DNA of 64,000 nt from NCBI GenBank assembly GCA_036679605.1, contig JAZDCZ010000289.1:32001-96000 (forward strand). Direction: 5' to 3'. The position numbers were made by a program, and so were the translations under genes. Position 1 is the stretch's first letter, and every line of letters starts with the position of its first letter. Source of the stretch: Gemmatimonadota bacterium (GTDB lineage: Bacteria; Gemmatimonadota; Gemmatimonadetes; Gemmatimonadales; GWC2-71-9). Below the pieces are notes generated by a model. The model was not told the origin of the DNA, ran no database searches, and saw nothing but the letters and a program-made list of their open reading frames with translations. This document shows, one piece after another, positions 1 through 64,000 of this stretch.

Positions 1-1836
1 GGCGATCACTTCGGCCTTGCCGTCTCTGTCTACCCAGACCGGTTCACCACCTCCCGCAACACCACCGCCGGTGGTGTACATCAGGGTCCCGCTGGCGGAC
101 ACGGCGAGGTCCGGCGTCCTGAGAATTCTCAGCGCCACCCCGGCGACGATGGCGGTTGGATCTCCCGATGTGGTCAGGGCGTCCTGATCGAACGGCACGG
201 CCATCAAGGTTCCATCCACCGTCACGTACAGCAGATGCCCCGACTGGGCGTAACGTGCAAAGACGCCACGGACCAGCACCTTGTGATCTCCTGTCGTAAT
301 GTCAGCTACCGCGATGTTCAGTTGGTCAGGCGAGGAGCCATACCCGACCCTGAACAAGACCCCCTTGCCGTTGGGTAGCACCTCGGGGAATAAGTGGTCC
401 CTCTCGCCGCTCGCGGAGTCCAGGTGGGTGAACCACTCAGGCGATCCCCCGGTGGCACGTACGCGCACGAGCGGAGAGGCAGCGGCTCCGTCGGCGTAGA
501 TGAACCCGTCGCGTCCCCACGATCCGCCCGCCCCTCCGACGAGCGAGTCCGTAACCAAGAGCGGTGGTCCGCCTCGGAGTGACACCACCTTGAGGCCACC
601 GCTGGCGAACCCAACGCTTTCTCCATCCGGCGAGAAGAACGGTGACAGTGCACCCTGGGTCCCTGTGAGCAGTGTGGCCTGTAACTGATCTCGGCGGCGC
701 ACCCAGAGCTGTGCCTGACCGGCTTCGTTCTCTCCCGTGTATACGAGACGGGATCCATCAGGTGACAGTGCGATTCCCGCAAAAAAGCTGATTATTCCTT
801 GGCCCGCAGGCAGCGCCATGCTGTATCGCAAGATTGGCTGGGGCGGCTCCGGCCGCAATAAGGACCACGCAACTACGGCCGTCATCAAGACGAAACTCGC
901 CGCAAAACCGATCGTCAGGCGATTCCACAAGGAGCCGCTCGGTGTTTCCAAAGCGGGCGCGACCTGTGTGTTTGGCAGTGCGAACGCCGGGTTGGTAAGT
1001 GCGTCGGCAAACTCCGCCGCGCTGGTAAAGCGATCGGCCGGAGTCTTGTTCAGGGCCTTGTGCACGGCTGCGTCGACGTTGGGAGGAATCGTGGCCCGCT
1101 GTGCTGTCACAGGCTCCGGCTCGGACGAGAGAATCTTAGCGATGATCGCCTGCACCGAGTTACCGAGATGCGGTGGCTCACCGACCAACATCTCGTAGAC
1201 CATCGCGCCGAGCGAATACACGTCACTCCGTGCGTCCAACTCGCGATCGCCCGTCGCCTGTTCGGGACTCATGTAGTGCGGTGTGCCAAGTGACAATCCT
1301 GTCTCGGTGAGGCGGGTACCACCCGCCTGACTCACCGCTAATGCAATGCCAAAATCCGCGACCAGCGCCTGACCATCTTGGATCAGGATGTTCTCCGGTT
1401 TGATGTCGCGATGAATGACATCGTGTCGGTGGGCATAGTCGAGTGCGGCGGCGACGGACTTGGCAATCTCTACGGTCTCGTCCACGCCGAGCTGCTTCTC
1501 GCGATTGAGCTTGTCCCTAAGAGTGTCGCCTTCCACGAGCGGCATCACGTAGTAGAGGTAAGGCCCGGATTTGTCCGGTCCGTACGCTTCGCCCGAGTCA
1601 TATAGCGGGAGAATGTTGGGATGTTGCAGGTTGCCGGTGACTTTGATCTCGTGCAAGAATCGCTCGCCGCCCAAGATGGCAGAGAGTTCGGGCCGCAAGA
1701 GTTTGACGGCGACCTTGCGGTCGTGTTTGATGTCGTGAGCGAGGTAGACGGTTGCCATACCGCCTTCGCCAAGTTGGCGCTTGATGGCGTAATGATCAGA
1801 GAGGGCAGCTTTTAGACGGTCGAGTTGGTCGGACAT
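1..1836 (-). CDS. Hanks-type Ser/Thr protein kinase with TM segment and C-terminal TolB/PD40-like repeats (3' partial, runs off window)
   Basis: Absent from the ORF track because there is no stop in the window. Hand translation from ATG 1836: MSDQLDRLKAALSDHYAIKRQLGEGGMATVYLAHDIKHDRKVAVK, then HRDIKPENIL, DFGIA, GTPHYMSPEQ, and later SPDG-type repeats. Confidence 0.92.
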   Translation of the reverse strand, partial: MSDQLDRLKAALSDHYAIKRQLGEGGMATVYLAHDIKHDRKVAVKLLRPELSAILGGERFLHEIKVTGNLQHPNILPLYDSGEAYGPDKSGPYLYYVMPLVEGDTLRDKLNREKQLGVDETVEIAKSVAAALDYAHRHDVIHRDIKPENILIQDGQALVADFGIALAVSQAGGTRLTETGLSLGTPHYMSPEQATGDRELDARSDVYSLGAMVYEMLVGEPPHLGNSVQAIIAKILSSEPEPVTAQRATIPPNVDAAVHKALNKTPADRFTSAAEFADALTNPAFALPNTQVAPALETPSGSLWNRLTIGFAASFVLMTAVVAWSLLRPEPPQPILRYSMALPAGQGIISFFAGIALSPDGSRLVYTGENEAGQAQLWVRRRDQLQATLLTGTQGALSPFFSPDGESVGFASGGLKVVSLRGGPPLLVTDSLVGGAGGSWGRDGFIYADGAAASPLVRVRATGGSPEWFTHLDSASGERDHLFPEVLPNGKGVLFRVGYGSSPDQLNIAVADITTGDHKVLVRGVFARYAQSGHLLYVTVDGTLMAVPFDQDALTTSGDPTAIVAGVALRILRTPDLAVSASGTLMYTTGGGVAGGGEPVWVDRDGKAEVIA

Positions 1837-1997
1837 TGCCGATCAAGATGTGTCGTAGATGGCTTGGCCGCCAGGACTAGAATGGGGCCACGTGGCCAAT
1901 GTGAGGCAAGGACCATTGGTACGACGGGTGCGGGAAAGTCACTGGTTTGACGTCCCTTACTGTAGGAGTAGCTTTTACAGTGGAGTGGTACCGCCCT

Positions 1998-4823
1998 TTA
2001 GTTCCGGGATACTGGCTGTCTTGGATCTATTCCGAATGTCTCGCTCAGAAAATCCCACCAAGGTTCGATAGCCGACTCTTCCTCCACAATCGGGTACGTC
2101 TCCAGTGCCAAGAGGTGAGCTTCATCGATTCGCTGTAACAGACAAAGCGCGTAGATCCTGAATAGTCTTGCCGTGGGAAAGAGATCTTCGTGTTCCTCCG
2201 CCTCGAGCAGCGGACCTAGCGCCTCACGAAACTTCCGCTCGGAGAATAGGTGCGCCCCGAGTTGGTATTGCCACACCGGAAGGTTCATCTCTTCAGAACT
2301 CAACGTCACTAGGACTCTTTGAGCATCCGAATTACTACCCATGTGCCACAAGGTCGGTGCGTTCAATTTGGACCGGGTCAGGGCAAAGTGCAGGTCCTCG
2401 ATGTTCTTTGTCAGTGGGTGTCCCGATAAGTCGATCAAGTTGTTGATGATGCGTTGCAAATCAAAGTAGGGAAGAGTTCTGGCTATGAGCGGTTGCGGCC
2501 AGAGTCGGTCGATGAGAGGACTTTCTGCAAAGCGTGCTCGAGCTGAGTCGGTTTCCATCAGAGTTACGAAAAGATTACTCGAGTTCCGTCCGAGCGCAGA
2601 GTCTGAGAGAATGCGCTTGGGAAAGTTGTCCACCAGCGGGAGATCATCGCGCGCAATCTCCTTCAAGTAGGCTGCATCTCCAATGAAGAGGGCACCTAGC
2701 TGCTCCGGCCTCTCTAGTCCTAAGGCCTTCATTTCATCGGCCACCAAGGGTTCTTGCCATTGACGCTCGAATCGATCTGTCGGTACGGGACCTTGCGCGT
2801 TCCGCGTGCCGACTAACATCAGATCCTCACGCCATCCGTGCCACAAGGAAGCGTCCGGGAAGGTTTCTAAGAACGCTTTGATAATCGCTCTTGCACTTTC
2901 GTCACCTAGTGAGTGCAACGGCAGCCAATAGGTGACGATGCCTCCGTCGTTCAACCTGTCGCGCATCAACTGGAAATACTCGCGTGTGTAAAGGTTGACG
3001 ACGCCGACCATTTGCGGGGGCGGTGGCTCGCCGGTAATCAAGTCGAAAGTTCTATCGGTCGTTTGCAGGAAGTATCGTCCGTCTTCGATGTGTACCCTGA
3101 CACGAGGATCGTTTAATGGGTTGTCACTCGGGTTGGGGAAAACGATGGAGTTCATCTCCAGCACATCTCTGGAGATGTCGACTACGTCGATCTCTTCGAA
3201 AGAGTCTGTTTGGGTGAGGGCCTTGGCAGTGGAGCCCACGCCATAGCTAACGAGCAGTGCGCGCCGGGGGTTTGGGTGAATGGCAACGGGCAAGTACACG
3301 TACAATTTCATGTAGCGGCGCGAGTGAAAGGCGGTGGACGACATGGAAAGCGAGTTGGTCACCAGTCGGAGGTGTTGCCGCTTCTTGAATAGGAGTTCTT
3401 CCACGTAGAGAATGGTTTCGGAGATACCCTCCCGATAACCAACGACGTGCCACTGGCGACCACCGGACCAGCGCCCTGCCGCACTCATCAGATGTTGACT
3501 CAACATCGATCCGAACGGAAACAGAGCTAGGCTCAACAGAAAAACTCCGGTGATAGGATACAGAACTCGGCGCGGTGCCCGGCATTGCGTGAACACGAGA
3601 AGTCCGATTGCACCGTAGAGCAACGACAGCAGAAAAAACGAAACTTCCATTCCAAACAGCGGAAGCAGGAAGAATCCGCCGGCAAAGGCTCCAATGGCTG
3701 CTCCGGTGGTATTGGCAAGTGTGAGTATGCCTGTCGTCGTCGTGGCCGACGGACATTCCTTTCTGAGAGCCGAGCCGACAACCGTGAACAAAACACCCGA
3801 CAAGAAAGACACAGGGAACATGAGCGGAATCGAAACTTTCAGAACGGGGAAGAGACCCGTGATCGAACTGCGCCCAAATGGTTCAATGATCTGGGGAAAG
3901 AGAGCGTAGGTGGCTGTGCACAGCAGCCCAGACGCTAAAGCAAGCGCGACTGTGTAACGATGACAGTCAGGGTCTATCCGAAGCCAGAAGGATGCGAAAA
4001 GCCCGCCGAGTGAAATTCCTGCAAGCGCGACCGCCAACATCACGGCGAAGGAAAGCGAAGTGCCGGTGACGAAGAGCAGAAGGAAGCGAAGCCAGACCAC
4101 CTCCAGTGCCAAGAGCGCCAATCCGGAGAAAAATGCGGCACCGAGCCAGACTTTGGCGCCGCTCCAGTTAAAGGAATGAATCTCTCTTCCAATAATCGAT
4201 GTGTCTCTTGGGGGGAGCGATTTTGACACAAGCACTGCGCCGCCTGCGGCGATCATATTCAATGAACCCGCAGCGACAGCCGAGCCATGGATTCCCAGCG
4301 CCCCTACCAAGTAGATCTCCGCCAGGACAGCTCCCACGACTGCACCAAGGGTGTTCCATCCGTAAAGTCTTCCGAGAACTCGACCGAAGTTTCGGTCGGC
4401 CATCACTAGGGCTTTCGTCAACAGAGGCAGGGTCAACCCCATCGCTGTAGACGGAACAAGCAGGAAGACGAACGCAAGAACGAGTCTCATTGAGTTCATG
4501 ACCCACGGTTGCGCGCTGAACGGATTGAGCAACGGTGTCACTAGCAACCCGAGCGATGGCAGAAGAAATACAAGCACTACACCCGAGATCGAAATGACGA
4601 TTTCCAGAACGGCGTAGGCGCGGATCGGCGGACCCAGGCGATCACCCTTCCGAACTGCAGCGGCACTTCCGAGGGCAAGTCCGCCCATGAAACCCGAGAG
4701 AACCAGACTCGAAGCCCACACGCTGTTTCCGAAAGCCAGACCGGCCTGATGGAACCACAGCGTCTCGAAGATCAGGGCCGAGGTCCCGGAGATGAAGAAA
4801 ATGGCACAAAGGAAAAGCGTCAT
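1998..4823 (-). CDS. fused multi-pass membrane domain / spermidine synthase-like (SAM-fold) protein
   Basis: 941 aa. N-terminal ~13 hydrophobic segments (FISGTSALIFETLW, LYGWNTLGAVVG). C-terminal SpeE-like motifs ALLVSYGVGST, VDIS, IEDGRYFL, FDLITGEPP, NLYTREYF. Confidence 0.88.
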   Translation of the reverse strand: MTLFLCAIFFISGTSALIFETLWFHQAGLAFGNSVWASSLVLSGFMGGLALGSAAAVRKGDRLGPPIRAYAVLEIVISISGVVLVFLLPSLGLLVTPLLNPFSAQPWVMNSMRLVLAFVFLLVPSTAMGLTLPLLTKALVMADRNFGRVLGRLYGWNTLGAVVGAVLAEIYLVGALGIHGSAVAAGSLNMIAAGGAVLVSKSLPPRDTSIIGREIHSFNWSGAKVWLGAAFFSGLALLALEVVWLRFLLLFVTGTSLSFAVMLAVALAGISLGGLFASFWLRIDPDCHRYTVALALASGLLCTATYALFPQIIEPFGRSSITGLFPVLKVSIPLMFPVSFLSGVLFTVVGSALRKECPSATTTTGILTLANTTGAAIGAFAGGFFLLPLFGMEVSFFLLSLLYGAIGLLVFTQCRAPRRVLYPITGVFLLSLALFPFGSMLSQHLMSAAGRWSGGRQWHVVGYREGISETILYVEELLFKKRQHLRLVTNSLSMSSTAFHSRRYMKLYVYLPVAIHPNPRRALLVSYGVGSTAKALTQTDSFEEIDVVDISRDVLEMNSIVFPNPSDNPLNDPRVRVHIEDGRYFLQTTDRTFDLITGEPPPPQMVGVVNLYTREYFQLMRDRLNDGGIVTYWLPLHSLGDESARAIIKAFLETFPDASLWHGWREDLMLVGTRNAQGPVPTDRFERQWQEPLVADEMKALGLERPEQLGALFIGDAAYLKEIARDDLPLVDNFPKRILSDSALGRNSSNLFVTLMETDSARARFAESPLIDRLWPQPLIARTLPYFDLQRIINNLIDLSGHPLTKNIEDLHFALTRSKLNAPTLWHMGSNSDAQRVLVTLSSEEMNLPVWQYQLGAHLFSERKFREALGPLLEAEEHEDLFPTARLFRIYALCLLQRIDEAHLLALETYPIVEEESAIEPWWDFLSETFGIDPRQPVSRN

Positions 4824-4839
4824 GTGATAGGAAGAGCGG

Positions 4840-5142
4840 TTATTCGACGACCGGAGTCGGCTCCATCTTGCGGGCGCCGGTGTGGACGATGGCGAAGGTG
4901 ACGACTACGTACACGAGCAGGTGGGTAGCCATCCCCGCGATAAACAGCCAACGCCATCCACCACCGAGCAGCAACAGAATCACCAACGTTACACCGGGCC
5001 AGCCGAGCACACGCCGCAGCACCACCGGCCAGGCAGTGCTGATGGTGTACCAGAGGTCGATCACGCTGTAGAGGCCGGCCAAAAGCCTGATACCAAGGAA
5101 GAGTCCGGCTAAAAATATGATCACCGCATACAGAACACTCAT
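4840..5142 (-). CDS. small hypothetical membrane protein
   Basis: 100 aa, three hydrophobic segments, sits between two co-oriented genes with short gaps. Confidence 0.7.
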   Translation of the reverse strand: MSVLYAVIIFLAGLFLGIRLLAGLYSVIDLWYTISTAWPVVLRRVLGWPGVTLVILLLLGGGWRWLFIAGMATHLLVYVVVTFAIVHTGARKMEPTPVVE

Positions 5143-5156
5143 CTACATCTTCTCCG

Positions 5157-7856
5157 TCACGAAAGAATTCGCACTACGCCGGCATCGCCGTCGACGAAGA
5201 GACGATCACCGGTCGTGATCCTACTACTGCACTCGGTTACATCCACGACACATGGCAGGCCGTACTCCCTAGCTACCGTCCCGGCGTGCGAGAGAAAGCT
5301 GCCCACCTCAACCACGGCCGCTCCAGCGGTCAGAAACAGTGGAGTCCAGGCCGGGTCGGTATATGGCGCAACGAGGATCTCGCCCGGTCTCAATTCGATA
5401 TCAATGGCGGGGTCCAGGATCACGCGAGCAATGCCCTCGCAACATCCCGGGCTGGCAGATTGCCCCCGTAGCACGGTTCCGTCATGTTCCGCTGTCGCTA
5501 CCGGCGTTGTTCGCTCGATGCCGATCATCCGCGGCGGAGTAATCTTCGATAGCCTCACGTGCTCTCGTCGCCGCTCGGCGATCCGGCCCTCCACGTCGGT
5601 CCACTCTAGACCACCGTCGTTGAGCTTCTCGATTTCACCCCAATCGAGGTAGAAGATATCGTCCCGACACTTGAGACGGCCCTCGTCAATCAATTGCGCT
5701 TCGAGTCGCAAGATCTTCTTCCGTACTATGTGAGCGCCCATCACCCAATAGAAGCGCGAGTTCTCCCGCAGAGTGGCGAAGTACTTCACCCGATTCGTCA
5801 CGTAGCGGATCAGGCGCGTGCGCAGTCCCAACGCACGCTCGAGTGGTTTCTCTCTCAGTCGGTTCTCGATTGTCCGGACCAGATCCGCTCTCTTGTCAGC
5901 GACCTTTCTCTCGTGCTCGGCGGGGTCGGTTTCCGCCAGTAGGTAGTTGCGAATCATTCCCAGCACCGGCGCAGGGTCTTCCTCCCATCGTGGCGACTTG
6001 AACTCGAACTCCTTTAACGCCCTATGTCCGAACTTTGCCAGAAACGTGTCGAGTTCCGCGACGAAGTGGGACGCCTCCGACGCACGCCGCAACATTGGAA
6101 GCACTCTATCCGGCTGATGTTTCGTGAGCAGTCGCTGCACTGTTTCGTTTCCTTTCGCCTCCATCGCGAGCGACCAGATTCGACGGCCGGTCTCCGCCGA
6201 CAACACCCCTTTGTTACCCGAAGTCAGCAGGCCCAGAGCGTCGGGCGGGAGATCAGGTAGATAGCGATGCAGGATTTTCTTGAGCAATCCGAACCACGCC
6301 ATATAGCGCGACGCAGAGGTGTTCATTAACAGGACCTGGTTCCCGAGTGGCGCGAACAAGGTCTTTAGCAGCGACGATCCGAAGAACAGTGCGCGCATCG
6401 TCTCGCGCACTCCAAGGTTAGGGTCGCTATCGACTCTCTCTGCGATACGCCGGAATCCGTCCATGGAATCGGTAGGTAGATTCGCACTCCTGGCGAAAGT
6501 GTTGGCATACATCAGGTAGATCGCGAGCAGGAACAGGGCGGTCAGCGGCAGTCGGACCAGGGAGACCTTGAACTTGGCTGGAACACCTTCGAAGCTCAGG
6601 TAGAGAAGCTGCGCCAGTTGTTCGTCGGTGAGTTGGAAAGGAACGAAAGGTCTTACTTTGCTCACGTCGACATACAATCGTCCACCGATCATCAATATGG
6701 CGCCGGCCACAGGTCCCTGAACCCAGAGGTTTGCCGAGAGCGGCGTTAGCGGATCGGTGAAGTTCTCGATCAGAGGTTTGAAGGCGACATATTTCCCTCC
6801 GCCCTCATTTTTGCAGAAGGTCTTGCGCCCCGCAACGGTTATGGGACGGGACTGCAGCAGGTAAACCTCTCCGTCCGCGATCGCCCATTCGACATCTTGC
6901 GGAGCACCGAAGTGCTCTTCGGCCCTGATTGCCAGTCGTGCGATTGTGGTCGCGAGTTCTGCTGACAGGGTTTGGGCGTGCTGCTGCGAAAAGCGAACCT
7001 GTCTTATTCTGCCAGTAGGATCCTCATGCATGCTTGTCGAAACCCGGAAGCGTTTTTGTGCGATCCTCCTTTCCGTGAGTTTGAGTCCGGCGCGTTGCAG
7101 CACGTATCGATCGGGCGTAACACGTCCGTCGACGATAGCGGCGCCCATGCCCCAACTCGACTCGGTGATAATTTCGTCGCGAGCGCCGGTTACAGGATTC
7201 ACGGTGAAGGTCACGCCGGAGATTTCAGAGGGAATCATCTCTTGCACGACGACCGCCATGTAGGTGGAGGCGTGATCGATTCCTTGCGTGACCCGATAGC
7301 TCACTGCCTCCGCACTCCACAGAGATGCCCAGCAGTTCTTGATCATGGGAATCAAGCTGATCTCGTCTACGTAGTAGTAGGTGCCGTGCTGTCCGGCGAA
7401 GCTAGCCTCTTCCGAGTCTTCGGAGGTGGCCGAGCTGCGTACGGCGCAAACCACCGCTGATCCGCACTCGTCCAGCAACCGCCGGTGCGCCGACAGGATC
7501 AAATTTTCCAGATCAACTGGAATGTCTGCAGTGCGGATTCTCCCGGCGATCGCTGCGTAGCATGCTTGACCCGCCGCCGCTGAAGCGTCCTCGCTCGGCT
7601 GCGCATCGACTCCGGCCCGGGACGCATCGCTGAGCACGGAAAGATCCTCGGCGAGATTGATCGAAGCGAAGAATTCCTCGCAGGCAGGGGCCGTGACCAC
7701 GAACCCGGGCGGGACGGGGAAGCCGTTTGCGATCATCTCGCCGAGATTGGCACCCTTACCGCCTGCCAGGGCGATGTCGGCCCGTCTTACATCCTTGAGC
7801 CAGAGCACGCTAGCGTTGTGAATTGTGTGTCTCCGGTGAATGGCACCGTCAAACAT
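5157..7856 (-). CDS. PEP-utilising enzyme, rifampin phosphotransferase/PigC-type architecture (ATP-grasp, substrate domain, His swivel)
   Basis: GGKGANLGEM, AVRSSATSEDSEEASFAGQH, DVEWAI...LLQSRPIT at the N-terminus. C-terminal ILVAPYTDPAWTPLF and GSFLSHAGTVAREYGLP. No C-terminal PEP/pyruvate TIM barrel. Confidence 0.85.
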   Translation of the reverse strand: MFDGAIHRRHTIHNASVLWLKDVRRADIALAGGKGANLGEMIANGFPVPPGFVVTAPACEEFFASINLAEDLSVLSDASRAGVDAQPSEDASAAAGQACYAAIAGRIRTADIPVDLENLILSAHRRLLDECGSAVVCAVRSSATSEDSEEASFAGQHGTYYYVDEISLIPMIKNCWASLWSAEAVSYRVTQGIDHASTYMAVVVQEMIPSEISGVTFTVNPVTGARDEIITESSWGMGAAIVDGRVTPDRYVLQRAGLKLTERRIAQKRFRVSTSMHEDPTGRIRQVRFSQQHAQTLSAELATTIARLAIRAEEHFGAPQDVEWAIADGEVYLLQSRPITVAGRKTFCKNEGGGKYVAFKPLIENFTDPLTPLSANLWVQGPVAGAILMIGGRLYVDVSKVRPFVPFQLTDEQLAQLLYLSFEGVPAKFKVSLVRLPLTALFLLAIYLMYANTFARSANLPTDSMDGFRRIAERVDSDPNLGVRETMRALFFGSSLLKTLFAPLGNQVLLMNTSASRYMAWFGLLKKILHRYLPDLPPDALGLLTSGNKGVLSAETGRRIWSLAMEAKGNETVQRLLTKHQPDRVLPMLRRASEASHFVAELDTFLAKFGHRALKEFEFKSPRWEEDPAPVLGMIRNYLLAETDPAEHERKVADKRADLVRTIENRLREKPLERALGLRTRLIRYVTNRVKYFATLRENSRFYWVMGAHIVRKKILRLEAQLIDEGRLKCRDDIFYLDWGEIEKLNDGGLEWTDVEGRIAERRREHVRLSKITPPRMIGIERTTPVATAEHDGTVLRGQSASPGCCEGIARVILDPAIDIELRPGEILVAPYTDPAWTPLFLTAGAAVVEVGSFLSHAGTVAREYGLPCVVDVTECSSRITTGDRLFVDGDAGVVRILS

Positions 7857-8041
7857 GTCGTTGGGAGCAAGGGAGGGCCAGCACGGAGCCCGAGGTCTCA
7901 GCGTCTAACCGTTATCGTATCGGCGTTGGCTGCATCCCGCGGGAGACGCGACGCAGGTGAATTCGATAGTCGGCGGCCGCTTGTTCGCGTCACCGCGGAG
8001 CGGCTTCTCGAGGACTCCGCCAAAGAGTAGGACTTTGAGTA

Positions 8042-8794
8042 CTAGGGATTCGCCTCAATAGGTAGATCGAGCGTGGCTGTTTGCCCTTCGCTGACAGTGA
8101 CAGTCTTCTCCACCGTCCCCAAACCCTCGTGCCAAATCCGTACGGTATATGTACCCGCCGGAACACCAGAGATTGAATAGTGCCCGCTCTCGTCGCTGGT
8201 GGCATAAAACTGATTGTCATGGACAACTACATAGGACAGCATCCACGGATGGACGTCGCACTCGATCTGGTAGACGCCCGGCCTGCGGAGTCGTCTTTGA
8301 GTCGACATCGGTGATGCCGGATCTTTAGAAGCAGGTTGTGCAATGTTGAACATTGTTCCCCGAGCTTCATCCCGCAACAGATATCCGTGCACATTGTGCA
8401 GCGTGCGGTCTTTGTTTGTTAATGTGAGATTGGCACCGCTCGTGGCCACTTGAACATGGGGGACATATACGCAGTCACTCTGTTCTATCGTGATCGCAGT
8501 TGCCTCAGGTTTTTCTCCAACCCCTTCCAAAAGAATCACCACGTTTTTCAGACCCTTATTCTCAGTAGACACAACAAATTCTTCTGACAGCTTGGAATTG
8601 CCACAAATTTGAGGATCTTTGGAAACTCTTATTTTTTCCGGTTCGGGAGGAGTCCCCTTAAAGAATATTCGGCCTTCGATTTTCCCGCCGGCAATCGTTG
8701 GTGGATGTTCAACGTGCTCTCGAGGAAGAGCAAGAAGAATCGTCAGGCTCATCAACGGGGCTGACACAAGCAACAATGGCTTGGGAAATCTCAT
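8042..8794 (-). CDS. secreted cupredoxin-like / carboxypeptidase-regulatory-like domain protein
   Basis: Signal-like N-terminus. HNVH plus CDVHPWM (His/Cys/His/Met copper-type ligand set). C-terminal VPAGTYTVRIWHE beta-sandwich. Confidence 0.8.
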   Translation of the reverse strand: MRFPKPLLLVSAPLMSLTILLALPREHVEHPPTIAGGKIEGRIFFKGTPPEPEKIRVSKDPQICGNSKLSEEFVVSTENKGLKNVVILLEGVGEKPEATAITIEQSDCVYVPHVQVATSGANLTLTNKDRTLHNVHGYLLRDEARGTMFNIAQPASKDPASPMSTQRRLRRPGVYQIECDVHPWMLSYVVVHDNQFYATSDESGHYSISGVPAGTYTVRIWHEGLGTVEKTVTVSEGQTATLDLPIEANP

Positions 8795-9846
8795 TGGTTT
8801 ACTCCAAAACGGAATTTTCTTTTCTTGGGAGCAATGCTCTCTAGGTACTCATACACGTAGCTTGCCTCTTGTTCCGTCATCGCTCCCCTCCAGGACGGAG
8901 ATGCCAGCGGGTTTGGGCCGGATGGATCTAGTTTTGCCGGCTGCTTTCCAGAGAGTATGACATCAACGATCTCTTCCTTCGTCATGTTCCGCGCCGTCTT
9001 AGTAAGCGGAGGAATCATCTCGTTGGCGGTATTTATGTTCTTATGTCCGCCTTCGCCGTTTTGACCATGACAGCCATCGCAGCCGAACCGGCGGTATATC
9101 ATTTCCCCAATCTCGCGTGGACGGCTGTCCAAGATAAAAATGACATTGCCCTCCCATCGTTTTGCCTCTTCGTTTTTCTCACCCTGAAGCGAGTGGAGAT
9201 AACTGACCAAAGCTCCTGTTTCAGGTCCGGATAGATGGAAATTGGGCATGAAGGTATTGGGCTTGTACGCTGCTGGATCCGTGAGCCATTCCTGTTCCCA
9301 CTCTTCGGTCTTGCGCTTGCCCAGCCAAGTGAGGTTGGGTCCAACAAATCGGCCTTCACTTCCGATTCTGTGGCAGGCGAGGCAGTCCTTTGTCTTGAAT
9401 ATTTCCTCACCCTTCTGAACCTGAGATAAGGAACTATTCGCGAGGATCGACTCGGTTTCAGTATCTCGTTTCATTTCCTTTATTACGGAAACAACCTCGT
9501 CCAATTCGGCAGGAGAGAACTGAAAATTGGGCATCTTTGTTCCGTCTTTTACCGCATTGGGATCCTTCAGCCACTCTCTGAGCCACGGTTCCGTTCGCCT
9601 ATTGCCGACTTGATCCAGTTTGGGACCAACCGTCCCTCCCCTTTCTGCAACGGAATGGCACGTAGTACACTGCTTTTCCACGACAATGGAATTGTTGAGA
9701 AAGGCATTCGCTGCAGCGGCCTGGCTGGGAGAAGATGATGTACTGCGACTACCTCCCCCGGCAGATGAGCAGGAAGTGCCCAACAGCAGGAGTGGCCCAA
9801 AAAGCAGGCCACTCGCGCACAAATTAAGGAAATTTCCCTTGATCAT
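8791..9846 (-). CDS. triheme c-type cytochrome lipoprotein
   Basis: Lipobox LGTSC. CTTCH, CLACH and CDGCH; the first two domains are repeats with GP.L...G and distal MPNF. ATGA overlaps with both neighbours. Confidence 0.9.
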   Translation of the reverse strand: MIKGNFLNLCASGLLFGPLLLLGTSCSSAGGGSRSTSSSPSQAAAANAFLNNSIVVEKQCTTCHSVAERGGTVGPKLDQVGNRRTEPWLREWLKDPNAVKDGTKMPNFQFSPAELDEVVSVIKEMKRDTETESILANSSLSQVQKGEEIFKTKDCLACHRIGSEGRFVGPNLTWLGKRKTEEWEQEWLTDPAAYKPNTFMPNFHLSGPETGALVSYLHSLQGEKNEEAKRWEGNVIFILDSRPREIGEMIYRRFGCDGCHGQNGEGGHKNINTANEMIPPLTKTARNMTKEEIVDVILSGKQPAKLDPSGPNPLASPSWRGAMTEQEASYVYEYLESIAPKKRKFRFGVNQ

Positions 9847-10394
9847 TTGTTTCCGACTTCTACTTCATCACCGTTGCTAAGGCTTGTTACGTACTTTGCC
9901 AGATAATACGACTCAGGGCTGTTCAAAGGCAGTCGCTTACCCTTCATAAACATCCGAATACAGTTGTTGTCCATCATTTGTAGCGTGATGACTTCGTCGT
10001 TAGGCACTTTATATTTTGGGAAGCGTGCCGCCGCTCCGACTAGCGAGGGAATAGGGAGCTTGTACGGACCGTGCCCCATCTTCTTGGCAATTTCTGCTTC
10101 TCCGCCGGTCGTCGCACCACCAGGATGACAAGAATTGCAGGTCTGGCCATTCTTACCCAAGCTGGCGTCGTTAAACAAATCCTTACCCAAGTCCATGGCC
10201 CTTTTTTCCGCAGCCATCATATGCTGTTGGCGGGCTTGCATATCCATACCCATTACTGCATTCATATTCCCGAGTGATTCTTCCATGTTGCCCTTTGCCA
10301 CCTGGCCGTGGAGTTCAGGCTTGTGACGTGACACCGACCCACATCCCACAACGAGTGTCAGTAACGGCAAGACCATCATCCTCTTTCCCTTCAT
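9843..10394 (-). CDS. monoheme c-type cytochrome lipoprotein, SoxA/TsdA-like fold
   Basis: Start moved to ATG 10394 (GAGGAGG RBS). Lipobox LVVGC, CNSCH, then AAARFPKY..VITL...NNCIRMFM.G...LSNG. Confidence 0.82.
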   Translation of the reverse strand: MKGKRMMVLPLLTLVVGCGSVSRHKPELHGQVAKGNMEESLGNMNAVMGMDMQARQQHMMAAEKRAMDLGKDLFNDASLGKNGQTCNSCHPGGATTGGEAEIAKKMGHGPYKLPIPSLVGAAARFPKYKVPNDEVITLQMMDNNCIRMFMKGKRLPLNSPESYYLAKYVTSLSNGDEVEVGNK

Positions 10395-10433
10395 TATGTC
10401 CTCCTCACTTAAGCGCAAACGAGAAATGAATAA

Positions 10434-10961
10434 CTACGGGCTGACCTGAACTTGTTCGCCATTGCTCAACGAGCTGACGTACATTGCCAATGCAATCGAC
10501 TCTTTGGATTTGAGATCTAGTGCTTTGCCTTGCATGAACATCTTGATGCAGTTGTTGTCCATTTGGCTCAGGGTGATCACCTCGTTATTGGGGACCTTGA
10601 ATTTAGGAAATTTTGCGGCCGCACCAACTAGTGAGGGAACAGGGATTTTCATTTCGGTCATCGGTATCTGGGCTTCGCCACCGGTAGTGCCGCCACCCGG
10701 GTGACAGGACGAGCAAGTCTGCCCGTTGCTTCCCAGACTTCTGTCTTTGAAGAGTTGGCCACCGTACGCCAACGCTTCCCCTTGTTTGTTCATCATATGA
10801 GCTTGCCGTTCCTCCATGCTCATATCCATCATTACCTTGTCCATGTTTTCCATGGAACTCATCAAATCACCCATCCCCATCATGCCGGCCATCATGCCGC
10901 AACCAGAAACCAGAGAAGCTGTCAGCACGCAGCCAAAAACTGCTCCAACCCTTCTTGACAT
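10434..10961 (-). CDS. monoheme c-type cytochrome lipoprotein, SoxA/TsdA-like fold (paralogue of downstream gene)
   Basis: Start moved to ATG 10961 (AGGAGG RBS). Lipobox LVSGC, Met-rich segment, CSSCH, AAAKFPKF..VITL...NNCIKMFM.G...LSNG. Confidence 0.82.
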   Translation of the reverse strand: MSRRVGAVFGCVLTASLVSGCGMMAGMMGMGDLMSSMENMDKVMMDMSMEERQAHMMNKQGEALAYGGQLFKDRSLGSNGQTCSSCHPGGGTTGGEAQIPMTEMKIPVPSLVGAAAKFPKFKVPNNEVITLSQMDNNCIKMFMQGKALDLKSKESIALAMYVSSLSNGEQVQVSP

Positions 10962-11612
10962 TAGAACCCTCCTGTTTCTTCCGAAAAATGAAATGTCTTC
11001 CGAGCGTGATACGGAGATGCCATCAGCGACCGCGAGACGAATCATCCACACCCGCATCGGGTCTGGATGGCGCAAGCCAACGGCACATACTTGGTGAAAC
11101 GGGATCGACGGTCACTCTTTTTATCAGAACTGTGCCAACTTCGTTGAGGTTTTCCTCGTCGGGTTACCCGGCGAGGGCACCACCTTCACACTGTTGGACG
11201 GATCGGAGAGGGCTGAATACGGAGTAAACGCATAGTCGGATGATTTGGTTCCCGAAGTAACCAACGAAGCTGGCATTCGGTTGATACGAATTGAGAGGGC
11301 GGCCACCCGTCAAGACCATAAGCTCTTGTTGATTAAAGATTTAAGGCTATCTTCGATCCCCGGGGCGGTCAGGATCATGCCCAGGATCCAAGCAAGCCGA
11401 TCGTTATGCCGTCGAGTCTCTGGCCACTTTCCGCTCGGAGCCCTATTCTTCACCCTGTCCTAGCCAGGAAATGTCGATCCTTGACCGATCAGTTGTACCA
11501 GCCATCCGCCGAGTGGCCCGCCTGGAAGCGGGAAAAGCAAAGAGCCGAACGACAAATCGCTCTGCTCTATTGGCACAAGCGGGAGTGGACAGCCAACAAT
11601 GAGAGTTTCTGA

Positions 11613-14600
11613 GTGAGCGAACTCGAGTCCCGGCTACAAACAGCCGTTGGCGATACCTACCGCATCGAGAAGGAGCTGGGCGGCGGAGGGATGAGCCGCG
11701 TGTTCCTGGCCGAGGAGACTCGGCTAGGTCGCAAGGTCGTGATCAAGGTGCTGCCGCCCGAGATGTCTGCCGGTGTGAGCGTGGAACGGTTCGAGCGTGA
11801 GATCCGGCTAGCCGCCAAACTGCAGCACCCCCACATCGTGCCACTCCTTACGGCAGGATCTCGAGACGATCTGCTCTACTATGTGATGCCTTACATCGAG
11901 GGAGAGTCCCTGCGGGCCAAGCTGACCAGGGAGGGCGAGCTACCGATGGGCGAGTCACTCCGGATCTTGAGGGACGTGGCCGACGCCCTGGCGTACGCTC
12001 ATGAGCAGGGGGTGGTGCACCGCGACATCAAACCCGACAACGTGCTTTTATCCCGCAACCACGCGGTGGTTACGGACTTCGGAGTAGCCAAGGCTGTGAG
12101 CGCGTCCACTGGCGGTCAGTCGTTGACGTCAATGGGCATAGCGCTGGGCACGCCTGCGTACATGGCTCCGGAACAGGCAGCAGCAGACCCCCATGTGGAT
12201 CATCGTGCGGATCTGTATGCGCTGGGTGTGCTGGCCTACGAGATGTTGAGTGGCCGGCCGCCGTTTATGGGTCCCAATCCACAGGCGGTGTTGAGCGCCC
12301 ACATGACGTTGGCGCCCGATCCTGTTTCTGTGCACCGCTCGACAGTGTCCGCCGCTCTAAACGAACTCATTATGCGGTGCTTGGAGAAGAAGGCTGCCGA
12401 TCGGTGGCAGCGCGCGGACGACCTACGGGTGCAGTTCGAGGCGATGACGACGCCGAGTGGTGGCATGACGCCAACGGGTACGCAACCGGTGCCGGCGGTT
12501 TCCATTTCGTCAGCCGAGCGTGCGGCGCAGAACTCACATCCGATGCGAGTGTTGGGTTTGTTTGGCCTGGCCTCGGTGGGAGCCTTGGCGATTGTCTATT
12601 TCCTGGTGCAATTGATTGGGCTGCCGGACTGGGTGTTCTACGGGGCGATCGGCGTGCTGGCAGTCGGCTTACCCATCGTTCTCATGACCGGGCGTAGAGA
12701 GCGTCAGGTGGCGATGGCGACGATGACTGGCATGTCGTTGGCGACGCCGGTGGGCATGGAGCGGCACTTCACCTGGCGCAAGTCGCTTGTTGGAGGGGGG
12801 TTGGCGTTTGCCGGGCTAGGTGTGTTCGCCGCCATCTACATGGCAACGCGGACGCTGGGGATCGGGCCGGCCGCGACCCTAATGTCGACCGGGGCGTTCG
12901 GCCGGCGCGACTTGATTATTCTAGCGGCGTTCGAGAACCGGACGGCCGATTCCACCCTCGGCTCAACTGTCACGGAACTGCTTCGCATAAGTCTGTCGGG
13001 ATCGCCCGTGATCCGAATCGCCGATCCGGCGCGCCTCTCGGAGAGCCTCGCGCGCATGCAGCTCCCGCCGGGCGCCCGCATCGACGAGGTTGTCGCCCGC
13101 GAGATCGCCGAGCGGGAGAGTATCAAGGCGGTGATCGCCGGAGAAGTGGTGCCCTTGGGTGACGGCTACCTCGTCTCTGCCCGCATGGTCTCGGCGACCG
13201 GTGACGTGTTGACGGCACAGCAGGCGTCCGCTGCAGACGCGGGTAAACTTGTCGCGGCGGTCGACGATCTCTCCGGCAAGTTGCGCGAGCGCATCGGGGA
13301 GTCGTTGCGTACGATCCGCCGCACCCTTCCGCTCGAACTTGTGACCACGGGTTCGTTGCGTGCGCTCCGATTGTACGCTCAGGCCACGCAAGCCGAAGTC
13401 ACAGGCGATGACTATAGGGCGGTGGCATTGCTCGAGCAAGCCATTGCGGAAGACTCGCTGTTTGCGATGGCACACCGCAAGATCGCGACAGTTCTTGCGA
13501 ACAATTTCGAGCAGTTCGGGAGGGCGAGGGAGGCAGCGACTAGGGCCTACGAGCTACGCGACCGACTGACAGAGCTGGAGCGCGGCTACACGATCGCGCA
13601 ATACCACACCGATGTGACCGGCCGGCGCGAAGAGGCATTGGCTGCGTATCGGACCATCCTGGAACGCTATCCCGACGATCATCGGGCACTCAATAATTCG
13701 GGCGTGTTGTACTTCCAGCTCGGTGACGACGAACGAGCGAGAGATTTCTATCAACGCGCTTTGGACATCGATTCCACCTGGTCGGTGGGTTTCACGAACC
13801 TCGCTTGGGAGCAAAAGAACCTGGGCGACTTCGACGTTGCCCGGCAGACGCTGGATGCCATGCAGGAGCGATTCCCCGGCAATCCTCGGATCGAGAACGC
13901 TCGAGGCGTGCTTGCCATGGCGCAGACCGATTATGCGGGAGCACAGGATCACTGGACGAACGTCCTCGAGTCGCAAAGCGGAAATCTAGCTTGGCGAGCG
14001 GATGCGTCGCAGCAGCAGGCGATGTTGGCGGCAACTCAGGGGCAATACCGCAGGGGCGAGCAATATTTCGGAGATGCGCTGTCTGCCTTGCAACAGCGCG
14101 AGGTTTCGACCCAACGGCTGATCACGCAGTGGGAATTCGACAGACTGCTGGTGATGCCCGATCGCGCGGTACCCGAGCGGCTGCTGGAGGTCATCGCGCC
14201 CGCCGTAATGGATTCGCTGGCGGTTCCCGATCGATTGTACGAGTCGATCGTGCAATACTTTGCCCTGCGGGGCGATGCACAGCGTGCGGAGCAGTTCCTG
14301 CGGGACATGGAGCGATCCGGCTACCCAGAACTTGGACTCGCTATGCGGCGTGGCTTCGACCGGTCACGAGGATGGGCCGCAATCGCAGCGGGTGATACCG
14401 AACAGGGCCTGACGTATCTCCGTGCCGGTGTCGATGGCTTCGTCTGCGGGCCCTGTGCCAACGGGATGATGGCCATGGCGCACGACGCGGCCGGAAACGC
14501 AGACTCATCACTGGTGTATTGGGAAGCTTATCTACAGACCAATTGGGGCATACCAGGCATTGAATCGTGGGCCCGGCCGGCGGCATACCGGCGTCTCGGC

Positions 14601-14747
14601 GAGATCTACGAGGCGCGCGGCGACTCGGACAAGGCGGTCGAGTACTACGACAAGTTCGTGGATCTCTGGAAAGACGCGGACGCCGAACTACAACCGCAGG
14701 TCAAGGACGTGCGGGAGCGGATCGCCAGGTTAGTGGGGGAACGATAG
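11613..14747 (+). CDS. Hanks-type Ser/Thr kinase with TM helices and C-terminal TPR region
   Basis: LGGGGMSRVF, HRDIKPDNVL, DFGVAK, GTPAYMAPEQ, then three hydrophobic segments and TPR-like helical repeats. Confidence 0.93.
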   Translation: MSELESRLQTAVGDTYRIEKELGGGGMSRVFLAEETRLGRKVVIKVLPPEMSAGVSVERFEREIRLAAKLQHPHIVPLLTAGSRDDLLYYVMPYIEGESLRAKLTREGELPMGESLRILRDVADALAYAHEQGVVHRDIKPDNVLLSRNHAVVTDFGVAKAVSASTGGQSLTSMGIALGTPAYMAPEQAAADPHVDHRADLYALGVLAYEMLSGRPPFMGPNPQAVLSAHMTLAPDPVSVHRSTVSAALNELIMRCLEKKAADRWQRADDLRVQFEAMTTPSGGMTPTGTQPVPAVSISSAERAAQNSHPMRVLGLFGLASVGALAIVYFLVQLIGLPDWVFYGAIGVLAVGLPIVLMTGRRERQVAMATMTGMSLATPVGMERHFTWRKSLVGGGLAFAGLGVFAAIYMATRTLGIGPAATLMSTGAFGRRDLIILAAFENRTADSTLGSTVTELLRISLSGSPVIRIADPARLSESLARMQLPPGARIDEVVAREIAERESIKAVIAGEVVPLGDGYLVSARMVSATGDVLTAQQASAADAGKLVAAVDDLSGKLRERIGESLRTIRRTLPLELVTTGSLRALRLYAQATQAEVTGDDYRAVALLEQAIAEDSLFAMAHRKIATVLANNFEQFGRAREAATRAYELRDRLTELERGYTIAQYHTDVTGRREEALAAYRTILERYPDDHRALNNSGVLYFQLGDDERARDFYQRALDIDSTWSVGFTNLAWEQKNLGDFDVARQTLDAMQERFPGNPRIENARGVLAMAQTDYAGAQDHWTNVLESQSGNLAWRADASQQQAMLAATQGQYRRGEQYFGDALSALQQREVSTQRLITQWEFDRLLVMPDRAVPERLLEVIAPAVMDSLAVPDRLYESIVQYFALRGDAQRAEQFLRDMERSGYPELGLAMRRGFDRSRGWAAIAAGDTEQGLTYLRAGVDGFVCGPCANGMMAMAHDAAGNADSSLVYWEAYLQTNWGIPGIESWARPAAYRRLGEIYEARGDSDKAVEYYDKFVDLWKDADAELQPQVKDVRERIARLVGER

Positions 14748-14803
14748 GGTCCGGTGACAAGGTGAACAAGCCCGCAGCGTTCTCGCGGGCGGTGATACAG
14801 TAG

Positions 14804-15406
14804 CTACTGCCTCACCCGGGAAAGGTACGTCCGCGCCACCTGAATGTGGTTTTCCGCGATCCTGAAGAAGGACTCAACCATCAGCTTCCGTGGCAGCGTT
14901 TCCTTGTTCGGGGTCTCCGGCACGTGTCTCAACTGTTCCAGGGCTTCCGTCAGTCGTTGGTGGGCTAGCCTGAGGTTCTTGTCGCTGGCGGAGTCGAGAC
15001 CATCGACAAACGGACTGCCGGCTCCGTCTAGTTCGGTTAGCCAGTCTTTCGACCATAGGTGCCACTCCCGGACTAGCTCACTCATGTCCGGGGATCCTGG
15101 TGCCGTTTCCGAGCCCCGCTCCTCGATACGGAGAGCGTTCTGTAGGCCAGCCGCCCTCATTGCGTCGAGCTTGTCGGCCCATCGAGCCATGTTTCGTATC
15201 GGTGCCAGCTTGGCGTCGACGTCTGATGGTGCTGAGTGAATGGGATCCGCAGCCGGTGCTGATTCTGAGTGCCGGGACAGGAACAGCGGAATCGATACCG
15301 CCAGAGCGAGCGCGGCGAGCAGCAGGAGCGACAGTTTTCCCGGCGATATCGCACCGGATTCGTCGTTGGGTACGTAATGTCTGAGAGGTACTGTGAGCTT
15401 TGTCAT
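14804..15406 (-). CDS. hypothetical membrane-anchored protein
   Basis: 200 aa ORF with one N-terminal hydrophobic helix followed by a helical soluble part. Confidence 0.65.
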   Translation of the reverse strand: MTKLTVPLRHYVPNDESGAISPGKLSLLLLAALALAVSIPLFLSRHSESAPAADPIHSAPSDVDAKLAPIRNMARWADKLDAMRAAGLQNALRIEERGSETAPGSPDMSELVREWHLWSKDWLTELDGAGSPFVDGLDSASDKNLRLAHQRLTEALEQLRHVPETPNKETLPRKLMVESFFRIAENHIQVARTYLSRVRQ

Positions 15407-15447
15407 GGAGAGAAAATACTATAGCGCGTTCAGGAAATGCAGGTCAC

Positions 15448-16101
15448 TTACTGATTGAGAAGTTCGGTTACCTCAAAGTAATAGCCGCCCTCGATGCAAC
15501 TGGCTAGGTCACTCAGGTACTGGCAAAACTTTTCCCGGGTAACACCTGAATGGATCTTGGCAACGATCGGCCAGCGTGAAGCCGCGTAGTCTTCATCGAC
15601 CGATCCGGAAATGGCGGTACCTCCCTCGATCTTTCCGTAGAAACTATCTCCCGCCCAGTTCTTCGCTTCGTCGGCGAGATAGATCCCACACCGAGGACCG
15701 TGTCCCGGAAACGAACGATCGCCAGTGCCGGCGGTTTGCTCGATGCTCCGCCGGGGTTCAGTTTCAGCCGGGCTGGAGATGCCCGGAACCACAGTGCCGG
15801 TCCATCTCCAATAGATCGCCGAGCCGATGTTGGGGTCCATGAAGAACCCTTCTCCCGTTGCCTCCAAGAGTCTTCTGAGATACCAGGCGAGCTTTTCGGC
15901 AGTTACGGATGCTTGGGCTTTGATGGTGATTGGCCACTTACAGTCGGCGAAGTCTTCGCCTATGGAAGCTGTTATGATCGGAAAGTCGGAAGCGGGCTCC
16001 GTTTTGCCACGTTCCACGGCATAGGGGTCCTCCATTCCCATCGTATAGATACCGCAAATCCGTCCCATTCCGGTAAGCGACCGTCTTGCCATGGTCGTCA
16101 A
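15448..16101 (-). CDS. hypothetical protein with an internal tandem domain duplication
   Basis: AAAGGAGG RBS before TTG 16101. Two similar halves (CGIY...EDFADCKWPI...VTAEKL..YL..L / CGIY...EDYAASRWPI...VTREKF..YL..L). Confidence 0.75.
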   Translation of the reverse strand: MTTMARRSLTGMGRICGIYTMGMEDPYAVERGKTEPASDFPIITASIGEDFADCKWPITIKAQASVTAEKLAWYLRRLLEATGEGFFMDPNIGSAIYWRWTGTVVPGISSPAETEPRRSIEQTAGTGDRSFPGHGPRCGIYLADEAKNWAGDSFYGKIEGGTAISGSVDEDYAASRWPIVAKIHSGVTREKFCQYLSDLASCIEGGYYFEVTELLNQ

Positions 16102-16211
16102 CCTCCTTTGAAGGAGCGCCCCACTGTATATAGGGAGTTTTACCTCAGTTCACCAGATCTTGTAGAATCTACCGCTTTCATGACCGACGTGGTCGGTTAG
16201 GTTGTGTCATA

Positions 16212-16910
16212 ATGTCTACGCCTGCCAAATACCGTCGAGCCGCTTGGTTCGGGCTTTCGAAACAAGTCGCTTCCAGCGAGTGGGACGGTCTCCTTTGGGG
16301 CTGTGCTGCAGTCTCGCTCTTGGGGATCGTGTTGACCAAGTTTGTGCCGGCAGCAAGTAAGCTCGCTGTACTATTCTCAGTCACATTACTTGCGAACGGG
16401 CCTTATGGTGCATTCATACCGGCGGCGCAGGAAGCAATTGTAATGGTATTCGCGAGGCTATATCACCCGGCGGTCGTGGCCTTGGTTGCGACTATCGGCG
16501 CGACCGCGGTCGAGTATGTTAACTATCGGCTTTTCACGGCGGCCGTCCACTCGCAATATCTCGTGAAGATGCGCCGCTCCGCACAGTGGCGCAGAGTGGT
16601 TGGTTGGTTTGAGATCCAACCGTTCACCGCCGTGTTTGTGACCGCACTAGTGCCCATTCCGTTTGTACTTGCTCGTATCGTTGCGACCGCTGCGCGGTAT
16701 CCGGTAGCTCGGTTTCTGACGGCTAATGCGCTGGCTAGATTTCCGCGATTCTGGTTGTATGGGGCCTTGGGTGTCATGATACCTCTCAGCACTCTAGGGC
16801 TCACCATAGCAGGACTCGGTTTTTCTGTGGTGCTCGGATTTGGGATCTGGTGGCGTCGCTATAGACGACCGGCAAATTCTTTGGAGAGAGCGCTCCCGGT
16901 GCTCGACTAA
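16212..16910 (+). CDS. VTT/DedA (SNARE-associated) family membrane protein
   Basis: Hydrophobic 232 aa ORF with GATAVEYVNY, LVPIPF...YPVARFLTANALARFPRF pattern. Confidence 0.72.
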   Translation: MSTPAKYRRAAWFGLSKQVASSEWDGLLWGCAAVSLLGIVLTKFVPAASKLAVLFSVTLLANGPYGAFIPAAQEAIVMVFARLYHPAVVALVATIGATAVEYVNYRLFTAAVHSQYLVKMRRSAQWRRVVGWFEIQPFTAVFVTALVPIPFVLARIVATAARYPVARFLTANALARFPRFWLYGALGVMIPLSTLGLTIAGLGFSVVLGFGIWWRRYRRPANSLERALPVLD

Positions 16911-16973
16911 CCCAGGGTGCCCTTCCCTGGTTACGTGGGCTCCAAGAGATGATTTGGAGTCGAGGAGAGACTA

Positions 16974-17429
16974 ATGACCATGACTCGTTTTGGATTGCTA
17001 TTTGTGGGTACACTTGCGACGGCCGCCCTTGCCTGCGCTGGTGACGGGACCAGCGGTCCGCCGGACGATAACGGGAACGGGAATAACGGGGATGGGACAG
17101 TAAGTTTTGCTGCTTCGGTGCAGCCGATTTTCACCGCAAGCTGTGCACTGTCCGGATGTCACGCGGGACTGACTCCTCAGGTGGGGCAAAACCTGAGCCA
17201 AGGACAGGCGTTCTCGAACATCGTAAGCGTGCCCGCCGTCGAGGTACCGGGACTGATGCGAGTGCGTCCCAATTCACCGGATTCCAGTTATTTGGTCCAC
17301 AAGATTCAGGGCACTCAGGGTACTGTGGGAGGATCGGGTGCCCGCATGCCCCTTACCGGTTGCTGTCTGGACCAGGCGCAGATCGATATCATTCGCACGT
17401 GGATTAGCCAGGGCGCCGTCAACAATTGA
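16974..17429 (+). CDS. lipoprotein with atypical heme-binding motif (CX4CH), cytochrome c-like
   Basis: GAGGAG RBS, lipobox ALAC, VSFAASVQPIF..SCALSGCH, SYLVHKIQG, RMP, IRTWISQGA. Confidence 0.75.
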   Translation: MTMTRFGLLFVGTLATAALACAGDGTSGPPDDNGNGNNGDGTVSFAASVQPIFTASCALSGCHAGLTPQVGQNLSQGQAFSNIVSVPAVEVPGLMRVRPNSPDSSYLVHKIQGTQGTVGGSGARMPLTGCCLDQAQIDIIRTWISQGAVNN

Positions 17430-17484
17430 CAAATGTAGTGCTGCGGTGCCCTTTCGCTGGTAACACTGTCCAAGGGGATTCCTA

Positions 17485-18570
17485 ATGGAGACAAGGAGTT
17501 CGAGTTTAGCTGCCGTAGTTGTCATCGTCGCCACTTTTTGCATGACTGACCTGCATGCAAGGGAGACGGAGCCGTACCTGGCGCTGCGAACAGGTCTAAA
17601 GTGCTCGCAGTGCCACGTGAATCGAACCGGGGGTGGGGGGCGGTCAGACTTTGGCAGCGCATGGGCGCAGACCGTCCTGCCGCTTCGCACGGTGGGAATT
17701 AGGAGCCGGTCGATCAATGATTGGATCTCAGTCGGTATGGATCTGCGCTACCGTGCGCGAGCCACGGTCACAGACGCCACGCCTCGCAGCGATCTAGGAT
17801 TGAGCGAGGCCCAGCTCCAGCTAGAGGGCAAGCTCATACCCGACCGTCTGTCGTTTTACATCGATGAGAAGTTGGGTCCGAATGGGGCGGACGCACGAGA
17901 ACTTTTTGTGCTGGTCGAGCAGTTGCCACTCAATGGCTATGCGAAGGTCGGAAAGTTCATGCTTCCCTTTGGATGGCGGCTGTGGGACGACGACGCTTTC
18001 ATTCGTGCACAGACGGGCTTCACCTACCAGACCCCGGATCAAGGAGTCGAAGTGGGCTTCGAGCCTGGTCCGCTCTCTTTTTCCGTGGCGCTATCGAACG
18101 GCAACCAGGGAGGTGTAGAGAACGACAGCGAGAAGCAGATCACGTCAAGCGCAGCGTTGATCTATCGGCGATTTCGGTTTGGTGGATCTGTATCGCACAA
18201 CAGTACGTCAACCAGTAGACGTAACGTTTTCGGTGGCTTCGGGGGGTTCAACGTCGGTCGCCTGGTCGTGTTGGGGGAGGCCGACTGGGTCCAGGATTCG
18301 TTTGATGGAGCGGCTGACGTCGACCAGTTCGTTGGATACATAGAAGGAGATTATCTTGCTACAAAGGGTGTCAACGCCAAAGTAACCTACGGCTTTCACG
18401 ATCCGAGCAGGGACATATCCGACAACCAACGAATAAGAATGAGGTTTGGGCTAGAGACGTTTCCGGTGACCTTCGTGCAGTTGTCCGCGTTCTACACCTT
18501 GCTAGATGATATTCCCCAGGTTACAACAGATGTGGACGTCGTGAGTGTAGAGCTGCATGTGCATTTCTAG
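17485..18570 (+). CDS. outer-membrane beta-barrel protein with N-terminal CXXCH
   Basis: Signal peptide, LKCSQCHVNRTGGG, alternating beta-strand pattern, C-terminal Phe (ELHVHF). Confidence 0.75.
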   Translation: METRSSSLAAVVVIVATFCMTDLHARETEPYLALRTGLKCSQCHVNRTGGGGRSDFGSAWAQTVLPLRTVGIRSRSINDWISVGMDLRYRARATVTDATPRSDLGLSEAQLQLEGKLIPDRLSFYIDEKLGPNGADARELFVLVEQLPLNGYAKVGKFMLPFGWRLWDDDAFIRAQTGFTYQTPDQGVEVGFEPGPLSFSVALSNGNQGGVENDSEKQITSSAALIYRRFRFGGSVSHNSTSTSRRNVFGGFGGFNVGRLVVLGEADWVQDSFDGAADVDQFVGYIEGDYLATKGVNAKVTYGFHDPSRDISDNQRIRMRFGLETFPVTFVQLSAFYTLLDDIPQVTTDVDVVSVELHVHF

Positions 18571-18628
18571 GGGCGTTGCTCTACCACCGCTGTTACATTG
18601 TTGCCGTCGAATCTAGGAGCCCGAACTT

Positions 18629-20257
18629 ATGAACGGTTGTTTTCAAACTCCGATCCCAGTCAACGAGCCGGTGCGCTCCTACCTGCCAGGCACGCCGGAA
18701 CGAACGGCGATCAAGACAAGACTGAAAGAGATGGAGTCGCAGGAGATCGAGATCCCTTTGTTGATAGGCGGCAAGGAGATCCACACTAGAAAAACATCCA
18801 CGAATGTAATTCCGCATCGTCACTCACACTCTCTTGCCAAGTGGCACTGGGCAGGGTCTGCGGAAGTGAAGAGCGCCATCAAAGCCGCTAAGAAGGCTCA
18901 ACTAGAGTGGGCATTATGGTCGTTCGAAGAGAGAGCGAGCGTGTTCTTGAGGGCGGCGGATTTGTTGGCCAGCACGTGGAGAGACACTTTGAATGCAGCA
19001 ACGATGCTGTGTCAGAGCAAGACCGTGCATCAAGCTGAGATAGATGCCGCCTGTGAGCTGATCGATTTCCTCCGCTTCAACGTCCAGTTCGCCGAACGTC
19101 TCTACGAAGACCAGCCGATATCGTCTCCTGGGATGTGGAATCGAATGGACTACCGTCCCCTCGAAGGATTTGTCTATGCAATCACTCCGTTTAACTTCAC
19201 ATCCATAGCTGGGAATCTTCCTACCGCCCCAGCCCTCATGGGCAACACCGTTATCTGGAAGCCGTCGAGGACTACCGTGCTCAGCGGGTACTACCTAGCA
19301 CGTCTCTTTGAGGCGGCTGGTATGCCGCCGGGCGTAATCAACTTCATTCCCGGCGAATCGCGCGACATAACGGAGGTTGCTCTCACACATCCTGATTTCG
19401 CCGGCATTCATTTCACGGGATCTACCTCGGTGTTTCAACAGTTTTGGCACACCATCGGAGCGAATATCCAGAACTATCGCTCCTACCCGCGCATAGTTGG
19501 TGAGACGGGTGGAAAGGATTTCATCGTTGCGCACGCCAGCGCCGATGCAGACGCGCTTGTTACGGCGATAGTGCGGGGTGCGTTCGAGTACCAGGGCCAG
19601 AAATGCAGTGCTGCGTCGCGGGTCTACATCCCGGACGTGTTGTGGAAGGGAATAAAGGATCGCTTGATCGCCCAGACCGAAGAACTGACGATGGGAGACG
19701 TCACTGACTTCAGAAATTTCTTGGGAGCCGTAATAGATGCGAACGCATTCAAGAAAATCACGGAGTATATAGAAGGTGTGCGGACTTCGAGTGATGCGGA
19801 AATCCTTGTCGGCGGAGATTCCGACGACAGTGAAGGATTTTTCGTTAGCCCGACCGTCGTGCTGGCCGACAAACCAGACTACCGCACCATGTGTGAGGAG
19901 ATATTTGGCCCGGTAGTGAGCGTGTACATCTATCCCGAAAAGAAATGGAAGCAAGTGCTGGAATTGGTGGATACGACTTCGCAGTACGCACTGACAGGAG
20001 CTGTTTTTGCGGGCGACAGAGATGCTGTGAGGGAGGCCGGGGTGGCATTGCGAAACGCTGCAGGCAACTTCTACATAAACGACAAACCTACCGGAGCCGT
20101 TGTAGGACAACAGCCATTCGGCGGCGCGCGCGCTAGCGGAACAAACGACAAGGCCGGATCGATGCTGAATTTGGTTAGGTGGGTGTCGGCGAGGACCATA
20201 AAGGAAACGTTTGTCCCTCCGACAGACTGGAAGTATCCCTTCATGAGTGCGGAGTAA
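18629..20257 (+). CDS. pruA: L-glutamate gamma-semialdehyde (delta-1-pyrroline-5-carboxylate) dehydrogenase
   Basis: NEPVRSY, AEIDAACELIDFLRFN, PFNFTSIAGNL, GETGGKDF, FEYQGQKCSAASR, GQQPFGGARASGTNDKAGS. Confidence 0.96.
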   Translation: MNGCFQTPIPVNEPVRSYLPGTPERTAIKTRLKEMESQEIEIPLLIGGKEIHTRKTSTNVIPHRHSHSLAKWHWAGSAEVKSAIKAAKKAQLEWALWSFEERASVFLRAADLLASTWRDTLNAATMLCQSKTVHQAEIDAACELIDFLRFNVQFAERLYEDQPISSPGMWNRMDYRPLEGFVYAITPFNFTSIAGNLPTAPALMGNTVIWKPSRTTVLSGYYLARLFEAAGMPPGVINFIPGESRDITEVALTHPDFAGIHFTGSTSVFQQFWHTIGANIQNYRSYPRIVGETGGKDFIVAHASADADALVTAIVRGAFEYQGQKCSAASRVYIPDVLWKGIKDRLIAQTEELTMGDVTDFRNFLGAVIDANAFKKITEYIEGVRTSSDAEILVGGDSDDSEGFFVSPTVVLADKPDYRTMCEEIFGPVVSVYIYPEKKWKQVLELVDTTSQYALTGAVFAGDRDAVREAGVALRNAAGNFYINDKPTGAVVGQQPFGGARASGTNDKAGSMLNLVRWVSARTIKETFVPPTDWKYPFMSAE

Positions 20258-20351
20258 GCACCCGAACTGCACCCGCCTAGTGACCCAAGCACTTGCGGAT
20301 CGCTCCGCTTTTTCAGACCTTAGCTCTGTGCCGTCTCCAGAACGTGGGATT

Positions 20352-22076
20352 TTGCCGTTAAACAGAGCTGTGGGCATGTTCTGCCTGTCAGCAATCGTGG
20401 CCAGTTGCGAGCCGTCGACCTTTACCGAGGCACGGGATCAACTCGGACGTGGTGGACAGCGCATTGTAGAGTTTCTGGTTCCGGTCATAGATACCGCGTT
20501 CACGATTGATAATCTGCTCGATTCTACTCTTGTCGACACCACTGCGTCGGGCCTCCTGGCCGTCAGGATTGATCCTGAGTCGCTAACAGTGGACGTAGGC
20601 GAAAAGCTCGACTTCCAGAACATTGTTTTCGATGATTTCGTTCTCAACTTGTCAGCCGTGCAGTTGGGTGTGCCGGCAGGTACTCAAATTCCTGTAAGCG
20701 GTGCCTATTCGGCGCTGGCTTCCGATACGGTTCTCGACGCGATTGACACAGTGCTGGTCAACAGCGGGACTCTGTCTATCACGACACTCAACAAGCTACC
20801 AGTCAGTTTGTCGTACACCATAACCCTGAACGGCTTTGTCGCTCCGGGAGGTGGTTCGCTGTCGGGTGCCAGCGTTGTGCCAGCTGCACCAGGCGATGGC
20901 TCGTTTACCAGCGACGTTCTCAATTTCAATCTCGCCGGTGTGGCGATAGTGCCGGCGGTCGTCCAGGCGTTGGTTTCCGGCACGATTACCGTCGGTGGCA
21001 CGCCTATACCTGGAGGGCTGGGGGATAGCGCTCTGGTTCAAACGGGCACAATTCCGACCCTCAAGGTAGAGGCCCTGTCGGGGCCTTTGGACCCTACGCA
21101 GACTCCAGAACTCATTGTCTCGGTGGAGGAGAGTAGCGAGGTACCAAGAGGCAACGTTGCTGGGTTCAGTGATCTGGAAGATGCGATCAAGGGATCGACC
21201 TTGAACGACGCATCTATTCTCCTAATCGTTGATAACTCGTCGAATGCACCTGCGGTGCTGTCCGGTTTCAATCTTGGCGTTGTGAAACTCGACCTGTTCG
21301 GCAACGTTCCGCGCGACGGATCGGGAAATCCGGTGTTCGAGGTCGACTCACTGGGTAATCCGATTCTCGTGCCCGTGGTAGACGTGGGGCAAACTACACT
21401 GACGCTGGCACGCGCGTCGTCCAACTCCGTGACACTGGCAGCTGCGGCACTGGTAGATCGCCTGATCAAATTGGTGCTGAATGACGATCGGGCATCAGTG
21501 GTCGCGACGGGGTCAATCAGAATCGGGGATGGCGCACAGAGCCGCATCGCTCGAACGGATACAGTGAATGTGCGGTTCGATCTGACGGTGGGGCTCGACA
21601 TAACGATTCCAGATACGGGTGTCGTGTTTACCCGTAACACGATCGAGGACGGGGCCGCTTTCAACCAGACCGATGCGGATCAATTGACCGACCGCATGAT
21701 ATCTGCGATCTCCACGACCGATGCTGTGAACCGAACTCCGTTCGGAGCACAGATCGAGATCGCCTTCGTGTCTGGCGATGTGGGCGACGCGGACGTGTTT
21801 GTTGCTCCCGGAGCAATTATTCTGGCCCCGGTTGTATTGGATCCGCCCACAGTCGATGCGCAGGGCATCGTCGTGCAGCCCAGCATGAGCACACTGGTGA
21901 TCATACTTACGGCCGACGACGTCCGACAGCTGCTGGATCAGCAATTTACGGCCGGCGTGAGAGTGCGTTTGATGCGGGCGCCGGGAGGGTCAGGGCGTGG
22001 AGCGATCCGTGCTTCGGATGAAGTCGGCGTCAAAGCTAGGGTGGCCATCAAACTGCAATCCGGGTCCACTCCGTGA
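20352..22076 (+). CDS. hypothetical beta-rich lipoprotein
   Basis: Long open frame (track start 20247). Lipobox IVASC suggests a start at TTG 20352 or ATG 20376. Val/Thr/Gly-rich. Confidence 0.72.
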   Translation: MPLNRAVGMFCLSAIVASCEPSTFTEARDQLGRGGQRIVEFLVPVIDTAFTIDNLLDSTLVDTTASGLLAVRIDPESLTVDVGEKLDFQNIVFDDFVLNLSAVQLGVPAGTQIPVSGAYSALASDTVLDAIDTVLVNSGTLSITTLNKLPVSLSYTITLNGFVAPGGGSLSGASVVPAAPGDGSFTSDVLNFNLAGVAIVPAVVQALVSGTITVGGTPIPGGLGDSALVQTGTIPTLKVEALSGPLDPTQTPELIVSVEESSEVPRGNVAGFSDLEDAIKGSTLNDASILLIVDNSSNAPAVLSGFNLGVVKLDLFGNVPRDGSGNPVFEVDSLGNPILVPVVDVGQTTLTLARASSNSVTLAAAALVDRLIKLVLNDDRASVVATGSIRIGDGAQSRIARTDTVNVRFDLTVGLDITIPDTGVVFTRNTIEDGAAFNQTDADQLTDRMISAISTTDAVNRTPFGAQIEIAFVSGDVGDADVFVAPGAIILAPVVLDPPTVDAQGIVVQPSMSTLVIILTADDVRQLLDQQFTAGVRVRLMRAPGGSGRGAIRASDEVGVKARVAIKLQSGSTP

Positions 22077-23347
22077 AGATAACTGTGCTGGTAGTGATGG
22101 TCGGGGCTCTGGTACTCACGGCTGACCTTTCAGCCCAGGCGGTACCGGAGCGCTCGCAGGCATCACGAATCGATCCCGGATACCTGCGATCTCCCCACAC
22201 TCGAGTTGACCCTTTCAGGCACATCATGATTCCGCATTGGGGCCTGGTGTTTTCAGCGGGCGGTTCAGCCGAGAACAACTGGATCAACTTCAATGATGCG
22301 GGTGCCCTCAAGTTCTTGAGTGATAGGGATAGCTTGGCGCTCGGCGACGCTATTGATGTTTTGGGTTTGATACCGAAAGGGGAAGGCCTTGGCGGGAATC
22401 TTGAGGGGGAGGGCGGATTGTATTTCGGGGGGCCGTTCGGCAGACACCTCAGCATCGGTATATCGGTACAGGGCAGGGGATACGGCGGCGGAGAAGTAGA
22501 CGAAAATGCCGTGGCTCTATTTCGCGACGGGAACGCTGCGAGACAGTCTTTTTCCTTGGGCAATTCCCGCAGTGAGGCATTGGCTTCTGTTGAGGCCGGT
22601 GCTCACGCCCTGATTAGGTTTGGGCCAATCGGTTCAGTGGACGGGGTGCATGTAACACTGGGGTTTGGCGGGCGATACATAAAGCCACTGGGCTACATTC
22701 GCGGTCGTTCAGTCATTTCGAACGGCGGCACCATCCAGGTTACCACTGATACCGTTTCGGCGCGGATCGAAATCGAGACGGTTCACACACCGGAATTTGA
22801 ATTCGATCGCGGGTCCGGCGCAGCCGGCGATTTTCTTGTGCGTCTCGAGTGGCCGACATCTGGTCTTGCGCTGGAGGCGATGGTTGCGAACGTAGGTAAG
22901 GTGACAATCAATGGGCTGGAACGACGCACTCTGTCTCTCGATCTCAAGACTACGAAACTGAGTGAGGTGAACGATGTTCTGGATACTCTCGGCCTAGAAG
23001 TTCAAGACACCGTCGGTGTCGATGTCACACTGCCCACTATCGTGAGGTTCTCGGGCAGTGCGTGGGCCAACCGGATATTGCAGCTGGATGTGAGTACGAC
23101 ACTTGCTTACACGGGCAGCTTCGAGATACCACTCACGGTCGATCTCGGATCCACTTGGCGGTTTGTGCGTACAATGCCCATTCGATTGGGACTAGTCTTC
23201 GGAGGACATCAGAAGCTGGGATACACGGCAGGGTTTGGTCTGGAGACCCGGCACTTCCTCTGGCGTGTATCGGGGGGATCGCTCGGTGGACTACTTGATG
23301 ACGCCAAGGGCGTTTCAGGCCTCGTCGAATTCGGGCTTTTCTTCTAG
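22073..23347 (+). CDS. hypothetical outer-membrane beta-barrel protein
   Basis: GTGA overlap with the upstream gene, signal peptide, Gly/aromatic beta-strands, C-terminal FF. Confidence 0.72.
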   Translation: MKITVLVVMVGALVLTADLSAQAVPERSQASRIDPGYLRSPHTRVDPFRHIMIPHWGLVFSAGGSAENNWINFNDAGALKFLSDRDSLALGDAIDVLGLIPKGEGLGGNLEGEGGLYFGGPFGRHLSIGISVQGRGYGGGEVDENAVALFRDGNAARQSFSLGNSRSEALASVEAGAHALIRFGPIGSVDGVHVTLGFGGRYIKPLGYIRGRSVISNGGTIQVTTDTVSARIEIETVHTPEFEFDRGSGAAGDFLVRLEWPTSGLALEAMVANVGKVTINGLERRTLSLDLKTTKLSEVNDVLDTLGLEVQDTVGVDVTLPTIVRFSGSAWANRILQLDVSTTLAYTGSFEIPLTVDLGSTWRFVRTMPIRLGLVFGGHQKLGYTAGFGLETRHFLWRVSGGSLGGLLDDAKGVSGLVEFGLFF

Positions 23348-23378
23348 TCCCATATCAGCATTATGTTGCGCTCCCTTT

Positions 23379-23693
23379 CTAAAAGATTCCGCTGCGAGCC
23401 AATTTCCACAGAGACACAATTCGGTCGAAACCGGTAATAAGCTGATCGGCAAGCATGGGGGACGGAGGTTGAGCCAGAGCCTCTTTCATTGTCCGTGCTA
23501 TGCGCGGGAGTTCCCTATTCTGGCTCTTGGCATTTTGCTCCAGGATCGAGTCAATGATCTGACCGAGCCGCTGTCGCTCAGCTTCGTCGTCTGGGACCTG
23601 AAACAGATATGTCGCGATCTGCTGTCCCTCGAAGCAGAGTCTGCCAAGAAGGTCGACGTTTCTGGGTCCGCTGTTTTGCAAGGTGCTCAACAT
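23379..23693 (-). CDS. hypothetical helical protein
   Basis: 104 aa with AGAGGA RBS. Fills the gap between convergent and divergent neighbours. Confidence 0.65.
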   Translation of the reverse strand: MLSTLQNSGPRNVDLLGRLCFEGQQIATYLFQVPDDEAERQRLGQIIDSILEQNAKSQNRELPRIARTMKEALAQPPSPMLADQLITGFDRIVSLWKLARSGIF

Positions 23694-23945
23694 GATATTC
23701 CTCTGGCTGTCTTGCGCCCGTTTCTAGGGTCGTACAGCCATAGGTAGCAAGACGGATACCACCGTATCACGAGTCAATGAGAGCAACCTAAGTTATTGAC
23801 AATACAGTCGTTACAGTTCGGCATTCAGGTGCTCAAGTGGGCGGACATGTTTTTTTGCCAGAAGCACCGCATTCCGCCCAGGTTCTAGGAACGGATTGCC
23901 GTGAAGGCTTCAATCGCAGGTCAGGCGAGTGTATTCTCTTTGCCA

Positions 23946-25010
23946 ATGACTAAGAATACGACCAAGACCATGATCGCATGTGGCCTGCTGGCTGCCTGTT
24001 TGCAGGGATGTTCGGGCGAGCAGGGGCCTGGTGTGTCCCATGCACCAGAGGAGGGGGAGAAGTTTTTTGCCAACCTTACCCAACTGACTTTCGGGGGTCA
24101 GAACGCTGAAGCCTACTTCTCGCCAGACGGCACGAGCCTGATTTTTCAGAGGCAGGATGAAGACAATGCTTGTGACCAGCAGTTTGTGATGAATCTGGAC
24201 GGCACCAACGTGAGACGAGTATCGAGCGGGCAAGGTCGGACGACGTGCGGATATTTCTACGATGCCGGCGCACGCATCCTCTATTCGAGCACGTTCCATG
24301 ACAGTGGCGAATGCCCCGCTCCGCCAGATCGTAGTCGCGGGTATGTGTGGGGCCTGTTCAACTTCGATATCTACACATCGCTACCCGATGGAAGTGATCT
24401 CAGGCGGCTAACCACTACCGATGGGTACACGGCGGAGGCAACGCTTTCGCCCGACGGGAATACGATCGTTTTTACGTCGGTGATGGACGGTGACTTGGAG
24501 ATCTATACGATGAAGGTCGACGGGTCCGGTATCCGCAGACTTACGGAAACACCGGGATACGACGGCGGTCCGTTTTTTTCGCCCGACGGCAGTATGATCG
24601 TCTACCGCGGTTGGCATCCCACGGACCCTCAGGCACTCGCTGACTATCGGGAACTGCTTGCCGATGGTTTGGTGAAGCCTGCCCGGATGGAGATTTGGGT
24701 CATGCAGGCCGATGGATCGGGCCAACGCCAGGTCACCGATCTGGGAGGAGCCAACTTTGCGCCATATTTTCACCCGGACGGCCGCCGAATCATCTTTGCC
24801 TCAAACCACAAGGATCCGCGTGGCCGCGACTTTGATCTCTACCTAGTTGGTGTCGATGGAACGGGACTTACGCAGGTGACAACGCATGGGGACTTCGACG
24901 GTTTTCCCATGTTCTCGCCGGACGGTACGAAACTGGTATTTGCCTCGAATCGTAAGGGTAGAGTGGATGGCGAGACGAACATCTTCGTAGCGGATTGGGT
25001 AGAGCCGTGA
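23946..25010 (+). CDS. TolB-like PD40-repeat lipoprotein
   Basis: Lipobox LQGC, QLTFGGQNAEAYFSPDG and repeated FSPDG/FHPDG motifs. Start uncertain (track 23901). Confidence 0.88.
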   Translation: MTKNTTKTMIACGLLAACLQGCSGEQGPGVSHAPEEGEKFFANLTQLTFGGQNAEAYFSPDGTSLIFQRQDEDNACDQQFVMNLDGTNVRRVSSGQGRTTCGYFYDAGARILYSSTFHDSGECPAPPDRSRGYVWGLFNFDIYTSLPDGSDLRRLTTTDGYTAEATLSPDGNTIVFTSVMDGDLEIYTMKVDGSGIRRLTETPGYDGGPFFSPDGSMIVYRGWHPTDPQALADYRELLADGLVKPARMEIWVMQADGSGQRQVTDLGGANFAPYFHPDGRRIIFASNHKDPRGRDFDLYLVGVDGTGLTQVTTHGDFDGFPMFSPDGTKLVFASNRKGRVDGETNIFVADWVEP

Positions 25011-25035
25011 GAAACTCCATGGGAAATATGGTGAC

Positions 25036-25743
25036 ATGACCGAACGTACTAAAGGAAAGTCTGCGGGACGGTGGATGTGGGAATGGATGAAGTCGATTGC
25101 CATAGCGTTGGTGATATGGTTTTTCCTGCGAGCGCTGTTAGTCCAGGCCTTCCGGATCCCGTCGCCGAGTATGGAAAACACCCTGCTCATTGGGGACTTC
25201 TTGTTTGTGAACAAGGCGCTTTACGGTGCTGAGATCCCAATCGTTGGGAAGCGTCTGCCGGCCATCCGCGAACCCCGACGGTCCGATGTCATTGTTTTCG
25301 ATTCGCCAGAGACGATCGGGATGAATGTTGTGAAGCGAATCGTTGGTATGCCGGGCGACACGCTCTCGATGGTAGATAATCAGATCTATGTAGATGGAGT
25401 TGCTGCGCTCGAGCCATTTGCCAAGAAGGAAGATCCGACAGCCAACCCGCAGGATCCGAGGATGCGAGATTGGCAGCTCAAGTATCTAGTCGGAAGGGAG
25501 CCAAAGGACTATCGGCCGTCACTCAAGAACTGGGGTCCACTGATCGTTCCGCCCGACTCGTTCTTTGTCATGGGAGACAACCGGGACAACTCTTATGACA
25601 GCAGGTACTGGGGATTTCTAGGGCGAAACCGCATTGATGGTCGGCCGCTATTTATCTACTACAGCTATGACAAGAACGGCGTACTGCCCCTGCCGTTTCT
25701 CACTGCGATTCGCTGGAGGAGGATTTTCTCGGTTCCGGATTGA
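25036..25743 (+). CDS. lepB: signal peptidase I
   Basis: AFRIPSPSMENTLLIGD, VVKRIVGMPGD, MGDNRDNSYDSRYWG. Confidence 0.96.
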   Translation: MTERTKGKSAGRWMWEWMKSIAIALVIWFFLRALLVQAFRIPSPSMENTLLIGDFLFVNKALYGAEIPIVGKRLPAIREPRRSDVIVFDSPETIGMNVVKRIVGMPGDTLSMVDNQIYVDGVAALEPFAKKEDPTANPQDPRMRDWQLKYLVGREPKDYRPSLKNWGPLIVPPDSFFVMGDNRDNSYDSRYWGFLGRNRIDGRPLFIYYSYDKNGVLPLPFLTAIRWRRIFSVPD

Positions 25744-25764
25744 CGAACTGACTGGCGAGTCTAA

Positions 25765-26016
25765 CTACGTGGCCTCGCGCTCCGACGGCTGAGTGACGCT
25801 TCCGGGAATGTACATAGCCTGGCGGCCACACTTGCCGCACCGAAGCAGGATCTGACGGTGGGCGCTCCACCGGCTGGCACCTACTCGTCTTTTCGGTGTT
25901 CGTTCGATAGTTGGGTGCCCGCACGATGGACATGCTAGTGACTCGCGATCTCTGTCTGCCAAGATCAGTTCGAGCGCTTCGGATGGTCGGTATTCTTTGA
26001 TCCCGCGTCGGCCCAA
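25765..26016 (-). CDS. small Zn-ribbon protein
   Basis: CPSCG...CGKCG. Start uncertain. Confidence 0.55.
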   Translation of the reverse strand: MGRRGIKEYRPSEALELILADRDRESLACPSCGHPTIERTPKRRVGASRWSAHRQILLRCGKCGRQAMYIPGSVTQPSEREAT

Positions 26017-26150
26017 GCTCCACCCCCATTGCTTTTATAGAGAGGAGGGAATCTACTCGCCGCAGTCTACTGTGGCAAATTCGGACCCTTGACGGCGAGT
26101 AGATTGGACATATCTCTCTCTAGACCACCCCTAGTTGGGAAGGTCGCGAT

Positions 26151-26426
26151 ATGGATGGCTCAATGAAGGATCAGGAGGGTTTCCTCCCTGTGGCGAAGGT
26201 CGAGGTGGACTCAGCGAGGTCGGTAGTTTCGGGTTTTGTTCTGGAGGGCAGGGGCGCAGACGGCTCCATGTACCGGCTGGACATGCATCTCGAAATGCCA
26301 TTAGACCGACGCACCCAGACCGTCTTGGGCGAGATGCTGGTGCAGTCGGTGTGGGACATTTCCAGGAAAACGCCACGACTGAGGACCAAGAGGCCCAAAC
26401 GCAACCGCAGATCGGTAGGAAAGTAA
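26151..26426 (+). CDS. hypothetical protein
   Basis: 91 aa with protein-like composition and GGAAGG upstream. Confidence 0.6.
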   Translation: MDGSMKDQEGFLPVAKVEVDSARSVVSGFVLEGRGADGSMYRLDMHLEMPLDRRTQTVLGEMLVQSVWDISRKTPRLRTKRPKRNRRSVGK

Positions 26427-26564
26427 CTGGTCCCAACTCGGCTGCTCAGGTCTAACTTGTTGCAAGTAAATTAGTTGGGCGGAGTACCGTTGGATAAGGG
26501 ATGGGTTGACGTGGATATTGCGACCCGCTAGCTTGCCGCGCAATTAACCACCTAGGAGTTCTGC

Positions 26565-27023
26565 ATGGCGGCTGAGCTAGGTAGCTCGCAGCTTTCTTCC
26601 CTGTTGGAAGCCGTCCCCGGTCTGGCAAGCGTTCTACGGAGTTCGGTAGCTGACGCTATCGTGAACCTGATCCGCGCCGGGGCTGGTCTCGACAAGTTCA
26701 GAATAGAAGATGCTCAAGAGCTAGTCCAATACGCTACGCGGCGCAGCCTGATCAATGATTCCGAGGGATCTGACCTGATGGATGAGATAGCTGCCGCAGT
26801 CGGCCGGCGTCCTCGCAGGAAGTCCGAGAAGCCCCGCAAGAAGAAAACTGTCAAGAAGGCAAAAGTTGTGGCGCAGGCGTACAAGAAAAAGGCTGCGTAC
26901 CAGCAGGTAAAGCGAACTAAGTCGACGAAGAGCACGAAAAAGAAATCTGCCAAGAACGTCAGCAAAGCAACGAAGAAAACTGCCAAAAGCACTGCCAAGA
27001 AGACCGCGAAAAAGAAACGTTAG
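26565..27023 (+). CDS. hypothetical protein with Lys/Ala-rich histone H1-like C-terminal tail
   Basis: AGGAG RBS. C-terminal ~70 aa dominated by K/A/T/S ([16 protein letters not shown]). Confidence 0.8.
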
Positions 27024-28723
27024 GTGCGGAACAATTGGACCAGCGACTGCAGGTGTTCGGCAGCTTGAGATAGTTCAGCACTTCTAGCAGCCATCTCTTC
27101 GGTTGATGCCTTCTGCTGGCCGATCGTCGAAGCCACATTGCCGCTTGACTCGGCACGCTCCGTGGCAGCGTCTGCCGCATCAGATAGGACTCGGCGTACC
27201 TCCTCGACTGACTCCAGGTTGCTCTGAGCGGTGTCCGAAATGTGGCGGGTCTCGTTGTCGATTTTCTGCACAGCTTCGACCATCTGGTCCAGGATCTTAA
27301 CGGAATCGCCGGCAGTTGAACCCACTCCACGCACCTTTGACCGACTCAACTCCATCGTCTTGACGATCTCGGCCACCTGATCGCGCACGCGCTTGATTGC
27401 GCCGGATACTTCCTCCGCCGCTTGGGCGCTTGAGTCGGCCAGCTGCCGAACTTCGTCGGCAACGACGGCGAAGCCTATCCCCTTCTCGCCTGCCCTAGCA
27501 GCCTCAATCGCTGCGTTCAGGGCAAGGAGATTGGTCTGAGATGAGATCTGTTTGATGAGGTCAACGAATCTATAGATTGGCTCGGAGAGTTCTTCGAGTT
27601 CCTCGATCTGGCCGCCTGTTGTCTTCACAAGAGTGCCCACTGCAGCCAATGATGAGTGCGCTGTTTCCATGTCATACCGATAGGTTCGAGCCAATTCCCG
27701 GATGTCGGTACTCAGGTCGACTAGTTGCTTGCCGCCGCGGTCAGCGTCTTCGACGAAGCTCTGGAGTCCCTTGGCCTGTGCAATGCCAGCTTTCAGATCC
27801 GATGTTTGAAGGGCGGCTACCTCCGCCATATGACCCATTGCTGTTGAAACATCGCTAGTCGCGCCGGAAACCTGCTGTCCGATGCTCGATATGTTGTCGG
27901 CCGTTTCCGCTATGCGTTCGCTTTCGTTCACGACTTCGCTAACTACGGTCCTCAGCGTTTCACCCAGCCTACCCATGGCTGTACCCAAATCTGCTAATTC
28001 GTCTGGCATGCTACCCAACACGACGGGCCGAAGGTCACCATCTCCGAATTTTTGAGCCGCGGCCGCCAGTCGTGTCAGAGGGCGCTCAACTGATCGAAGG
28101 GTGGCAAGGCCTATCGAGATTCCTACGAATATGGAAGCGACAAGAACAGTCCAAACCATGAGTTCTCTTTCGCGTGCCGTTTCTTCAAGTTCGCGCGACG
28201 AAGCGGCGGCACGCGTCTCCTGATCGCGGGAAAAATTTCTTACTAGGTCTATGAGATTGCCCGTACGCGAGCGAGCTAGCGCAGCGGTCGCGAGCGCAGC
28301 AGCACTCCGTCCGATATCCACCTGTGCGTGCGCTAGACTGTACAAGGCCTCGGCTTCAGTTTGGAGGGCTGCTATACGCCCTAGCGCGAGTCTGCCAGAG
28401 AGACTCATTTGCGGTAAGGTCATTAGGCGCTGCTGAACCCGATGACTGGCTTCCCCGGCATTCACAAAAGATCGCCCTGTCTCGGATGAACCGTTGGTAA
28501 AGTACTCTTCGGCCGCTTGCATTTCTTCGAGCAGCGTTAGGAGCAGCTCGCTGCTCTCGGTTGAAATTCGCGCTAGTGTAGTCGTTTCGCGTGTTACGGT
28601 GTTACGAACCGTACGCAACGCAGCGATACCCAAGAGGGCGACGACAACCAGACCGGTTATCAGGATGCCTTCTCCTATGGCAATGCGTGCCTGGATCGTG
28701 TTGAGAGCGAGTCGTGGTCTCAT
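27020..28723 (-). CDS. methyl-accepting chemotaxis protein
   Basis: Two TMs, a HAMP-like region and [34 protein letters not shown]. Confidence 0.95.
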
Positions 28724-29853
28724 GGCACAGGGACTGTTGTGAGTTGTCCGTCGCGGACGATCCCGATCGTCACATTCTTGCCGAACGCATCTCCTTCCGA
28801 ATTGAATGCAATGCGTCCGGTAACTCCTTCGAATGGCCGAATCCGGGTCCCTACTCGAGACAAGAAATCACGTATGTCGGTTCTATTGGTACCAGCCGCT
28901 TCGATGGCGTGTGCCAGTAGCTTTACGATATCGTACGCTGCGGCAGCGCTTTCGGTGGGCATGCTCTTACCGTAGACCCTGGTGTACGAGCCTACGAATG
29001 CCCGGTTAGGTCTGCGGGGATGGGAAGGCAAGTAAGCAGTCGATATGAAGAAATTCTCGATTGAGTCTGCGAACAGCGGGCCCAACAGCTCGTCCGTACC
29101 GAACAAAACCGGATGGGTACCAACCGTGTCGAGGGCCGCGATCACATTCAGGACACCGCCACCAATTCTCGCCAAGATCAGTGCTCTGACCCCACCACGC
29201 TTCTGCATTCTCGCGAGGTAAGGCTCCAATGTTGGGAGGCTCTCCGAGTAGGGATCTTCCGCAACCACCTTTCCGCCCAGCCGTTCAAATGTGCTTCGGA
29301 ACGACGCCGCAACGCTACGGCCAGTGGGGTCATCACGAAAGATGATTCCAGCAGGTTGATTCCCGATGAGATCGTGCGCTCGCTCAGCGAGCCTGGTTCC
29401 GTGCAGCATGTCATCTGCGGCGATTCGGAATGTGTACGAGCCGAGCTTTCCAATGCCAGGAGCCGACGCGGATGGCGACACCGAGACAATCGGCTTTGAT
29501 CCACCGTTATAGATAGGGGCGGCTGCCGCCGTCGTATTGCTGCTCAGATGACCAATGACGGCTACTACACGGTCGTCATCATACAGCGAACGCGCTACTC
29601 TTGCGGCGGTGTCATCTCGACCCGAGTCGTCATGGACGACTAGCTCAACACGCTGTCCGAGCAGACCGCCAGCTTGGTTGATCTCAGAGACTGCGAGTTC
29701 GGCGCCCAGTTGCATGGACCTACCGCGTTGTTGCGAGACGGGGCCGGCCAATCCGAAGAGAATCGGTTCTTTGGATCTGTCGCATGACAGGGACACCGCC
29801 GCAAGAAAGATCGGCAGTGTTCGAATTGGAATGAAGATTCGACGCTTCGCCAT
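28720..29853 (-). CDS. LivK/branched-chain amino acid-type periplasmic substrate-binding lipoprotein
   Basis: Start moved to ATG 29853 (lipobox SLSC). [34 protein letters not shown]. Confidence 0.88.
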
Positions 29854-29933
29854 TGTCGCGCACATTAGTATCGAGTGAGTCGTGGCGCAACGGACGGCCT
29901 CGCCCAAAGGGGTCCTGGGATTAGATTGGTGGT

Positions 29934-30791
29934 ATGGGCGGACCCGTATATCGTTTCGCCGAGGCTCTTCGAACCCTGCTGGTCTCCGGTTCAGTAGAGG
30001 ACCTCGAAACCAGCTGGACAAACCTGAATATAGAAGCTGTGGGATGGCAGGCCCTGGCGCAGGCGCGCCGCCGAGACGTACGGTCTTGGGAGTGGGCCCT
30101 CCGAGAAGTAGACGGCCTATTGCTTCGGCTGCTCCACCGGGTTTCTCGTATGGCCGACGCCTCGGAGCCGGCGTGGGTACGTCTTGCGACGTTCCGAGTC
30201 CCAGCGTTGGAACGGCTCCAGCATGCCACTGCGGCTTGCTTGGCCGGCCAGCGCTTTGGCCTCGCCGGTCTTCACACGGTTAGTGAGGACCGTTCGGCCC
30301 CTCTGGCGCGGAGGTACTTCGCGTTCTTGGCACTTGCCGAGCGGCATCCGCTTGGGGACTGGCCTGTTTTTGCCAGATACCTAGCGCCAGGAGTCCATCA
30401 CGCATTTCTCGGTACTGCTGCAGAAGCGGCGCGGTTTTATCCGGAATGTGGTACGGTGGACGCCCTGGTGGAGTTGTTCCAGAAGGTCTGGTCGGATCTC
30501 CCGTTACGGGCGTTCTTGGGCCCGCGCATTCTCAAGTCCCTTCACTTCATTGCGGAGCGATCGACTCTCCCGTTTCTGAGACAGCTTCTCGTCGTGGGTC
30601 ACACCGCGAGGGATCCTGAGCATTGCGAGATTACTCGGGCTCTCGTGATCGTGAGACGGTTAACGGGTAAGGTCGAGGCCAGTAGCAAGTTCCCGGATCA
30701 CAAGCTTGACGCGGTCGCGTCAATATTGGAGGCTGCGACGAACGCTTTCGATGAGTATCGAGATGTATTCAGTCCGATCTCGGTTATCTGA
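29934..30791 (+). CDS. hypothetical helical protein
   Basis: 285 aa ORF divergent from the binding-protein gene. Confidence 0.72.
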   Translation: MGGPVYRFAEALRTLLVSGSVEDLETSWTNLNIEAVGWQALAQARRRDVRSWEWALREVDGLLLRLLHRVSRMADASEPAWVRLATFRVPALERLQHATAACLAGQRFGLAGLHTVSEDRSAPLARRYFAFLALAERHPLGDWPVFARYLAPGVHHAFLGTAAEAARFYPECGTVDALVELFQKVWSDLPLRAFLGPRILKSLHFIAERSTLPFLRQLLVVGHTARDPEHCEITRALVIVRRLTGKVEASSKFPDHKLDAVASILEAATNAFDEYRDVFSPISVI

Positions 30792-30797
30792 TCGCGG

Positions 30798-31433
30798 CTA
30801 GTTGGACGGTGCTCGGAACACCCTTCTCAGGATCAAAGTGCCCTTCTCTTCATCCGTTTCTTCAAAAAGGAGCGAGTTCCCGCCCGGATCGTAGCGGGCA
30901 GTCCACTCCAAGGAGTCGGGTAACCAGGTAAACGTGATGATGCGAGTGAATCGGTCCCACTCACCCTCGACCCAGCTTCCTTCCGGAAACCACCTCCACC
31001 GTGCAATGCCGTTGCGAAACATCGAAAGTTCCACAGGGCGATCACTCTTCCCTAGAGGCGTGCCGAGCCAGCGTCCCCAGAGTGGCCTAGCCAACGGATC
31101 TTGCGCGGTCATCGTAATGATCTTGCCCTCGTCCGTGGTGAGCAGTAGCCGGTTGAATGCAAATCGATAGCTAACCGCAAACGATGTGTCTCCGATCGCC
31201 ACGATTGAGTCATCGGACACGACGAAATCGAGCACGTGTGAATCATTCAAGATGAGCATGGTGTCGCCGTAGAATTCCAGGTGCATCGGGCGACCCATGT
31301 GGGTTCCAACCCATCGTGTCAGGAGAGAATCTGTGTGCTGAGCCTGGATATCCTGAGCCAGGAGAGCGATTCCCAGTGCTAGGCAACAGATTCTTGGCAA
31401 GATGATGTGTTGAGACAGATAGTGGAGTGCCAA
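30798..31433 (-). CDS. hypothetical secreted protein (two lipocalin-like 'L.g.W.G' repeats)
   Basis: Signal-like segment ending IQA, LLTRWVGT and LWGRWLGT repeats. Start uncertain. Confidence 0.68.
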   Translation of the reverse strand: MALHYLSQHIILPRICCLALGIALLAQDIQAQHTDSLLTRWVGTHMGRPMHLEFYGDTMLILNDSHVLDFVVSDDSIVAIGDTSFAVSYRFAFNRLLLTTDEGKIITMTAQDPLARPLWGRWLGTPLGKSDRPVELSMFRNGIARWRWFPEGSWVEGEWDRFTRIITFTWLPDSLEWTARYDPGGNSLLFEETDEEKGTLILRRVFRAPSN

Positions 31434-31547
31434 GGACCTTCACCTCGTGGCGATTAGCGACACTAGGAAATTGGTGGAGCTTGCGGTCCGGCGCAACGCT
31501 TCGCGATCTTTTGGCTGTCCTCCAGTTGCGGTTATCTTCCAATAGTC

Positions 31548-32168
31548 ATGACTGTATCAGCGATAATGCGAACCACGCAAACGTTCTCCGATCGTGCTGA
31601 GGCCTTAGGGCACTTCTTCCAATGTGCTGGAGAAGCTCCGCGCTTCATAGCATACGATGAAGAGCTGGGATGTCCGCTGCACAATGCCTTGGCCGCTCTC
31701 GAGTGGACGTTGGCCGTAGGGATACTGCGTGATACCGACTTGGTTCATGCCGCACGGCTCAGCGGTGAGACAGCGGCCGCAATGGTCGAACGGCGCGTCG
31801 ATGGACGGCGGATATTTGTGTACATGGGACCGCGGATGGACGCCCCGCCAGCGGATCCGTACGAGGGATCGTTGTTATATGACGAGCCCGGTGTCAGGGC
31901 CTACGAGTTTGCTCAGCGAGTCCATGCCCTGGCTCACTTTCTCCGAGCAACCCAAGGAGTGGGTAGTGTTATCTCTTTCCTCTCACGACGGGCCCCCGAG
32001 TTAAAGCACGTGCGACGTTGGCTGAGCGTTCTGTTTCAGCCACCTGCTGAGAATGTGTCGAATGTCTTGCTTGCCGGCTGGTTCGCGACTAGCGGAGGTG
32101 GGGTAGTCTTCGCGCCCAAATCGGTCGGTGAGCCCTATGTATACGATGAAGTGGGAGTGGACAGCTAA
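31548..32168 (+). CDS. hypothetical protein with internal repeat
   Basis: 206 aa. F.DRAEALGHFF..AG and FAQRVHALAHFLRATQG repeats. Confidence 0.75.
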   Translation: MTVSAIMRTTQTFSDRAEALGHFFQCAGEAPRFIAYDEELGCPLHNALAALEWTLAVGILRDTDLVHAARLSGETAAAMVERRVDGRRIFVYMGPRMDAPPADPYEGSLLYDEPGVRAYEFAQRVHALAHFLRATQGVGSVISFLSRRAPELKHVRRWLSVLFQPPAENVSNVLLAGWFATSGGGVVFAPKSVGEPYVYDEVGVDS

Positions 32169-32311
32169 CGAGTTTTGTGGATTGGGTGGTTAAACCTTTT
32201 TTGCACAACTCCACATGGGCGTGGAAAGTGGTCGTAAGGTGTCCAGAGAGAGTTTGTTAGCATTCCACATTGACTGCACACGAACTGTGTCAGCCGAAGA
32301 AACATCGGCGC

Positions 32312-32339
32312 TTGCGCGGTTTTCGCAACTCCATAAATT
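32312..32339 (+). promoter_or_regulatory. putative sigma70 promoter of the structured RNA
   Basis: TTGCGC (32312-32317), 16-nt spacer, TAAATT (32334-32339), ending 8 nt before the first helix. Confidence 0.5.
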
Positions 32340-32345
32340 AGCTTG

Positions 32346-32774
32346 TGTAACTCAGGGGAAGGGTCGAGGCCCCGGCGTCGAGACTACGCCCTGAGTTAAC
32401 GCCCCCAGCGAGAATTCCGGGGAGGTTGCCGAAGCAAACAAGGGCTCAGGTGACCAACGATCCGGGTGAACACCTCGACTCGGGGCTGGCGAGACCAGTC
32501 GCGTGTCTTGCCCACGCTGATGTAGCGCCTCGGCGTGCAGTGTAAGGGGTCGGTCCGCGACTCGATCTGACTTGCAGCGCTCACACGGGTGAACCTTGCG
32601 GCTCGGCCAAGCTGCTTGGGAATGGAAGCCGGAGCTCCCGAAAGCCCTACCGCGGATTCATCAGTCCATGCGGTGGCTGAAGGGAAGAAGAACAGAGGGA
32701 GCAATTCCCCTGGCTCCGGGTAACCGGTGTGTAAGACGGCGGGTCACTGTTACGGTGCGCCCGCCGTCTTTTTT
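32346..32774 (+). ncRNA. putative ~430-nt structured non-coding RNA of unassigned family
   Basis: No credible ORF. Many helices, GNRA-capped hairpins, upstream promoter and an intrinsic terminator (see findings). Confidence 0.65.
32733..32774 (+). terminator. intrinsic terminator
   Basis: AAGACGGCGGG (32733-32743) / CCCGCCGTCTT (32760-32770) followed by a T run. Confidence 0.85.
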
Positions 32775-32863
32775 GTCCTATCTGAAAGTGTTCTGTTTTT
32801 TTTCGATCACGCCAGAGTGGAATCGGCCGTGTCTCGACGAGGGACATTCGCTACACTAACGTC

Positions 32864-33073
32864 ATGACCCCCTGGTTTCGCATGCCCGCCAAGAGAGAGG
32901 GGCTTCGTCGGGCAGCGCTTGATGATCTTCGCCACTCATTGGCCGCAATCCGCTGCGCTATCGAGCTTGCGGAGCAAGGACACGAAACTGGAGAGCGAGA
33001 GCAGCTACTTCTTAGGGTGGCGACGCGACAGCTCGTGAGTGCGGAAAGTACAGTTGACAAAGTGGCTAGGTGA
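32864..33073 (+). CDS. small hypothetical protein, HisKA-like helix pair
   Basis: 69 aa. LDDLRHSLAAIRCAIELA resembles an H-box helix. Confidence 0.4.
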   Translation: MTPWFRMPAKREGLRRAALDDLRHSLAAIRCAIELAEQGHETGEREQLLLRVATRQLVSAESTVDKVAR

Positions 33074-34553
33074 GCGGAGTTCTTTCCGCGTCACCCAAAT
33101 GCTGGAGGGAAATATCTCGTTCTGCAGCAGGAATCATTGTCATCTCCAGATTGCCTTTCGGCAACAGATGGACTACGGAGTTCGCGTAGTATTCGAGTAG
33201 CGGTCGCTGCGCTGGTTGGATGACGAAGTTCTCTCCCTCCCTCACTACCAGGCGACGCATCCGCAGGGTCAGCCATGCTCGATCCAAGATCACTTCTGCA
33301 GCCCTGTCTTTCTGGACCAGCTTTGCCCCAGTCAGCCTCAGGTGATCCCGGTATTGGTCCAGTAACTCTAGCAGTGCGTGCTTCTGAACGACCGTCGCGC
33401 CAAAGCTAAGAAGAGCCGCGGCCACAAGAGGTACCGGAGTAACCGGCATGATGTCGGCGATTCTGTCCATGACTCGGCCAGCCAACTGCTGGAGTTTCGG
33501 CAGTCTCTCTTCCCTTGGCAGTCGCAGAGCGTCAGGGTTTTGTGCAGTCCAGTTCTTCAAAGAAATGGGAGTGCCAAAGTTGACGGCTACACGGCCATAT
33601 CGCTTGAGGTTTCCAGTTAGGAGTCGGACAGTATTGAAAAACAGGTAGTGCAGAACGGTGGTCATTTGGCGCAGCCGCCCCGGTCGCTCGTGGTCCGGCA
33701 GCAGTTCCATGATGAGTGAGCGATCCTCCAGGACGCGGTCATAGTTGATGGCGACGGGCACCAACCAAATGTCTCCCGTAAAGTCGGGATCGAGAATAGT
33801 ACGGACGCTGTAATCGAGCAGACCCACTCTTGGCGGGCACATCATACCTGTTTTCGTGAGCCCGCCTTCGAGAAAAATTCCCTGGGTTACTCCGTGCTTT
33901 GTAATGAGCTGAACATAGCGTTCGAGTACGGTGTGATAGAGCGAGTCATGGAAGCCACGCCGTACGAAGTAAGCACCGAATGATTTGAACACATACTCGA
34001 GGGGCCAGACGCGTGCCCACTCACCCACTGCATAACTGATGCTAACCCCATGGGCAAGAACGTAGGCGGCCACGATGTAATCCGCGTTAGAGCGATGATT
34101 CATGAGGTAGAGCACGACGTCGTTGCGGGGCAACGTGTCAAGAGCTTTGCGATCCTGATACTCTGAACTCACTTGATATAGGAGTCGGATTACGGCGCGG
34201 GAGATGTTGTATCCGATTTTGTAGTAAGAGAGCACGTGAAAGAAGGGCACGATCTCGTCGATATAGTGTTCGACCCGCACACGAGCGTCCATCTCGCTCA
34301 CCCCACGCTCTCGGCAGTGTTCCTGCATGGCATCGCGGATCGCTCGGTCGATCATGAGTTTATCTCGAACGGTTCTCTTGCTTACCAGCTTGTAGCGATC
34401 GAGTCGCAGTTGAAATCGATGTACCGCACGCAAAATGGAGCGATTCAACCGGTTGATGATTGCTCTTCGGGTTGAGCGGATTGTCCAGAGCACCATGCCG
34501 CCGGCAAGCAGAATTGCCGTAGACAGTGCCACCAGAGAAACCAAACGAGTCAA
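33066..34553 (-). CDS. glycerol-3-phosphate acyltransferase-like (PlsB/PlsC family)
   Basis: NHRSNADY (HX4D), FGAYFVRR, IFLEGGLT, VPVAINYDRVLE. Confidence 0.9.
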   Translation of the reverse strand: MTRLVSLVALSTAILLAGGMVLWTIRSTRRAIINRLNRSILRAVHRFQLRLDRYKLVSKRTVRDKLMIDRAIRDAMQEHCRERGVSEMDARVRVEHYIDEIVPFFHVLSYYKIGYNISRAVIRLLYQVSSEYQDRKALDTLPRNDVVLYLMNHRSNADYIVAAYVLAHGVSISYAVGEWARVWPLEYVFKSFGAYFVRRGFHDSLYHTVLERYVQLITKHGVTQGIFLEGGLTKTGMMCPPRVGLLDYSVRTILDPDFTGDIWLVPVAINYDRVLEDRSLIMELLPDHERPGRLRQMTTVLHYLFFNTVRLLTGNLKRYGRVAVNFGTPISLKNWTAQNPDALRLPREERLPKLQQLAGRVMDRIADIMPVTPVPLVAAALLSFGATVVQKHALLELLDQYRDHLRLTGAKLVQKDRAAEVILDRAWLTLRMRRLVVREGENFVIQPAQRPLLEYYANSVVHLLPKGNLEMTMIPAAERDISLQHLGDAERTPLT

Positions 34554-35578
34554 ACTGGAGGCCGGGGGCCGGGCTTGTCATGACGGTACGCCATGCTCTT
34601 GAGACGTGCAATTCGGACGGCCATTGGCGGGTGTGTTGCCAAGAGGTTAGCCAACGCACCTTCCTTGTGAGTGAGCCTGCGGCCCAGTGGATCAGCGATG
34701 CAAAGATGTGCGCTTCCTCTCTTGATCGTCTTGGTGGCTCCGCTCACATCCTCGATCTTGCGAAGCGCGGTAGCTAGCGCTTCCGGGTTTCTAGTGAATT
34801 GGGCAGCTGTGGCGTCCGCCAGGAATTCCCTTTTTCGGCTGACTGCGAGTGCCAAGAGTCGGGATACTATGGGAGCGAGAATGACACTGATGATCCACAC
34901 AACCAAGAGGATGGCGATGAGCGCCCCTCCCCCCTTCTTTCCGCCCGAACTTTTTGAACTACGACCACGTCTGCCTGGACCACCGAACCTGAGGATGCGC
35001 GAAGTTCCGTCCGCCACCAGAGCCATGACACCGACCAATGCTGCGAGCAGCGTCATCAACTTTACATCGTGATTTCGAATGTGCGCCATCTCGTGTGCGA
35101 CCACTGATTGAAGCTCGTCTCTTTTAAGGAGTTTGAGCAAACCCTCCGTTACGGCGACGTGCGCGTGGTGTTCATCATGACCAGTTGCAAAGGCGTTGGG
35201 GTCTTGATCGGGAACGATCCATATGGTTGGTCGGGGAATTCCAGAGGCAATTGCCATCTCCTCGACTACGTTGACCAGAGTTTTCTCTTCCTGTTTCGAC
35301 GGTGTCAGAAGCTCCCACGCGCCCGTTGCCCAAAGGATTTGCTTTGGACCCCGCTTCCACGCGTGCCATGTCATGCCGGCGGCCAGCAAAGTGGCAGCGA
35401 TGCCGAAGAGCGGGATAACGTGGTGATAATCTTGCGGTGGTGCTTCGACGGTTGATAAGTAGAAAACAACATCACCCCCGAAACCGATCCACGCGAAGAA
35501 CAGCAGAAAGACAGTTACGAGGGTGGCAGATCGGCGTCGATTCGAAGCTTGCTGTTCGAATAGGTTTTCTTCACTCAC
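34550..35578 (-). CDS. htpX: M48 family Zn metalloprotease
   Basis: PNAFATG, HEMAH, SRKREFLADA, THPP. Adjacent to lemA. Confidence 0.9.
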   Translation of the reverse strand: MSEENLFEQQASNRRRSATLVTVFLLFFAWIGFGGDVVFYLSTVEAPPQDYHHVIPLFGIAATLLAAGMTWHAWKRGPKQILWATGAWELLTPSKQEEKTLVNVVEEMAIASGIPRPTIWIVPDQDPNAFATGHDEHHAHVAVTEGLLKLLKRDELQSVVAHEMAHIRNHDVKLMTLLAALVGVMALVADGTSRILRFGGPGRRGRSSKSSGGKKGGGALIAILLVVWIISVILAPIVSRLLALAVSRKREFLADATAAQFTRNPEALATALRKIEDVSGATKTIKRGSAHLCIADPLGRRLTHKEGALANLLATHPPMAVRIARLKSMAYRHDKPGPRPPV

Positions 35579-36167
35579 TGTTTCGCTTCATCGAAAGATC
35601 GACCTTGGGAACTTCGCGTGCTCTTTCGTCCGTTATTTCCCAAAGTTCCACGCACTCAGCATGCGCTACTCCGGCGATCAAGCTCCAAGGGAACTGCTGC
35701 TGCCGAACATTATACGTCGTTGCGGTATCGTTATAGAGCTGCCGTGCAAACGAGACACGGTTCTCTGTGGAGGTGAGTTCCTCCTGTAGTTGGGTCACAT
35801 TACCGGTGGCTTTGAGGTCTGGATATCTCTCGACGACCACGTTCAGGTGCGATAAGGCCGATGACAGGGCAGCCTCAGCAGCCGCCAGTTGTTTGACTCC
35901 AACACTGGGCGTGGCGCCGCTGCGGATTTCCACCGCTTGGTTCCGGGCCTGGATTACAGCTTCAAGTGTGTCTCGTTCGAACTCCATCGCTCCCTTGACG
36001 GCCTCTACCAGGTTGGGGATGAGATCATACCGTCGCTTCAGTTGCACGTCGATCTGTTTCCAAGCGTTCGCGGTTTGCCCCTTTAGGGCGATTAGTTTGT
36101 TGTAACCGGCTATTGCCCAGACCAGACCGATCGCCATAGCAGCAACAAACAATATGGTCACAAACAT
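35571..36167 (-). CDS. lemA: LemA family protein
   Basis: YNKL, AWKQIDVQLKRRYDLIPNLV, ERYPDLKA, LQEELTSTENRV. Confidence 0.95.
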   Translation of the reverse strand: MFVTILFVAAMAIGLVWAIAGYNKLIALKGQTANAWKQIDVQLKRRYDLIPNLVEAVKGAMEFERDTLEAVIQARNQAVEIRSGATPSVGVKQLAAAEAALSSALSHLNVVVERYPDLKATGNVTQLQEELTSTENRVSFARQLYNDTATTYNVRQQQFPWSLIAGVAHAECVELWEITDERAREVPKVDLSMKRNSE

Positions 36168-36215
36168 TTTTTGCGTCCTCGGTAAGTTATGGTCTAATTT
36201 TCGAAGCTGACAACA

Positions 36216-36857
36216 TTATTCCGTATGCTCTACCTGAGTAACCAAACGACTAATGGCGACCCTAACAGCATCTGCAATCTCATCGTCCTGATCCAACCGC
36301 ACCAACTCCCCCTCTTCGTCAACGTGAAGTTCAACCTCGTCTGTGATCCGTATCCTGCGCCAGATGGTTGGTGCGTTTTCGTTAGTATCTGGGTCTTGGG
36401 TCGACCGAAATGCGCGACCTGCCCTTCCTAGTGAAGGTTGCTCACGCCGCTTGATCGTAAGCTGATCGGGGGCGGGCAGGCTCGTCCCTAAAGCGGCCGC
36501 GACACGACGCTCCAAAATGTCTCCTGTTGTTTCGTCCAACTCCTTGGAGATGACCGTTAGAGTCGCGCCCTCCATCTGGCGCAGCTTGATCGTCAAGACT
36601 TGGAGTAGATGACGATAGGTGTAGACTGCAGCAGTGCCCCGCCCATCCGGACGCGCCACCAACCCCTGGGACACATAGAAGCGTATCGTGCGATCAGTGG
36701 GTCTGATGTTGGCAGCCGAGTTGGTCGGCCTTACCTCAGATGCTTCTAGTACTGCTGCGGATATTGTTGCCAGGTCACGGAGTCCGAACGGTGCCAACTG
36801 ACGGTATGCGCGGAGGTGTAAGAGAGCAGCCTCTGATGTCGCGCGAGCCGTAGTCAT
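36216..36857 (-). CDS. MerR-type HTH regulator
   Basis: RTIRFYVSQGLVARPDGRGTAAVYTYRHLLQVLTIK. Confidence 0.82.
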   Translation of the reverse strand: MTTARATSEAALLHLRAYRQLAPFGLRDLATISAAVLEASEVRPTNSAANIRPTDRTIRFYVSQGLVARPDGRGTAAVYTYRHLLQVLTIKLRQMEGATLTVISKELDETTGDILERRVAAALGTSLPAPDQLTIKRREQPSLGRAGRAFRSTQDPDTNENAPTIWRRIRITDEVELHVDEEGELVRLDQDDEIADAVRVAISRLVTQVEHTE

Positions 36858-37253
36858 CTAGCGTCCGTTTGCCTCCAGGGGGCCCTCGGACATGAGCGAC
36901 TCGATGAGATCCGCAATCTCGTTCATACCAAAGGGCTTGCGAATCGTTGGGAGATCATAAACGCTGAGCCACGCCTGATGGTCGTTGATCTCGACGTCGC
37001 TACTCATCACCACCACGCGGGATTTCAGGTGAGGCCAACGGCTGAGAATCAGTTGAAATAGTGTAGGACCAGACATGGTGGGCATGCGCAGATCCATTAG
37101 CACCAGATCGACGCTATGTTCTTTCAGGATCTCGCACGCTTCCTCACCGGATCCGGCCAGGAATACGGTGAACCCCCGGCGTTCAAGCGCGATTCCCAGC
37201 ACCTTTCTGACGGCTGCGTAATCGTCGACCACTAGAACAGCGCGATTGTTCAC
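36858..37253 (-). CDS. single-domain response regulator
   Basis: VLVVDD, DLVLMDLRMPTMSG, RKPF. Confidence 0.92.
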   Translation of the reverse strand: MNNRAVLVVDDYAAVRKVLGIALERRGFTVFLAGSGEEACEILKEHSVDLVLMDLRMPTMSGPTLFQLILSRWPHLKSRVVVMSSDVEINDHQAWLSVYDLPTIRKPFGMNEIADLIESLMSEGPLEANGR

Positions 37254-38050
37254 GATGCGTTCGCCATCTCCGCCGTCCGCTTGGCGAAAAACTGCTTGCG
37301 CACCACCTCAATGACTTCGGCAGAATCGAACAGCACCCGCAACTCCTTTGGGGTCACTCCAAAGACCTCTCTTACCTTCTGGGCGAAGGTTCGCGTCTGA
37401 GCATAGCCGAGTTTTCTTGCCACGTCTTCCACAGTATAACCAGGGTCTTGCAACAATCTGTGGCCATACACCACCCGCAAGACCGTTAAAACCACGCTTG
37501 GCGTTGGGAGATTGGCCCGCGCAAACCACCTGAGACAGGTACGTCGGTCCATGCGCGCCCGGATCGCTAGGTCCTGTACCGTCTGAACCTTTCCGGGTTC
37601 GCGGATAATCGTCTCGATCGCCCACTTCAGCTGCGCTGGACATTCGGAGAGGAGATCGCTGATGGACGAGATCATCCTGTGCGAGACGCCCTCAGCAGCA
37701 GCCTGGACTAGAAGATCGCCGAGCCTTGCGGGGTGATCGTCATGCTGGGCAATCACGACCTCCCGGATTCCTGCTTCTCCAAGTCTCAGCAGCACCGAAG
37801 CCATGGCGGGGGTGAGATGTGTGTACACGACGAGAGGTAGTGATGGGAAGAAAACCCGAAACCGCTCAATTTCCTTTGTAGTGGGTTCTCCCTCCAAGGC
37901 TGGGTCCACCACGGCCGCCTCTAGTGGCTCCCGCAGGATTGTATTGAGCGCCCCTTTCCAATCGTCTACCGGGAGGAAAGTAAACCGATGCCGCCCGGCC
38001 CGCGTGAGCTGAGCAAGCCTTGATCTCGAAACTGCCGCCAAAATCAGCAC
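37250..38050 (-). CDS. AraC-family regulator with degenerate receiver-like N-terminus
   Basis: C-terminal TVEDVARKLGYAQTRTF...FGVTPKELR. N-terminal AAVVDP...LPLVVYT. Confidence 0.85.
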   Translation of the reverse strand: MLILAAVSRSRLAQLTRAGRHRFTFLPVDDWKGALNTILREPLEAAVVDPALEGEPTTKEIERFRVFFPSLPLVVYTHLTPAMASVLLRLGEAGIREVVIAQHDDHPARLGDLLVQAAAEGVSHRMISSISDLLSECPAQLKWAIETIIREPGKVQTVQDLAIRARMDRRTCLRWFARANLPTPSVVLTVLRVVYGHRLLQDPGYTVEDVARKLGYAQTRTFAQKVREVFGVTPKELRVLFDSAEVIEVVRKQFFAKRTAEMANAS

Positions 38051-38205
38051 GAATGTCCCAATAACGACCTATAAAGTCCCAAAAACGCCCTATCGGGAAC
38101 ACTACTCCGCATCAAACTTGAATTGGTCATCTGAAGACAGTCTCCCATTCCAAACCATATGGAGGGCACCATGTCCCGCACTACTCGCCTATTAGCAATC
38201 GCCAT
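38044..38205 (-). CDS. putative small peptide (53 aa)
   Basis: AAAGGAG RBS before ATG 38205. The stop overlaps the AraC start (GTGCTGA). Confidence 0.4.
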   Translation of the reverse strand: MAIANRRVVRDMVPSIWFGMGDCLQMTNSSLMRSSVPDRAFLGLYRSLLGHSC

Positions 38206-38352
38206 CCTCAGCTCCTTTGCTCTCAGCGCAGCGGCTTGCAGCGATCCCGCGGCCCCGCGCAACGACTGCACGGACGTTCCGGGACAGCCTTGCATATCGC
38301 AGAGCATCCAGAACTCGGGCATCTAGGAAGGCTCGTCCGCGTTTCAGGAAGA

Positions 38353-39726
38353 TCACATGGCCTCAAGAGCCTGTAGCTCTTGAATGGCCGTGTGTAATTC
38401 CGGTAGGGCAGTTTCCGAAGTCGGGGGTACCGCGCTCGCAACTTTGCAGGCGCGGCGCTCCCGCACGCAGCCCAATGCATCCTCGATTCGGAATAGTCTT
38501 TCCCCGAGCCCATAGCGCTCGGCCAGCTCGATTGCATGGACTAGGTGCTTCTCGGCCCTGGCATGGACGCCGAATTGCGAGAGCCCAGTTCCTACCTTGA
38601 ACTCGAAATCGACTTGCTCGTCCGGCGGAAGGGAGTCCAGATGGTTGCTAACCTCCTTTCGCCACCTTTCAAAGGAGATTCGATCCACGATCACTGAACT
38701 CACTTCAAGCATTTCTAGTGCGGTTCGTACACGCACTTGAAGAGGAGGGTCCCCGGAGAGAACCAGCTCAAACGCATGCTCTGCCGCAGCGTAGTATCCC
38801 AGTTCCTTGAGCAACACACCGGTGTCGCTCAACGCCCGTGCCCGGCTGATCGGAGCTTCGTACAATTGAAAAGCTCGGAAGATCAGGGGTATAGCCTCCT
38901 GAGTCCGTTTCATCAAGTGCAGCGCGACCCCTAGGTCCTGACAGCCGTGTGCCTCGGCGACCACGTCACCTTCCCGCAAGGAGTCCGCAACCACTTGTCG
39001 TAGGGCACGTTCAGATTCCGGAAGGTTGCCCGTTTTCTGCATAACGACGGCGCGGCCGATTCGGGAGCGTCTTTCTGAGTGGGAGTCTCCCATGCGTTCC
39101 GCCATCTGCCCGCCGAGCGAGTATGCCTCGGTCGCCATCGTGCAAAGGCCACTGAGTCGGAGCACCCGCCCTTTTTGTAGGAGTGCCGCTACCTCCTCTT
39201 CCCCGTCCCCTCCATCGCTCAGATGTAGCGTCGTGTCGAGTACGTCCAGAGCTTCGTCCAGACGGAGATCGTCCTCCAGCAAGTACGCGAACGCCAGGAG
39301 AGGCGAAAAGAGGAGATGTGGGTCGTCCTCCTTCAGGGCTGTGTCAGCCAAGTGTACTATCTCGCGAAGGTTCTTCACCTCGGACGTCTGTGGATGGAGG
39401 TCACGGAGAAACTCAGCTGTTGCCTTTATCTGGTAGGCGGTCGCTTCGATGCTGAAGTGCTCGTGCGGAGCAGCAAACTGATCGACCAGCCGAAGCGTTA
39501 GGAACGCGCCGAGACAGTGCTGTCCCGATCCCTGCCCCTGCCCTTGTGCGTTCCCGGCTCGCTCCAGGAACGGTTGGTGAAAATTGGAGTGCCGGGGCGA
39601 CGTCGCCCGATAGGATTCTAGGTAAGAAGTCACGTCAAGATTCCCCTTTAGAGCTGTTTCTGAGGTCTTAGCAAGTATGGCGCCAGAAGGGTGCTGCTGC
39701 AAGACCGCGTTTTTCTGTACCCCCAT
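38353..39726 (-). CDS. TPR-repeat protein
   Basis: Helical repeats (KGRVLRLSG, GRAVVMQKTGNLPES, LGVALHLMKR, TGVLLKELGYY). No signal peptide. Start uncertain. Confidence 0.82.
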   Translation of the reverse strand: MGVQKNAVLQQHPSGAILAKTSETALKGNLDVTSYLESYRATSPRHSNFHQPFLERAGNAQGQGQGSGQHCLGAFLTLRLVDQFAAPHEHFSIEATAYQIKATAEFLRDLHPQTSEVKNLREIVHLADTALKEDDPHLLFSPLLAFAYLLEDDLRLDEALDVLDTTLHLSDGGDGEEEVAALLQKGRVLRLSGLCTMATEAYSLGGQMAERMGDSHSERRSRIGRAVVMQKTGNLPESERALRQVVADSLREGDVVAEAHGCQDLGVALHLMKRTQEAIPLIFRAFQLYEAPISRARALSDTGVLLKELGYYAAAEHAFELVLSGDPPLQVRVRTALEMLEVSSVIVDRISFERWRKEVSNHLDSLPPDEQVDFEFKVGTGLSQFGVHARAEKHLVHAIELAERYGLGERLFRIEDALGCVRERRACKVASAVPPTSETALPELHTAIQELQALEAM

Positions 39727-39776
39727 GCATTGGAAAGTGTCTGCGCAGCGGTGCCTTGCACCATAACCTTTGCGGT

Positions 39777-40202
39777 ATGCAACGCGGCGTTACGTTGATC
39801 GAAATGATAGTAGTCATCGCCCTCATCGGTGTGACTGGTCTGGGCTTGCCCAGGTTCTTGCGATGGGCCGACAGGCTTGCGGTCATCAGAGCCACTCAGG
39901 ATATCGAGAGTTTTTATGCCCGAGCCCGGTTCTCGGCCGTCTATCACAATAGCCGAGTGCGCATTGTCTTTCATCAAGACTCCCTCACAGTCACCGCCGA
40001 GGGCGATCAAGATTCGATACTACTGCGCCGAATCGGACCTCGCGGGCGCAGAGTTCAACTGGAGGCTTCGAGGGAGGTGATCAGGCTTTACCCCAACGGT
40101 CTTGGGTTGGGTGGCGCCAACACCAAGCTCGTTCTCAGGCGCGGGGCAGCAGCCGAATCCCTCACGATCTCCCGGCTCGGACGGCTCAAGAGGTGGCCCT
40201 AG
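39777..40202 (+). CDS. prepilin-type (FimT/GspH-like) minor pilin
   Basis: MQRG|VTLIEMIVVIALIG class III signal. C-terminal ISRLGRLK. Confidence 0.88.
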   Translation: MQRGVTLIEMIVVIALIGVTGLGLPRFLRWADRLAVIRATQDIESFYARARFSAVYHNSRVRIVFHQDSLTVTAEGDQDSILLRRIGPRGRRVQLEASREVIRLYPNGLGLGGANTKLVLRRGAAAESLTISRLGRLKRWP

Positions 40203-40321
40203 CAAATCCGCCGGGAACCAATCTAGGGAGTGCCTTGTTAACCCTCATGAGCGCAATCGCGCTCTCTACAAGACAAGCCTGGTCGCGTGTGACGTTTGAC
40301 GGCGGCGTCGCCCGGCCATCC

Positions 40322-40355
40322 AGCCCGGGGCCTTTGGCCCCGGGCTTCCTCTTTT
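40322..40355 (+). terminator. intrinsic terminator-like hairpin between convergent genes
   Basis: Perfect 11-bp stem AGCCCGGGGCC-TTT-GGCCCCGGGCT followed by TCCTCTTTT. Confidence 0.65.
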
Positions 40356-40432
40356 AGGGCCTGCGACATCCGCACCTTCCCTTGGGATGTGTCCGGGCTC
40401 CACCAAGTCGATCAACTGACCGTAGATTCGAC

Positions 40433-41488
40433 CTACTGTCGCCAGAGGAACACTGGGCTATTACGGCCGGGCCAGACGGCAATTGAGCTTGTTCCACCGG
40501 GCAGCGTGTTGGTGGCGGTGGTGCGGTCGGTGCGGAGATCAATCTTGAGCAGTCGATTCCCGCTGTCGCCAGTGGTTACAAATGCCCAGAGTCCCTTGCC
40601 GGACAGAGCGAAAACCGAAAACTTGCCGAAATCAGTTAGTCGCATCGTAGTTGTTTGCTGTTCTAGGTCTACGAATTCTAGCTGCTGCCGCAGGGGAAAT
40701 CGGACCAACGCTCTTGGGAGTTGGGCAGATGCCGCGAGTTCAGTTCCTCCGGGTACCAATCTCAGAGAGTCCAGGGGTCGGAGCGTGACGCGGTCCAAGA
40801 AAAGGAGTTGTCCGGATTTTGCACATGTCATGTAGATGATGTTTCCACTCCGGGACGGTGCTAATCCTCCCGGGCCACATGCGGCATCGAGATCCAGGGG
40901 TACGGTTCGGACGAGGCGTCGAAGCAGCAGATCCAGCTCGGCCAATCCGGCATCGCAGCGGACATATGCCCTTTTCACTTGGCTGACGATTGCGATGGCC
41001 AGGGGAGCCGTAGAGCAGACGGAGAGCTTTTCGTACTTGCTCAACGAGGCGGCTGAGAGGAAAAAAACAACGCCCTCGCGCCCGTCGCCTTCGGTGGATC
41101 TGCCCATCATAAGAATCGTGCGTGGATCCACGATATGCATCGATCCAGAGCGCTCCGTTCGAGAGGGCAGTGTTACTTGATCAACTGCTACGCCGTCGAT
41201 CCTTCGAAGACGCAGCACCGAACTAGCCTGCTCTCCCTGGATGCCTGCGAGGAGGCTCAATCCGTCGGAGGCAAAGGCGATGTCAACTATCTGGCCCGAC
41301 GACTCGTCGGATGAGAGGTAAAGGGTGTCGGTTGGGGTAAGATCTCCGTTGAGGAGAACTATGCTTGACCCGCTACTTCCTCCAGCGACCGCAATCCACT
41401 GCGGGGCGGGTGAGCAACTAGCCAGCAGCAATAGGGCGCTGATCCATGCCCTGGATGATGAATCAGCCTGGTGGGCTGTCGTCCTCAT
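40433..41488 (-). CDS. YncE-like beta-propeller lipoprotein
   Basis: Lipobox LASC and repeated blade motifs (IAFASDG, LAPSRSG, ALSGKG). Confidence 0.72.
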   Translation of the reverse strand: MRTTAHQADSSSRAWISALLLLASCSPAPQWIAVAGGSSGSSIVLLNGDLTPTDTLYLSSDESSGQIVDIAFASDGLSLLAGIQGEQASSVLRLRRIDGVAVDQVTLPSRTERSGSMHIVDPRTILMMGRSTEGDGREGVVFFLSAASLSKYEKLSVCSTAPLAIAIVSQVKRAYVRCDAGLAELDLLLRRLVRTVPLDLDAACGPGGLAPSRSGNIIYMTCAKSGQLLFLDRVTLRPLDSLRLVPGGTELAASAQLPRALVRFPLRQQLEFVDLEQQTTTMRLTDFGKFSVFALSGKGLWAFVTTGDSGNRLLKIDLRTDRTTATNTLPGGTSSIAVWPGRNSPVFLWRQ

Positions 41489-42545
41489 CGATGAAGATTA
41501 GTGCCATACGGTTCTGGACGGAGGCTGTCAGGGCGTCCATCACCTTGGGGTCGATGATGGTTCCCGTAAGCACTCGCATCCGTTCCACCGCGGCCTCGGG
41601 ATCTAGCGGTTCTTGGTAGGGTCGCGCCGTTGTCAGCGCATCGTACACTTCCGCAGCGCAGATAATTCTCGCCCCGAGAGGGATGTCTTCTCCCGCTACG
41701 CCGTCGGGGTAGCCACTTCCGTCCCAGTGCTCATGGTGGCTCCTCACATACGATACGATGGCGCCCAAATGCTTAAGGGGTGCAAGAATCTGGGAGCCGA
41801 TGACTACATGCTCTTTGATGTGATTGTACTCCTCGTCGCTCAGTCTGCCTTGTTTGTCGAGTACCGACTCTTTGACTCCGATCTTGCCGAGGTCGTGAAG
41901 TCGACCCGCCATTCGGACATTATCCACTTCTTCGTCCGGTAACTCCATATGGTGTGCGATTGTGGAAACAAGAGCTGCTACGCGTGCGGAGTGACCACTG
42001 AGCCACCTGTTCTTTGCCTCGAGCGCGTTCACGAGCGCCTCCAGAGTCGCGACAGTAACCTGTTCGAGTTTGCTCCTTTCTGCTTCCAGCTCCTTGGTTC
42101 TGCGTTGCACTTCTTCCTTCAACCAAGCCGAGATCTCCTTGTTCTGGAGGCTGGTATCTCGAACCTTGAGAGCCCGGTCGACAGCGTGCGCCAGGTCGCT
42201 CAGCTCGATGGGCTTGGTCAGGTAATCTAGAGCCCCTCTCTGCATACAAAGCGCGGCACTGGTGGCGTCTGTTAGAGCACTTAGCATCACGATCGCCAAA
42301 TCGGGGTCTTGATCGAGGGCCTCCGAAACCAGGTCGATCCCGCTCATTCCGGGCATGCGAATGTCCGAGAGCATGAGTTCGTAGGAATCTTGCTCGAGAA
42401 GCTTCAACGCTTTGTCGCCAGATTCGGCTTCGGTGACGGCAAATCCACGGGTTGTCAGGAAACGAGTCAACGCCTTCCGCAGCGGCTCTTCGTCATCTAC
42501 GACGAGTAGTCGTATCGATTCCTCGGCTTTACTTGGCCCGGTCAC
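41463..42545 (-). CDS. response regulator with HD-GYP phosphodiesterase domain
   Basis: Receiver (LVVDDE, SDIRMPGMSG, KP) plus GHSARV, LHDLGKIG, HHEHWDGSGYPDG. Confidence 0.95.
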   Translation of the reverse strand: MTGPSKAEESIRLLVVDDEEPLRKALTRFLTTRGFAVTEAESGDKALKLLEQDSYELMLSDIRMPGMSGIDLVSEALDQDPDLAIVMLSALTDATSAALCMQRGALDYLTKPIELSDLAHAVDRALKVRDTSLQNKEISAWLKEEVQRRTKELEAERSKLEQVTVATLEALVNALEAKNRWLSGHSARVAALVSTIAHHMELPDEEVDNVRMAGRLHDLGKIGVKESVLDKQGRLSDEEYNHIKEHVVIGSQILAPLKHLGAIVSYVRSHHEHWDGSGYPDGVAGEDIPLGARIICAAEVYDALTTARPYQEPLDPEAAVERMRVLTGTIIDPKVMDALTASVQNRMALIFIDEDDSPPG

Positions 42546-42645
42546 TGAGAGGTTCTCATTAGGGATATCCTGAGTCGGCTACACTTAGCAGATAGAATAA
42601 CCCTCGGGACGCAGTTGGCAACGCGGGGCAGATATCCTCTAGAGT

Positions 42646-43500
42646 TCACGCGATCTCGCCATCGTCCACGAAAGTCGGTTCTACTGTCCGCGGAATGATT
42701 CCGGCAGCAGCTGCTCTATCCAGCAATTCGGCTACGGCTCGTCGCCCGTTGTTTCCGTAATCAACCGTGTAGCTATTCACGTACATTCCCACGAACTCAT
42801 CGGCCTTTGCGGCGTCCAGGCCTCGTGCGTACTGCATCGCATGTTGCAGAGCCTCTTTCCGGTGCTGCAATCCATATACGATACTGGCTCGCAAATCACG
42901 CGAAACCTGTTTGATAAGGTCTTCACCGAGATCCTTCCGAATCACATTGCCGCCCAAGGGGAGTGGAAGGCCTGTCTGCGAGAACCACCATTCCCCCATA
43001 TCGACCCAGAGGTGTAGGCCCATGTCCCCATAGGTGAGTTGACCCTCGTGGATTAGCAAGCCGGCGTCCACGTCGCCGTTGGACACGGCCGACTCAATGA
43101 CGTCGAATGGCATCACTACCGCTTCGTGCTTGGGCTGAAAGAGACGCAATGCAAGGGCCGCGGTTGTGAGAGTTCCTGGTATGGCGACCCGCATCCCTCG
43201 GACTGCGGAGCACACATCGGCGGGTGGTGGACTGAGGGCCACTAGTCGAGGACCGTAACGGTCACCCATTGATGAGCCATGAGGGAGCAGCGAGTAACTG
43301 TCCGCTAGATATGCGTAGGCGTGAATCGACACAGCTGTCACATCCAACTCGCTCTTGAGAGCCCGTTGGTTCAGCGTCTCTATGTCTGCCAGCTCGTGTT
43401 CGTACACCCGGTCCCCGGTTTGGATCTTATCAGTTGCCAGAGCGTAGAACATGAATGCATCGTCCGAGTCGGGACTATGCGCGAGAGTAATCTTCGGCAT
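42646..43500 (-). CDS. mqnD: 1,4-dihydroxy-6-naphthoate synthase (futalosine menaquinone pathway)
   Basis: LAHSPDSDDAFMFYAL, DIETLN, LLIHEGQLTY, TGLPLPLGGN, MYVN. Confidence 0.9.
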   Translation of the reverse strand: MPKITLAHSPDSDDAFMFYALATDKIQTGDRVYEHELADIETLNQRALKSELDVTAVSIHAYAYLADSYSLLPHGSSMGDRYGPRLVALSPPPADVCSAVRGMRVAIPGTLTTAALALRLFQPKHEAVVMPFDVIESAVSNGDVDAGLLIHEGQLTYGDMGLHLWVDMGEWWFSQTGLPLPLGGNVIRKDLGEDLIKQVSRDLRASIVYGLQHRKEALQHAMQYARGLDAAKADEFVGMYVNSYTVDYGNNGRRAVAELLDRAAAAGIIPRTVEPTFVDDGEIA

Positions 43501-44267
43501 CAGGCGTCTCCACCGGTGAAACTTCTTGCCCTCTCGTAGAACGAGTCGATGGTAGATCGGTGTGCCTGGTACTCTGGTCGTTGGACCGCGATTTCTCGCT
43601 GGTAATTATTGAGAAACCGCCTGTAGGCCGATAACACTGCTGCGGAGTCCCCTCTTATCTCCGCCACGGTGTGGCGCAGCGTAATTGCAAGCAAATGATC
43701 TGGCACCTCCGTCTCGATGGAATCGGCATGGGCCAGAGCACCGGTCTCGTTGCCAGTGACCGCGTTGATGAGTCCTACATCGTAGTGCGCGTCGTTGTCC
43801 AGATCACCGAGGTTCGCGTATGCTTGCAGCCCCATGGGTGTGAAGAAATTCACCTCAGCGGTATCACCGCGTTCGACGGAGGCCAATATTCTGTCGAACA
43901 GACGGTCGGCTTGCTGGCGCGGAGTCATGCTGCTGATGTCGGTTGCTGGCCGGTTCGCGAGGCCGGGGGGAGGGGCACCGGTTTGCTGGGGCGACTGCCC
44001 CGAACTGGGTAATCGGACGGCAAGTACGATGATCAGCACGACTACCGCTGCTCCGGCGACGGCCCATGGTAACGCCGATGTGGTTCCGCCTTTCTTGGGT
44101 CTGGTCTCGGTTGGCGAACCACACGCGTGGCAGAACCGAGCACCTGGGGAGATGGGTGAACCGCAGGACGAGCAAGTCGCGGCCGCAAGCGTGGCGCCAC
44201 AGCCGCTGCAGAATCTTCCTGTTGCGGTTTGTCCACAACTAGGGCATTTAGTAGTTGCATGGTTCAT
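43500..44267 (-). CDS. double zinc-ribbon membrane protein
   Basis: CPSCG..FCSGCG..CSSCG..FCHACG, one TM and a helical C-terminus. Confidence 0.85.
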   Translation of the reverse strand: MNHATTKCPSCGQTATGRFCSGCGATLAAATCSSCGSPISPGARFCHACGSPTETRPKKGGTTSALPWAVAGAAVVVLIIVLAVRLPSSGQSPQQTGAPPPGLANRPATDISSMTPRQQADRLFDRILASVERGDTAEVNFFTPMGLQAYANLGDLDNDAHYDVGLINAVTGNETGALAHADSIETEVPDHLLAITLRHTVAEIRGDSAAVLSAYRRFLNNYQREIAVQRPEYQAHRSTIDSFYERARSFTGGDA

Positions 44268-44341
44268 GAGTTGATCACGTGTCTAGAAATTGGTGCCTGC
44301 GTAACGTCACTAATATAGACGGATGGCCCGGGAGCGCGCCT

Positions 44342-46594
44342 TTGACAACAAACAAGTTGTGGATTCTCTGCCTGATTCTCACGGTGCCTGGAGGACTCGC
44401 GGCCCAGGGCACTAGGACTGTCCGGGGTCGAGTCCTGTCGTCTGTCGATAGCACGGGTCTCTCTGGAGTACGCGTCAAGGTTGTAGGATCTGCATCCGCT
44501 GCTGTTAGCAATGCTGTGGGCGAGTTTGCATTGACGGCACTGCCACGCCAAGCGCTGCGCGTCGCGTTCGAACGAATTGGCCTCATTGCCGATACCGTTG
44601 GCCTGTCGGCCGATCAAACCACATTGACCGTTTATCTCGGGTTATCGGCGATTGCGCTCAAGGCGGTCCAGGGTGCCCCAACTCCGGTGGCTCGCGAGCG
44701 TTTCGAGTCGGTCGCCCAGACCAGTACCGTAACCCTAAGTCCCAAAGAGATTACCAACACTCCGACTCTCGCCGAGCCCGATATTGCCCGGGTGGTTCAA
44801 CTCCTGCCCGGGACGGTTGCCAAGAATGACTTCAACGTCGGATTCAACGTTCGGGGAGGAGAAGCGGATCAGAATCTTGTACTGCTCGACGGAGTTCAGA
44901 TTTTCAATCCGAGCCATCTTGGAGGCATCTTCAGCACGTTTGACAACGCAGCGGTCGATCACGTGGACTTTCTGACCGGTGCATTTCCCTCTCGATTCGG
45001 CGGTCGCTTGAGCAGCGTGATGGACGTCGAGCTTCGCGACGGGAACCCGAGTTCTACAGATGTGCATGGCAATTTGTCTGCTCTGTCTGCCAAACTTCTC
45101 GTGGAGGGACCTATTGGAGGTTCCGGTGCGTCCTACTTGATCGGCGCCCGGAGGACTTATGCAGATCTCGTCGTAGCACCGTTTCGCGAGGACGGATTCC
45201 CCTACTACTTCGGTGACATCGTTGGCAAAGCCACCTTCCCGCTGGCGGGCGGCGGTACGGTGGCTGTCACCGGGTATGTTGGGCGCGACGTTCTAGACCT
45301 GCCCTTTCTCGATGCGGAGCCGGGTCGCGAAGGAATTGATCTAGAGTTCGACTGGGGGAACCGATTGCTTGGTATCAATTTTCGCCAGCCCCTCGGCGAC
45401 GTCGTGCTCGAGCAACACTTCAGTGCCAGTGGATTCACAACCTCTCTCGGCCTTGAGCCCGATGTGCGCCGGCTCGAAAACTCGAGCCGCGTCCTGACTG
45501 CCAGGACGAGCCTTGAGTTTTCATTAGGTGCAACGAATGAGGTTCGAGTAGGAGGAGGCGTCGAGGACTACAGCATGAGCCTGACGGTGGACAGCAAGTC
45601 ACTCGACATAAACGACCTTGCGCTCGACTTTGATCCCACGGTTTTGTCGGCTTTCATAGATGATCAGTGGCGTCCATTTTCTTGGATGCTGTTGCGTCCT
45701 GGGGTCCGAGTCGAGCGGATCGGCGGTGGAGCTAGCTTCACCGGAGTCTCGCCCAGGGCAAGCATGAAGGTGTTCGTCACTAAGGATTTCGCGCTTACGG
45801 GGTCAGCGGGCAGGTTCTATCAGCCGATCCACTCAATACGCGATCAAGAACTGCCGGTGACTCTGTTCGACTTTTGGATAGGTGCTGACAAGAATACCCC
45901 CGTGGCTCGCTCCGACCAGTTCGTACTCGGACTCGAGAAGTGGATAGGCGAGGAGGTTTCCATGTCAGTGGAAGGCTACACAAAAACCTTCGACAATTTA
46001 GTGTTTCAGAATCCAGCCGACGACCCCAAGGTAAGAGGGGACGAATTCAGGCCGGCTACGGGCGACGCCCGCGGCATCGACGTGTTGATTAGGAAGTATT
46101 CGGGCGACGTAACTGGATGGATTTCGTACAGCATCGCGAAAACCACGCGCCGGTCAGAGGGGCAAGAGTTTCCCCCGGCGCACGATCGCAGGCACACCCT
46201 GAATGTAGTGCTACAGACCAAAGGGCCATTGGGAAGCCAAATGGGTGCACGTTGGGGCTATGGCTCGCCCATACCCTTCACCGGGATAGTGGGCCAGTGG
46301 CTCCACCGCCAGTACAGCGCCCGACTCAACACGTTCAACAGGATCGACGACGAAGCCATCAGCACAACCATTAACGCGCGGCGGTTTCCGTTCTATTCTC
46401 GTCTGGACCTAAGCTTCCGGTGGGAAGTAGAAAAGTGGGGTGCGACTTGGCACCCGTACCTGCAAGTGGTCAACGCCTTTAATCGCACTAACGTATGGGT
46501 TTATACCTTCGACTTTGATCGAGCCCCACCTACCAGATCAGGTTTCTCTCAGTTACCGATCCTTCCGACCATTGGAGTGGACTTCGAATGGTGA
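44342..46594 (+). CDS. TonB-dependent receptor
   Basis: N-terminal carboxypeptidase-like domain, QLLPG..NVRGGEADQNLVLLDG plug, FGGRLSSV, HDRRH, C-terminal Trp. Start placed at TTG 44342 (track 44279). Confidence 0.92.
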   Translation: MTTNKLWILCLILTVPGGLAAQGTRTVRGRVLSSVDSTGLSGVRVKVVGSASAAVSNAVGEFALTALPRQALRVAFERIGLIADTVGLSADQTTLTVYLGLSAIALKAVQGAPTPVARERFESVAQTSTVTLSPKEITNTPTLAEPDIARVVQLLPGTVAKNDFNVGFNVRGGEADQNLVLLDGVQIFNPSHLGGIFSTFDNAAVDHVDFLTGAFPSRFGGRLSSVMDVELRDGNPSSTDVHGNLSALSAKLLVEGPIGGSGASYLIGARRTYADLVVAPFREDGFPYYFGDIVGKATFPLAGGGTVAVTGYVGRDVLDLPFLDAEPGREGIDLEFDWGNRLLGINFRQPLGDVVLEQHFSASGFTTSLGLEPDVRRLENSSRVLTARTSLEFSLGATNEVRVGGGVEDYSMSLTVDSKSLDINDLALDFDPTVLSAFIDDQWRPFSWMLLRPGVRVERIGGGASFTGVSPRASMKVFVTKDFALTGSAGRFYQPIHSIRDQELPVTLFDFWIGADKNTPVARSDQFVLGLEKWIGEEVSMSVEGYTKTFDNLVFQNPADDPKVRGDEFRPATGDARGIDVLIRKYSGDVTGWISYSIAKTTRRSEGQEFPPAHDRRHTLNVVLQTKGPLGSQMGARWGYGSPIPFTGIVGQWLHRQYSARLNTFNRIDDEAISTTINARRFPFYSRLDLSFRWEVEKWGATWHPYLQVVNAFNRTNVWVYTFDFDRAPPTRSGFSQLPILPTIGVDFEW

Positions 46595-46794
46595 CCGGAG
46601 GAACTGCCAGACATTTTCTGGTGGTTGGGTGCAGCGTGTTGATCTCTGGTTGTGACCTCAAAGAGGTAGTCGTTCCCGTCGGCGAGCCAACGGTGGTGGT
46701 GCAAGCGGTGATGCGTCCGGATCTCGGAGGACGGTACCTCCTTGGAAACGGCAGTGACACGTCTACCGCGATCCCAAGTCACGAGTTACTCTAG
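46588..46794 (+). pseudogene. probably truncated TBDR-partner lipoprotein
   Basis: Lipobox ISGC and VVVPVGEPTVVVQAVMRPD, then a stop at 68 aa. Overlaps the TBDR stop. Confidence 0.45.
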
Positions 46795-46797
46795 CCT

Positions 46798-47103
46798 ATG
46801 ACTGAGGACAGCGACCGTAGGATCGCACAGAGCCGCTTCGAGCCTTCCCTTGCCGAAATCAAAGCTCGTCAGATGGGTGAACTGACCCGCGGCCAGAGCC
46901 ACTGGGACGTGTTGCTCGAGGTCGCAAGGGACAGCGCACTAGGAGCTATCCGCGGCCGGATCCACTTCATTTCGGGCAATATCCACCGACTGTCGGGTTG
47001 GATTTTTCTGGAATGGTCCGACAAGGACGTCCAGGCCCGGTTCTCGGCGTTTTCTGCGCAGGATCTATGGAATCTTCTCGATTCGCTCGGGGTAGGTACA
47101 TAA
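46798..47103 (+). CDS. hypothetical protein
   Basis: 101 aa with protein-like composition, co-oriented with upstream genes. Confidence 0.65.
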   Translation: MTEDSDRRIAQSRFEPSLAEIKARQMGELTRGQSHWDVLLEVARDSALGAIRGRIHFISGNIHRLSGWIFLEWSDKDVQARFSAFSAQDLWNLLDSLGVGT

Positions 47104-47218
47104 TCGGGTTTCCACCTCAAATGTTGCATCAGTGACACATTTTCCAAACAAATCATACATCAATTATCTATTCTATCGTGGTATGTTCACGAATTGGTGT
47201 GAAAATTGCACGAACTAC

Positions 47219-47246
47219 TTGACATAACCAGTCAGGTGTCGATAAC
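47219..47246 (+). promoter_or_regulatory. putative sigma70 promoter of glnA
   Basis: TTGACA (47219-47224), 16 nt, GATAAC. Preceded by an AT-rich tract with the inverted repeat TTCAC-N8-GTGAA. Confidence 0.4.
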
Positions 47247-47274
47247 CTCAGTAAACACTAGCTCGGAGCCTAAA

Positions 47275-48681
47275 TTGTCACACCACAAATCTCTCACTGT
47301 ACCCGGCCCCGACAAAAAGTCGGCTGTTCGCGGCAAGGTCATAGATACCAAGGGAGCAAGCGGCAGCGATATCGTGAAGCTGGCCCACGAACTCGAGGTG
47401 GACTTTCTCCGACTGCAGTTCAGCGACGTCACGGGTATCAACAAGAATGTGGAGGTGCCGGAAAGTCAGTTCGAGAAGGCGGTTGAAGGTGATGTGATGT
47501 TCGATGGGTCCTCTATCGAGGGCTTCGCCCGCATTGAAGAGAGCGACATGGTCCTGAAGCCCGACCTCGACACGTTCAAGGTCTTCCCCTACGATGACGA
47601 GGGTGGGCGGGTTGCGAGGTTGATCTGTGATATCTATGTACCCGACGGTACGCCGTTCGCTGGTTGTCCCCGCCTGACCCTAAAACGTCAGATAGCTCAT
47701 GCCAAGAAGATGGGGTTTCAGATGACGGCGGGTTGCGAAGCGGAGTTCTTCATCTTCCATCTAGGTGAACACGGAGAAGCATCGCTCGACACGCACGATT
47801 CGGGTGGGTATTTCGACTTGGCCCCAGTTGATAAGGCCGAGCCCATTCGTCGATTGATCATCCAGGATCTAGAGCATTTGGGTTTCGAAGTGGAAGCAGG
47901 TCACCACGAGGTGGCTGGTGGACAACACGAAGTGGACTTCAGGTATGCCGACGCTCTAACCACGGCGGACAACCTCGCAACATTTCGCTTCATCGTGCGT
48001 ACGCTGGCGTATCGTCACGGGTTCATGGCTACCTTCATGCCCAAGCCCATTGAGGGAAACAATGGCTCGGGCATGCATACCCATCAGTCTCTACTTCTAG
48101 AGAATGGAATGAACGCCTTCTACGATCCGAAGGCCAAATGGGAAATCTCCGATACGGGGTTGGCTTACATAGCAGGATTGCTGAAACACGCCTGCGGTTT
48201 CGTGGCCGTCACCAATCCGTTGGTCAACAGCTACAAACGGCTCGTGCCGGGTTTCGAGGCTCCTACGAACGTCGCATGGAGTATGCGCAATCGATCCCCA
48301 CTGATTCGGATTCCCGACCGTCGCGGCCAAGGTACGAGGTGTGAGTTGCGGATGCCGGATCCCTCGGCCAATCCCTATCTTGCGCTGGCGGTCCAGTTGG
48401 CTGCGGGGCTTGACGGAGTATCGAACAAATGGTCCCCGCCGGATCCAGTCAATAAGAACATCTTCACGATGAGCCATCGCGAGAGGCGCAAGTATCGCAT
48501 AGATGAACTGCCAAGGGATCTGCACGAAGCGTTAGATCAGCTTGAGAAAGACCAGGTCATCCGCGATGCTCTAGGCAGTCACATCTTTGAGCGGTTTATG
48601 GAGGCCAAGCGCCAGGAGTGGCGTGAATACTCTGCTATGGTGAGCGACTGGGAGGTGGGAAAGTACCTAGGCAGCTACTGA
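47275..48681 (+). CDS. glnA: type I glutamine synthetase
   Basis: FDGSSIEGF, HHEVAGGQHE, TFMPKP, NGSGMHTHQSL, NSYKRLVPGFEAP, ELRMPDPSANPYL. Start placed at TTG 47275 after GGAG (track 47206). Confidence 0.97.
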   Translation: MSHHKSLTVPGPDKKSAVRGKVIDTKGASGSDIVKLAHELEVDFLRLQFSDVTGINKNVEVPESQFEKAVEGDVMFDGSSIEGFARIEESDMVLKPDLDTFKVFPYDDEGGRVARLICDIYVPDGTPFAGCPRLTLKRQIAHAKKMGFQMTAGCEAEFFIFHLGEHGEASLDTHDSGGYFDLAPVDKAEPIRRLIIQDLEHLGFEVEAGHHEVAGGQHEVDFRYADALTTADNLATFRFIVRTLAYRHGFMATFMPKPIEGNNGSGMHTHQSLLLENGMNAFYDPKAKWEISDTGLAYIAGLLKHACGFVAVTNPLVNSYKRLVPGFEAPTNVAWSMRNRSPLIRIPDRRGQGTRCELRMPDPSANPYLALAVQLAAGLDGVSNKWSPPDPVNKNIFTMSHRERRKYRIDELPRDLHEALDQLEKDQVIRDALGSHIFERFMEAKRQEWREYSAMVSDWEVGKYLGSY

Positions 48682-48723
48682 GCCGATAACTAACTAGATT
48701 CCCTTTTCAGGATCGTACGATCT

Positions 48724-48762
48724 GTCCCGGTGCCGCCATGCGGTATCGGGACGTTCTGTTTA
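48724..48762 (+). terminator. intrinsic terminator after glnA
   Basis: GTCCCGGTGCCGC-CAT-GCGGTATCGGGAC stem followed by GTTCTGTTT. Confidence 0.7.
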
Positions 48763-48781
48763 GGTTTTAGCTCGGTTTTTC

Positions 48782-50350
48782 ATGAAGCTACTGATTTCTC
48801 TGTGTGTTCTGCTTACGGTTTCGCGGTTGTTGCCGGCACAGGTCGTCTCGCGCGATCTGAGTTCTGTTATAGACAGCATCGAGATAGTCAATCAGAATGT
48901 TTTTAGCGAAACGGAAGCTAGCTCGAGCTTCTTGTTTCGCGTGGCGAACTCCATCCGAGTGAGTACCCGTACAGGCGTGGTGCGTCGCGAGTTGCTCTTC
49001 AAGGTGGGTGAGTCGTACGACTCTGCAACCGCAGCAGAGACCGAGAGGAATCTCCGCAGACTAGGGATATTCCGCGATGTTACCATCGATACCGTTCGGG
49101 TTGATGGGCGCCTGACGGCAGTCGTGAGAACCGCGGACGGTTGGACGACAGACTTGCAACTGAACGCCCGTTCCACGGGCGGCGAGTTTTCCTGGGCCGC
49201 AGGTCTGCTCGAGCGAAATTTTCTGGGAAGTGCCACGAGCCTAGGGGCAAGTTACCGTAACGAGCCCGACCGGACCGCGGTGGCGGTGATATTCGCCGCT
49301 GACAGAACATTCGGGTCCAGAATAGCTGTCCAGGGACTCTACGATGACCTTAGTGATGGCAGGCGCGGCTTCTGGTCGATGGGTCTTCCTTTCAGAGCAT
49401 TTACCGACAGGAGATCCTTCAATTTTACCGGTGCGGCAAGCAAGGAGCGGATACTCCAGTTCAGGGACGGCAACTTGTTTGCGACGTTTCGGCGCCGGAT
49501 GTTCCGACAGCGCGGTCAGGTCGCGATCGCTCCGATTGCAACGAGTGCCGGATACGTTCGCGTCGGCGTAGCAGGCCAGATCAAGCGTGAAGAATACCTG
49601 CCGGAAGCAGCCATAGGTTCGCTCGTGCCGGATACGGTAACGGGTGCATTGGGGGTCTTCGCCGACCTGCGGAAAGCTCGATTCAGGGTCGTAACTCATT
49701 ACAACGGATTCGCACGGGAAGTGGACATAGACTTGAGTACAAGGGTTTCCCTGACTTCGTGGTTTGCGCCCAGCGCGTTTGGCTATGAGAAAACTGGTGT
49801 CGGAGGTGGCATCGCGGTGCGTACGGGTGGATCACTCGGTCGGAGTTTTGGATGGGTCCAGGTTAGAGCCAATGGATTGTTTACGTCTTCATCCGGTCTT
49901 GATTCAGGTCGCGTTTCGGTGAGTGTAACCGGTGTCTCACAGATTCTCTCGAAAAGTGCATCGGTCTTTCATCTGGAGGCGGGTTCGCTACGGCGCACGG
50001 CTCCGGGAACCGAATTCGATCTGGGCCATGGGTTCGGGCCGAGGGCGTTTGGTGTCCACGCTTTCACCGGGACCAGGACGGTGTGGGGATCGCTCGAACA
50101 CCGTGCGTTCCTGGCCGACGAGGTTTTCGGTTTGCTGGGGCTTGGGGTTGCGGGCTTTGTGGACTATGGAGGAGCCTGGTTTGCAAATCAGGGCGCGCGG
50201 GTTGGTGGTGACGTAGGTGGTGGCATTCGCTTCGGTTCGACGAGGGCAACCGGCCCGAATATCGGTCGGATCGATATTGCGTATCGTTTCGGCGACGGTA
50301 TAGGGTCGAGTCGCTGGATTGTCCTGTTCGGGCGCGGCTTCTTTTTCTGA
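48782..50350 (+). CDS. Omp85/BamA-TamA-like outer-membrane protein with POTRA domain
   Basis: Signal peptide, TRTGVVRRELLFKVGE..ETERNLRRLGIF (POTRA), ERNFLG, FVDYGGAW, DVGGGIRF, C-terminal Phe. Confidence 0.88.
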   Translation: MKLLISLCVLLTVSRLLPAQVVSRDLSSVIDSIEIVNQNVFSETEASSSFLFRVANSIRVSTRTGVVRRELLFKVGESYDSATAAETERNLRRLGIFRDVTIDTVRVDGRLTAVVRTADGWTTDLQLNARSTGGEFSWAAGLLERNFLGSATSLGASYRNEPDRTAVAVIFAADRTFGSRIAVQGLYDDLSDGRRGFWSMGLPFRAFTDRRSFNFTGAASKERILQFRDGNLFATFRRRMFRQRGQVAIAPIATSAGYVRVGVAGQIKREEYLPEAAIGSLVPDTVTGALGVFADLRKARFRVVTHYNGFAREVDIDLSTRVSLTSWFAPSAFGYEKTGVGGGIAVRTGGSLGRSFGWVQVRANGLFTSSSGLDSGRVSVSVTGVSQILSKSASVFHLEAGSLRRTAPGTEFDLGHGFGPRAFGVHAFTGTRTVWGSLEHRAFLADEVFGLLGLGVAGFVDYGGAWFANQGARVGGDVGGGIRFGSTRATGPNIGRIDIAYRFGDGIGSSRWIVLFGRGFFF

Positions 50351-50893
50351 GGCGTCGACCTCGGCACTCTCTGGCTGCCTGCTGCCCACTTCTTGTCTGA
50401 CGGACGACCAATATGCCCTGGCTAGCTGTTCGACAAGAGGCTTAACCCGCTCGCGCAGTGTAGTCAATTTGTCTGACGGTATCGCGCCGAGCAGTTTTCT
50501 CGACGACCAAGTCGGCGTGTAGACCATCTTGGTGGAATCCCGCATCAACAGTGTTAGCTGTCGCACTTCCAGCGAGGCTGTGTAGAAGTACTGCCTACTG
50601 GAGAGTCGGAGCAGCTGTAGCACGAGATGCACGGCCGGATTGCCGATGGTTTGCTGCCACTCCGGTTGGGTCAAGATCGTGATATTATTGCGACTCAGGA
50701 TCGATGCTATGTCTGCCCGCAGTGAGTCGGGGGACAACCCCTCAATAGTGCGCGGAACGCCGGTTACCTCGATATAGAATCCAGGAATAACCGCAAGGCT
50801 CTCGAATTCGAGTCGGCTGCGACCCGACTGAGCCCATCCGGTTGATGACACTGAAAGAGCTGTAGCAACCAGCAATAAAGTGCGCGACCACAT
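49988..50893 (-). CDS. hypothetical secreted protein (frame runs antisense into the Omp85 gene)
   Basis: Signal peptide from ATG 50893 and ~170 aa of globular-looking sequence. The first in-frame stop is at 49988. Confidence 0.6.
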   Translation of the reverse strand: MWSRTLLLVATALSVSSTGWAQSGRSRLEFESLAVIPGFYIEVTGVPRTIEGLSPDSLRADIASILSRNNITILTQPEWQQTIGNPAVHLVLQLLRLSSRQYFYTASLEVRQLTLLMRDSTKMVYTPTWSSRKLLGAIPSDKLTTLRERVKPLVEQLARAYWSSVRQEVGSRQPESAEVDASEKEAAPEQDNPATRPYTVAETIRNIDPTDIRAGCPRRTEANATTYVTTNPRALICKPGSSIVHKARNPKPQQTENLVGQERTVFERSPHRPGPGESVDTKRPRPEPMAQIEFGSRSRAP

Positions 50894-51005
50894 GGTGCCA
50901 ACTCCGAAATGATTGAGCAATAAGAATGACGATTCTCAGTGCGTTTTGTCAGGGGCAACGAGCCCGCTTGAGAAAGTCATGCTCCTGTGCGACTTTGAGT
51001 CTCCC

Positions 51006-51077
51006 GGCGCCGTGGCCAAGTGGTAAGGCGGAGGTCTGCAAAACCTCTATTCGGCAGTTCGAATCTGCCCGGCGCCT
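51006..51077 (+). tRNA. tRNA-Cys (GCA)
   Basis: Acceptor GGCGCCG/CGGCGCC, D arm GCC-AAGTGGTAA-GGC, anticodon arm GAGGT-CTGCAAA-ACCTC, T arm GGCAG-TTCGAAT-CTGCC, U discriminator. CCA not encoded. Confidence 0.97.
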
Positions 51078-51175
51078 CTCCGCTCGCTTTGCGAGCGATC
51101 GTGGGCCGCACAGCTTCGGTCAACGCCGCTCGTCTCTGACTCGCGGCTTACGGTCGAATCTGCCCGGCGCCTCTC
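51059..51175 (+). repeat. 22-bp direct repeat of the tRNA-Cys 3' end
   Basis: TCGAATCTGCCCGGCGCCTCTC at 51059-51080 and 51154-51175. Confidence 0.9.
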
Positions 51176-51231
51176 TGCAGGTCTCGTTATGTGAATGATG
51201 CGACCAGGAAGGTCGTCGGGATTTGCCGACC

Positions 51232-51648
51232 CTATGTCCGAGGTCGCTCAAGGACCGCTACGACTTTTCCATACTCCGTGCCTACCAGTCCCTCGAGTTC
51301 GTGGGCAATGTCGACATTTGGGCCAAGCTTGCTGCTCCACATGCCGCTCCGGAGTTGCCTCGCTGCGTGTTTCAGACTGTCCCCAACCGCATAGATTGCA
51401 ATCTTCTCCTTGTCGGGTTGGTGGCTGGGAGAATCACACGGGACGTAGCCGAACAAACCAAGAACTTCAATGAACGCTTCAATCGTCGCCTTCCTGGTCA
51501 CCTGTGCGGGCCAGTAGCCCAGACGGTGGGGCCACCAGTTCCGGGATTTGTCGCCGACTGCCCAAGCAATGCAGTTGTACTTTCTGTCTGGCGGGCTCGT
51601 CAATCCGTAGAGGGTAGTCCTGAGCTTTGGGAAGGACTTCTCTAGCAT
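51232..51648 (-). CDS. small papain-like Cys/His protein (DUF7689-like from memory)
   Basis: YNCIAWAVGD..WWP..YWP, KIAIYA, HAARQL, WSSKLG..DIAH, YG. Confidence 0.78.
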   Translation of the reverse strand: MLEKSFPKLRTTLYGLTSPPDRKYNCIAWAVGDKSRNWWPHRLGYWPAQVTRKATIEAFIEVLGLFGYVPCDSPSHQPDKEKIAIYAVGDSLKHAARQLRSGMWSSKLGPNVDIAHELEGLVGTEYGKVVAVLERPRT

Positions 51649-51651
51649 ATT

Positions 51652-52080
51652 CTAATCGTAGAAATACCTCACAGTTTTCCCCCATTCGATCCATGCCTCT
51701 GTCATTCGGTCAAGGTCTCCCCTATCGGTTGCGTTGACGGGATCGGCGCCGGTCAATGCGCTAAGGGCCCAGAACCACTGATTCGGTTCGCGCCGTAGTT
51801 CGTGGAGGATCAGTGGGATCACCTCGGGTCCCAGACCAATGATCTGCTGATAGGCGGGGTTCATCACGATCTCGTCAAGCGACGACGTGAAGGCTGTCAC
51901 AAGTCGCCATGTTTCGGCAAGGTCTCGGAACTGCGACGCCAATGGCCTGCGTGAGACAGGCTCTCCAAAGTGAATGCTAGCTGCTCGCAGATCCTTCTCC
52001 ACAAGAGCGTAGTCATTTCCGGCACCCGTCGAAGCTGGCTCGTCAAGAGCGAACCGATCGATTCCCGTATAGGCAGTCAT
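51652..52080 (-). CDS. hypothetical helical protein
   Basis: Start moved to ATG 52080 (ATGA overlap). F..LAETW..T...SS...IVMNPAYQQIIGLG..VIPLIL.EL...P..WFWAL..LTG.DPV. Confidence 0.8.
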   Translation of the reverse strand: MTAYTGIDRFALDEPASTGAGNDYALVEKDLRAASIHFGEPVSRRPLASQFRDLAETWRLVTAFTSSLDEIVMNPAYQQIIGLGPEVIPLILHELRREPNQWFWALSALTGADPVNATDRGDLDRMTEAWIEWGKTVRYFYD

Positions 52081-52850
52081 TTGAATAACTCCTTTGCCTT
52101 GTCGGTGAAGCTGAGCGTGAAAATCTCGTTCTTTAGCGTTCTGAGTTCTTCCAAGGCATCCCAAACCTGGTCGCTGTCCGGATCATACTTACCCTCACGG
52201 AACACATCGACATCGAAAATCAGGGCAAAAATATTCGGCGACGGTGCCTTGGGATCTACCGTTTCTGTGATGATGGCTGTGCCTCTCCCTTTCGTATCTG
52301 GTACAACCAACCGCATGAAAAAGTTCGGGAGCTGCTGAGAAATGCCCTCCGCAATCTCTGGTGCTGTCAAGAAATAGTCCTTGAAAGCCAGTCCTGCCGC
52401 AGGTACAGGAATCTCGACACGGTTGATGTACCGCAGGGCGATTCTTGTGACCGCCGTGGGCTTAAAAGTCTGCCAGTAGGTGTCCCACAACCGCCGCGCT
52501 TCATCCCGCAGAGCTGCCCACGTCTCGTAAGGTCGTAGTCGGCTGAACCCAAAAAGATCTACGCGGGGCTGGACCACGCAAAGACCATCAGCAGATTTCA
52601 GCAGGAATCCGATCGGGGTCCCAGAACCCTCAGTACTGACCTCCTTCTTTTCTTTGTCGAAGTGGATGTTGGCCTCGACATTCATTCTGACACTCTTTTC
52701 GGGATACTCCGATGCGATGGCTTGGACGAATGAATCCAGATCATCGAAGTGGATGTCGGGCGGGTTTGTCACGCGAAGTTCCAGAACGGCTTCCGTTATC
52801 GGTGCGTTCGGAAAGTGAAGCTCAGTGTCCAGCTGGGTGGGGTGCGCCAC
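52077..52850 (-). CDS. TIGR04255 family protein
   Basis: FPNAPITEAVLELR, RPYETW, VTRIALRYINRV, FDVDVF, LRTLKNEIF..SFTD. Confidence 0.85.
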   Translation of the reverse strand: MAHPTQLDTELHFPNAPITEAVLELRVTNPPDIHFDDLDSFVQAIASEYPEKSVRMNVEANIHFDKEKKEVSTEGSGTPIGFLLKSADGLCVVQPRVDLFGFSRLRPYETWAALRDEARRLWDTYWQTFKPTAVTRIALRYINRVEIPVPAAGLAFKDYFLTAPEIAEGISQQLPNFFMRLVVPDTKGRGTAIITETVDPKAPSPNIFALIFDVDVFREGKYDPDSDQVWDALEELRTLKNEIFTLSFTDKAKELFK

Positions 52851-52923
52851 AGACTATAATCTGCTCACTTCTATCACCGAAGACAAGTCGACTTGCTAGT
52901 CATTGAACGACAGTCCCACAATC

Positions 52924-54120
52924 TCAACGGTATTTCTTCACCACAGCCGCCAGAACCTCAATAGCCTCATGTAACTGCTGGTCTGACAGATACGGTGCGG
53001 GCCCCAGTCTCAGGGTGTCGCCTCGATTGTCCGCGAGAACACCGGCCTCGTTCAGGCCTTGCCGAATCGATTCTGCCAGCGGCGACCGCAGAGCTAGAAA
53101 TCCGCCGATCCCACTGAGATCAATGCTCTTGTCGCGAGATATGATTGCCTCGTCGAGATCTGCGTCATCGAACGATCGAGCCAATAAGGCCACCTGGTGT
53201 TGGCTCACCTGTCGCAGGAAATTAGGCGTCAACTGCTCACGCTCGAAGAAGTCGAACACTTCGCTCGCACGGTAATGGCTCGTGGGGTCATAGGTTGCTC
53301 CGGCAAACCGGTCCGCACCGTCGGCGTATTGAACGAGTTTGCCGGTCTCGGTCTCGCTCATGCTACCGAACTCGCCGAACCATCCGGTAATGACGGGCCG
53401 CATCCTGCATCCTGCGGGAACGCGCAGAAAACAATTACCCTCTCCGAGTTGACAGTACTTGTATCCGCCACCAACCACGAACGCCCCTGCGAGTCGCTCC
53501 TTCCCCAGAGAGAAGGGCAGCACGTTCAGTGCATGGTATGCGTCCACGAGTAGCTCGGCTCCCACTTTCTGACAGGCTGATAGGACATCCCCCAAGCCGG
53601 GTACGATGTGTGCGTTCTGAAACAGAATTGCCGAGACCATCACTGCGGCTGTGCGATCGTCCACGGCCTCGCAGAGCCGCGCCGAAAGAGTCTTCGCAGG
53701 CAGAGCCGCGATCTTCTCCACTCGGATGTTCTCTTCGGAGAGGCGGTCAAGCTGACGTCGCAGTGTATGAAATTCACCATCGGTAGTTATGATCTTGGGG
53801 CGGTCTCGCAGGGGTATGGCCGAGATGAACCGCAATATGAGATCGTGGGTGTTTTGTGCCAGTGCGATGTCTCCCCCATCGTCGTCCAACAGCCTAGCGA
53901 ACCCCCTACGTACCCGCTCTGCCTTTTCAAACGCGCGATCCCACTTCTCGTCGGCGCACTCGGCGGCATCCAGCCATGCCTGCTTCTGACCTTCAAATCC
54001 GCAATCGGGCCATGCCTGATGTGAGTGGCCGGTAAGCCGCAGGCTCTCAGTAACACGGAACCTGCTGTAATGCTGAGCCAGCCGGTTCAGGGTTCGGTAG
54101 AGATCGGATGGATCCATCAC
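52924..54120 (-). CDS. kynU: kynureninase (class V PLP enzyme)
   Basis: LTGHSHQAWPD, GEFHT, LVDAYH, GGGYKYCQLGEG, GWF, LRLGPAPY. Next to TDO. Confidence 0.85.
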   Translation of the reverse strand: MMDPSDLYRTLNRLAQHYSRFRVTESLRLTGHSHQAWPDCGFEGQKQAWLDAAECADEKWDRAFEKAERVRRGFARLLDDDGGDIALAQNTHDLILRFISAIPLRDRPKIITTDGEFHTLRRQLDRLSEENIRVEKIAALPAKTLSARLCEAVDDRTAAVMVSAILFQNAHIVPGLGDVLSACQKVGAELLVDAYHALNVLPFSLGKERLAGAFVVGGGYKYCQLGEGNCFLRVPAGCRMRPVITGWFGEFGSMSETETGKLVQYADGADRFAGATYDPTSHYRASEVFDFFEREQLTPNFLRQVSQHQVALLARSFDDADLDEAIISRDKSIDLSGIGGFLALRSPLAESIRQGLNEAGVLADNRGDTLRLGPAPYLSDQQLHEAIEVLAAVVKKYR

Positions 54121-54124
54121 GCCG

Positions 54125-54907
54125 TCATAGGTCGGTTCGAATTGCCCACAGGTCGGGGAAGGCCGGCTTGAAGAGTGTAGTCTTGAGGTAGTCCGCTCCG
54201 TCGGAGCCCCCGGTGCCTTCCTTTGTGCCGATGGTTCGCTGCACCATCTTCACATGACGGTAACGCCACTCCTGAATCCCCTCGTCAAAATCCACCAAAC
54301 GCTCGCACAATTGTGTGGTCAACGGGTCGTTGCGGTAAATGTCGACCAACTGTCGCTGCACGGCAGGGGATGGTTTGGTCGATTCAGTGGGGTCGGCATT
54401 CAGTAAATCCGCCGGCAACTCGTAACCGATGTTGGCGAGGTACTTCAAGAAGGTCAGCCAAAGGGACGGCTTGCGAAAGCGGATATCTAGACGCTGCCGG
54501 TCACTCGAGTCCGCGTTGAATCTCTCGAGCGCCTCGCGATTCTTGAGTCCGAGTGTGAACTCCAGTTCGCGGAACTGACATGACTGAAACCCGCTACCCG
54601 ATTCGAGTCGCTCTCTGAAGGAGAGGAAGTCAAGTGGCGTCATGGTCTCCAGTATGTCCAGTTGTGCTACCAATACCTTGAGGATCGTTAGCACGCGCTT
54701 CATACCCTTCAGAACAGGTGGTGTAGCGCCGGCGTCCAGGCGCGCCATTATGTAGTCGAGTTCGTGGAGTATCTCCTTAAACCACAGTTCGTAGACCTGA
54801 TGGACGACGATGAACAGCATTTCATCGTGCTCCAGGTCTTCAGATCGCGGCTGTTGCAGAGATAGGAGTTCGTCTAATTGCAGGTAGCTGGAATATGTCA
54901 CCGGCAT
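54125..54907 (-). CDS. kynA: tryptophan 2,3-dioxygenase
   Basis: YSSYLQLDELL, HDEMLFIVVHQVYELWFK, SGFQS.QFRELE, WRYRH, RTIG.K.GTGGSDG. Confidence 0.95.
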   Translation of the reverse strand: MPVTYSSYLQLDELLSLQQPRSEDLEHDEMLFIVVHQVYELWFKEILHELDYIMARLDAGATPPVLKGMKRVLTILKVLVAQLDILETMTPLDFLSFRERLESGSGFQSCQFRELEFTLGLKNREALERFNADSSDRQRLDIRFRKPSLWLTFLKYLANIGYELPADLLNADPTESTKPSPAVQRQLVDIYRNDPLTTQLCERLVDFDEGIQEWRYRHVKMVQRTIGTKEGTGGSDGADYLKTTLFKPAFPDLWAIRTDL

Positions 54908-54946
54908 GGATACACCCGTTGTTGATGGCCTGAATGTTGACTTCGA

Positions 54947-57199
54947 TTACTTGAAGCGTGGTGTGTATTCGTTCAATGATGAGTACTGATCGGGCCACCG
55001 AAGTTCATGGCCCAGTTCGTAAGCGGCATGTCGAGTCCAGTACGGATTCCACAGGTGCGCGCGCGCCATCACACACAGATCGGCTCGGCCCGCCGCCAGG
55101 ATACTGTTCACGTCCTCGTACGAAGATATGTTGCCGACAGCCATTGTTGGAATTCCGACCTCGTGCCTGACCCGGTCGCTGAATGGTGTCTGAAACTGAC
55201 GCCCATAAACCGGCTGTGCGTCGGGAACCGTCTGTCCGGCGGAGACGTCGATTATGTCGCAACCGTGTTCCTTTAGCAGCCGGGCTACGTCGACCGCATC
55301 ATGTGGCTCTACTCCACCCGGGGCCCAGTCGGTTGCCGAGATACGTACGGAGATAGGCTTGTGCGCTGGCCAAGACGCACGTACTGCGTCAAACACATCG
55401 AGTGGGAATCTCATCCGGCGTTCTAGGTCGCCACCGTATTCATCGGTGCGGAGGTTCGTGAGTGGCGAGATGAAGCTGCCAAGTAGGTAACCGTGGGCGA
55501 AATGTACCTCCAGCATGTCGAAGCCGGCCTCTTCCGCCATGTCGGCGGCACGGACGAACGATGCTCGCACGTCGTCCATGTCGGACCTTGTCATCTCGAT
55601 CGGAACTTGGCTGTGATCGAAGTAGGGCACTGCTGACGGTGCCATGATGGGCCAGTTTCCTTTGGTGAGCGGTTCGTCCATTCCCTCCCACAATATGCGC
55701 GTCGAACCCTTCCGTCCGGCATGCCCCAACTGTAGGCCGATTCTTGCATAACTATGCTGGTGAACGAAGTCCGTTATGCGTCTCCACTGGATGACGTGAT
55801 CGGGACTGTAGATGCCGGCGCATCCGGGCGATATGCGCGCGTCGGCGCTGATGTCGGTCATCTCCGCGATCACAAGCCCGGCGCCGCCGACGGCCCGTGC
55901 GCCCAAGTGAACAAGATGCCAGTCATTGGGAGTGCCGTCCTGTGCGCTGTATTGACACATGGGGGAAACAACGACGCGATTGACGAGACGCATGTCCCTT
56001 AGCCTGAAAGGCGTAAAGAGCGGAGGCGGAACACGTTCAGGCCGACTCTGATAATGTCCCTCGGCGATGGCACGCTCTGTAAACCACGTGTCTACATTGT
56101 CGATGAATTTAGGATCACGAAGTCTCAAGCTTTCATGCGTGATCCGCAGACTTCGCGTGAGCAAGTTGAACGCAAATTGTGTTGGGTCCAGGTCCATATA
56201 GCGTTCTGTATCCTCAAACCACTGTAAACTCACCTGCGCTGCCCGCTGCAAGCTTTCAACTTCTGGCCGGCGCCGCTCTTCGTACTCAGCCAATGCATCG
56301 GAGAGCGTGTCATGCGAATCAAGAGCGGCAGCAAGTGCTATGCAGTCCTCCATTGCTAGTTTCGTTCCCGATCCAACCGAGAAATGAGCCGTGTGGGCGG
56401 CATCGCCCAGCAGAACAACGTTGTCGTATGACCACCGCTCATTCTTAATGGTTGGGAAATTACGCCAAATCGACTTGTTCTTCAGTAATCGGTGACCTTC
56501 TAACTCTTCAGCGAGCAAATTCTCGCAGAACTCGAGGGTTCGATCTTCATCCTCTTCCTCAATGCCGGTAGCGCGCCATGCACTCTCAGTAGTCTCTACG
56601 ATGACTGTGGAGTGGCCGGGCTCATACTGGTACGCATGTATGCGCCATAGCCCATGTTCGTCTTGCTTGAAGTAGAAGGTGAATGCATCGAAAGATCGCG
56701 TGCTGCCGAGCCATACGAACTTGTTCGGTCTCCAGTCGATGTTGGGCCGAAAAGCGTCACTGTACTTGGCTCGTATGGTGCTGTTGAAACCGTCTGCAGC
56801 GACGACGAGATCGGCGTCACGATATTTGTCTGGGTCGGTGACCGGTGTCTCAAATTGCAGCTTTACACCGAGTTCATGACAGCGGTACGCTAGGATCAAC
56901 AGGAGTTTCTGCCGAGACATGCCACTGAATCCGTGTCCCGACGATGTAATGAGTTGACCTTTGTAATGAACGTCTACGTTGTCCCAGCGTGCGACATGTC
57001 GCATCATTTCATCGTGCGTTGCACGATCGGCGGCCGCCAGGTTGTCCTGAGTGGCGTCGGAAAAAACCACACCAAACCCAAAGGTATCGTCCAGGCGATT
57101 CTGTTCTACGACGGTGATATCGTACGTAGGGTGTGCCTTCTTCATTATGACCGCGAAATACAGCCCAGCCGCGCCACCTCCAATGCACACGATTTTCAT
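54947..57199 (-). CDS. abmA: anthraniloyl-CoA monooxygenase/reductase (salicylyl-CoA 5-hydroxylase family)
   Basis: N-terminal FAD monooxygenase ([37 protein letters not shown]) fused to an OYE barrel ([20 protein letters not shown]). Confidence 0.9.
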
Positions 57200-58668
57200 A
57201 GATCGTCAGTCGCAGGTGGCGCCGACAGGTTCCTGGTGCGAGGCGCAACGAGACGACGCTTCGCTTCGTCCGTCAACGAGATGTTGGGTTCGTCTAGGTC
57301 GATACGGTCCCATAGCTTACATGTCACTTTCTTGTGTACCTGATCGAGCCCTTCACAGTAGTTAGTGAACGAACATCGGCGGATCTCGTCACCTCGGCCA
57401 AGTTTGATCTTCAAGAACCAATCGGGGTCGGCCAACGTCTGGCGGGCCGAAGCTACAATATCTGCCTCGCCGCGCTCTAGGATGCGTTCTGCTTGATCCA
57501 GAGTGCTGATGCCGCCTGATACCACGACAGGTGTCTGGTACCCCTCGTTGTGGAGTGCCATGCGGACTGTCGCTGTCGCGGCAACGTTCCGACCGAAGGG
57601 TCCGGCATCATCCGACCTAACGGTCGGCATGCATTCGTAACCGCTGGGCCCAGTGTATGGATAAGCTGCCCAACCGATCTTCGGTTGCTTTGCGTCCTCG
57701 AATTTCCCGCCGCGGGAAAGCGAAAGGTAATCCATTCCTGCATCAGCAAACTGTACTGCGAAATATGCCGCATCATCGATCGTGCTTCCGCCCGGGATAC
57801 ACTCCTCCGTCAGATAGCGACACCCGACCACGAACTGGCTAGATACCGCGTTCTTTACCGCATGAAACACCTCAAGTGGTAACCGAACGCGGTTAGCGAG
57901 CGACCCTCCATAGTTATCAGCGCGGTCGTTCAAAGCCGATAGAAACGAAGCCATGGTGTAGGCGTGGGCGTAGTGTAACTCGACGCCGTGAAAGTCGCAC
58001 GCCTCGGCCCGCTTGGCCGCTGCGCTGAATGTACTGGGCAATGTCATAGGAAGGTCGCGAATGTGCGGCCTATCCAGATCCGTGACACGTTCCCGGTAGC
58101 CAAATCTCAGGGACTCCAATTCACGATCCGAGAGGACGCCCGACAAATCTTCGTCGGCTAGCGCTAGTAACTCTAGCCGTATTTCTTCATCTGATCCGGC
58201 AACAACGCGACGGTGTGCGTCAGTGATCTCCAGATACTTTCCCAGAAAGAGTTCCTTAGTAGGACGTCTCCGGATGACCTGAAAGTCTATGATCTGGATG
58301 AAGAGCTTGGTGCGGTCGTGACTGGCTTTCCTTACCGTCGCGGCGAGACGCTTGAGTCCTGGTACGAAACGATCGTGTCCGATCCTCAGTAGCGGGCCGC
58401 TCTTGATGTCACGTATCCCAGTTGCCTCCACGACGATGGCACCAGGCTGCCCCTCTGCCATGCGCTCGTACCAGTCGAGGATGTCCTGAGTTACATACCC
58501 CTCATCGGTTGCCCTCCACGGTACCATTGCAGGCACCCATGTGCGTTCGGCCAGCACCAAGTGACCGAGTCGTATTGGTTGAAACCACTTGGAGCTAGCT
58601 GCCTCCCGTTTGGTGGGCCACTGCGGCTCAGGTGTCGAGTGCTTGACTGGATTGGGTGGGTGCCACAT
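57196..58668 (-). CDS. NADH:flavin oxidoreductase (old yellow enzyme family)
   Basis: [53 protein letters not shown] Cys tail. Confidence 0.88.
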
Positions 58669-59803
58669 CTGCGAGTAAATGTCGGGCTATGATCAACTGT
58701 TGGATTTCCGTGGTCCCCTCATAGATCCGGAGTGCACGAACCGCTCGATACAGCCGATCCACCGTACTGTCAGCGAGGATGCCACGACCACCAAGAATCT
58801 GTATCGAATCATCGACGATACGTTGAGCAGCTTCCGTTGCGAACGCTTTGGCCATGGAGGCCTCTACGGTTACCCGATCTGCTCCGTGGTCTTTCTCGAA
58901 CGCAGCCCGGTAGACTAATAGGCGGGCGGCCGTGAGATCCGTGGCCATTCGAGCAAGCTTCGCCTGCACTAGTTGGAAGTCGCCGAGCCTTGCGCCGAAT
59001 TGGCGTCGCGTAACTGCGTGGTTCAATGCCTCACTCAGGGCTCGCTCGGCGAGGCCACACGCAGCGGCTCCTACGGTGGCGCGCAAGCGATCGAGTGTAG
59101 CGAGCCCGATTTTGAAGCCACCGCCCTCATCACCCAGCATGCAATCTATCGAAATGCGACAGTCGCGAAACGCGATCTCACCGAGAGGATGTGGTTCGCT
59201 CATAATTTGCGAGCCCACGAACTCGAATCCGGGGGCATCAGCTGCGACGAGAAAACAGGAGATACCCTTGGCACCCTTTTTTGGGTCAGTAGATGCGAAG
59301 ACCACATAGAAGTCGGCGATGCCGGCATTGGAAATAAGCGTCTTACTGCCGTTCAGCAGGTAGTGGTCGCCATCCCGTGTGGCTACAGTGGTGAGTGCTG
59401 CTACGTCGGAGCCGGCCTCATGTTCGGTCATTGCAAAGGCGCCCATGGCTTCTCCTGCCAGCGCCCTTGGAAGCCAACGATCTTTGATTGCAGAATCTTC
59501 GATCAGGAGTAGCGGCGTGGTCCCCAGTGCCTGCAGCGCGAATACTGCATCGGCGAGAGGAGATTCATCGGCTAATGCCTCCCGTATGAGGCAGCAAGCC
59601 CTAAGGTCCTGATCGCCGATCGGCGCGAACCAACCGCTGTCTCCGAGGCTAGTCAGAATTGTGCGCGCATTCTCTCTGGCGGCGACGTCATCGGCAGCGT
59701 GGGAAATTTGTGCGATATCGTTGGCGGCGAACTCCGCTATCTGAGTTGCCAGCTCGAGGTGTCTGTCCTCGAGAAACGCCCGCACTGCATGTGTATCCGG
59801 CAC
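58628..59803 (-). CDS. acyl-CoA dehydrogenase
   Basis: FAMTEHEAGSD, LNGSKTLISN, RRQFG, QILGG.G, RIYEGTTEIQ. Start moved to GTG 59803. Confidence 0.93.
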   Translation of the reverse strand: MPDTHAVRAFLEDRHLELATQIAEFAANDIAQISHAADDVAARENARTILTSLGDSGWFAPIGDQDLRACCLIREALADESPLADAVFALQALGTTPLLLIEDSAIKDRWLPRALAGEAMGAFAMTEHEAGSDVAALTTVATRDGDHYLLNGSKTLISNAGIADFYVVFASTDPKKGAKGISCFLVAADAPGFEFVGSQIMSEPHPLGEIAFRDCRISIDCMLGDEGGGFKIGLATLDRLRATVGAAACGLAERALSEALNHAVTRRQFGARLGDFQLVQAKLARMATDLTAARLLVYRAAFEKDHGADRVTVEASMAKAFATEAAQRIVDDSIQILGGRGILADSTVDRLYRAVRALRIYEGTTEIQQLIIARHLLADVAPTQSSQALDT

Positions 59804-59810
59804 TCGTCGC

Positions 59811-60611
59811 TCAGGTAAACTTTGGGTCGCGCTTCGCCACGAACGCATCGTAGGACTCGCGAAAGTTAGGGCTGAGCATACAGCCGGCCTGCGCCTGCGC
59901 CTCTGCGTCCAGCGCAGTCACGAAATCCATCGCTGCTTCCTGGCTGAGCGAGGTCTTGGTCACACCGAGCGCGAAGGAGGGGCCTTTGGCCAGTTGCTCG
60001 GCAAAAGTTTTCGCTTCAGCGGCTAAATCATTTCTCGAGACGACTCTATTGTAGAGACCAATGCGGAGGGCCTCTTCGGCGCTGATGAACTCACCCGTCA
60101 TAAGTAATTCGCTAGCGCGTCCGAATCCTACGATACGAGGCAGGAGCCACGCGGCTCCCATATCTGCACCGGATAATCCGACGCGCGTAAAAAGAAATGC
60201 GATTTTTGCCGAGTCGGCAGCAATTCGGATGTCGCTCGCGATGGATATTACTGCCCCTGCGCCAGCTACTGTGCCGTTCAATGCAGCTACCACAGGACGT
60301 CGACATTGCCGAATTGCCAAGATCAAATCACAGGTCATTCTGGTAAATTCCAGCAGGCCCTCGTAGTCTCGTTGGAACAAAGCACCGATGATGTCTTCGA
60401 CGTCGCCGCCAGAGCAGAATGCCCGGCCCGCACCTGTTATGACAATCGCGCGTACCCCGGGTTCGGTGTCGAGTTGACGGAAGGTGTCGCGAAGTTCTCC
60501 GTAGCTATCGAAGGTCAATGCATTGAGGCGATCCGGTCTATTCAGAGTTATGGTGGCAACAGCGGTATCCGTGTTGTGCTCGTAGAGAAACGTTGCCGGT
60601 GTGAGAGCCAT
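59811..60611 (-). CDS. enoyl-CoA hydratase/isomerase family protein
   Basis: TLNRPDRLNAL, AFCSGGD, VAGAG, F..VGLSGADMG. Confidence 0.93.
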   Translation of the reverse strand: MALTPATFLYEHNTDTAVATITLNRPDRLNALTFDSYGELRDTFRQLDTEPGVRAIVITGAGRAFCSGGDVEDIIGALFQRDYEGLLEFTRMTCDLILAIRQCRRPVVAALNGTVAGAGAVISIASDIRIAADSAKIAFLFTRVGLSGADMGAAWLLPRIVGFGRASELLMTGEFISAEEALRIGLYNRVVSRNDLAAEAKTFAEQLAKGPSFALGVTKTSLSQEAAMDFVTALDAEAQAQAGCMLSPNFRESYDAFVAKRDPKFT

Positions 60612-60625
60612 TATGAGGGATCTCC

Positions 60626-61033
60626 TTAGTCGAATGGGATCACTGCAGTGGCCTCGATCTCGACCATCGCATTCTGCTCGAGCAAACCCTTGACCTGAAC
60701 CAAGGCCATAGCTGGGAAGTGACGTCCCATGAGGGCTCGGTACGCTTGACCCAATGGTTTCAAACTCGCTGTGTAGGCGTCCAAGTCGGTCACGTAAATA
60801 GTGAGTCGACCGATATGACTTGGCTGACCGCCGGCCTCGATGACTACGGACACTGCGTTTTCCAGGGCACGCTCGAATTGCTCGACGAATTCTTTTGCCA
60901 CCACGGTTCCCGTAGAATCGCTGGCCACTTGACCCGCGACGAACAGTATGCGTCCCCTAGCCGGCGCAAGCATACCGTTGTTCCAACCCTTGGGTGCGCC
61001 CAACGATTCCGGATTAATGATTTGGAATGTCAT
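60626..61033 (-). CDS. RidA/YjgF family protein
   Basis: Start moved to ATG 61033 (ATGA overlap). LFVAGQV, FPAMALVQV..L...VEIEATA. Confidence 0.9.
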   Translation of the reverse strand: MTFQIINPESLGAPKGWNNGMLAPARGRILFVAGQVASDSTGTVVAKEFVEQFERALENAVSVVIEAGGQPSHIGRLTIYVTDLDAYTASLKPLGQAYRALMGRHFPAMALVQVKGLLEQNAMVEIEATAVIPFD

Positions 61034-61830
61034 CCTAGGTAGCCACCTCCGTCCATGACTATGGCTTGGCCGTTGACGCTCTTGGCGTTGGGAGTACATA
61101 ACCACAGTGCGAGACTGGCCACCTCCTCCGGTGCAATCAGTCGCCTTTGCGGCGACGTGTCCAAGATCGCTGCCAAGGCTTCGTCTGCAGACATACCCGT
61201 GCTCGCTGTTATGCGCTCGACCGACTGACGTGTCATGTCGGTGTCGACGTATCCTGGACATATGGCGTTGACCGTGACATCACGATGGGCCGCCTCGGCA
61301 GCAACAGAACGCGTGAAACCCACAACGGCATGTTTTGAAGCACTGTACGCCGAGATATACTTAGCGCCCGATACTCCTGCCACCGAAGTAATGTTGACGA
61401 CGCGTCCCCAATTCTGTTCCATCATCTTGGGCAAGAACGCTTGGGTGCAGAGAAAGGTGCCGGTAGCGTTTACCGCCATCAGACGATTCCAATCATCGAG
61501 CGTTTGCTTCCGAAGCGGCGCTGACGTCGCAATTCCAGCATTGTTTACCAGAATGTCGATATGGTCAAGGTGTCCGTATGCGGCGCTTGCCATGTCCGCT
61601 ACACTGGACGGATCTGAGACATCGCACGGAACGGCCCAGGCATCGTGTCCTGCAGCTCGCAACTCTTCGACTAGTTGATCGAGTTGGCTCTGTGTCCTGG
61701 CTGTGACAATAACGGAGGCACCGGCCGCTGCCAGGGTCCTGGCCACAGCTTCTCCGATGCCTCGTCCACCACCTGTCACAAGGGCGGTCCGGTGGCCGAG
61801 TTGCGGGCGCGGCTCCATTGAATGACTCAT
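61030..61830 (-). CDS. SDR oxidoreductase (3-hydroxyacyl-CoA dehydrogenase-like)
   Basis: TGGGRGIG, NNAG, YSASK, ICPGYVDT. Confidence 0.93.
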   Translation of the reverse strand: MSHSMEPRPQLGHRTALVTGGGRGIGEAVARTLAAAGASVIVTARTQSQLDQLVEELRAAGHDAWAVPCDVSDPSSVADMASAAYGHLDHIDILVNNAGIATSAPLRKQTLDDWNRLMAVNATGTFLCTQAFLPKMMEQNWGRVVNITSVAGVSGAKYISAYSASKHAVVGFTRSVAAEAAHRDVTVNAICPGYVDTDMTRQSVERITASTGMSADEALAAILDTSPQRRLIAPEEVASLALWLCTPNAKSVNGQAIVMDGGGYLG

Positions 61831-62582
61831 GTGCTTATGTCTGCTATTATGGCCTCCTCGAGTATTGCTCCGAGAATTTCAATTGTGTTCTTGCCCTCTT
61901 CTGAAGAAGCCTCGGCGGGGTTTCCAAAGTAAGCTTGAGGTCCACCAGCCTCACTGAATGTAGCCTTTCCTTCTCGAATTGCGGCAGAAAGCGATACGGG
62001 GTTGGGTGGTAGTTCGCGCCTTAGCTCGTCGTGCACGAGTTGTGGTCGCTTTGCCAACACGATGGATGTCTCATATTGACCGGCGTGGCAAGCACCACTC
62101 TTGAACTCCTCGGTAAGGCGCGAGGCCCAAGGCTTCTTAGTAATGTCTGGAAAAATTACTTGCAGGCGAGCTTCCTTGCGGACGCCGTTAACGGCTGTAT
62201 TCAGCGATTGAAGATGGACGGGGTCCAGATGAGAGTTGGCAAGCGCGAGTACCTGAATTCCGTGTGCCGCCAAACTGCGGGCTATGCCGACAATGGTGGC
62301 GGAAACCGCTTCTCCGTCGAGTGATACCGTGCCCGCAAACCCAGCACCGAACCGGGCGGCAGTGTATGTCATTGTTGGCAACATTAGGACATCGTAGCCG
62401 GCTCGAACTAACCGTTCGGCGCCTGACTCAGCCATGGCCTCAGCAATGATTGCGTCGGTACCCAGTGGTAGGTGAGGACCGTGAGCTTCGATGGCTCCCA
62501 CTGGGAGCACGGCGATGGTCCTAGAGCGATCCAGGTTCTCAACTTCACTCCACGTCAGGTCAAATAGACGTAGGAGCGCCAT
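61827..62582 (-). CDS. creatininase-family metallo-amidohydrolase
   Basis: LPVGAIEAHGPHLPLGTD, NSH, HAGQYETS, G.P..AS.EEG. Confidence 0.9.
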   Translation of the reverse strand: MALLRLFDLTWSEVENLDRSRTIAVLPVGAIEAHGPHLPLGTDAIIAEAMAESGAERLVRAGYDVLMLPTMTYTAARFGAGFAGTVSLDGEAVSATIVGIARSLAAHGIQVLALANSHLDPVHLQSLNTAVNGVRKEARLQVIFPDITKKPWASRLTEEFKSGACHAGQYETSIVLAKRPQLVHDELRRELPPNPVSLSAAIREGKATFSEAGGPQAYFGNPAEASSEEGKNTIEILGAILEEAIIADIST

Positions 62583-62648
62583 CAGACGAGATTACCAGTC
62601 ATAGTTGAAGGTTGACTCACACTCCAGTTAATGGGCATCATTGCACAC

Positions 62649-64000
62649 ATGAGCTTCCAACCACCCGAAAAGTTCAATATCGCCGATTACTTCCTAGACG
62701 CCAGGATCAGGGAAGGTCAAGGCCATCGGCCCGCACTCCATTGTAATAGCACGACTGTTTCTTACCAGGAAATACAAGAACTCGCCAACAAATTTGGCAA
62801 TATGCTCCGAGACAATGGCGTGATGCCAGAGCAGCGTGTGATAATAGCACTTCCTGACGGACCGGAGTTTGTAGCGGCATTGTTTGGCACACTCAAGATC
62901 GGGGCCGTTGTGGTCATGATCAACCCGGACATCAAGAAAGACGTGGCTCAATATTTTTACTCCTACACCCGTGCCCGCGTTGCGGTAGTCCATGACGATA
63001 CGCTGGCGCCGTTCGACGACGCTGCCCAAGATGCTGTTGACCTGGCGGCGCTCATGGTGGTGGGCAGTTCCGAGTTTGACGATCGCCTAGCCACGGCTTC
63101 GAGCGACCTGGATACGTACGCAACGCACCGTGATGATGCTGCGATATGGCTCTTTTCCGGTGGAACGACCGGTCGCCCGAAGGGTGTAGTTCAGACACAT
63201 TCTTCCTTCGCGAATACCACCGAATGCTACGCCAAGCAAGTGATAGCGTACAACGAGAATGACGTAACGATCTCAGTTCCCAAGTTGTATTTCGGCTACG
63301 CCACTGGATCCAATCTCTTGTTCCCCTTTTCGGTCGGTGCGTCATCGGTGCTGTTTCCCGAGCGTTGTACCGCGGATGTCTTGTTTGCAAATATCGCTCG
63401 TTTTCGACCCACCATCTTGATCAACGTACCAACGATGATCAACCACATGGTGAATCATCCGGAAGCAAGTTCAAGAGATCTGTCATCGTTGCGTCTTGCG
63501 ACATCTGCCGGAGAGGCGCTTCCAGCAGATCTGTACCACCGTTGGAAAGAGACGTTTGGCGTGGAGATGCTCGACGGACTCGGGACGGCTGAGATGTGGC
63601 ACATCTTTCTCTCTAACCGGCCGGGCGAGGTCAAGCCCGGTACCCTTGGCAAAGTTGTGCCGGGCTTCGAGGTCAGAGTGTGCGATGACATGGGACAAGA
63701 GCTTGCATGCGGCGAAATCGGATGGCTCTGGGTTCGCGGGAACTCCAGGGCGATCGGCTACTGGCATCAGATGGAAAAAAGCAAGCAATCGTTTCGTGGA
63801 GATTGGTACATTTCGGGAGACATGGTGTGCCGTGACACCGATGGTTACTTCACCTATTGCGGCCGCGACGACGATATGATGAAGGTAGCGGGCAAGTGGC
63901 TGTCACCTCAGGAACTCGAGAACTGCTTAATCCAACATCCGATGGTTACTGAAGCAGCTGTCGTTGGAATAGTCGACGCGAACGGGCTGACGAAACCACA
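62649..64000 (+). CDS. benzoate/anthranilate-CoA ligase family (3' partial)
   Basis: Absent from the ORF track. From ATG 62649: MSFQPPEKFNIADYFLD, later WLFSGGTTGRPKG, KLYFGYATG, SAGEALP, LDGLGTAEMWHIF, GRDDDMMKVAG. Confidence 0.9.
   Translation, partial: MSFQPPEKFNIADYFLDARIREGQGHRPALHCNSTTVSYQEIQELANKFGNMLRDNGVMPEQRVIIALPDGPEFVAALFGTLKIGAVVVMINPDIKKDVAQYFYSYTRARVAVVHDDTLAPFDDAAQDAVDLAALMVVGSSEFDDRLATASSDLDTYATHRDDAAIWLFSGGTTGRPKGVVQTHSSFANTTECYAKQVIAYNENDVTISVPKLYFGYATGSNLLFPFSVGASSVLFPERCTADVLFANIARFRPTILINVPTMINHMVNHPEASSRDLSSLRLATSAGEALPADLYHRWKETFGVEMLDGLGTAEMWHIFLSNRPGEVKPGTLGKVVPGFEVRVCDDMGQELACGEIGWLWVRGNSRAIGYWHQMEKSKQSFRGDWYISGDMVCRDTDGYFTYCGRDDDMMKVAGKWLSPQELENCLIQHPMVTEAAVVGIVDANGLTKP

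Follow-up and report, generated by a model that had tools for sequence, protein, structure and literature searches.

An uncatalogued class of large, free-standing structured RNA with a double-pseudoknot core in Gemmatimonadota

Organization and expression of the locus

The window, a 64,000-nucleotide stretch of contig JAZDCZ010000289.1 from a Gemmatimonadota bacterium, carries an intergenic gap between a single-copy orphan gene for a 206-amino-acid acidic protein (31548..32168, forward strand) and a convergent glycerol-3-phosphate acyltransferase gene (33066..34553, reverse strand; PF01553 and PF19277), a neighbour that is considered to lie outside the system described here. Between them, at 32346..32774 on the forward strand, is what is almost certainly a genuine noncoding RNA gene of about 430 nt, the start of which was set from the position of the -10 box. 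Two more orphan ORFs, at 29934-30791 (+) and 30798-31433 (-), have no Pfam or NCBIfam family; the 285-aa one occurs in 23 of 44 genomes of family f1 and in none of the other families searched. A lone tRNA-Cys gene at 51006-51078 is the only tRNA in the window, none adjoins the RNA, and ARAGORN detected no tmRNA in the window.

A sequence-only reading of this DNA had described the gap as lacking any credible ORF, and comparison with homologues agrees. Two ORFs cross the RNA and neither is conserved: of 113 homologues, 35 and 24, respectively, keep the frame open, and in 76 and 83 the length differs by something other than a multiple of three. Folding of the forward strand is stronger than that of shuffled sequences (z -4.1; 0 of 100 shuffles as good), whereas the signal on the reverse strand is much weaker (z -1.7; 6 of 100).

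The promoter proposed in the same reading, a -35 box TTGCGC and a -10 box TAAATT separated by 16 nt (32312..32339, +), is conserved, although a strict promoter scanner returned no promoters and did not list it. Its -35 context is common to 105 of the 113 homologues (of the other eight, seven lack the context and one is too close to the end of its contig). In 103 of the 105 the -10 box follows at 16 nt, and the family consensus is TTGCGC-16-TATATT. Column profiles of the 105 loci also define a conserved element, CCGAAnAAA-n4-GGCRC, that abuts the -35 box (32294..32311, +) and has one further copy in the same genome, with no RNA. Further upstream (32176..32280, no strand assigned), an array of (T)CCACA/TGTGG boxes holds fixed positions across the 105 loci, at a density of 2.5 CCACA-type boxes per 200 bp compared with 0.14 in shuffled sequence. 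We take these to resemble DnaA boxes, and they also resemble the boxes beside the genome's own dnaA, from which we infer a DnaA-type binding protein; they nevertheless differ from the textbook DnaA box at the 5' end. At the other end of the gene, the predicted 11-bp terminator is present (32733..32774, +), with a hairpin at 32733-32770 and a U run that is kept, as at least four U at the hairpin end, in 89 of 112 homologues.

Several related observations were made elsewhere. At G000:C401:9590-9760 in the source genome the promoter module recurs, complete with box array, CCGAAnAAA element and -35 box but with no RNA homologue behind it; this second module may be a relic of a lost copy, another member of a regulon, or contamination (the genome is 6.3% contaminated). 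Ahead of extra RNA copies, CRP/FNR-type boxes are unsupported, with one clear case in 20, and three short extra copies (L224, L225 and L241) share a different upstream pattern of three TGTG-type direct repeats. The source genome additionally encodes a 657-aa frame with two DnaA-type ATPase domains (G000:C91:97736-99325), present in four relatives as well, while its ordinary dnaA is on C419.

Public RNA libraries support transcription of the gene. Of 24 listed runs that match the RNA, 16 are on record as RNA, and four of them, from four studies, were compared over 30800-34600. Depth fell in the four bins covering the RNA, reaching about 8,100, 240, 2,900 and 3, and was zero outside them except for 4.3 in one bin; because the runs were picked with the RNA sequence itself and the contigs sum over relatives, these figures do not fix ends or strand and are a poor measure of level. 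Three runs hold contigs 97-99% identical to the window (223, 312 and 313 nt, at depths of 155, 25 and 146), and in these the flanking genes are uncovered. The near-identical contigs of the four runs begin at 32417-32427, leaving the first hairpin uncovered, which may reflect processing or contig breaks.

Covarying core, pseudoknots and outer domains

Comparative analyses support about 15 helices through compensatory changes. Among 27 full-length sequences that are 59-94% identical, 77 of 112 predicted pairs show two-sided changes, and the columns that covary most strongly among 113 non-redundant sequences are those of helix pairs. At the centre is a 97-nt core (32486..32582, +) of three hairpins, P5 (32488-95/32505-12), P6 (32513-20/32530-37) and P7 (32541-45/32572-76 and 32549-53/32562-66), joined by two pseudoknots. 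In PK1, loop 5 (GUCGCG, 32498-503) kisses loop 7 (CGCGAC, 32556-61), and in PK2, loop 6 (32524-28) pairs with the strand after P7 (32577-81). P5 is paired in 99% of cells and P7 in 98-99.5%. Across 61 sequences, the 37 core pairs are formed in 99.0% of cells, a level reached by none of 500 shuffles and compared with 31-46% in slid controls, and 22 pairs show two-sided changes. The variable pair of PK1 appears as G-C, A-U, C-G, G-U and U-G, with two further swaps in one copy, and a PK2 pair switches from C-G to U-A in 13 of the 61 sequences; these are counts of sequences and not of events, as kin are not independent, and several pseudoknot pairs never vary. A less circular test of PK1 comes from metagenomes, for which the search pattern left both PK1 loops free. 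Among the matches listed, there are 103 distinct cores, of which 77 pair at all six positions, 23 do so after a one-letter shift (judged by eye), and three pair at five of six. Additionally, several PK1 pairs have changed in a compensatory way in extra copies L076/L228 and L234 (loops UUCGUA/UACGAG and AUCACG/CGUGAU), as has PK2 in L234.

The core is flanked by two larger domains. On the 5' side, P1 (32348..32398; 32348-57/32389-98, +) is a variable hairpin that is lost in several paralogues, and P2-P4 (32403..32484, +) form a three-way junction in which P2, P3a and P3b are paired in 83-84%, 97% and 92% of cells, respectively, in the 113 sequences. On the 3' side, a domain of P8 to P12 with purine-rich junctions (32582..32731, +) is closed by the long-range helix P8 (32582-90/32723-31; 92% paired) and includes P9, which has a GGCC loop (95%), P10 (32629-34/32714-19; 97.5%), P11 (97.6% in its middle) and P12 (98.5% for P12a). 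At the base of P10, GAAG (32625-32628) stands opposite GGUA (32719-32722), with G32628 facing G32720 in 101 of 113 rows, an arrangement that we take to resemble a loop-E/sarcin-ricin motif. No pairing partner was found for the conserved AAGGGC loop of the P2-P4 domain. P3 contains a K-turn motif (G32422 A32423 / 3-nt bulge 32456-58 / G32459 A32460, +). Of 91 rows in which the 5' loop is present, 90 show its signature of a C helix, a 3-nt bulge and tandem G-A pairs, as defined in the available text of PMC9723947.

Either outer domain may be missing from natural copies. Variants occur that lack P1, the whole 5' domain (L027, L081 and L241) or most of the 3' domain (L037 and L088), and two are reduced to little more than core and terminator (L235 and L243). 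Every variant found retains the core, in part because homologues were sought with it, and in L242 and L243, both minimal copies, the PK1 pairing has decayed.

The detailed fold had been drawn in part correctly by the sequence-only reading, which identified several helices, drew others wrongly, and did not recognize either pseudoknot, the K-turn or the linked protein. Its 10-bp P1 (77% paired, 183 compensatory cells in the 113 homologues) and its CACGCTGA/TCGGCGTG helix, here P6 (99.7% paired, 98 cells), are borne out. The hairpins CTACCGC/GCGGTGG and GGGA/TTCC exist, but in a shifted register. In contrast, covariation gives no backing to TTGC/GCAA (51% paired), GGCTGG/CCAGTC (72%), CCAAG/CTTGG (80%), the CCGG-GTAA-CCGG hairpin (76%) or the long-range pairing of CCGGGTGA with TCACACGG (55%). 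A second long-range proposal, GGGCTC/GAGCTC, is likewise unsupported, bringing such pairings to six: it is 89% paired but with only four compensatory cells, and its GAGCTC side covaries instead with 32714-32716 and 32685. Two further candidates of our own were rejected. For a third pseudoknot between AGGGC (32441-45) and GCCCU (32644-48), G32644 covaries with C32677 (five A-U rows; 97.6% paired) and the AGGGC side does not follow (87.7% paired, two compensatory cells). Pairing of loop 9 with a GGC was dropped because that GGC is already used in P11.

Distribution and linkage to an orphan protein

Homologues were found by BLAST in 45 of 61 relatives and in 110 of 301 genomes of the phylum. With the core covariance model, the RNA is present in 73 of 74 genomes of family f1 and 3 of 3 of family f3, which probably form one clade, and in none of 74 genomes from ten other families of the phylum. 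Unpublished genomes enter some tallies: G015 that of the 61 relatives, G208 and G097 that of the 301 genomes, G097 also the covariance-model and protein tallies, and G129 the tally of 6S in f1; all of them were kept out of the alignments, models and adjacency count. An exact-pattern scan of species-level genomes returned 60 loci, all titled Gemmatimonadota and mostly Gemmatimonadales, and a looser pattern gave at least 120 matches in metagenomes; other phyla were covered by exact patterns alone, which cannot find remote relatives. No remote homologue appeared at E up to 1 in five genomes of other families. The DNA next to the acyltransferase gene in two f2 genomes likewise yielded none, as did pattern searches of viral contigs and blastn searches of plasmids and phages. 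In 75 genomes, the RNA is present once in 58, twice in 15 and three times in two, and in four long assemblies it lies 35-135 kb from dnaA. Retention in f1 and f3 is near-universal.

The distribution of the 206-aa protein follows that of the RNA. Of 151 genomes, 76 encode it, and both the genomes listed and the counts per family coincide with those for the RNA. In 74 of 75 genomes its gene and an RNA core are no more than 2 kb apart; the RNA of the remaining one sits at the end of a contig. Among 60 loci (56 with enough upstream DNA), 53 have the gene upstream on the same strand, whereas in f3 it is downstream and inverted in all five loci, and it still adjoins L243, a copy cut to the core, one hairpin and the terminator. 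By comparison, a control orphan 1.5 kb further off is in only 23 of 44 f1 genomes. The acyltransferase gene, the other neighbour named for a synteny check, is downstream on the opposite strand in 28 of 60 loci (53 with at least 900 nt downstream). More generally, 41 frames downstream of the 60 loci were scanned; of the 27 with a Pfam match, 26 are on the opposite strand and have varied functions, which argues against a riboswitch.

The protein itself is an orphan, with 118 representatives among 1.84 billion, no Pfam, NCBIfam or Atlas match, and no PDB sequence match under E 0.19. Its AF2 model is a globular alpha/beta fold (pLDDT 86) with no Foldseek match at E up to 0.001, a best Z score of 6.4 and hence no clear structural relative; these negative results do not show a new fold, and no nuclease fold was found in the comparison. 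The mean pI is 5.6 (range 5.1-6.3).

The extra RNA copies, present in 17 of 75 genomes, have no 206-aa gene beside them. Some adjoin genes for Hsp20, CBS, BON, hemerythrin, PRTase or S30AE/HPF proteins, and others adjoin unrelated genes. In a single case (L237, 3404-4062), an extra copy directly follows an S30AE/HPF (raiA-type) gene on the same strand. L224, L225 and L241, which lack the 5' domain, are followed after the terminator by a same-strand gene (PP2C or MFS).

Candidate function and relation to known RNA classes

The RNA is an uncatalogued class. Rfam 15 gave four matches to it at E up to 10, all of 16-18 bits and far under cut-off, and none at E up to 1 to 20 homologous loci, so that the search suggested in the sequence-only reading returned no family at cut-off. 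Rfam presumably covers raiA, OLE, ROOL, GOLLD, HEARO, riboswitches, ribozymes and introns. RNase P, tmRNA and SRP RNA, which that reading had already set aside, each have their own over-cut-off gene on another contig. Because there is no Rfam family, covariation is strong, the distribution is limited to two families and RNA-library cover is confined to the RNA, its proposal of a stand-alone, lineage-restricted large ncRNA stands. Open full-text literature, from which subscription papers are mostly absent, yielded no paper on such an RNA in Gemmatimonadota; 'gemmat' is absent from the main text of PMC11109978, whose supplement could list the RNA, and, supplements aside, from 10.64898/2026.09.22.753630. 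The class and fold are new, while the mode of action may be of a known type.

Tentatively, and with somewhat less than even confidence, we favour an abundant, trans-acting ribonucleoprotein scaffold of the OLE/raiA type, the core of which binds the orphan protein and the supply of which is tuned to growth state. With loops 5 and 7 kissing and loop 6 paired to the strand after P7, the core would form a compact unit binding and controlling a protein, for which the 206-aa product is the likeliest candidate, and the 5' and 3' domains would be accessory. An L7Ae-family protein, encoded in this genome at G000:C65:26735-26959, may be recruited by the K-turn to assist folding, much as OapC acts on the K-turn of OLE RNA (PMC9723947, in the text available). 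Through the DnaA-type box array, transcription would follow the state of growth or replication; in stress or dormancy, RNA could come from extra copies driven by other promoters; and the RNA would tune growth-state transitions, as raiA/ModT and OLE do. This scaffold reading is consistent with the covariation of core and pseudoknots, including PK1 in metagenome cores matched with free loops, with the shared distribution and close linkage of RNA and protein, even in the inverted order of f3, and with the near-invariant K-turn alongside an L7Ae-family gene in all five genomes tested. Convergent downstream genes, library depth on the RNA and not on its flanks, and the stress-related-looking company of some extra copies (Hsp20 to S30AE/HPF) point the same way. 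Several observations weigh against it. The candidate partner is acidic and has no known RNA-binding fold, and shared ancestry alone could give the co-distribution; linkage may equally be inherited gene order, as the acyltransferase and HtpX genes also stay near the RNA in about half of loci. Extra copies occur away from the protein gene, some beside unrelated genes, and one of the five genomes with an L7Ae-family gene (G037, from another family) lacks the RNA. Lastly, the boxes deviate from the DnaA consensus at the 5' end, CRP/FNR boxes before extra copies are scarce, and library depth measures level poorly.

The first of the alternatives, a new ribozyme class, is unlikely. Here the double-pseudoknot core would be the active site and the 206-aa protein a cofactor, as in RNase P, of a lineage-specific housekeeping RNP enzyme with replication-linked expression. 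Consistent with this, 24 of the 97 core positions are invariant across 61 sequences, several of them in linkers and bulges, the core persists in all variants, and, according to the portion of PMC10861870 available, catalysis is the role of most of the large bacterial ncRNA classes whose function is established. However, no Rfam ribozyme matches, PK1 has decayed in L242 and L243, and the flanking frames offer no intron, mobile-element, reverse-transcriptase or tandem-repeat context, with no nuclease, transposase or reverse transcriptase gene among 41 and 46 of them.

Next, and also improbable, is an RNA-polymerase binder working like Ms1 or 6S, an option raised in the sequence-only reading that is now weakened. 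The RNA is stand-alone and abundant, with one to three copies under different promoters, Rfam 6S is in none of 56 f1 genomes, and the best Rfam E-value is to Ms1 (RF02566). That match is at chance level, however (E 0.12; 16.4 bits against a cut-off of 162), Ms1 has no match at E up to 1 in the 20 homologous loci, RF00013 does not match the 430-nt RNA, and the multi-branched, pseudoknotted fold differs from a long hairpin with a central bubble. Furthermore, a diverged 6S-like gene missed by RF00013 is present in the source genome at G000:C173:93528-93696 (minus strand), recovered with a profile of three weak f2 hits (E 2.5e-11) in the same gene neighbourhood as in f2; replacement of 6S by the RNA is rejected on this ground.

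Ranked after these, and doubtful, is assembly of the RNA by itself into an oligomer or cage, in the manner of ROOL, GOLLD or the OLE dimer, held by the self-complementary GGCC loop of P9 and with PK1 possibly formed between chains. Loop 9 is GGCC in 84 of 111 rows, and the available part of PMC12286853 offers precedent in palindromic GGCC kissing loops and in a pair drawn as tertiary that proved intermolecular. Against this, 21 rows have CGACGG, the extra copies carry further loops that are not palindromic and none has changed to a different palindrome, some lineages have lost the 3' domain entirely, and there is no phage association.

Type III toxin-antitoxin pairs use pseudoknot RNAs to hold a protein inactive, and the strict co-occurrence and adjacency of RNA and protein, with a compact pseudoknotted core, would suit an antitoxin or inhibitor of the orphan protein. 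Vertical, near-universal retention close to dnaA in place of patchy spread, absence from the plasmids, phages and viral contigs searched, and the lack of tandem repeats and of a detected nuclease fold make this distinctly improbable. The last alternative is very improbable: a leader acting in cis as a riboswitch or attenuator, or else a DNA element, for instance oriC. In its favour are the same-strand genes after three short extra copies (L224, L225 and L241), the DnaA-like boxes and the proximity to dnaA; against it are convergent genes behind 26 of 27 main copies, a terminator apart from the fold, and pseudoknots and G-U-tolerant covariation that mark an RNA. The GC skew of two genomes turns at dnaA, some 100-120 kb away from the RNA, and oriC is rejected on this ground.

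Few bacterial RNAs are at once large, highly conserved and pseudoknotted, and the small number of classes known are ribozymes or RNP scaffolds. The present RNA adds a new structural class, retained in 76 of the 77 genomes from two Gemmatimonadales families of a soil-and-sediment lineage and seen in the metatranscriptomes of four studies. It also provides points of entry that are uncommon for orphan RNAs: a minimal core of about 100 nt and truncations at either end, all occurring naturally, together with paralogues and a candidate partner protein that has no clear fold match.

Compared with known systems, the RNA is like Ms1 and 6S in standing alone with its own promoter and terminator and in having paralogues under different promoters, but has another fold and an Ms1 score of 16 bits against a cut-off of 162, and the genome has a separate 6S-like gene. 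OLE RNA reportedly has the oapA gene adjoining it. Its OapA is a membrane protein, whereas the neighbour here is a soluble alpha/beta orphan as modelled by AF2, and the 430-nt RNA has no Rfam match, has its own terminator and lies after the protein gene. Nonetheless, both are large and ornate, with protein partners (candidate, in the present case) and a K-turn (PMC9723947, available text); the K-turn is a common motif and not specific to OLE. ROOL and GOLLD are similarly large, pseudoknotted and abundant, with kissing loops (PMC12286853, in part); they are often in phages, prophages and tRNA islands, whereas the 430-nt RNA was not found in the phages or viral contigs searched and has no tRNA beside it. 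RaiA differs in its length of about 200 nt and its occurrence in Bacillota and Actinomycetota, has no Rfam match here to its P1-P8 consensus, and lacks the three-hairpin core and dedicated neighbouring protein gene of the present RNA. Even so, raiA/ModT, as described in the accessible parts of PMC10861870 and PMC11706538, is likewise stand-alone, abundant and vertically kept, with optional peripheral domains, rare minimal forms and two covarying pseudoknots, the last being a shared trait and not homology.
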